Source: Gemmata obscuriglobus (GTDB lineage Bacteria; Planctomycetota; Planctomycetia; Gemmatales; Gemmataceae). From it: a DNA stretch of 32,000 nt. Below the pieces are notes generated by a model. The model saw only the letters and a program-made list of their open reading frames with translations, had not been told where the DNA came from and did not search any database. The translations under genes were made by a program, and so were the position numbers. Below are positions 1-32,000 of this stretch, piece after piece. The DNA is taken from assembly GCF_008065095.1 (NCBI RefSeq), contig NZ_CP042911.1:4230001-4262000 (forward strand), given 5' to 3'. Numbering within the stretch: position 1 is the stretch's first letter; every line of letters begins with the position of its first letter.

Positions 1-1047
1 GACGGCTCCCCGCGCGACGGCGTTCACGTGTTCCGCACGGTCGAAGATTGCATAGCGATTCGCGACCGCGCTAAACCCGGGAGCTGCGCGGTTGTGGTCG
101 GGGGCGGGCTGCTGGGACTGGAGGCCGCCAAGGCACTTGGGGACCTCGGTCTGCGCGTCACGGTACTGCACCTCAACGAGGTGCTCATGAGCGCCCAGCT
201 CGACAAGCACGGCGGCGAACTCCTGCGGCTGGCGCTGGAGAAAACCGGTCTGTTCGTTCGCACCGGCACCACCGCGGACGAGGTCATCGGGAACGGTCAC
301 GTCGAGGCCGTGCGGCTGCGCACCGGTGAGGTGGTGCCCGCGGACCTGGTCGTCTTCGCCTGCGGGATTGTGCCCCGGGTGGAGGTCGCGAAGGCGTCCG
401 GGGTTCCCGTCAACCGCGCGGTCCTTGTGAACGACCTGCTCGCGACCCAGGTGCCCGGGGTATACGCGGTCGGCGAGTGCGCCGAGCACAACGGACTGGT
501 GTACGGGCTCGTCCAGCCGATCTGGGAGCAGTGCGCCGTGCTGGCCGATGTCCTCACCGGAACGAACCCGCGCGCCCGCTATCGGGGTTCCAAGATTTAT
601 GCGCGGCTCAAGGTGGCCGGCGTCGAAGTCGCCAGCTTCGGCGTGCCGGACGCGCAGCTCCCCACGGACGAGGTGCTCCAGGTGTTCGAGGAGCGGCGGG
701 GCGTGTACCGCAAGCTCATCGTCCGCGACGGCAAACTCGTCGGGGCGATGCTGGTGGGCTGCGCCGAGGCCGCGCCCGCGCTGGTGCAGATGTTCGATCG
801 CGATGAGCCGCTTCCCCAGAACCGCCTGGACGTTCTCGCGACCGGGAACGCCCCGACCGCCGCGACCGAGCGCGAAATCTGTAACTGCAACCACGTGACC
901 GAGGCGGCGCTCGTCGGAGCGATCCGCGACGGCTGTGACACTCTCCCCGCGCTCTGCGAGGCGACCCGGGCCGGTACCGGCTGCGGGTCGTGTCGCGGGC
1001 AACTTGTGACGCTCCTGGCGACCCACGCCCCCGTGGCCGCCCGCTGA
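1..1047 (+). CDS. FAD/NAD(P)H-dependent oxidoreductase, NirB/NasB N-terminal-like, with C-terminal BFD-like [2Fe-2S] domain (5-prime end outside window)
   Basis: Frame 1 is open from base 1 (DGSPRDGVHVFRTVEDC...), so the ATG at 28 is internal. Rossmann motif AVVVGGGLLGLEAA. Flavin motif GVYAVGECAEH. BFD-type cysteines CNCNHV...GTGCGSCR lie just before the stop at 1045-1047. Directly upstream of a nitrate/nitrite porter gene. Confidence 0.8.
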   Translation, partial: DGSPRDGVHVFRTVEDCIAIRDRAKPGSCAVVVGGGLLGLEAAKALGDLGLRVTVLHLNEVLMSAQLDKHGGELLRLALEKTGLFVRTGTTADEVIGNGHVEAVRLRTGEVVPADLVVFACGIVPRVEVAKASGVPVNRAVLVNDLLATQVPGVYAVGECAEHNGLVYGLVQPIWEQCAVLADVLTGTNPRARYRGSKIYARLKVAGVEVASFGVPDAQLPTDEVLQVFEERRGVYRKLIVRDGKLVGAMLVGCAEAAPALVQMFDRDEPLPQNRLDVLATGNAPTAATEREICNCNHVTEAALVGAIRDGCDTLPALCEATRAGTGCGSCRGQLVTLLATHAPVAAR

Positions 1048-1111
1048 GCGGGCTTACCGTTCCAAAACCTCTCCGCGAGTCCGTAACCCGAACCCCGCGA
1101 GACGTCGTCCA

Positions 1112-2473
1112 ATGACCCCCGACTCACACTCTGCCGCGGCCCCCGCGGCGGGACAACGCGCGCGCGTGCTCACGTTGTCCACGGTCGCTTTCACGCTGCT
1201 GTTTGCGGTCTGGCTCATGCTCGGGATGCTGAGCATCAAGATTAAGCCCGAACTCGGGCTGACCGACGGGCAGCTCTACAACCTCACGATCGCCGCGATC
1301 CTGTCCGGGGCGCTGTTGCGGTTCCACTTCGGCGTCTGGACCGACCGCTACGGCGGGCGCCGGGTGATGACCGCGCTGATCCTCTTCGCCGTGGTCCCGA
1401 CGTTTCTGGTCAGCCGTGTGACGAGTTACACGGAACTGCTCATTTGCGCGGTTTTGTACGGCGTGGCCGGTAACTCGTTCTCGGTCGGCATCGCGTGGTG
1501 CGCGGCGTGGTTCCCGAAGGAGCGCCAGGGGCTGGCGCTGGGCGTGTTCGGGGCCGGCAACGTGGGCGCGTCGGTGACCAAGCTCGTCGGGCCGATTCTG
1601 ATCGCCGCGGTGCCGGCGGCGGGGTTCTTTGGCGGTGTGGTGCCGGGCGGGTGGCGGTTCATTCCGGTTGCCTATGCGGGTCTCTTGGTGCTGTTGGCGC
1701 TGGCGGTCTGGTTCCTGTCGCCGCGCGAGGACCGGCGCCCGGCGCGGGGGCGGCCCCTCTCCGAACTGATGGCACCGATGAAACACGCCCGCGTGTGGGA
1801 GTACAGCCTCCAGTACACCGTTGTGTTCGGCGCGTACGTCGCGCTCTCCGGCGTGCTGCCGCAGTTCTACTACGCGACCTACGGCAAACAACTGGCCGTG
1901 AGCTTCCACCTGAACGAACAGCTCGTGAGCGAGTTCGACACCATCAAGGGGCTCAAGGGCGACGCCTACACCGCGCACCTGAACGCGCACCCGGTTGTGA
2001 AGGACGACCTGAACACCCTGTCGAAGTGGATCGGGCTCCTGGCGGCGGTGTGCTTCGTGTTCCCCGCGAGCCTGTTGCGGCCGGTGGGCGGGTGGCTGTC
2101 CGACAAGTACGGTGCCGCGCGGGTCATGGCGGCGGTGTTCGTCGCCATGCTGGTGGCCGGGCTGGCGCTGGTCCTGCCGTTGGGGCTCGGCGTGTGGGGC
2201 TTCACGGGCGCGCTGTTCATGTTGGGGGCGGGGATGGGCGTGGGCAAAGCGAGCGTGTACAAGATGATCCCCGACCACTTCCCGCGCGAAGTCGGCGCGG
2301 TGGGCGGGCTCGTGGGGCTGCTCGGGGCGCTGGGCGGGGTGCTGCTGCCGCTGGCCTGGGCGGCAGTGCCGGGCAGCACGTTCGCCGCGTTGCTAACACT
2401 GACGATCATTAGCGCGATGTGGTTCGCGGCCGGGCTAGTGCTCGAACGTAAGCCCGCGGCAGTTCCTGCGTAG
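1112..2473 (+). CDS. narK: MFS transporter, nitrate/nitrite porter (NNP, NarK/NasA-like)
   Basis: 453-aa ORF with ATG start and many hydrophobic helices. MFS motif A (WTDRYGGRRV). NNP-type glycine/asparagine signature (FGAGNVGAS). Adjacent to the NirB-like gene. Confidence 0.8.
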   Translation: MTPDSHSAAAPAAGQRARVLTLSTVAFTLLFAVWLMLGMLSIKIKPELGLTDGQLYNLTIAAILSGALLRFHFGVWTDRYGGRRVMTALILFAVVPTFLVSRVTSYTELLICAVLYGVAGNSFSVGIAWCAAWFPKERQGLALGVFGAGNVGASVTKLVGPILIAAVPAAGFFGGVVPGGWRFIPVAYAGLLVLLALAVWFLSPREDRRPARGRPLSELMAPMKHARVWEYSLQYTVVFGAYVALSGVLPQFYYATYGKQLAVSFHLNEQLVSEFDTIKGLKGDAYTAHLNAHPVVKDDLNTLSKWIGLLAAVCFVFPASLLRPVGGWLSDKYGAARVMAAVFVAMLVAGLALVLPLGLGVWGFTGALFMLGAGMGVGKASVYKMIPDHFPREVGAVGGLVGLLGALGGVLLPLAWAAVPGSTFAALLTLTIISAMWFAAGLVLERKPAAVPA

Positions 2474-2527
2474 TTCGGCAAGAGTTTTTGACAGGATTTT
2501 AAAGACAGTAAGCGGTTCGGTGGTGTC

Positions 2528-3438
2528 CTACTTTTGTTGCACGGCGGGATGGGCCAACCATTCAGCGAGTGACCACACGTGATCGGTGAGCCCGGCGGCC
2601 ATCGCCGGGGTTCGTGCCCGACACCGGCCGCCCTCGCCTTTCACGCGCAGGGTGCGGACGGGCCAGCAGAAGTTGTCGCTGAAGTAACTGAACGCGGTGG
2701 CGGCCCGGTGCGTGCCCCGGTCCTTCGAGAACCCGTAGCTGTTCCGCACCTTGCGGCGGCACCGGTTCCGATCGGTCCCGTTGTGCCGCTCCACGAAGCA
2801 CGTATTCACAACCGTGCTCACCGCCGAATCCAGCCGCGCGGCGGCCACTGCGGCCGCGGTCCCGAGCACCACCCGGGTGCTCACCGACACCACCCGGTTG
2901 TTCTCACGCGCCTTGTGCACGGTCGCATACGCGACCGCCGCCGGGAGCACCACCCGAGCCTTCCGCGGGCGCCCCGGTCGCCCGGTCCGTGGTGGGGTCA
3001 CTAACTGCCCGTATGCCGCGCGGATGGCCGATTCGTACACCGGGTACTCGCCCGTGGTGATGAGCCGCAGGAGCCGGTCCGCCGATGCGCCGATGCGCCG
3101 ATGCGCCGATGCGCGTCCCGCACCAGCGCGTGTGTCGCCTCCTCGGTTCGCTGGCCCACCACCAGGCTCACCACCAGTCGGTGCTCCGGATCCAGGGCCA
3201 CGTGGTCCCAGCAGTCCCCACGGCGCCGCTCCTCCGGGGCACCGTTCTTCTCCTCGCGGGCCACGAAGCTCCACTCCTCATCCAGTTGGAGCTCGTTGGT
3301 CCGGGGGGGAAAGGGCCACCAACTCGTCGTGGAGTTGCTGGGCCTGCTCGCCGGCCTGACGGATGTACCGGGTGACCGTGTCCCGATGTACCCCGACCAA
3401 TCGGGCCGTCTTGCGGGTGCCGGATCCCTCCGCCACAT
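2528..3438 (-). pseudogene. IS1-family transposase orfB, disrupted by an 8-bp repeat expansion
   Basis: The reading frame is split between track ORFs 3001..3438 and 2528..3274. The break coincides with four tandem GCCGATGC units at 3081-3112. The intact copy B is 8 nt shorter at this point. Confidence 0.8.
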
Positions 3439-3652
3439 GGGCCAGCACCGCGGTCACCGTCTGGGCCGACAACCGGGTGCCGTACAAGGGCGTGCCCTTG
3501 CGCTCCGAGAACCGGGCCTTGCAGGTGGAGCACCTCAGCACCCGGGTGTTGCTCGGGCCGTATCGGGCCGGCACCGTTAGGTTCCCGTGCCCCCGCTTCC
3601 CGTGGTCCGGACAATCCGCATTCCGGCAACAGAACCGACTCAGATCGTCCAT
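3278..3652 (-). CDS. IS1-family transposase orfA (InsA-like, zinc finger plus HTH)
   Basis: MDDLSRFCCRNADCPDHG...RCSTCKARF gives a C-x4-C...C-x2-C zinc finger. TRKTARLVGVHRDTVTRYIRQ is an HTH. ATG at 3652, with an alternative GTG at 3667. Ends inside the overlap with the orfB frame. Confidence 0.75.
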   Translation of the reverse strand: MDDLSRFCCRNADCPDHGKRGHGNLTVPARYGPSNTRVLRCSTCKARFSERKGTPLYGTRLSAQTVTAVLAHVAEGSGTRKTARLVGVHRDTVTRYIRQAGEQAQQLHDELVALSPPDQRAPTG

Positions 3653-4265
3653 GACCGATCCCAACACGCGCGAGGGAAAAGCACGACCGAACAGTGTAAC
3701 TACTTACCACGCATCAGTAGCCGCATACAAGACGAACAGGACACCACCGGCTATCTTATGTAAGGCGTTATCGGTAATCACTTTGCACCTCTTTCCTGGG
3801 ATCATGTTGGGTTTCGATCGAGCCCGCTCGGGTCGCATGCGGGCGCGTAACGGGCGATTTTCGGGGTAGCAGTGAGCCAGCGAAACGCCAGTCCGTCGGT
3901 AGCGAATGTCTAGTCAGTGCCCCATCGGTGGGGCCAGCGCGGTACGGACCCATCGTTCACATTGCCTCACTGCCGTTGCCCATCACACGGGCGCACGCGG
4001 CCGGTTCGGCGCCGGCGGCACCCGAACGCAGTATCGGCTTGCCGACACCGAGACCCGCTATCCGGCTGATGTCAACGGAAGGTTGGGCGCAACGCCCGGA
4101 TCACAACAACGCCCGCCGAACGGGCGCGGTTCTCTGAATGGTGGGAATGTGACGGTCGGTGTGCTTGTCTGGATTTGCGGTTGTGGCTTGCCACGTGTGA
4201 TCGCTGTCTGCTGAACGGGTGGGCCGTTGCGGATCGGTTTGCACCCGTCGCGGCCGGGGGGCGCG

Positions 4266-4694
4266 TCAGGCGGCCTCGTCGGCCGCAAGTGTTGTGCGGA
4301 CGCGCTCGATCAATTGGACCAACGAGAACGGCTTTTCGAGCAACACGGTCCCGGGGGGAAGGGGGCACGGGGCCAGGCCGGGGCTGCCCGGGAACGCGGA
4401 CATGAACAGTACCGGCAACTCGGGCCGGGCGGCGCGCACCCGGGCGGCCAGCTCGACGCCGGTCGCCAGCGGCATGACCACGTCCGTCAGCAGCATGTCG
4501 AACGCCAGCGGGTCGGCTTCGAACAGGTCGCCGGCGGCGCGGCCGTTCGGGGCCGTGCTGACCCGGAAGTTGGCCTGCTCCAGCACAATACGGACGAACT
4601 CGCGGACTGCGTCGTCGTCCTCGGCAACGAGGATCGCGCGCCGGTCTGGTGGGTGAGGTTGGGCGATACGCTGGGAGGTGTCGTGCGACATCAT
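4266..4694 (-). CDS. Stand-alone response-regulator receiver domain protein (CheY-like)
   Basis: Acidic pocket ILVAEDDD. Phospho-acceptor context MLLTDVVMP. Conserved FMSAF and EKPF blocks. The track start at 4727 is TTG; the ATG pair at 4694/4691 is a more likely start. Confidence 0.85.
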   Translation of the reverse strand: MMSHDTSQRIAQPHPPDRRAILVAEDDDAVREFVRIVLEQANFRVSTAPNGRAAGDLFEADPLAFDMLLTDVVMPLATGVELAARVRAARPELPVLFMSAFPGSPGLAPCPLPPGTVLLEKPFSLVQLIERVRTTLAADEAA

Positions 4695-4851
4695 GCACCC
4701 GAACCGTGTTGCGCTGGGGGCGCCCAAGGGTTACGAGTCGAGACGTCCGGCTCGATGAACATCGTATGAGAGAAGAGCATCATTCAGCAACACACATTTT
4801 GCACGACCGGCCCGCGCCCGCGCCGTGCGGGCTGGAATAATCGGAACGACG

Positions 4852-6822
4852 TTAGCAATACTCCCCGAGTATCGCGGCCACGCTCGCGGCGTCCGGGTAC
4901 CGGGCGGCCGGGTCCTTCCGCAACAGCCTCAGGATCACCTCCTCGAACCAGTCCGGCACGGCGGCCCGCACCAGGCTGGGCCGCAGCGGCTCGCTGCCGC
5001 ACACGGCGTTGAACACCGCCGCCACCGTCTGCCCGGGGAAGGGCACCTTGCCGGTTACCATGTGATACATGACCCCGCCCAGCCCGAACAGGTCGGAGCG
5101 GGAGTCCGCCTCCTCCCCCTGGACCGTTTCGGGGGCCATGAAGAACGGGGTGCCGATCAGCGCGCCGTCGGCGGTCATTTTGGCGTCGTCGGCGATCCGG
5201 GCGAGGCCGAAGTCGGTGATCTTGGCGCGCCCGGTGTCGTCCTCCAGCAGGATGTTGGCGGGCTTGATGTCGCGGTGGATGACCCCCTTGGCGTGGGCGG
5301 CCGCCAGCCCCGACGCGATCTGCCGGGCCACGTTCACCGCCAGCAGGACGGGCAGCGGCCCGTGCTGCTCGACCCGCGCCTCCAGGCAGCTGCCCCGGAC
5401 GTACTCCATGGCGAGGTAGGTGACCCCGGCCGCCTCGCGCACCGCGTAGATGCCGACCGCGTTCTCGTGCTGGATCGAGGCCGCGACCCGGGCCTCGCGG
5501 GCGAACCGGGCGCGTGCGCTCGCGCTGGCGGTCAGCTCCGGGGCCAGCACCTTGATCGCCACGAACCGGTGCAGGCTCGGCTCGAACGCCTTGAACACCA
5601 CCCCCATCGCCCCGCGCCCGAGCAGGCTGCGCAGCTCGTACCCGCCGAGCCGGCACCCGCACTCGGGCAACTTCTTGGCGAACTCGGGCCGGAAATCGGG
5701 GAGCCCCTTCACGTCGCAGTGGGTGGGCGGGGGCGTCGAGTCGTCCGGGAGGGCCTGGGTCCGGGCCGTGGACCGGCTCGGCGGGGGCGCCGGCGTGCGG
5801 TGGGACGCGGACGGGCCGCTCATCCGGGTGCGGCTGGTCTCGACCGTCAGGTTCACCAGCTCCTGCGCGCCGGCCGCGAGCACGGTCGCGTAGTCCGGGC
5901 ACTGGCCGATGTCCTGGTTCAGCACCGAGGCGAACGCCTCGATCTTGGGGGCCACGCTCTGGAGGAACGCGACCAGGGCGGTGCGGGGCAGGTGGAACCG
6001 CTCCTTGGCGGTCATCATCACCCGCGCCAGCAGGTCCGGGTTCTGGGCCACCCGGTCGAGGTGGACCATGTAGTTGGAGAACTGGAGCAGCTCGGCCCGG
6101 TTCTGCTGCACCTTCGACGCGGCGGTCGCCAGCTCGGGCTGGTGGTGGTAGCGGATCGGCTCGACGATGTCGGCCGGGAGCTTCCACTGCTGGAGGATCT
6201 CGGCGGTCACGTCGGCGTGGTCGATGCCGAACGAGGCGACCTCGGCCCCGCACGGGTCCTCGACCAGCCCCTCCCCGTAGTACGCGACGTGCCGCAGCCA
6301 CGCGTCCGGGAACATCTGCCGCAGGAGCAGCTCGCCGAGGTCGCGGAGCAGGCCCGCGACCAGGTCGTCGTCGGGGCTCGACCGGCGGGTGAGGACGGCC
6401 AGCTCGCGGGCGATGATGGCCCCGCCGACCGACGACATCCAGTAGTCGCGGGTCATCTGGTCGGCACCGCGGCCCACCTTCACGGCGGGCAGCGACAGCC
6501 CGAGGGCGAGCGAGCGCACGGTGTTGAGGCCGAGCACGTGGACCGCGCGGGCGACCGACGCGATCGGCTGCTTGAGCCCGTAGATGCACGAGTTCACGGC
6601 CCGCAGGAGCTTGCCGCACAGGGCCGAATCGAGGGCCAGGAGGGCGACGATCTCGGACGGCTCGCAGTCCGATTTGGAGGCCGCGTTCACCACCTGGAGC
6701 GCGACCGCCGGCGCGGTGGGCAGCCGGGTCGGGTCGAGGACCGCGGCCAGTACCTCGTTCCGGCCGGCGCGGTGGCGCGGCGGTAGCGGGTTGAGTGGGG
6801 GCGTGGAAATAGATGCCGACAC
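4852..6822 (-). CDS. HDOD domain / Ser-Thr protein kinase fusion protein
   Basis: The N-terminal half matches the HDOD pattern (LDSALCGKLLRAVNS..YGLKQPIASVARAVHVLGLNTVRSLAL, later IDHADV). The C-terminal half is a canonical Hanks kinase: GRGAMGVVFKA, VAIKVL, HRDIKPANILL, DFG, APE. GTG start with AAGGA about 9 nt upstream. Confidence 0.9.
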   Translation of the reverse strand: MSASISTPPLNPLPPRHRAGRNEVLAAVLDPTRLPTAPAVALQVVNAASKSDCEPSEIVALLALDSALCGKLLRAVNSCIYGLKQPIASVARAVHVLGLNTVRSLALGLSLPAVKVGRGADQMTRDYWMSSVGGAIIARELAVLTRRSSPDDDLVAGLLRDLGELLLRQMFPDAWLRHVAYYGEGLVEDPCGAEVASFGIDHADVTAEILQQWKLPADIVEPIRYHHQPELATAASKVQQNRAELLQFSNYMVHLDRVAQNPDLLARVMMTAKERFHLPRTALVAFLQSVAPKIEAFASVLNQDIGQCPDYATVLAAGAQELVNLTVETSRTRMSGPSASHRTPAPPPSRSTARTQALPDDSTPPPTHCDVKGLPDFRPEFAKKLPECGCRLGGYELRSLLGRGAMGVVFKAFEPSLHRFVAIKVLAPELTASASARARFAREARVAASIQHENAVGIYAVREAAGVTYLAMEYVRGSCLEARVEQHGPLPVLLAVNVARQIASGLAAAHAKGVIHRDIKPANILLEDDTGRAKITDFGLARIADDAKMTADGALIGTPFFMAPETVQGEEADSRSDLFGLGGVMYHMVTGKVPFPGQTVAAVFNAVCGSEPLRPSLVRAAVPDWFEEVILRLLRKDPAARYPDAASVAAILGEYC

Positions 6823-7193
6823 CGGACCATCCTTGTGAATTTGCGCCCGTGACTACGCTGCGGAAGGAAGGATAGCACCGAAGCGTGCGTCACGAATGCG
6901 CCCCCGTCAAGCGTGCGACGGGCCTCGACGGCCCCGGGCCCGTCGCGCCGGCCGTGAGTTCGCGGGCCACCGAACGGATTCGCGCGGGCCAAGAACGGCT
7001 CACCAGGCGCTGGCGCGGCGCGGGCCTTGTTGAGCCGTGGCGGGCGCGACGGCATAATATCCCCGGCGCCGTGCGTGGTGGGGCGAGTGTGTTGCGCGAG
7101 TGCGGCGGGTTGCCATCGAGCCCGCTCCCAACGCCGCGGGCCGTGTTCGGAGCCGCGGTACACCGGCTGATCGCCACCGCAGCTAGTAAGCGA

Positions 7194-7226
7194 TTCGTGG
7201 AGCGGCACAACGGGACCGATCGGAAC
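7194..7226 (+). mobile_element. Relic of an IS1-family transposase gene, opposite orientation to the two full copies
   Basis: 33-nt exact match (ttcgtggagcggcacaacgggaccgatcggaac) to the reverse complement of 12625-12657 and 2765-2797, encoding FVERHNGTDRN. Only weak similarity upstream to about 7140, and none downstream. Confidence 0.55.
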
Positions 7227-7229
7227 GAA

Positions 7230-7778
7230 ATGCCCTCTAACTCCCTGTTGCGCTGGCAGACGGACCGCGTTCCGCGGTTGAACGCGCTCGACGCGCAGGT
7301 GGCGTCCGGCCCGCCGTCCGCTCTCGCGGACGAAAACCTGCGCGCCCTCGTGGCGATGCTGTGCGCGCACTTTCAGGGATTTTGTCGAGACTTGTATAGC
7401 GAGTCCGTCGAGTCCGTCGTGCGCACCTTTCCGCCCGGCATGGGGTTAGTGGCGCGAACGCAGTTCATGGCACAAATCGGCCTCGGCACGGGCAACCCGA
7501 CGCTCCAGACGCTCGTCCGCGACTTCGACCGTTTTGGCGTGGGCGTGCGGGCCGCGCTGGACGCCGACCCTGCGAACGCGGTGCGCCTGAATCACCTCGC
7601 GCTGCTGAACCAGTGGCGCAACTTCGTGGTGCATCACGGGGTCACGGCGCCTCCCGGCCCGGCGCTTGCGCCGGCACTCCCTCAAGTGTGGCAGGTCTCG
7701 TGCGGCGGACTGGCGGCGGAACTGGACCGCATCATGTATGATTACCTCCAGGCACTGCTCGGCACCCCGCCCTGGTGA
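7230..7778 (+). CDS. Putative HEPN-superfamily protein (R-x4-H motif; MAE_28990/RiboL-PSP-like by motif recollection)
   Basis: 182 aa counted from the ATG at 7230. The longer track ORF from 6885 runs through the IS relic and is probably an artefact. Motif LNQW-R-NFVV-H-HG fits R-N-x3-H. The helix LCAHFQGFCRDLY and the block GTGNPTLQTLVRDFDRFGV resemble conserved blocks of Abi-type HEPN families. Codon usage is coding-like, with somewhat more A/T-ending codons than neighbouring genes. Confidence 0.6.
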   Translation: MPSNSLLRWQTDRVPRLNALDAQVASGPPSALADENLRALVAMLCAHFQGFCRDLYSESVESVVRTFPPGMGLVARTQFMAQIGLGTGNPTLQTLVRDFDRFGVGVRAALDADPANAVRLNHLALLNQWRNFVVHHGVTAPPGPALAPALPQVWQVSCGGLAAELDRIMYDYLQALLGTPPW

Positions 7779-7795
7779 CCGCCGGAGGGTGAGCC

Positions 7796-8053
7796 ATGTC
7801 GGCTGAAACCATCGACCAGACGCGCCCGCCCCGGCTCGGGGATCGTGTCCAGTTACGTACATTCACCGGCCTGCGGGGCCGGATCATCGAGTTCCGCGGC
7901 CCGATCGGTCACAAAGGCCGCGAACTGTTCGGCATCGAACTGATCTACCCCGACCACACGGAGTACACCGAGGCGGCGCGAGACGATCTCGTGTACCTCG
8001 ACGACGGGAACGACCCCGAGCACCCGAACCCGCCCGCCCCCGCCACGGAATGA
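7796..8053 (+). CDS. Hypothetical small protein (85 aa), no recognisable family
   Basis: ATG preceded by GGAGGG 7 nt upstream. Strong G/C third-position bias. Lies 17 nt after the HEPN-like stop and 7 nt before the ABC ATPase start. Beta-rich-looking N-terminal part (GDRVQLRTFTGLRGRIIEFRG) and an acidic, proline-rich tail. Confidence 0.6.
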   Translation: MSAETIDQTRPPRLGDRVQLRTFTGLRGRIIEFRGPIGHKGRELFGIELIYPDHTEYTEAARDDLVYLDDGNDPEHPNPPAPATE

Positions 8054-8060
8054 CCACACG

Positions 8061-8735
<675 letters not shown>

Positions 8736-8754
8736 CACACTCACCGGCGCACTC

Positions 8755-11700
8755 ATGCTCAGCTTCTCCGGGTTGGTCCTTCGGAACCTCGTGTACCACG
8801 CGCGCGGGAACCTCGCCGTGCTGCTCGGGGTCGCGGTCGGGTCGGCCGTGTTCACCGGGGCGCTGCTCGTCGGCGACTCGCTCCGCGGCTCCCTCCGCGA
8901 CCGCGTCGAGCGGCAGTTGGGCGGCGTCGATTCGGTCGCATTCTTCCCGCGCCCCGTGCGCGCGGGCATCGCGGACGGAATGCCCGGGACCGTCAAACCG
9001 GTCCTCCTCGTGCCGGGGGCCGTCCAGGCGAGCGGCGACCCGGCCACCGCCCCGTACCTCGGGAAGGTCACGGTGCTCGGGATCGATCCGCGTTCGGCCC
9101 CGGTCGGCGTGTCCGAGGTGGATTGGGCCAGCGACATACGCCGAAACCGATCGACCAACACGTTCCCGCCCGTGATCCTTTCGCACCGCGTTGCGGAGAA
9201 GCTGAACGCGAAAACCGGTGACACCGTCACGTTGAGCGCGGAACGGTTCTCGGACCTGCCGCGCTCCTCCTCGCTCGCGAAGCGCAGTACCGACGATGTC
9301 ACGACGGCGGAGCAATTTACCGTCGCGGCGGTGCTGCCCCCGGAGGCACCGGAAAACGACTTCAACCTGACCCCGAACCCGGCCGCGCCGCTGAACGTGT
9401 TCGTTCCGGTGCGCACGCTCGCGCGGATGGTCACCGGGGACGCGGAGCCGGTCGCAACGGTCCTGCTGGCGAGCGGCGCGCCTCACGACGCCCTCAACGC
9501 CGCGCTCAAGGAACGTCTCCGGCCTGAAGACTACGGGCTGAAGTTCCGCGAGGTCGCCCGCCGGCTCGGGCGCGGCGGCTACCTGAGTGTCGAATCGGCG
9601 GAACTCATTCTTCCGCCAAAGGTATCAGACGCGGTACGGGCGGCGGCTCAGGCCGTCGGCGCCCGCGCCGAGCCGACGGTGGTGTACGTGGCGGACACGC
9701 TCGCCGTGGGCGACAAGCAGATCCCGTACCCGATCGTCGCGGGTCTGAACACCACCGCACCTTCGCCCCTCAGTCCGCACGAACTGGCCCCCATCCCGAC
9801 ACCGTCACTCGCCGACGACGAGGTGGAACTGCTCACGTGGCCCGGGTCCGAACTGAACAGGCTGCCGCGGGGCACGAAGGTGAAGCTCGTCTACTTCGAT
9901 CCCGAAGTCGAGGGCGAGGGGCTGAAGCGTGAGGCGGAACTGACGCTCAGCGGGTACATCCCCCTCTCCGGACCGGCGCGCGACAAAGACCTGACGCCCG
10001 AAATTAAGGGCGTGACCGACGACCGCGCGAACCTGTTCGACTGGGACCGCCCGCCGGTGCTGCCCGGCGCCGAGATCAAGCGGCGCGTGCCCGAGAAGCC
10101 GACCCCGCACCCGCGCGGCACGTTCTTCAACCAGAACAAGGCCGTGCCGATGGCCTACCTGAACCTCGCCACCGCCCGGAAGCTGTTCCGCAGCCGGTAC
10201 GGCACCGACACGTCGGTTCGAGTGGCGCCGGCGAACAACGAGCCGCTCGACAAGTTCAGCGAACGGCTTCAATCCGAGCTGCCCAAGCACCTCGACCCCG
10301 ATTCCGCGGGCCTGGTGTTCGATCCCGTGCGCGCCCGCCTTCTCACCGCGAGTAAGGGGGGCACGGACTTCGGCGGGCTGTTCCTCGGGTTCAGCCTGTT
10401 CCTCATCGCGGCGGCGCTGATGCTGGTGGGGCTACTGTTCCGGCTCTCCATCGACCGCCGGGCGAAGGAAGTGGGGCTCCTGCTCGCGACCGGGTTCGCG
10501 GTCAAGCACGTTCGGCGGTTGCTCCTGGCGGAGGGGCTACTCGTAGCGGTGCTGGGCGCCGCGCTCGGGCTTATCGCGGGGGTGGCGTACAACCGATTGC
10601 TGCTCGTGGTGCTGCTCGACTTGTGGCCCGATCAGGGCGTCAAGGCGTACTTCCAACCGCACGCCACGCCCCTCAGCTTCGCCCTCGGGTTCGGAATCAC
10701 GGTGCTGATGGCCCTCGCCGCGCAATGGTGGAGCGTTCGCGGGCTTGTTAGGATCGCGCCGCCGGCTCTCCTCCGCGGTGAAACGGCACTGCCCGCCGGC
10801 TCGACGGCCGGTATCGGGCTCGTCACGAAAATCGTCACAATCGGTGGATTGGTCGTCGGCATCGCGCTGATCGCGGCCGGCGGTACGGTCAGCAACCCCG
10901 ACTTCCGCGCGATGACGTTTTTCGGCGGCGGCGGGTTGCTCCTCACCGCGGCGCTGGCGGCTGTACGGTGGTGGATGCGCCGCACCCGACACGCGGTCGT
11001 GAACGGCCGGGGGCTGTCCGCGCTCGCTAAGCTGGGAACCCGCAACGCGGCCCGGAATCCGGCCCGCAGCCTGTTAACTGCGGCGCTGCTGGCATCGGCG
11101 GCGTTCCTGCTGGTCGCAGTCGAGAGCTTCCGCCGCACGCCCGAAAGCGACTTCCTCGACAAGAGCGGCGGGAGCGGCGGGTTCAACCTCCTGGCCGAAG
11201 CGGACGTGCCGCTGTTCCAGCCGTTCGACAGCGGGCTCGGCCGCGCCGATCTGGAGAAGCAACTCCAGAAGGCCTACGCGCCGTCGGGTACTGACCCCGA
11301 CGCACCACCGGCCACCGACGCGTATCGCACAGCGAAAGCGGACCTGAGCGCCGGTCTGGAAGAGGTGTTCCCATTGCGGCTGCGCGGCGGCGACGACGCG
11401 AGCTGCATGAACCTGTTCCAGGCGGCCCGGCCCCGTGTGCTGGGTGTGCCGGAAGCGCTGATCGCTCGCGGCGGGTTCAAGTTCTACATGACCGAAGCGG
11501 CGTCTGCCGAGGAGAAAGCGAACCCGTGGCTACTGCTCGCGAAGCCGGCACCCAACGACGCGGTCCCGGTGTTCTGCGAGAACAACACCGCGCAGTGGAT
11601 GCTCAAGAAAGCGATAGGGGACGAGTTCACGATGCCCGGCGACGACGGCGCCGAGGTGCGCTTTCGGATCGTGGGGACGCTCGTGGACAGCCCGTTCCAG

Positions 11701-12273
11701 AGCGAAGTGATTACGAGCGACGCGGCGTTCGTGAAAGCGTTCCCCAAGCAAACCGGCTACCGTGCGTTCCTGATCCGCACCCCGGCGGACAAGCAAACCG
11801 CGGTCGCGCGGGCGCTGGAAATCGGGTTCCGGGCGAACGGGCTCGCCGCAACGCCGACACGGGACAAGGTGGCGTCGTTCCAGGCGGTCATCGGCGCGTA
11901 CCTCTCGACGTTCCAATTGCTCGGCGGCTTCGGGCTACTACTCGGGGTACTGGGGCTCGCGGTGGTGGTACTGCGCGGGGTGTGGGAGCGTTTGGGTGAA
12001 CTCGCCTTATTGCGGGCCGTCGGTTACCGCACGCGGGCTCTCCAGTTCCTTGTAATCGTTGAAAACGGGCTGCTGTTGCTCGTCGGCCTGGGGGCGGGCG
12101 TGCTGACCGCGCTGGCCTCGGTCGCCCCGCACGTGCTGAGCGGGGCCGCGATCCCGTGGGTGCGCCTCGGACTGATGCTCGGGGCCGTACTGGTGGCAGG
12201 ACTGACGGTTGCGACGGTCGCAACGGCCGGGGTGCTGCGGGTGCCGGTTATCCCCGCGCTGCGGCGAGAGTGA
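8755..12273 (+). CDS. ABC transporter permease with two FtsX/MacB-type modules (1172 aa)
   Basis: N-terminal TM helix, then a large extracytoplasmic region and a cluster of TM helices (about aa 530-690). The same arrangement then repeats: TM helix, second extracytoplasmic region, and a final cluster of TM helices. Starts 19 nt after the ATPase gene. Confidence 0.85.
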   Translation: MLSFSGLVLRNLVYHARGNLAVLLGVAVGSAVFTGALLVGDSLRGSLRDRVERQLGGVDSVAFFPRPVRAGIADGMPGTVKPVLLVPGAVQASGDPATAPYLGKVTVLGIDPRSAPVGVSEVDWASDIRRNRSTNTFPPVILSHRVAEKLNAKTGDTVTLSAERFSDLPRSSSLAKRSTDDVTTAEQFTVAAVLPPEAPENDFNLTPNPAAPLNVFVPVRTLARMVTGDAEPVATVLLASGAPHDALNAALKERLRPEDYGLKFREVARRLGRGGYLSVESAELILPPKVSDAVRAAAQAVGARAEPTVVYVADTLAVGDKQIPYPIVAGLNTTAPSPLSPHELAPIPTPSLADDEVELLTWPGSELNRLPRGTKVKLVYFDPEVEGEGLKREAELTLSGYIPLSGPARDKDLTPEIKGVTDDRANLFDWDRPPVLPGAEIKRRVPEKPTPHPRGTFFNQNKAVPMAYLNLATARKLFRSRYGTDTSVRVAPANNEPLDKFSERLQSELPKHLDPDSAGLVFDPVRARLLTASKGGTDFGGLFLGFSLFLIAAALMLVGLLFRLSIDRRAKEVGLLLATGFAVKHVRRLLLAEGLLVAVLGAALGLIAGVAYNRLLLVVLLDLWPDQGVKAYFQPHATPLSFALGFGITVLMALAAQWWSVRGLVRIAPPALLRGETALPAGSTAGIGLVTKIVTIGGLVVGIALIAAGGTVSNPDFRAMTFFGGGGLLLTAALAAVRWWMRRTRHAVVNGRGLSALAKLGTRNAARNPARSLLTAALLASAAFLLVAVESFRRTPESDFLDKSGGSGGFNLLAEADVPLFQPFDSGLGRADLEKQLQKAYAPSGTDPDAPPATDAYRTAKADLSAGLEEVFPLRLRGGDDASCMNLFQAARPRVLGVPEALIARGGFKFYMTEAASAEEKANPWLLLAKPAPNDAVPVFCENNTAQWMLKKAIGDEFTMPGDDGAEVRFRIVGTLVDSPFQSEVITSDAAFVKAFPKQTGYRAFLIRTPADKQTAVARALEIGFRANGLAATPTRDKVASFQAVIGAYLSTFQLLGGFGLLLGVLGLAVVVLRGVWERLGELALLRAVGYRTRALQFLVIVENGLLLLVGLGAGVLTALASVAPHVLSGAAIPWVRLGLMLGAVLVAGLTVATVATAGVLRVPVIPALRRE

Positions 12274-12282
12274 TGGCGAGGG

Positions 12283-12328
12283 CTTCACTCCTCCCACAAC
12301 TCAGAGCTGTGGCGGAGTGAAGAGTTTT
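12283..12328 (+). terminator. Candidate intrinsic terminator of the ABC cluster
   Basis: Hairpin CTTCACTCC (12283-12291) / GGAGTGAAG (12314-12322) with additional inner pairing, followed by GAGTTTTGA. Begins 10 nt after the permease stop. Confidence 0.5.
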
Positions 12329-12330
12329 GA

Positions 12331-12357
12331 CAGGATCAACAGGATACACAGGATCAA
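12331..12357. repeat. Three tandem 9-mers CAGGATNNN (caggatcaa caggataca caggatcaa)
   Basis: Read directly from the sequence. A single-unit version (gacaggat) sits in the equivalent position at 2490-2497, beside IS1 copy A. Confidence 0.7.
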
Positions 12358-12387
12358 AGAAAGACTAAGCGAACCGCTGGCGGTGTC

Positions 12388-13290
12388 CTACTTTTGTTGC
12401 ACGACCGGGAACGCCAGCCACTCTTGCAACGACCACACGTGATCGGTGAGCCCGGCGGCCATCGCCGTGGTTCGTGCCCGATACCGGCCGCCCTCGCCTT
12501 TCACGCGCAGGGTGCGGACGGGCCAGCAGAAGTTGTCGCTGAAGTAACTGAACGCGGTGGCGGCCCGGTGCGTGCCCCGGTCCTTCGAGAACCCGTAGCT
12601 GTTCCGCACCTTGCGGCGGCACCGGTTCCGATCGGTCCCGTTGTGCCGCTCCACGAAGCACGTATTCACAACCGTGCTCACCGCCGAATCCAGCCGCGCG
12701 GCGGCCACTGCGGCCGCGGTCCCGAGCACCACCCGGGTGCTCACCGACACCACCCGGTTGTTCTCACGCGCCTTGTGCACGGTCGCATACGCGACCGCCG
12801 CCGGGAGCACCACCCGAGCCTTCCGCGGGCGCCCCGGTCGCCCGGTCCGTGGTGGGGTCACCAACTGCCCGTATGCCGCGCGGATGGCCGATTCGTACAC
12901 CGGGTACTCGCCCGTGGTGATGAGCCGCAGGAGCCGGTCCGCCGATGCGCCGGTCCGCCGATGCGCGTCCCGCACCAGCGCGTGTGTCGCCTCCTCGGTT
13001 CGCTGGCCCACCACCAGGCTCACCACCAGTCGGTGCTCCGGATCCAGGGCCACGTGGTCCCAGCAGTCCCCACGGCGCCGCTCCTCCGGGGCACCGTTCT
13101 TCTCCTCGCGGGCCACGAAGCTCCACTCCTCATCCAGTTGGAGCTCGTTGGTCCGGGGGGGAAAGGGCCACCAACTCGTCGTGGAGTTGCTGGGCCTGCT
13201 CGCCGGCCTGACGGATGTACCGGGTGACCGTGTCCCGATGTACCCCGACCAATCGGGCCGTCTTGCGGGTGCCGGATCCCTCCGCCACAT
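12388..13290 (-). CDS. IS1-family transposase orfB (DDE domain), uninterrupted in this copy
   Basis: 300-aa ORF containing LQLDEEWSFV (first catalytic Asp context) and the FVERHNGTDRN...GFSKD block. The first roughly 45 codons overlap orfA out of frame, so the native product is probably an orfA-orfB fusion rather than this ORF on its own. Confidence 0.75.
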   Translation of the reverse strand: MWRRDPAPARRPDWSGYIGTRSPGTSVRPASRPSNSTTSWWPFPPRTNELQLDEEWSFVAREEKNGAPEERRRGDCWDHVALDPEHRLVVSLVVGQRTEEATHALVRDAHRRTGASADRLLRLITTGEYPVYESAIRAAYGQLVTPPRTGRPGRPRKARVVLPAAVAYATVHKARENNRVVSVSTRVVLGTAAAVAAARLDSAVSTVVNTCFVERHNGTDRNRCRRKVRNSYGFSKDRGTHRAATAFSYFSDNFCWPVRTLRVKGEGGRYRARTTAMAAGLTDHVWSLQEWLAFPVVQQK

Positions 13291-13505
13291 GGGCCAGCAC
13301 CGCGGTCACCGTCTGGGCCGACAACCGGGTGCCGTACAAGGGCGTGCCCTTGCGCTCCGAGAACCGGGCCTTGCACGTGGAGCACCGCAGCACCCGGGTG
13401 CGGTTCGGTCCGTACCGGGCCGGCACCGTCAGGTTACCGTGCCCCCCGCTTCCCGTGGTCCGGGCAATCCGCATTCCGGCAACAGAACCGACTCAGATCG
13501 TCCAT
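13130..13505 (-). pseudogene. IS1-family transposase orfA with a 1-nt homopolymer insertion in the zinc-finger region
   Basis: Copy B has six C at 13442-13447; copy A has five at 3590-3594. This splits MDDLSRFCCRNADCPDHGKRG (track ORF 13434..13640) from HGNLTVPARYG... (track ORF 13130..13474). Confidence 0.75.
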
Positions 13506-13991
13506 GACCGATCCCAACACGCGCGAGGGAAAAGCACGACCGAACGGTGTAAACTCCTTACCACCTATTAGCAGCTGCATACAAGACGAACAGGACACCA
13601 CCGCTCTGTTGGCCGGCACCGTGATCGTTTCCGTGAACACTCCGCCGCCGCACTCGACCCCTCACGTCGTAGGTGCCGTGGGCCGTCACTGGGCTGGTCA
13701 GACAAACTCCAGTCGTTTCAAGCTGGCAATAGCCGTGACGGGATCAATCGCCGGCTCGGAACACGCCCCGGTGACACCTGTCAGCAGACGGGTGACGCAT
13801 AAACAACGAAATTGAAACGATTGGACGCAGGTTCGCTGTCAGTCGGGTTGTAGTCCGCGGCGGCCCCATGGTGGCGCTTCTCCGCCAGCGCTGCGACGCG
13901 AGTGGGGCACCATCCCTTTATCTGCGGCGGCTCTTCTCTCTGGCGCGTTCTCCCGTACCCCAAAGGGGACGCTTCGCGCCGAGGGTCCTGC

Positions 13992-15512
13992 ATGGCCACG
14001 CCGTCCCTGCCTCGCTCGTCCGGCATCCTGTTGCACCCCACGAGCCTGCCGGGGCCGTTCGGCATCGGCGATCTCGGCCCGGTCGCGTACCGCTGGGTCG
14101 AGACGCTGGCCGCGATGCGCCAGTCGTGGTGGCAGATCCTGCCGCTCGGTCCGACCGGGGCCGGCGATTCGCCGTACCAGTCGCTCTCGGCGTTCGCGGG
14201 CAGCATCAACCTGCTCAGCCCCGAACTGCTCCACCAGGAGGGCCTCGTCGGTCCGGACCTGTGGGCGAACGAGCACTTCGCCGATCACGAGATCCAGTTC
14301 GACCGGGTGACGCCGTTCAAAACCAAGCTGCTCCGCGCGGCGTGGGACGCGTTCCGCGGCGGGAAGGCCGCGCATCTGAAGGGCGATTTCGAGAACTACT
14401 GCGTCAGCGAGGCCGGGTGGCTCGACGGGTTCGCCCTGTTCGTCGCGATCCGCGAGGCGCTGGGGGGCACCGGGCTGCTCGCGTGGCCGCCGGACCTGCT
14501 GCGGCGCAACCCGGTCGCGCTGGCGGAACTCGAGAAGCAGCTCGCCAGCGAGGTGCTGCTCCACAAGTTCGGGCAGTTCCTGTTCGACAAGCAGTGGGGC
14601 GCGCTGAAGAAGTTCGCCAACGACAAGAAGATCAAGATCATCGGCGACGCGCCGATCTTCGTGGCGCTGGACTCGGCGGACGTGTGGGCGCATCCGGACG
14701 AGTTCCTGCTCGACCCCGACCGCAAGCCCACGGTCGTTGCCGGGGTGCCGCCCGACTACTTCTCCGCCGACGGGCAGCACTGGGGCAACCCGATCTACGA
14801 CTGGACCCGGATGGAGGCGACCGGCTACTCGTGGTGGTGCAACCGCGTGCTGCGCCAGTTGAAGCAGGTCGACCTGATCCGGCTCGACCACTTCCGCGGG
14901 TTCCGGCAGGCGTGGCACATACCCGCCGCCGAGCCGACGGCGCGCGTCGGGCAGTGGGTGGACGGCCCGGGGCTGAAGCTGTTCGACCGGCTGCGCACCG
15001 CCCTCGGCGGGCTGCCCCTGATCGCGGAAGACCTGGGCGTCATTACGCCGGACGTGGAAGAGCTGCGCGACCAGCTCGCGCTGCCCGGGATGCGGGTGAT
15101 CCAGTTCGCGCTGGAAGGGCCGCACAACCTGCACTGGCCTCACAACTACGTCCAGAACTGCGTGTGCTACACCGGCACGCACGACAACGACACTGTGCGG
15201 GGGTGGTTCGAGGCGCTGAGCGACCGCGACCGGCACTACCTCTCGCTCACCCTCGGGCGGCCGATCGGGGACGTGGCGTGGGACCTGATCCAGTCGGCGT
15301 GGGCGTCGGTCGCGACGGTGGCGGTGGCGCCGCTGCAAGACGTGCTGAGCCTCGGCAACGACGCGCGAATGAACAAGCCCGGCGTCGCCTCGGGGAACTG
15401 GCGGTGGCGGTTCCGGCTCGACCAGTTCCGCGGCGAGGTGATCCAACGGCTCGCCGACCTGACCACGCTCTACAACCGGGTGCCAGCCGAGCCGAAGCCC
15501 GGGACGCCGTGA
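13992..15512 (+). CDS. malQ: 4-alpha-glucanotransferase (amylomaltase, GH77)
   Basis: RSSGILLHPTSLPGPFGIGDLG, YQSLSAFAG, GDAPIFVALDSADVW, DHFRGF, IAEDLG and TGTHDNDT are GH77 hallmark blocks. The start is taken at ATG 13992 (MATPSLPRSSG); the track start at 13902 is less likely. Confidence 0.92.
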   Translation: MATPSLPRSSGILLHPTSLPGPFGIGDLGPVAYRWVETLAAMRQSWWQILPLGPTGAGDSPYQSLSAFAGSINLLSPELLHQEGLVGPDLWANEHFADHEIQFDRVTPFKTKLLRAAWDAFRGGKAAHLKGDFENYCVSEAGWLDGFALFVAIREALGGTGLLAWPPDLLRRNPVALAELEKQLASEVLLHKFGQFLFDKQWGALKKFANDKKIKIIGDAPIFVALDSADVWAHPDEFLLDPDRKPTVVAGVPPDYFSADGQHWGNPIYDWTRMEATGYSWWCNRVLRQLKQVDLIRLDHFRGFRQAWHIPAAEPTARVGQWVDGPGLKLFDRLRTALGGLPLIAEDLGVITPDVEELRDQLALPGMRVIQFALEGPHNLHWPHNYVQNCVCYTGTHDNDTVRGWFEALSDRDRHYLSLTLGRPIGDVAWDLIQSAWASVATVAVAPLQDVLSLGNDARMNKPGVASGNWRWRFRLDQFRGEVIQRLADLTTLYNRVPAEPKPGTP

Positions 15513-15622
15513 TCACGCCCCGTGGCCGCGACCGGGGAGGGAATAATACGCACGCACCGGGATCAGAGACAGGCGGGCTTCCGATCGAAGCTCAGTGCGG
15601 CAATCCGATCGCAGGTGAACAC

Positions 15623-16513
15623 ATGCTGGTACGGCGCACTCTTGCCTGGGTTGTGGTCGCGTTCGGGGCCGGCCTCGCTGGTGGCTGCGGTGTTCCGGCC
15701 AGCAAATCTCCGGCGCCAGAGGGCGCGTCCAAACAGTTACCCGAGAAACAGGCCGGTGCCGCGAAGAACGGCGCCGATGCGAACGCGGCCGCACGCGTGC
15801 CGATGATCGTCTACACGCACACACTGGATGTCGTGGTGAGCGATCTGGACGTGGCGACGGCCGAGGTGGACCGGTTGGTCGCGGAGCACAAGGGCTACGT
15901 TGTCCAGTCGGAGGTCCGCGGAGACCGCGGCCGGTGGCGCGCCGCCACGTACACGCTCCGCATCCCGGTGGCCAGCGACCGGGCGGTGCGGAACGCCGTG
16001 CTCGCCCTCGGCACCCCGGAGCGCAATGCGTCCGAGGCGCAGGACGTGACCGAGGAATTCATGGACGTGGAGAAACGGGTCAAAAACCTGAAGGAGCAGG
16101 AGGACAAGTTGAACGCGCTGCTCCTGGAGAAGCGGAAAGAGGAGAAGCTCGAAGACATCAAATCACTGATGCGAGAGATCGCTCAGATCCGCGGCGAGGT
16201 GGAGCGGGCGCAGGGCCGCCGCGAGTACCTGCTGAACCGCACCACGTTCGCAACGACGAACCTGTCGCTGCGTGAGGTCAAGGACTACACTCCCCCGACG
16301 TTCGGCACCCAGATCGGCGCGACGTTCCGGACCTCGTGGGACGCGGTCCTCAGCGCCGGTCAAAGCGTCGTGCTGTTTGCGGTAGCCCTGGTGCCGTGGG
16401 CGCCGGTTTGGGGGCCGGTGCTGGTGTTCGCGCTGTGGCAGGTCCGGCGCTGGCGGGCGGGGCGGGTGCCGAGCCCGCTCCTGCGTGCCGAACCCACCAC
16501 CCCGGCGGGCTGA
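15623..16513 (+). CDS. DUF4349-like lipoprotein
   Basis: Signal peptide with lipobox LAGGCG. Central charged coiled-coil region (EKRVKNLKEQEDKLNALLLEKRKEEKLEDIK). Two C-terminal hydrophobic helices. Only the last 296 codons of the 881-aa track ORF are credible; the rest overlaps malQ out of frame. Confidence 0.7.
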   Translation: MLVRRTLAWVVVAFGAGLAGGCGVPASKSPAPEGASKQLPEKQAGAAKNGADANAAARVPMIVYTHTLDVVVSDLDVATAEVDRLVAEHKGYVVQSEVRGDRGRWRAATYTLRIPVASDRAVRNAVLALGTPERNASEAQDVTEEFMDVEKRVKNLKEQEDKLNALLLEKRKEEKLEDIKSLMREIAQIRGEVERAQGRREYLLNRTTFATTNLSLREVKDYTPPTFGTQIGATFRTSWDAVLSAGQSVVLFAVALVPWAPVWGPVLVFALWQVRRWRAGRVPSPLLRAEPTTPAG

Positions 16514-16515
16514 AG

Positions 16516-16725
16516 TCAGGAGCCGTACTCGTCCTTCCACTCCTCGTACCACGCCATCTGGATGGCTTCGAGGAGCTTCTCGTTCGATTCGTGCGCCTTG
16601 CCGGCGAAGCCCTCAAGGTTGAGGACGTGCTTGTGCAGGTCGGTGAACCGGACCGTCAGCGGGTTGATGGTGTCGAACTGGTCGAACAGCGCTTCGCCGA
16701 TCTCGCGCGCGTCGTGCCACGTCAT
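16516..16725 (-). CDS. iscX: Fe-S cluster assembly protein IscX
   Basis: 69 aa. WHDAREIGEALFDQFDTINPLTVRFTDLH...SNEKLLEAIQMAWYEEW closely parallels E. coli IscX (W.DSREIGEALYD...VRFTD...SNEKILEAI). Immediately downstream of hscA. Confidence 0.88.
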   Translation of the reverse strand: MTWHDAREIGEALFDQFDTINPLTVRFTDLHKHVLNLEGFAGKAHESNEKLLEAIQMAWYEEWKDEYGS

Positions 16726-16761
16726 GGGTCGATCCTGCCGATATTTCGTTGAACGGGAGGG

Positions 16762-18612
16762 TTACAGCGTGTCCGGGTCGAGGGCGTCCGGGTTCTCGCC
16801 GCCGAGGCCCCGCCGGAGCACGTCGTTCATCACCAAGAGCGCGAGCGGGTTGGTGGCTGTTCCGAACGCGTCGATCGCGCGCTGCAGAACCGCCAAGTCC
16901 GACCCGTTCATCGCGCTTTGAAGCGCAGTGCCCGCGGCGGCGATCGCCGCACGCTGCTCCGCCGACAGTCGGGCGCCGGCCTGCGCGAGCCCCTTTTCCG
17001 TGTGCTTCAGGTCGTTAGCGCCTTTGTTCCGCAGCTCGATCAGCCGCCGGGCGGTGAAATCGTCCTGGGCGTTCACGATGCTCTCGTTCACGAGCCGGTC
17101 CACGTCGTCGGTCGACAGCCCGTGTGCCGCCTGCACCGTCACGTGTGCTTGCGCGCCGCTCCGCAGTTCCCGAGCGGTGACGGCGAGGATGCCGTCCTGG
17201 TTCACGCGGAACGTCACCTCGACCTGCGCGAACTGCGCCGGCATCGGCGGGATGCCGGACAGCTTGAACGTGCCCAGGAACCGGCAGTCCTTCGTCAGCT
17301 CACGCTCGCCCTGGTAAATGTTAATCAGGATGGCGGTCTGGTTGTCGGCGCCGGTGGTGTACCGGGTGGTCGCGGTCGCGGGCACGGTGCTGTTGCGGTG
17401 GATCAGCTTATCGACCACGCCGCCGAGCGTTTCGATGCCGAGCGACAGCGGCACCACGTCGAGCAACAGCAGGTCGCGGCGCCCGCTCGTGAGGATGTCG
17501 GCTTGCACGGCCGCGCCGAGGGCGACGACTTCGTCGGGGTTCAGCCCGGTGTGCGGGGTCTTCGCGAAGAACTCGCCGACCCGTTTTCGCACGTAAGGGA
17601 TGCGCGTCGAACCGCCGACCAGCACCACTTCGTCCACCTGGGCCGGTTTCAGTTGGGCGTCGCGGAGGGCGGCCTTGCAGCGGTCCAGGGAGCGATCGAC
17701 GAGCGGGCGGATCAGTTCCTCGAACTCGGCGCGCGTGACCGTTCGCGCGTACGCCAGGGCAGGGCGGGGGCCGTTCGCAGGTACGTTCAGCTTCAGGTCC
17801 GCTGATTCTGCCGTGCTGAGGGCGATTTTCGTGCGCTCGGCGGCGTCGCGCAGGTGCTGGAGCAGCTCCGCGTCCCTGGTCGCAAGATCCGTCCCCGACT
17901 CGCGGGCCGCGAGCTGCATCAGAAGTCGGTCGAAGTCGTCGCCGCCCAGGTAGGTGTCGCCGTTGGTGGCCAGCACCTTGAACACGCCGTCGGCGAGCGA
18001 CAGCACGGAGCAGTCGAAGGTGCCGCCGCCCAGGTCGTACACCGCGATCACCCCCGAGCCGCGGCGGTCGAGGCCGTAGGCCAGCGCCGCGGCGGTCGGC
18101 TCGTTGACGATGCGGAGCACGTCCAGCCCGGCGATCCGGCCGGCGTCGCGGGTCGCCTGGCGCTGGGAGTCGTCGAAGTACGCCGGCACGGTGATGACCG
18201 CTTTGGTCGGGTTGCCGGCCCGCCTGCGCACCTCTTTGAGGATCAACGCCGACAGCTCTTCGGGCGTGTGCTCCCGCCCGCCGATGTCCACCCGGAGCAC
18301 CTTCCGGCCGTCGGCTGTGTCGCGCTCGACCACCTGGTGCGGGATCAGCTCCAGCTCGTTCTTGAGGTCGGCGAGGGTGCGGCCCATGAGCCGCTTGATG
18401 CTGAAGATGGTGTGCTGCGGGTCGGCGAGGGCGCGCTCCTTCGCCGCACTCCCGACGAGGACCGTGCCGTCCTCGTGGAACGAGATGCAACTGGGCACCA
18501 GCGCGGCGCCCGCGCGGTCGCGCACGACGACGGGGCGGCCGTTCTCGACGTACGCCGCGAGGCTGTAAGTAGTGCCCAGATCGATGCCGACAACGGACGG
18601 GGTGCTGCTCAT
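16762..18612 (-). CDS. hscA: Fe-S protein assembly chaperone HscA (Hsp70 family)
   Basis: [12 protein letters not shown] and DLGGGTFD. Hsp70 ATPase and substrate-binding architecture, 616 aa, ATG start, paired with iscX. Confidence 0.9.
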
Positions 18613-18748
18613 GGTGTCGCGGCGCTGGCCGGTTGGATCTCGAAGTACCGTGGGCGCGGAAGAAAACGCTGACAGCCAGGAAGAACTCAGCCGAGACCTG
18701 GCTATCAGCGCACGTCGTGTCGAAGGCTACGAATGTGACAGTTCAGAG

Positions 18749-19465
18749 TTATGGCGTCGGCGGGCCGGGCGGCGCGGCGGGCGTTGTTGCTTGGCCCTTC
18801 TCCAGCAGGTTCTTGATCTCCCCGAGTCGGTCGTAGAGCGAGAACCCCAGCAGCACCAGTTCGCAGTACACGCGGACCATGAGCAGGCTGAGTGGCAAGA
18901 AGATGACCGCCGAGCAGATCGCCCCGAAGACCATTTCGAGCTTGCCGGCGATCAGCCCGAACGCCACCGAAGCCAGCCCGACCAGAACCAGCACCCCGAT
19001 CGACAGAAAGAAGATCAGCTTCACGAACAGCGGCGCAATGAACTCACGGAAGAGCAGAAAGTCTGTCAGTGCGTTCTTCTGGGTGCCCTTGGGTTTTGCT
19101 TTGCGCGCGGGAAGGCGCTCGGCGTCGTCGTCCGACACATCGTCATCGACCGGGGGCTTTTTGCTTTTCGCTTTCCGCGGGGCGTCATCAAACTCGTCGT
19201 CCTCCGGGCGCGATTTCCCGGACCGTCCCGCTTTCTTCGCACTTTTCGCCGGCGGGCGTTCCTCATCGCCCGCGTTGAAGTCGAACGCGTTGTCCGCTCC
19301 CGCCGGAGCGGGTTCGGCCGCCGGCGGTGCGGCCGAACTTTGGTAGTCCAGGCCGTCTTCCCTCACAACGACCGGGGTGCCGCAGTTCTTGCACGTGAAC
19401 CTGCGGCCGACGGCCGCGGCGGTCACGTTGTACGCCGTGTTACACTTCGGGCAGGTGTTTTTCAT
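18749..19465 (-). CDS. Zinc-ribbon / DUF4282-type membrane protein
   Basis: MKNTCPKCNTAY...FTCKNCGTPV is a C-x2-C...C-x2-C zinc ribbon. It is followed by a low-complexity charged linker and a C-terminal hydrophobic DUF4282-like region (FLLFREFIAPLFVKLIFFLSIGVLVLVGL...). The start is taken at ATG 19465; the track start at 19567 is less likely. Confidence 0.7.
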   Translation of the reverse strand: MKNTCPKCNTAYNVTAAAVGRRFTCKNCGTPVVVREDGLDYQSSAAPPAAEPAPAGADNAFDFNAGDEERPPAKSAKKAGRSGKSRPEDDEFDDAPRKAKSKKPPVDDDVSDDDAERLPARKAKPKGTQKNALTDFLLFREFIAPLFVKLIFFLSIGVLVLVGLASVAFGLIAGKLEMVFGAICSAVIFLPLSLLMVRVYCELVLLGFSLYDRLGEIKNLLEKGQATTPAAPPGPPTP

Positions 19466-19766
19466 TGCGGGCTCGTCGGGGGCGGGAAGGGCGGCACGAC
19501 CGAGCGAGTTCGCCTCGCCGGGACGAACTCCTTTCGTTTCCGGCATTTTAGGCGGCCCCAGCGGCAATACAAGCGCGGCCCGAGCCCATCAGTGCCAGTG
19601 CGAGTTCGTGGGGTGCGTGCCACCCGCCTGCTGACGCAGGCGGGTGTAACCGGGGCACGTTTTGAGCAGGCGATTGATCTGGTCACGCCTGTCGCCAACT
19701 TGAAGCTGTTGGATAACCCGTTGAAGCTTTTGAAGTGCGGCGCCCCAGACCGGGTTCTCGCGCGAC

Positions 19767-20555
19767 TCAACCCATCGGCGGGTGATCACGGCCGGGAATT
19801 TGCGGAGGTGCGAGTACGCCTTTACTGCCGCTGACAACGGACACGAGGTCCGGCGCGCCGACCGGTGTCGGGAGCGCGAACAGCTCTCCGTACATGTAGC
19901 CGCAGCGACCGCCGTGGTAGCCGTTGGTCGAGCGGATCAGGTGCTCAACTTTCGCGAACCGAGCGGCGTCGAACTGCGACTCGTACGCCCGCACGGACGC
20001 GATTTTCTGATCGATGGTGTCGGAAATGTCCACCACGAATTGACTGTGCCAGTGACGCTGCTCGGCGTCGAACGGGAACGGGGCGTACACGAGGTGCGGC
20101 ACCCGGTACGGCGCTGTACCCGCGAACCGCTCGTCCCACTTTGTCAACTGTGAGTAAAAGCGAGCCGCCTCGCCGATGAGCCCGCCCTGGAGGTGATCCG
20201 GCGACGCCGCGGGTGTGCGTCCGGCCGCCACGATGATGATCCCGGGGCGGTAGCGGCGGAACTGCGTGGCGAGCGCGAACCGCGCCTCGGGGCCGTCCAT
20301 GAGTACCCGGTTCGGCAACTCCACGTTCACGCGCACCGGCACGTTCAGGATGCGCCGCGCTTCTTCGGCTTCCTTCTTCCGCGTTTCGAGCGTGCCCCGC
20401 GGGGTCGGCTCGCCGCTGGTGAGGTCGAAAATGCCGACCCGGTAGCCCTGCTTAACGAGCTTCGCGAGTGTGCCGCCGCACAGGATTTCGAGGTCGTCTG
20501 GGTGCGGGGCCACCGCCAGCACATCGAGCGATTCGGGTAACGGATCTTCAGGCAT
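19767..20555 (-). CDS. PIG-L/LmbE family deacetylase (BshB1-like)
   Basis: VLAVAPHPDDLEILCGG metal-binding motif. Later SPDH and family-typical length. ATG start. Confidence 0.85.
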   Translation of the reverse strand: MPEDPLPESLDVLAVAPHPDDLEILCGGTLAKLVKQGYRVGIFDLTSGEPTPRGTLETRKKEAEEARRILNVPVRVNVELPNRVLMDGPEARFALATQFRRYRPGIIIVAAGRTPAASPDHLQGGLIGEAARFYSQLTKWDERFAGTAPYRVPHLVYAPFPFDAEQRHWHSQFVVDISDTIDQKIASVRAYESQFDAARFAKVEHLIRSTNGYHGGRCGYMYGELFALPTPVGAPDLVSVVSGSKGVLAPPQIPGRDHPPMG

Positions 20556-20760
20556 GGCGCGGCTCCCAATCAGGGTCGAATGGTCGGGTGGGTTGTGTAG
20601 GGATACTCGCGCAGGAGGTGTGACTTTCAGGCACCCCGGAAAGACGTGCTGCTACCGGGGCTGAGGGCGTTTCGGCCGCGCGGGGGCGCCGCTCGAAGGT
20701 GACGAGCGGCGGCCAGATTACGAACGTGGTCTGACACCCCGTCGGGTGCGCCGAGGGCAA

Positions 20761-21657
20761 TTACTTCAACAGCCCGTAATTGACGAGCGTCTGGCGAACC
20801 TTTGCTTCACCCGCGGCGTCGATCGGGCACATCGGCAACCGCATCTCGCCGTTCCCGCGGCCGAGCAACTTCATGGCCGCCTTCAGCGGGATCGGGTTCG
20901 TGGACACGCTCAGCATGTCCCGGCACAGCGGGAACAGTTTGCGGTGCCACTGGAGCGCTTCTTCAAACCTCCCCGCGGCGAACGCCCGCACCAGCGCCAT
21001 CATGTCGCGCGGGACGATGTTCCCGACCACGCTCACCACGCCCTTACCGCCGATGCTCATCAGCGGGAGCGTCAGGCTGTCGTCGCCGCTGAGGATGGTG
21101 AGGTCGGTGAGGGCCGCGACGCTGCTCGCCTGGTCGAGCGAGCCGGTCGCCTCTTTCACGGCCACGATCGTCGGGCACTTCTCGGCCATCCGCGCGATCG
21201 TTTCGGGGAGGATGTTGCTCCCGGTGCGGCCGGGGATGTTGTAGATGACGATTGGGAGGTCGGTGGCCTCTGCGACCGCGGCGAAGTGGCGGAAGTAGCC
21301 CTCTTGCGACGGCTTGTTGTAGTACGGGCCGACCTGGAGCGTGCCGTTGGCGCCGGCCCGCTTCGCGGCCTTCGTCATCCGGATCGCTTCGGCGGTCGAG
21401 TTCGACCCGGTCCCGGCCATCACCTTCGTCCGACCGCCGGCGCGCTCGCACACGAACGACACGACGCGCTCGTTCTCCTCGTGCGTCAGGGTCGGGGACT
21501 CGCCGGTGGTGCCGCACGGGGCGAGCGCGTCGGTGCCCTGCTCGCAGTGCCAGTCCACGAGTTTGCCCAGCTCGTCCCAATCGACCTCGCCGTTCTTGAA
21601 CGGGGTGACGATCGCGACGGTGACGCCCGCGAACAGTTCGCCGCGCGTGGCAGCCAT
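20761..21657 (-). CDS. dapA: 4-hydroxy-tetrahydrodipicolinate synthase
   Basis: [28 protein letters not shown] and the active-site lysine context VAVKEATG. The start is taken at ATG 21657 ([11 protein letters not shown]). Confidence 0.93.
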
Positions 21658-21746
21658 TGACAGAACCTCAACAGGGAACAGAGCGAATCGGTGAGCGATT
21701 AAGCTACGGACGGTGCGAGACCCGAGCAAGTTCGGGCGCGGCGGCT

Positions 21747-22388
21747 TCAGCGCTTCAGAGCGAGCGTGAGCCCGTCCGCGAACGGGAGGAAGCTGAGCGT
21801 GACGCGCCGGTCGCCGTGGAGCTTGGCGTTCAGGGCGCGTATGGCCTGCGTGTCCGGGTCGGTGACGGTCGGGTCGGCGGGCTTACCGTCCCAGAGGGTG
21901 TTGTCGATGGCGATGAGCCCGCCGGGACGCACCAGCTCCAGGCAGCGCTCGAAGTACAGGTCGTAGGCGCCCTTGTCGGCGTCGATGAAGGCGTAGTCGA
22001 ACGTGCCCGCGTGGCCGGTCGCCAGCAAGCTCGCCAGCGAGTCCGCCGCCGGCGCGATCCGGAACTCGACCTTCGCACTCAGCCCCATCCGCCCGATGTG
22101 CTTTTGCGCGACGCCGGCGTACACGGCACTCAGCTCGCAGCAGATCAGCTTTCCGTCGGCCGGCAGTGCGCTCGCGACCCACGCGGCGGAGTACCCCGTA
22201 AACGTCCCGACTTCCAGGCACTTTTTGGCGCCCATCAGTTGGACCAGCATGGCCAGGAACGGCCCCTGTTCGGGCGCGATTTGCCACTCGGCTTCCGCGA
22301 GCTTCGTGGTTTCCTCACGGAGCGCCTCAAACGCGGCCGGCTCGCGCAACCCGACCGACAGCACGTACTCGTAGAGCTTTGCGGTCAT
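21747..22388 (-). CDS. Class I SAM-dependent O-methyltransferase (caffeoyl-CoA OMT-like)
   Basis: SAM motif [11 protein letters not shown]. Metal-binding region [21 protein letters not shown]. The start is taken at ATG 22388. Confidence 0.85.
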
Positions 22389-22516
22389 CGGGGTGGGGTG
22401 AACGAAGCTCGGCAGCACGGCGAACCCTCCGGGGCGAGTCGTGCGGACATTGTACGAAACGCGGCGGCCCGACCCGTTGTCTCAAACGGGTCGGGCCGCC
22501 GCGTTTCACGGGTCGG

Positions 22517-23227
22517 TCAGCGGGCGTCCGCGATGCTGTTGCTCGGCTTGTGGTCGGTGTGCATCTTGGCGATTTCGGCCGCGAGGTTCTCGATGAACAG
22601 CGCCTTGAACGCACTCTCGGAGGGATAGGCCTCGACCGACCGGGCGGTTTTCGGGTACGAGAACGACAGCGGGTACTTGTCCTTCATTTCACCGCCATCG
22701 GCCCCGATCTCGTAGATGCTCACGAACACCTCGGCGCGGCCGTCATAGATACTGTTCTTGGTGTTGGGATCGTACAGCCGCAACTGGTCGAGGTAGATCT
22801 CGAGCACGAAGTCGGCCCCGAGCTTCTGCCCGATTTCGCCGGTGCTCATCTGTTTCCAGTTGGGGTTCTTGCTCTTGAACCTCCCGACTTCGGTCTGGCT
22901 GACGACCTTCACCTTCTTCTTGTCTTTGTTTTCCTTTGCCATTTCGGGCAGCGCTTTCGCGAGCCGGTCGGCGAGATCCTGGGTAGCGGTCGCAAACTGC
23001 GGGTTGTTGCTCCCCGGCGCGATCTGCGGCAGCAGCACCACGACGATCTCGTCCTTGTCCTTCTTCGGCCCCTCTTTGAACGAGAGCGGGTACCGGGCCG
23101 GCACCTTGTCCTCGCGCGCGAAGATGAATGCGGCGATGTTGAGCGGGTTGCACCCGATCGACCCGACTGCCAAGACCGACGTCCACACCGCCAGGCGGGC
23201 CCACCGGCCGACACGATTACGGTTCAT
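22517..23227 (-). CDS. Hypothetical lipoprotein
   Basis: Signal peptide ending in lipobox VGSIGC. Good third-position GC bias. No family recognised. ATG at 23227. Confidence 0.7.
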   Translation of the reverse strand: MNRNRVGRWARLAVWTSVLAVGSIGCNPLNIAAFIFAREDKVPARYPLSFKEGPKKDKDEIVVVLLPQIAPGSNNPQFATATQDLADRLAKALPEMAKENKDKKKVKVVSQTEVGRFKSKNPNWKQMSTGEIGQKLGADFVLEIYLDQLRLYDPNTKNSIYDGRAEVFVSIYEIGADGGEMKDKYPLSFSYPKTARSVEAYPSESAFKALFIENLAAEIAKMHTDHKPSNSIADAR

Positions 23228-23348
23228 CCGTGAACCCCCCATTAATGAGTGCGTGGGAGCGGGTGAGTGAGAGTGCAGCGAACAAGAACGGAGCGTTGCC
23301 TCTGTCCTGCGTTCTTGCTCGCACTCACGCGCAGCCGCGTTGTTCCCG

Positions 23349-23786
23349 TCAGTCCCAAATCAGCAGCGCGCCCCACCGCGCCAGCATCAAAATGACGATC
23401 ACCCCGGTGATGGCGGTGAAGATCGTCTCCCCGGCGCCCGGGCGCTGGGGGATCAGTACCAACCGGCCCCGTATGCCGCTGGCCAGCGTCCACACCAGCG
23501 TCGCCGCCCAGACGACGCAGATGATGGTGCCGACCCAGTTCGCCCGGAGCGAGTTCAACACGTCCCCGCGAACCAGGAGGGCGAAGCTGGTTGTCATCCC
23601 GCACGACGGGCACGGCTTTCCCGCCAGCTCCGCGAAGTTGCACGGCGGCAAGCCGAGCTGCGTGTGGGTGGACATCGTCTGCGCGGCCCCGTTCGGGCCG
23701 TACGGGTTGATCGACGCCGCGGCCGCAAAGACGGCCGCGAGTGCCACCCCGAAGGCGACCAGCACCGCCCGCACCAGTCGGGTCAT
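23349..23786 (-). CDS. DUF2752 domain membrane protein
   Basis: PPCNFAELAGKPCPSCGMTTSF cysteine motif flanked by hydrophobic helices. The start is uncertain: ATG 23786 or GTG 23888. The track start at 23966 lies inside the inverted repeat of the neighbouring IS and was rejected. Confidence 0.7.
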   Translation of the reverse strand: MTRLVRAVLVAFGVALAAVFAAAASINPYGPNGAAQTMSTHTQLGLPPCNFAELAGKPCPSCGMTTSFALLVRGDVLNSLRANWVGTIICVVWAATLVWTLASGIRGRLVLIPQRPGAGETIFTAITGVIVILMLARWGALLIWD

Positions 23787-23936
23787 CGGCCGGCGCCCCC
23801 GACGAACCGGCCGCACCACCGGCGGGGCCGGTTCAATCGGGCCGTTCGCACTCTCCGGGCCGGTCGTAGTTGGTTGTTCGGGTTGCACGCATAGCCTCCG
23901 GCGGGGGACGACGCAAGCGGACTTTAATCGATTTCG

Positions 23937-23944
23937 CTCACGTG
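23937..23944. repeat. Target-site duplication CTCACGTG, left of the ISAs1 element
   Basis: Identical 8-mer at 25197-25204, immediately outside the opposite inverted repeat. Confidence 0.75.
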
Positions 23945-25196
23945 CCAGGGCCTTTCCTTGATTCACTCTACGTAACTCCGATAAGTCCCTTGGCCATTGC
24001 CGGGTCCATCTGGAGCCGCTCGATCGCCTCCGGGCAACTCACCGCCTTGACCTCACGCCACAGGTGCACCACGGCGTTCCGCAGCGCCGCCAGCACCTGT
24101 GGTGCGTGCCCCATGCGCACACGACACGCGTCCTCGCCCAGTGTCACGTCACGCACGTAATGCAGTTCGTTCTCGATGCGCCAGTGCGTCCGCACATGGT
24201 TCAGGAGTGTGGCCGCATCCGCCTTCTCGGCCGACAGGCTCGTGATGCCGAAATGCACTTCGACCGTCGTTTGGCCTCGGACCGTCCGCTCACGCGTCAA
24301 CTGGAAGCCCTGCTTCACCCCCGCCCACGTCGGCGAGCACGTCAGAATCGAGGTCGTTTGCAGCGTCCGCTTCTCGATGCGGCCGTGACCCTTATCGACG
24401 GTCGTGGCGATGCGGCTCGGGGCGGGCGGAGGCCGATCCCCAGGGGGAAGTGGCCGCCGCGATCGATCGGGCGGCGGTCTCGAAGGCGAACCCGGCTCGG
24501 ATGTCGATCCCCAATCCGGGTTGGTTGTCCTTCACCGTGAGCACGTAGTCGCCGCCGGCCCCGACCACCTCCTCGGCCAGGTCTCGCTGGCAGAACATGG
24601 CGTCGCCGACCACGACCTTCCCTCGCAGCGGCAGAATGCCGAGGAGCGTCAAGGCGGCCTTGTGCTCGTTGGTGCTCGCATCGACCTTGACCTGGGCGAG
24701 TACGGCACCGACGGTGGGGGCGTATGCGGCCAGCAGGTGCTGACCGGGGATCGCGCCGTTGCGAGAGCCTCGAAGGGTCTTGCCGTCGATGGAGATGTGT
24801 GTGAAGGCGGCCGGGTCGACGCGGCTGGCGATCCAGTACGAGAGGACGTGCTCCAGTTGGTCGGCGTCGAAGCGTCGCAGGGTGCGGGAGAGCGTGGAAA
24901 CGGCCGGGGTCTTGCCGCGTCGGAAGCCGAGGGCATGGGCGAGGGCGGGTCCGTGCTGTCGCCCGAAGCGAGCGATGCCATTGAGGCTGGTGCGCCCCAT
25001 GAGCATGGCGAGGGCGACGAGTCCGAGGAAGGGGGCGAGTGGGTGGATAAGGCCGTGCTTGCTGCGGGGATCGGGAACCGCCGCCAGGGCATCGACCAGG
25101 GTGCAAGGAGACATGGGTACCTTCCTGGCTGCGAGAAGGCGCCCCACATAGCCACGTTCCCTCGTGTAAGCAAGGTGAAATAAGGAAAGGCCCTGG
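23945..25196 (-). mobile_element. ISAs1-family insertion sequence
   Basis: Perfect 15-bp terminal inverted repeats: CCAGGGCCTTTCCTT at 23945-23959, and its complement at 25182-25196. Flanked by 8-bp direct repeats. Encodes an ISAs1-type transposase. Confidence 0.85.
23968..25114 (-). pseudogene. ISAs1-family transposase (IS4-like DDE), single frameshift
   Basis: The N-terminal part is track ORF 24392..25201, from MSPCTLVDALAAVPDPRSKHG... to ISIDGKTLRG...GDAMFCQ...LTVKDNQP. The C-terminal part reads DKGHGRIEKR...HWRIENELHYVRDVTLGEDACRVR in another frame. The frames overlap at 24390-24530, near CCCCC/GGGG runs around 24440. Confidence 0.8.
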
Positions 25197-25204
25197 CTCA
25201 CGTG
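25197..25204. repeat. Target-site duplication CTCACGTG, right of the ISAs1 element
   Basis: Identical to 23937-23944. Confidence 0.75.
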
Positions 25205-25247
25205 CCACGATGATGGTTCTTAATTCTACCGGCGCGGGGGGATCGGT

Positions 25248-26234
25248 GTGACGCGGGTGTTGCGAGAAGCACGGCGGTTCGCGGCGGGCCGGGCAGGGGC
25301 GGGCATTGTGGGGGTCTCCGGCGGGGCGGATAGCGTGGCGCTGCTCCGCGCCCTTCGCTCGGCTGATGTCACGCTCGTGGTCGCGCACGTGAACCACCGG
25401 CTCCGGGGCGCGGAGTCCGACGGCGACGAGGCGTTCGTGCGCGAGCTGTGTGCCGGCCTCGGGCTCGAATGCCGGGTGCTGAGTGCGGACGTAGCCGCCT
25501 TGGCCGCCGGCGACAACCTCGAATCGACCGCCCGCCGGGTTCGATACGAGTTCTTCGCTCGGGTCGCGGGTGCGGTCGGCGCCGGGTGGGTCGCCACGGC
25601 GCACACCGCCGACGACCAGGCGGAAACCGTCCTGCACCGGCTCATCCGCGGCACCGGGATTCAGGGGCTCAGAGGGATCGCAGCGGAACGGCCGAACGAC
25701 GCATTCCCCGGGGTGAAGGACGGAGGCCGGCCCCTCGTCCGGCCCCTCCTCGCGGTCACGCGCGCCGACGTGGTCACCTATCTCAATGAACTCGGGCAAC
25801 CGTTCCGCACAGACAGCTCGAACGCGGACCCGAAGTTCACACGCAACCGGGTTCGGCACGAACTGCTCCCGCTACTGAGAACCTTCAATCCGGAAATCGT
25901 GGGCGCACTCGCTCACCTCGCCGAACACGCCAACGAGGCACACGACATCGTGATTGCGGCGGCGGCAGACTTGCTCAGCCGCGCGGAGCGTCCGCCGGCC
26001 GCGGGCACCCTGATCCTCGACGCCGCGACGCTGCGGTCCGCGTCGCCCGGTCTGGCGCGCGCGGCCCTGCGTTTGGTGTGGGAGCGCGAGGGCTGGCCGG
26101 TCTCGGACATGACGTTCGCGGCGTGGGAGCGGGCGGTGAGTGTTGCGGGTGGTAGCGCCTCGGCGTGTGACTTCCCAGGCGGTGTGAGGATGCGCGGTGC
26201 GGGCAAGGTGGTTCAGCTCACGCGGCGCGCATAG
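25248..26234 (+). CDS. tilS: tRNA(Ile)-lysidine synthetase
   Basis: PP-loop GVSGGADSVALL. HVNHRLRG. TADDQAETVLHRLIRGTG. GTG start with a G-rich Shine-Dalgarno sequence 6 nt upstream. Confidence 0.88.
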   Translation: MTRVLREARRFAAGRAGAGIVGVSGGADSVALLRALRSADVTLVVAHVNHRLRGAESDGDEAFVRELCAGLGLECRVLSADVAALAAGDNLESTARRVRYEFFARVAGAVGAGWVATAHTADDQAETVLHRLIRGTGIQGLRGIAAERPNDAFPGVKDGGRPLVRPLLAVTRADVVTYLNELGQPFRTDSSNADPKFTRNRVRHELLPLLRTFNPEIVGALAHLAEHANEAHDIVIAAAADLLSRAERPPAAGTLILDAATLRSASPGLARAALRLVWEREGWPVSDMTFAAWERAVSVAGGSASACDFPGGVRMRGAGKVVQLTRRA

Positions 26235-26254
26235 AACAACGCTTTACGAAAGGA

Positions 26255-27850
26255 ATGATGCCGATGCTGCGTCCGATCCGCCGCGCCCTCCTCAGTGTGT
26301 CCGACAAAACCGGACTCGTGGACTTTGCCCGCGAACTCTCCACCAAGTACGGAGTTGAACTGATCGCCACGGGCGGCACGCGCAAGGCTCTGGCGGACGC
26401 GGGCCTGCCGGTGAAGGACATCAGCGAGCTGACGAAGTTCCCCGAGATCCTCGACGGCCGGGTGAAGACGCTGCACCCGGCGATCTACGCCGGGCTGCTC
26501 GCCAAGCGCGACAAGTCCGAGCACATGCAGACGCTCGCGGAACACGCGCTGCCCGAGATCGACCTCGTCGTGTGCAACCTGTACCCGTTTGAGAAGACCG
26601 TTGCGAAGGAGGGCGTGACCGAAGCGGAGGCGATCGAGAACATCGACATCGGCGGCCCGTGCATGGTCCGCGCCGCGGCCAAGAACTTCGCGAGCGTGGC
26701 CATCGCAACCGTGCCCGCTCAGTTCGCGGACATTTTGACCGAACTCGCAACGCAGAACGGGCAGACGACGCGCGACCTGCGGTTCAAACTCGCCTCTGCC
26801 GCGTTCAGCCTGATCGCGGCCTACGACCACGCCATCGCGACGTACTTCCTTCATCAGCAGTCCAAGAGCCCGAACGACAAAACGCCCCTGCCTGTTCACC
26901 TGCATCCCGGCTTCAAGAACATCCAGCCGCTGCGCTACGGCGAGAACCCGCACCAGCAGGCGGCGTTCTACAGCGACGTGCCCGAACCGGCGCGCCCCTG
27001 CGTCGCCACCGCCGAGCAACTGCACGGCAAAGAACTCAGCTACAACAACATCCTCGACCTCGACTCGGCGCTGAACCTCGCCCGCGAGTTCGCAGCTCCT
27101 GCCTGTGTGGTGGTGAAGCACAACAACCCGTGCGGAGCTGCGACATCCGGCAAACTCGCCGACGCCTTCCTGAAGGCCTGGGACGGCGACCCGCTCTCCG
27201 CGTTCGGCGGCATCATCGCGTTCAACCAGACCGTCGATGTCGACACCGCGGCCGCAATCATGGATCCGAAGGCAAAGCGGTTCGTGGAGTGCGTGATCGC
27301 GCCGGATTACGAGCCCCACGCACTCGAAGCCCTCAAGAAGTGGAAGGAGAACGTCCGCTTCCTGAAGACCGGGCCGCTGTCCGGCGGGCCGCAGGGGCTC
27401 GACTACCGGCGCGTCGACGGCGGGTTGCTCGTCCAGACCCGCGACACCGGCGCTGACAAACCCGACGCCTGGAAATGCGTCACCGATCGCAAGCCCACCG
27501 AAGACGAGTGGCACGCGCTCCACTTCGCATGGTTCGTGTGCAAGCACGTCAAGTCGAACGCGATCGTCCTCGCGAAGGGCGCGCAGGTCGTCGGCGTCGG
27601 GGCCGGGCAGATGTCGCGTGTGGTGTCGGTGGAGATCGCGGTCAAGAAGGCCGGAGAACATGCGAAGGGGAGCGTACTGGCGTCCGACGCGTTCTTCCCG
27701 TTCCCGGACAACGTCCACGCGGCGGCTGCGGCCGGTGTTACCGCGGTCATCCAGCCCGGCGGTTCGGTGAAGGACGCCGACAGCATCGCCGCGTGCAACC
27801 AGCACGGCATCACGATGCTCTTTACCGGCGTCCGGCACTTCCGGCACTAA
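26255..27850 (+). CDS. purH: Bifunctional AICAR transformylase / IMP cyclohydrolase
   Basis: SVSDKTGLVDFA, ATGGTRKAL, KTLHPAIYAGLL, and the C-terminal FFPFPD...TGVRHFRH. The start could be any of three ATGs at 26255-26266. Confidence 0.95.
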   Translation: MMPMLRPIRRALLSVSDKTGLVDFARELSTKYGVELIATGGTRKALADAGLPVKDISELTKFPEILDGRVKTLHPAIYAGLLAKRDKSEHMQTLAEHALPEIDLVVCNLYPFEKTVAKEGVTEAEAIENIDIGGPCMVRAAAKNFASVAIATVPAQFADILTELATQNGQTTRDLRFKLASAAFSLIAAYDHAIATYFLHQQSKSPNDKTPLPVHLHPGFKNIQPLRYGENPHQQAAFYSDVPEPARPCVATAEQLHGKELSYNNILDLDSALNLAREFAAPACVVVKHNNPCGAATSGKLADAFLKAWDGDPLSAFGGIIAFNQTVDVDTAAAIMDPKAKRFVECVIAPDYEPHALEALKKWKENVRFLKTGPLSGGPQGLDYRRVDGGLLVQTRDTGADKPDAWKCVTDRKPTEDEWHALHFAWFVCKHVKSNAIVLAKGAQVVGVGAGQMSRVVSVEIAVKKAGEHAKGSVLASDAFFPFPDNVHAAAAAGVTAVIQPGGSVKDADSIAACNQHGITMLFTGVRHFRH

Positions 27851-27865
27851 TGAAGGCAGCAGATC

Positions 27866-27963
27866 TTCACCGCAGAGGGCGCGAGAGGGCGCAGAGAAAG
27901 ACCAGAGAGTGAGGTTCAAGCTCTCTGTCTTTCTCTGCGCCCTCTCGCGCCCTCTGCGGTGAA
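27866..27963. repeat. 98-bp near-perfect palindrome (REP-like hairpin, possible terminator)
   Basis: The left arm 27866-27909 (ttcaccgcagagggcgcgagagggcgcagagaaagaccagagag) pairs with the right arm 27921-27963, with a single 1-nt bulge. The loop is tgaggttcaag. Lies between the purH stop and the M42 peptidase start. Confidence 0.8.
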
Positions 27964-27986
27964 CCCTTTATCTGAGAGGCACTGAG

Positions 27987-29057
27987 ATGGAACACACGTC
28001 GCACGAGTTCTTGAAGGCGCTGTTGGAAACGCCCAGCCCGTCGGGGTTCGAGCAGCCGATCCAGCAGGTCGTTCGCGAGCGGATGAAGCCGTTCGCCGAC
28101 GAGGTCCGCACGGACTCGCACGGGAACGTGTTCGCGACCCGGTTCCCGGAGGGGCGCCCGGCGGACGCCCCGCGCGTCATGCTCGCCGGGCACTGCGACC
28201 AGATCGGCCTGATGGTGCAGTACATCGACTCCGACGGGTTCCTGTACATTCAGCCCATCGGCGGCTGGGACATGCAGATCCTGCTCGGGCAGTACCTCAC
28301 CGTCTGGACCAAGACCGGGCCGGTGACCGGGGTGGTGGCGCGCCGCGCCATCCACCTGCTGAAGCCGGAAGAGCGGAACAAGGTGCCGGACTTCGCCGAC
28401 GTGTGGGTCGACATCGGGGCCAGGAACAAGGAAGAAGCGGAATCGCTCGTTCAGTGCGGCGACCCGCTCACGTTCGCGCTCGGGTACCGGCCGCTCCGCA
28501 ACGGCCTGGCCGCTAGCCCCGCAATGGACGACAAGGTCGGGCTGTGGGTGTGCATGGAAGCGGTGCGGCTGCTCCACGGGCGCCTGCTCAAGGCGGCGGT
28601 GTACGGCGTTTCGACGGTCGCCGAGGAGATCGGCCTGCGCGGCGCGACGACCGCCACCTATGCCGTGAACCCGACCGTCGGCATCGCGGTGGACGTGACC
28701 CACGCGACCGACGTGCCGAGCGGCGACAAGAAGACGCAGGGCGACATCAAGTGCGGCGGCGGCCCGGTGCTGTACCGCGGGCCGAACATCAGCCCGCGCG
28801 TCTTCGACCTGCTGGAGGCAACCGCGAAGGCCCACAACATTCCCGTCCAGGTGCGCGGCACGCCGCGCGCCACCGGCACCGACGCCAACGCCATCCAGAT
28901 CGCCCGGGAGGGCGTCGCCACCGGCCTGATCGGCATCCCGAACCGCTACATGCACAGCCCGGTCGAGGTCGTTCACCTCGACGACCTGTCGAACTCCGCC
29001 AAGCTGCTCGCGGAGTTCTGCGCGGCGGTCGGGCCTGACACGAACTGGATCCCGTGA
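27987..29057 (+). CDS. M42 family metallopeptidase (glutamyl aminopeptidase / FrvX-like)
   Basis: Metal-ligand blocks MLAGHCDQIG, MDDKVG and AEEIGLRGA, plus a late RYMHSP block. 356 aa, ATG start. Confidence 0.88.
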   Translation: MEHTSHEFLKALLETPSPSGFEQPIQQVVRERMKPFADEVRTDSHGNVFATRFPEGRPADAPRVMLAGHCDQIGLMVQYIDSDGFLYIQPIGGWDMQILLGQYLTVWTKTGPVTGVVARRAIHLLKPEERNKVPDFADVWVDIGARNKEEAESLVQCGDPLTFALGYRPLRNGLAASPAMDDKVGLWVCMEAVRLLHGRLLKAAVYGVSTVAEEIGLRGATTATYAVNPTVGIAVDVTHATDVPSGDKKTQGDIKCGGGPVLYRGPNISPRVFDLLEATAKAHNIPVQVRGTPRATGTDANAIQIAREGVATGLIGIPNRYMHSPVEVVHLDDLSNSAKLLAEFCAAVGPDTNWIP

Positions 29058-29189
29058 GCCCGGCTGTCTGAAATTCTGGCGCGTGGGCGTTTCCCGGCGC
29101 CCTTTTGCGCCCGGTTTGTCTGCGCGCCGCACGGGCGCGCTCTAGTCTTCGGCCGACCAAGCTCGCCCGACCCGGCTGGAGCCCTGCCC

Positions 29190-30368
29190 GTGGCAACGCA
29201 CACCAAGCTGCCCCGCCTGAACACCCCGTTCCTCACGGCGGTCCGCAAAAGTGGACTGCTCACCCCCGACGACCTGATCGCGGTGCTCCAGGCGACCAAC
29301 ATCGACTTCGCCACCGCGGAGCCGATGCAGGTCGCCTCGCTCCTGGTCCGGAAGAAGCTGCTGACCAAGTTCCAGGCGATGCAACTGCTCCAGGGGCGGA
29401 CCCAGGGGTTCGTTCTGGACCAGTACCGCATCCTCGACGGCATCCGGCAGGACCGCGTCGGGATGGTGTTCAAAGCCGAGGACACCCACACGAAGCGGCT
29501 CGTTTCGCTGAAGGTGCTGCCCACCGACCGGGCCAACGACCCGACCGTCCTCGAAGCGTTCATGCACGAGGTCCGGGCCGCGGCGAAGGTGAACCACCCG
29601 AACGTGGCCCGGGTGCTGGACGTCGGGTACTGGCAGGGCACGCACTTCGTCGTGTCCGAACACGTGCCGGGCGTCACGCTGGACCGGCTGGTGGCGGAGA
29701 AGGGACCGCTGGCCGCGCACGTCGCGGCGCAGCTCGTCGCCCAGGTGGCCATCGGCCTGATGCACGCGCACGCCTGCGGGCTGATCCACCGCGACCTGAA
29801 GCCCGGCAACATCGCCGTGCTCCCGGACCGGGGCGTGAAGCTCATCGACCTGGGGCTGACGCACATGCTGGAAAGCCCGTGGGCGCGGGTCACCAAGCGC
29901 ATCAGCACGAAGGAGTACGCCGAGGAGATCGCGCACATCGCGCCCGAGCAGGCGTGGGGCTGCGAGATGGACGGCCGCAGCGACGTGTACAGCCTCGGTT
30001 CGACCTTCTACTTCATGCTGACGGGCGAGGTCCCGTTCCCGGGGCTGGCGCCCGAGATGATGTCCGAGCGGCAGATCCGCGGGATCCCATCGCCGGCGAA
30101 ATTGCGCCACGGGATCGCCCCCGAGATCGACCTCATCGTGAGGCGGATGGGCGCCAAAGACCCGCACCAGCGGTACTCGTCGGCCCGCGAGGTGGTGAAG
30201 GCGCTGCAAGCGTGGCTGCCGGTGAGTCAGCTCCAGCAACTGGGGCTGTCGCAGGAGCACGCGACCCTGGACGCCATGACCGCGACGGCCGCGCCCGTTT
30301 CTCAGCCGGCCGCTCCGGCCAAGGCCGGCGGCTTGCGCGGCCTGCTCCGCCGGCTGATCGGCAGTTAG
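29190..30368 (+). CDS. Ser/Thr protein kinase with atypical glycine-rich loop
   Basis: VSLKVL lysine, HRDLKPGN, DLG in place of DFG, and IAPEQ. The expected GxGxxG region reads DGIRQDRVGMV. GTG start. Confidence 0.85.
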   Translation: MATHTKLPRLNTPFLTAVRKSGLLTPDDLIAVLQATNIDFATAEPMQVASLLVRKKLLTKFQAMQLLQGRTQGFVLDQYRILDGIRQDRVGMVFKAEDTHTKRLVSLKVLPTDRANDPTVLEAFMHEVRAAAKVNHPNVARVLDVGYWQGTHFVVSEHVPGVTLDRLVAEKGPLAAHVAAQLVAQVAIGLMHAHACGLIHRDLKPGNIAVLPDRGVKLIDLGLTHMLESPWARVTKRISTKEYAEEIAHIAPEQAWGCEMDGRSDVYSLGSTFYFMLTGEVPFPGLAPEMMSERQIRGIPSPAKLRHGIAPEIDLIVRRMGAKDPHQRYSSAREVVKALQAWLPVSQLQQLGLSQEHATLDAMTATAAPVSQPAAPAKAGGLRGLLRRLIGS

Positions 30369-30612
30369 TGGGGGCGGAGGCGCCCTTTCCCGTTCGCCCG
30401 GTGCCCCGGCGTCCTGGTCCGCGCACCGTAAATTGCCTTAACGAACTTATAGGCGATCCACATATGTGTAGTGTGGGGCAATAGTCCATAAGGTCAGATG
30501 TTTTACCTTCGGTATCGCTTCGTTCTTGCGTGACAACCGCTCCGGGATCGGGTCTAATGGGACCGGCGTCGTACCCCCACCGCCCACCTTTCCCTTTGCC
30601 GGAGCGTGTCTC

Positions 30613-31659
30613 ATGTTGCCCGCCGACAAGAACCCGTCCTGCCCGGATTGCACGTCCGCTCCCGCCGCTGCGACCCCGGCCATCGCACGCCGTGACTTCA
30701 TCCGCATCCTGGGCACGGCCGCCGTCGCCGTCACCGGGCTGACCCCGTTTCAAAAGGCCCGCGCGGCCCGCGCCGAAAAGCAGTCGCAGGCTGAGGGGCT
30801 CGTGTTCGAGCTGTACAAGAGCCTCAACTCGGAGCAGCGGAAGAAGCTGGTGCGCCCCTGGGATCACGGCGTGAGCAACGGCAAAGGCACCCCGGCGCGG
30901 CTGCTGACCCACAACGCGGCCGACGGCAAGTCGAAGATCGGTGAGGAGTACAACAAGAAGCAAATCGAGCTGCTGGACCGGATCTTCCGCGCGATCGCAA
31001 ACGGCGACGAGGGGTACAGGCAGTTGAGCCGTGACGGGCGGTTCGACGCCAGCAACGACTTCGAGAACATCGGCGCTCTGATTTACGGCGAGGCGGTCGA
31101 GGGGCAGAAGTTCTCGTTGGTGTTCTGCGGGCACCACCTCACCGTGCGGTGCGACGGGAACTCGGAGCAGTCGGTGGCGTTCGGCGGCCCGCTGTATTAC
31201 GGCCACACCCCAAACGGGTACGCGAAGACCAACGTGTTCAGCAAGCAGACGAAGGCCGCAACCGACCTGTTCGGGGCGCTCGACGCCGACCAGAAGAAGA
31301 CCGCCGTGCTGCCCGGCCGTTGGGTGGACGAGCACACCGGGGTGAAGGTGCCGAAGAAGGGCGCGAAGGTGCCCGGGCTGGGCTACTCGGACATGACGAA
31401 GGAGCAGAAGGAGCTGACCCAGAAGGTGATGGCCGAGGTAGTTTCCCCATACCGTCAAGAGGATGGGGCGGAGGTGATGGAGATCATCAAGGCGAACGGA
31501 GGCATGGAGAAGCTGTCGATGGCGTTCTACGAGGAAGACAAGCGGAACGAGAAGGAACCGTGGAGCTACTGGCGGCTAGAAGGGCCGGGGTTCGTGTGGA
31601 GCTTCCGCTCGCTCCCGCACGTTCACACGTTTGTAAACGTTACTAGCCTAATTAGCTGA
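30613..31659 (+). CDS. Tat-signal DUF3500 domain protein
   Basis: Twin-arginine motif ARRDFIRILGTAAVAV. The body resembles DUF3500 (FCGHHLTVRC..., WRLEGPGFVWSFR, PHVHTFVNV). The start is taken at ATG 30613, with GGAG 8 nt upstream; the track start at 30526 is less likely. Confidence 0.75.
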   Translation: MLPADKNPSCPDCTSAPAAATPAIARRDFIRILGTAAVAVTGLTPFQKARAARAEKQSQAEGLVFELYKSLNSEQRKKLVRPWDHGVSNGKGTPARLLTHNAADGKSKIGEEYNKKQIELLDRIFRAIANGDEGYRQLSRDGRFDASNDFENIGALIYGEAVEGQKFSLVFCGHHLTVRCDGNSEQSVAFGGPLYYGHTPNGYAKTNVFSKQTKAATDLFGALDADQKKTAVLPGRWVDEHTGVKVPKKGAKVPGLGYSDMTKEQKELTQKVMAEVVSPYRQEDGAEVMEIIKANGGMEKLSMAFYEEDKRNEKEPWSYWRLEGPGFVWSFRSLPHVHTFVNVTSLIS

Positions 31660-31800
31660 TCGATGCGGGCGCGGTGATCGAACACGAATCACCGGCTCCG
31701 CCCGACTACTTCCCGATTACACCGGCATCACCGGCGAGCCACCGTGGGTGCGCCCGTGATGCCTCGTCGATCACGTTCGTGACTTACCCGGTGTGCGAGG

Positions 31801-32000
31801 TCAATCTCCCACGCGCACGCTGCGCCCGGCTTGTACCCGGACGTTGTCTTCCACCCGTTGAGCCCGGCCCCCGTTCGCCGGAACCACCCACACCGCGTAG
31901 ACCCCGGGCGGAACACACAGCTCCACCCGGTAAGCGGTCGCTACTTGGACCGCGACGTGATTCTTCTCGCCCGGACCGGGGTCGCGCGGGTCCGTCAGAA
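31801..32000 (-). CDS. 3-prime end of a gene entering from beyond the window; C-terminal beta-sandwich-like (carboxypeptidase-regulatory-like) segment
   Basis: My own translation of the minus strand: LTDPRDPGPGEKNHVAVQVATAYRVELCVPPGVYAVWVVPANGGRAQRVEDNVRVQAGRSVRVGD, with stop TGA at 31803-31801. Not in the track because the start lies outside the window. High GC3. Confidence 0.45.
   Translation of the reverse strand, partial: LTDPRDPGPGEKNHVAVQVATAYRVELCVPPGVYAVWVVPANGGRAQRVEDNVRVQAGRSVRVGD

Follow-up and report, generated by a model that had tools for sequence, protein, structure and literature searches.

A HEPN ribonuclease-like gene and its SH3-like barrel partner as a candidate toxin-antidote pair in Gemmata obscuriglobus and other Planctomycetota

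HEPN RNases are effectors of many toxin-antitoxin, abortive-infection and CRISPR-associated systems, and how each of them is silenced is a key mechanistic question. To our knowledge, very few toxin-antitoxin or defence systems have been characterised in Planctomycetota. An initial annotation of a 32,000-nt stretch of the Gemmata obscuriglobus genome (the window) pointed to a HEPN-like gene and a small downstream reading frame lying beside a broken insertion sequence (IS), and regarded them as a candidate toxin/immunity or abortive-infection pair. The locus raises the question of whether these two genes form a unit and, if so, what the small protein does to its HEPN neighbor.

The HEPN protein and its small partner

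The features of the locus are as follows.
7030..7058, + strand: candidate promoter-like site, TTGAGC-17-CATAAT, which precedes the HEPN ATG by about 170 nt
7194..7226, + strand: 33-nt exact IS1-like transposase fragment encoding FVERHNGTDRN, a rearrangement junction and not part of the functional module
7230..7778, + strand: HEPN gene GobsT_35990, 182 aa, predicted RNase toxin of a peripheral RiboL-PSP-HEPN clade
7617..7634, + strand: codons of the predicted catalytic Rx4H motif, R130-N131-F-V-V-H135, within LNQW-R-N-FVV-H-HG
7784..7789, + strand: Shine-Dalgarno GGAGGG, read from the sequence, 6 nt before the GobsT_36000 ATG
7796..8053, + strand: GobsT_36000, the small partner gene, whose 85-aa product is predicted to be an SH3-like beta-barrel of five strands and an antidote

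GobsT_35990 extends from the ATG at 7230 to the TGA at 7776-7778, and its translation contains both LCAHFQGFCRDLY and GTGNPTLQTLVRDFDRFGV. The initial reading of this protein as HEPN-like holds. R130 and H135 are invariant in an alignment of 31 sequences, the W[RK]Nx3H motif is present in 119 of 120 HEPN homologues, and the AlphaFold model (pLDDT 91.9) is all-helical, with seven helices in a HEPN-like fold. Against the PF18735 profile GobsT_35990 itself reaches 21.9 bits, below the gathering cut-off of 28.4 and aligned over residues 29-60 only, and its membership therefore rests on homologues 47-50% identical to it; all 31 aligned homologues match PF18735 at E <= 0.01 (best 1.8e-11). These findings support the placement of GobsT_35990 as a peripheral member of PF18735 (RiboL-PSP-HEPN), in the RiboL-PSP / MAE_28990-like (Abi-type) group. 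The top structural matches are HEPN proteins in both libraries searched, none of them at E <= 0.001. The first in BFVD is the phage protein A0A8S5PB65, a MAE-28990/MAE-18760-like HEPN (Foldseek probability 1.0, TM 0.65/0.58 over 216 columns, E-value 0.13), and in the PDB it is 1ylm YutE/DUF86 (probability 0.92), with the HepT structures 7ae6 and 7bxo among the weak ones. The resemblance to Abi-type HEPN families proposed in the initial annotation is supported by both the homologues and the fold. The UniRef name 'RiboL-PSP-HEPN domain-containing' is carried by a 211-aa alternative-start form of GobsT_35990 and by its Gemmata algarum orthologue.

The pair is flanked by an HDOD-kinase gene and an ABC transporter. 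The promoter-like site was found once against 0.1 expected from shuffles; the evidence for it is only a match to the consensus, from which promoters in Planctomycetes may depart. An Rfam search of the window returned no match.

GobsT_36000 begins with the ATG at 7796, 17 nt after the HEPN stop, and ends with the TGA at 8051-8053; its position and its Shine-Dalgarno sequence agree with those first described. It had been taken for an orphan, but it belongs to a large family with 1455 matches in one search and at least 736 clusters at 50% identity, which is covered by no Pfam, NCBIfam, PADLOC or PHROG model. The structure model has a confident beta-barrel core of five strands, with a conserved hairpin loop, E-x-R-G-P-(L/I)-G, that includes R34-G35-P36. 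In the fold search the highest-ranking classes are the eIF5A N-domain, EF-P domain I, the RfaH KOW domain, ribosomal proteins and Tudor/chromo domains, and none of these fold matches is statistically significant. In shape the hairpin is reminiscent of the modified loop in domain I of EF-P and eIF5A. Profile searches of the family gave no HTH, RHH, AbrB or nucleotidyltransferase match, only weak hints of SH3-like barrels, in keeping with the first impression that this partner is not the MNT nucleotidyltransferase. The automatic UniRef names are 'DUF4926' for GobsT_36000 and '50S ribosomal protein L24' for a paralogue. The former is, like the GobsT_36000 family, a small (~70 aa) protein of unknown function, but its profile, PF16277, was matched by 0 of 45 family members at E <= 1 and by GobsT_36000 not even at E <= 10; the latter was unsupported by any profile search run. 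Neither name being confirmed, a definition of the small-barrel family would replace both.

Both genes are under purifying selection. The dN/dS of GobsT_35990 against relatives is 0.18 and that of GobsT_36000 against a 72%-identical relative is 0.19; between G. obscuriglobus and G. algarum the small gene shows seven synonymous and no nonsynonymous differences.

Conservation of the pair and history of the locus

Co-occurrence of the two genes, put forward with the initial annotation as a check, is seen across genomes. In 57 of 64 genome loci the small-protein profile detects a copy immediately after the HEPN gene, down to about 30% identity; the remaining seven loci either run into a contig end or have a truncated HEPN remnant. 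The number of distinct intact pairs retrieved is at least 72. Across 72 such pairs, the small-protein profile match starts a median of 17 nt after the HEPN stop. Clustering of the flanking ORFs and downstream genes at the 64 loci revealed no third conserved gene; conservation of the adjacent ABC transporter does not extend beyond the Gemmata clade. Neighborhoods differ between loci and consist mostly of ordinary metabolic and regulatory genes. Moreover, the pair occurs in paralogous copies within genomes, with two in several MAGs and a second one in G. obscuriglobus that adjoins a Mrr_cat-nSTAND1 gene. We conclude that two small, co-oriented, closely spaced genes are kept together in variable contexts, as a two-gene cassette that is widespread in Planctomycetota.

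At two loci (L017 and L020) a ~770-aa P-loop protein encoded beside the HEPN gene carries the small domain at its N-terminus, and one locus lies next to a homologue of the MADS gene mad3 (E 1.3e-31). Fusions of the HEPN and small domains were sought as a sign of interaction; the two candidates, P0348 and P0396, were rejected on reading the sequences, as one has an unrelated dioxygenase-like N-terminus and the other looks like a doubtful gene call. Searches of both proteins against PADLOC, PHROGs and NCBIfam profiles, and of both families against PDB sequences, gave no meaningful match; the P-loop fusion protein had none in PADLOC or PHROGs, and a scan of viral contigs found no HEPN relative.

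The IS element has a different bearing on the pair from the one first proposed. An exact 33-nt match to an IS transposase does stop 4 nt short of the HEPN ATG, as first described. The sequence at 7194-7226 (+) recurs without a mismatch at 2765-2797 (-) and 12625-12657 (-), both of which fall within two ~1.23-kb IS copies; in 100 shuffles no such match arose, and the similarity breaks off abruptly at both ends. The IS copies have the 11-bp terminal inverted repeat GGTGGTGTCCT at both ends, and the 8-bp GAACCGCT is duplicated at the IS junctions but occurs once (GAACAGCT) where G. algarum aligns with them. Target duplications of IS1 are 8-9 bp long. Of the rearrangement itself, what could be established is that the flanks abutting one and the same end of the two IS copies lie next to each other in G. 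algarum and have the duplicated 8-bp target in common. The relic is a fragment from inside the IS1-like transposase gene, and the label IS1 is provisional, as it is based on profile matches below the cut-off (PF03400, E 4e-4 and 21.1 bits against 24.1; NF033558, E 2.5e-5 and 24.3 bits against 100).

The HEPN gene, the small gene, the ABC ATPase and the permease form a block that is collinear in G. algarum and in more distant relatives free of the IS, and homology to G. algarum begins exactly at the HEPN ATG. The IS thus marks a lineage-specific rearrangement and not cargo, which rules out a composite transposon in which the two IS copies carry the pair, and removes the IS-bounded segment as a sign of a conflict system. 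Within the Gemmata lineage the cassette keeps a stable place at the start of an ABC-transporter gene cluster, and in G. obscuriglobus an IS-mediated rearrangement has given it a new upstream flank. The greater use of A/T-ending codons than in the neighbors, also mentioned in the initial annotation, is true but weak, with a GC3 of 0.83 for both genes compared with 0.92 for the ABC gene, 0.86 for the permease and 0.97 for the kinase.

Gene loss and the possible role of the partner

An indication of what the two proteins are to each other comes from the loci in which one gene has decayed. For 43 intact HEPN genes the downstream flank could be assessed; next to these the small gene is intact in 41 cases, divergent or frameshifted in two, and absent in none. 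For 45 intact small genes the upstream flank could be assessed, and here the HEPN gene is intact in 26, interrupted by nonsense or frameshift mutations in three, reduced to remnants in eight (usually only the last ~40-50 codons) and missing in eight. Hence 19 of 45 intact small genes are without an intact HEPN gene while 0 of 43 intact HEPN genes are without a small gene (Fisher p = 3e-5; p = 0.023 once the HEPN gene is treated as a target for mutation 2.6-fold larger than the small gene). The two samples behind this comparison were drawn from different collections, and some of the frameshifts, found in MAGs that to judge by their names are long-read assemblies, may reflect errors of sequencing. 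At one locus (L071) HEPN residues 31-140 are deleted internally and the small gene beside it is intact. An alternative conserved partner of the stand-alone small genes was not found; a 159-aa gene upstream of one of them, considered as a HEPN variant, is a HEAT-repeat protein. The asymmetry is that of toxin-antitoxin modules, in which an orphan antidote is tolerated and an orphan toxin is not, and it supports the view that the HEPN RNase is the toxin and the small barrel its antidote, in line with the toxin/immunity pair first proposed.

We lean towards the interpretation that the pair is a self-contained unit of toxin and antidote that resembles the type II toxin-antitoxin modules. What carries this interpretation is family membership, motif conservation, strict adjacency, purifying selection and one-sided gene loss, and the paralogous pairs, varying neighborhoods and tandem-duplicated partners are behavior typical of toxin-antitoxin cassettes. 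The HEPN protein would be a ribonuclease of the RiboL-PSP / Abi-like group, in which R130 and H135 of the Rx4H motif are predicted to form the composite active site of a HEPN dimer. GobsT_36000 is probably co-transcribed with the HEPN gene, with its own Shine-Dalgarno sequence for translation, and its SH3-like barrel may bind the HEPN protein directly and keep it inactive. On this model the HEPN protein would have RNase activity and be toxic, and the barrel would inhibit it at or near the active site. Some small partners are tandem-duplicated, and two barrels in one chain would fit a dimeric HEPN target. Counting against the model are the vertical stability of the pair in the Gemmata four-gene block, unusual for a selfish cassette, the lack of any match in PADLOC or PHROGs and of HEPN relatives on viral contigs, and the fact that profile searches of the small protein detected no DNA-binding domain of the kind by which type II modules autoregulate.

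A two-subunit RNA-processing enzyme is an unlikely alternative. In such an enzyme the small basic SH3/KOW/Tudor-like barrel would confer specificity, binding RNA or ribosomes and guiding the HEPN nuclease to its substrate, and both subunits would be needed for one cellular function. The charges of the proteins are in its favor: typical small partners are strongly basic (pI about 10, most 9.4-11.5; median domain charge +5), most HEPN partners are basic as well (median +4), and the charges correlate positively (rho 0.33) and are not complementary, so that an RNA-binding subunit fits at least as well as a classical acidic antitoxin. The nucleic-acid- and ribosome-associated barrels at the top of the structural matches point the same way, albeit with every match non-significant, as do the stable synteny and purifying selection in the Gemmata clade and the empty searches of defence databases. 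However, an obligate complex predicts roughly symmetric decay, contrary to the 19/45 and 0/43 observed, and paralogous copies, patchy distribution, frequent remnants and variable neighborhoods are atypical of housekeeping enzymes.

Still less probable, in our estimate, is an abortive-infection or anti-phage system in which the barrel serves as a sensor or latch that frees the HEPN RNase on meeting a phage component, in some lineages coupled to a large NTPase. The P-loop fusions would suit that role, as would the Mrr_cat-nSTAND1 gene preceding the second G. obscuriglobus pair and the mad3 homologue beside one locus, and related HEPN proteins of the AbiD/AbiF group are Abi effectors (PMC3710099). 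Most neighborhoods, on the other hand, are ordinary metabolic and regulatory ones, and neither protein nor the fusion has a PADLOC match, nor do PHROGs or viral contigs hold a relative. This explanation overlaps with the toxin-antidote model and does not exclude it. That the 85-aa frame is spurious or unrelated, a meaningless adjacency in a GC-rich genome where many long spurious ORFs arise and where no curated family matches it, is already refuted by its purely synonymous divergence from G. algarum and low dN/dS, by homologues at the same position in 57 of 64 loci and in hundreds of clusters, and by its confident beta-barrel core.

Returning to the toxin-antidote model, we suggest with considerable reserve that the small basic SH3-like barrel represents an uncatalogued class of HEPN antidote, whose mode of action would differ from that of MNT (AMPylation) and of RnlB/Dmd. 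One possibility is that the invariant hairpin, E-x-R-G-P-L-G-P-G-G, fits into the composite Rx4H site that a HEPN dimer forms; another is that the barrel has a second role and anchors the nuclease to RNA or the ribosome, as inhibitor and targeting subunit at once. The cassette is small and tractable and could reveal a new way of inhibiting or targeting HEPN nucleases, and if this suggestion is true, the P-loop NTPase fusions would mark the barrel as a general latch of HEPN effectors in Planctomycete conflict systems.

Comparison with known HEPN systems

The HepT-MntA (HEPN-MNT, type VII) system likewise consists of a small HEPN RNase toxin with an Rx4H motif in a two-gene cassette. In the GobsT pair the predicted toxin gene comes first and the partner is not an MNT nucleotidyltransferase; its lack of a nucleotidyltransferase profile, together with its beta-barrel fold, excludes neutralisation by AMPylation.

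By profile the Planctomycete clade belongs to the same HEPN subfamily as RiboL-PSP-HEPN (PF18735), and Rx4-6H is common to both. The RiboL-PSP-HEPN family has been described as distantly related to AbiD/AbiF, and as fused to endoRNase L-PSP or in an operon with ParB (PMC3710099, Anantharaman et al., 2013). Neither context is seen at GobsT_35990, a single-domain protein of 182 aa with no conserved third gene at the 64 loci; the Planctomycete clade is instead made up of stand-alone proteins of ~185 aa whose genes always have a small beta-barrel gene after them. The MAE_28990/MAE_18760-like HEPN family (PF18737) provides the best structural match of the GobsT_35990 model, and neither GobsT_35990 nor its homologues gave a sequence-profile match to PF18737.

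There is a parallel in organization with RnlA-RnlB and LsoA-LsoB, in which the gene of a HEPN RNase toxin is followed by that of a small antitoxin protein, for which phage T4 Dmd can substitute. Here too the HEPN gene comes first, and the predicted antidote encoded after it is small, is no nucleotidyltransferase and would act by direct binding; no sequence relationship was detected. RnlA is much larger and multidomain, and RnlB and Dmd are not known to be SH3-like barrels. HEPN toxin-antitoxin modules as such are already known, and what would be new here is the fold of the partner.

A small partner gene beside the HEPN gene

Both genes of the pair are labeled as hypothetical proteins by NCBI:
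7230-7778, + strand: HEPN gene, GobsT_35990 (QEG28811.1, 182 aa)
7796-8053, + strand: small gene, GobsT_36000 (QEG28812.1, 85 aa)

The initial annotation was exact on the coordinates, on the motifs LCAHFQGFCRDLY, GTGNPTLQTLVRDFDRFGV and LNQW-R-N-FVV-H-HG, and on the 17-nt spacer and GGAGGG Shine-Dalgarno sequence. However, its view of the 85-aa ORF as an orphan is wrong. A single-sequence search with GobsT_36000 returned only 12 close relatives, on contigs that agree in length with the contigs carrying the nearest HEPN homologs. In the 64 genome loci, which were collected via the HEPN protein alone, tblastn gave weak matches consistently placed just 3' of the HEPN gene, and a profile built from these downstream matches (alignment A3) detected the small gene in 57 of the 64, the remaining 7 being contig ends or truncated HEPN remnants; this bears out the proposed co-occurrence of the two genes. 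A profile of the small protein matches 1455 database proteins, and the family comprises at least 736 clusters in an exhaustive search of 50%-identity representatives. Most members are 70-120 aa long and some are tandem duplications. Compared with G. algarum, GobsT_36000 carries 7 synonymous and 0 nonsynonymous changes, and dN/dS against a 72%-identical relative is 0.19. Such conservation indicates that the small gene is a real gene and not an orphan.

The family consensus is GDRVxI...RGRIVElRGPLGPGGaqiYRV...kP.p.YIEv.EDQL, with G15, V18, R34, G35, G41 and E59 invariant. Profile searches found no covering model in Pfam, NCBIfam, PADLOC or PHROG, and none reproduced the UniRef labels 'DUF4926' for GobsT_36000 and '50S ribosomal protein L24' for a paralogue. 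The GobsT_36000 model is a five-stranded barrel (pLDDT 75.8) whose best fold matches, none of them significant, are SH3-like barrels (chromo and Tudor domains, the eIF5A N-domain, EF-P domain I, KOW domains and ribosomal proteins).

Across the HEPN-pair loci there is no third conserved gene, and the neighbors vary from ribosomal-protein operons, kinases, LRR and HEAT-repeat proteins and sigma factors to occasional defense-like genes. Counted from the HEPN stop codon, the small-protein profile match starts after a median of 17 nt (IQR 15-20) in 72 distinct intact pairs, and several genomes have two pairs. In its genomic distribution the pair is a self-contained cassette. Variants include tandem-barrel partners, the two genes in reverse order at a single locus (L050), and a barrel fused to the N-terminus of a P-loop (GKS) protein of about 770 aa, encoded directly downstream of a HEPN homolog (L017, 6594-8915; L020, 6588-8885; protein P0307). 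This fusion protein has no family in Pfam, NCBIfam or PADLOC; larger regulators may use the barrel as a docking module.

The second G. obscuriglobus pair (L065, 121-3798), a paralogous HEPN protein (187 aa) with a 70-aa small barrel (GobsT_31390), lies directly 3' of a 901-aa Mrr_cat-nSTAND1 protein, a defense-like context. In one MAG (L069, 4736-7965) the pair directly follows an SMC_N ATPase matching PADLOC mad3 of the MADS system (E 1.3e-31), and a 511-aa protein with no family assigned is also upstream.

One-sided loss and the nature of the pair

Loss was assessed in two samples, each collected via one partner without condition on the other: intact HEPN genes from genome loci, and intact small genes from metagenome loci, deduplicated and with at least 620 nt upstream.

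Table. State of the partner beside intact genes (assessable cases)
Intact gene: n; partner intact; damaged; remnant only; absent
HEPN gene: 43; 41; 2; 0; 0
Small gene: 45; 26; 3; 8; 8

The two damaged small genes have a divergent N-terminus (L021) or a frameshift (L061), and the three damaged HEPN genes carry nonsense or frameshift changes. The asymmetry is significant by Fisher's exact test (p = 3e-5), and, once the 2.6-fold larger mutational target of HEPN is allowed for, finding no more than 2 of 43 small genes damaged has a chance of 0.023. In L071, HEPN residues 31-140 are deleted internally and the adjoining small gene is intact. The eight small genes that have no HEPN gene share no alternative conserved neighbor. 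Most of the HEPN remnants consist of the final 40-50 or so codons; degraded cassettes in L097, L128, L132, L135, L136 and L152 keep only about the last 15-50 beside an intact small gene, and the retained 3' stretch may carry promoter or translation signals for it.

One-sided loss would be expected of a HEPN protein that is harmful without its partner, and it is mainly for this reason that a toxin-antidote reading is preferred over a simple two-subunit enzyme. Pointing the other way, the small proteins are typically strongly basic, at a pI of about 10; their HEPN proteins are likewise basic, and the charges of the partners correlate weakly and positively (rho 0.33). Together with the predicted SH3/KOW-like fold, this would still allow a role in binding RNA or the ribosome. 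Profile searches found no DNA-binding domain in the small protein, and the pair has no defense-database match and no link to viral contigs. The suggestion of a HEPN protein joined to a non-MNT partner in a candidate toxin/immunity-type pair is right at its core.

The Gemmata clade departs from the rest of the family: it has an acidic small protein (pI 4.9; clade range 4.9-6.2) with a C-terminal Pro/Asp-rich tail (DDGNDP..P-rich; alignments A3 and A4), and its HEPN protein is near neutral, a charge shift in the same direction. The pair may have been repurposed in this clade, since its place there, in a block of four genes that includes an ABC transporter, is stable.

Insertion sequences and the ancestral block

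Two IS1-like copies of about 1.23 kb and a fragment are found in the window:
2519-3749: IS copy 1, transposase frame split by indels
12379-13603: IS copy 2, in direct orientation to copy 1
7194-7226, + strand: 33-nt fragment identical to an internal stretch of both copies, oppositely oriented to them

The two copies share 96% identity and have an 11-bp terminal inverted repeat, GGTGGTGTCCT. The IS-bounded setting, earlier regarded as significant, has not stood up: the collinearity of window 7230-12390 extends to G. algarum (95.5% identity) and to more distant relatives (about 74%), all lacking the IS at the block, so that the block of HEPN gene, small gene, ABC ATPase and MacB/FtsX permease is ancestral in the lineage. 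That the pair is IS cargo is thereby ruled out, and the IS context is uninformative on its function. The lower GC3 claimed for the pair is real (0.83 against 0.86-0.97 in its neighbors), but the gap is only slight.

Homology with G. algarum starts exactly at the HEPN ATG, and the 33-nt match stops sharply 3 nt before it; this fragment marks one breakpoint just 5' of the start codon. The G. algarum gene 3' of the permease corresponds to window 1234-2497, inverted and adjoining IS copy 1. The 8-bp GAACCGCT abuts the same end of both copies in opposite orientations (junctions 2497-2518 and 12371-12378; locus L001, 11100-11330) and is single at the aligned G. algarum spacer site, as GAACAGCT. This shared 8-bp sequence, and the contiguity of the two outer IS flanks in G. 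algarum, imply that the IS first inserted 3' of the block and then drove one or more rearrangements, by inversion or otherwise.

A promoter-like candidate at 7030-7058, a consensus match from which Planctomycete promoters may differ, may now drive the pair; no terminator-like site lies between the pair and the ABC genes. In G. obscuriglobus only, the pair adjoins a gene (4852-6822, - strand) for a 656-aa protein with an N-terminal HDOD domain (E 4e-47) and a C-terminal Ser/Thr protein kinase domain (E 3e-49). Elsewhere, a perfect 37-nt inverted repeat (27866-27902/27927-27963; 24-nt spacer, TTCACCGCAGAGGGCGCGAGAGGGCGCAGAGAAAGAC) without an Rfam match lies close to where two long ORFs end.

The HEPN protein and known systems

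The single Pfam match of GobsT_35990, to PF18735 (HEPN_RiboL-PSP), is below threshold (E 1.8e-4; 21.9 bits, cut-off 28.4) and covers residues 29-60 only. A database search gave 251 homologs, nearly all 182-189 aa long, and the 64 loci then retrieved are almost all from Planctomycetota. PF18735 is matched by all 31 aligned homologs (best E 1.8e-11), in which W129, R130, N131, H135 and AHFQGFCRDL are invariant. The Arg and His of the proposed motif are indeed conserved, as W[RK]Nx3H occurs in 119 of 120 homologs. The AlphaFold model is all-helical and confident (pLDDT 91.9, pTM 0.89), and although Foldseek gave no match at E <= 0.001, HEPN proteins rank at the top: YutE/DUF86 1ylm (probability 0.92) and HepT 7ae6 in the PDB and, over the full length, an MAE-28990/MAE-18760-like HEPN in BFVD (probability 1.0, TM 0.65/0.58). 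Profile and fold matches agree with the original placement of GobsT_35990 among the HEPN proteins of the RiboL-PSP/Abi-like group. This assignment is already in UniRef and is not new; what is new here is the obligate partner family and the loss asymmetry.

The initial comparison with Abi-type HEPN families was accurate in light of the 2013 HEPN survey, in which 'Ribo L-PSP-HEPN' keeps the conserved motif and is distant kin of AbiD/AbiF (PMC3710099). Members of that family are fused to an endoRNase L-PSP or share an operon with ParB (PMC3710099); the present cassette has neither of these name-giving contexts.
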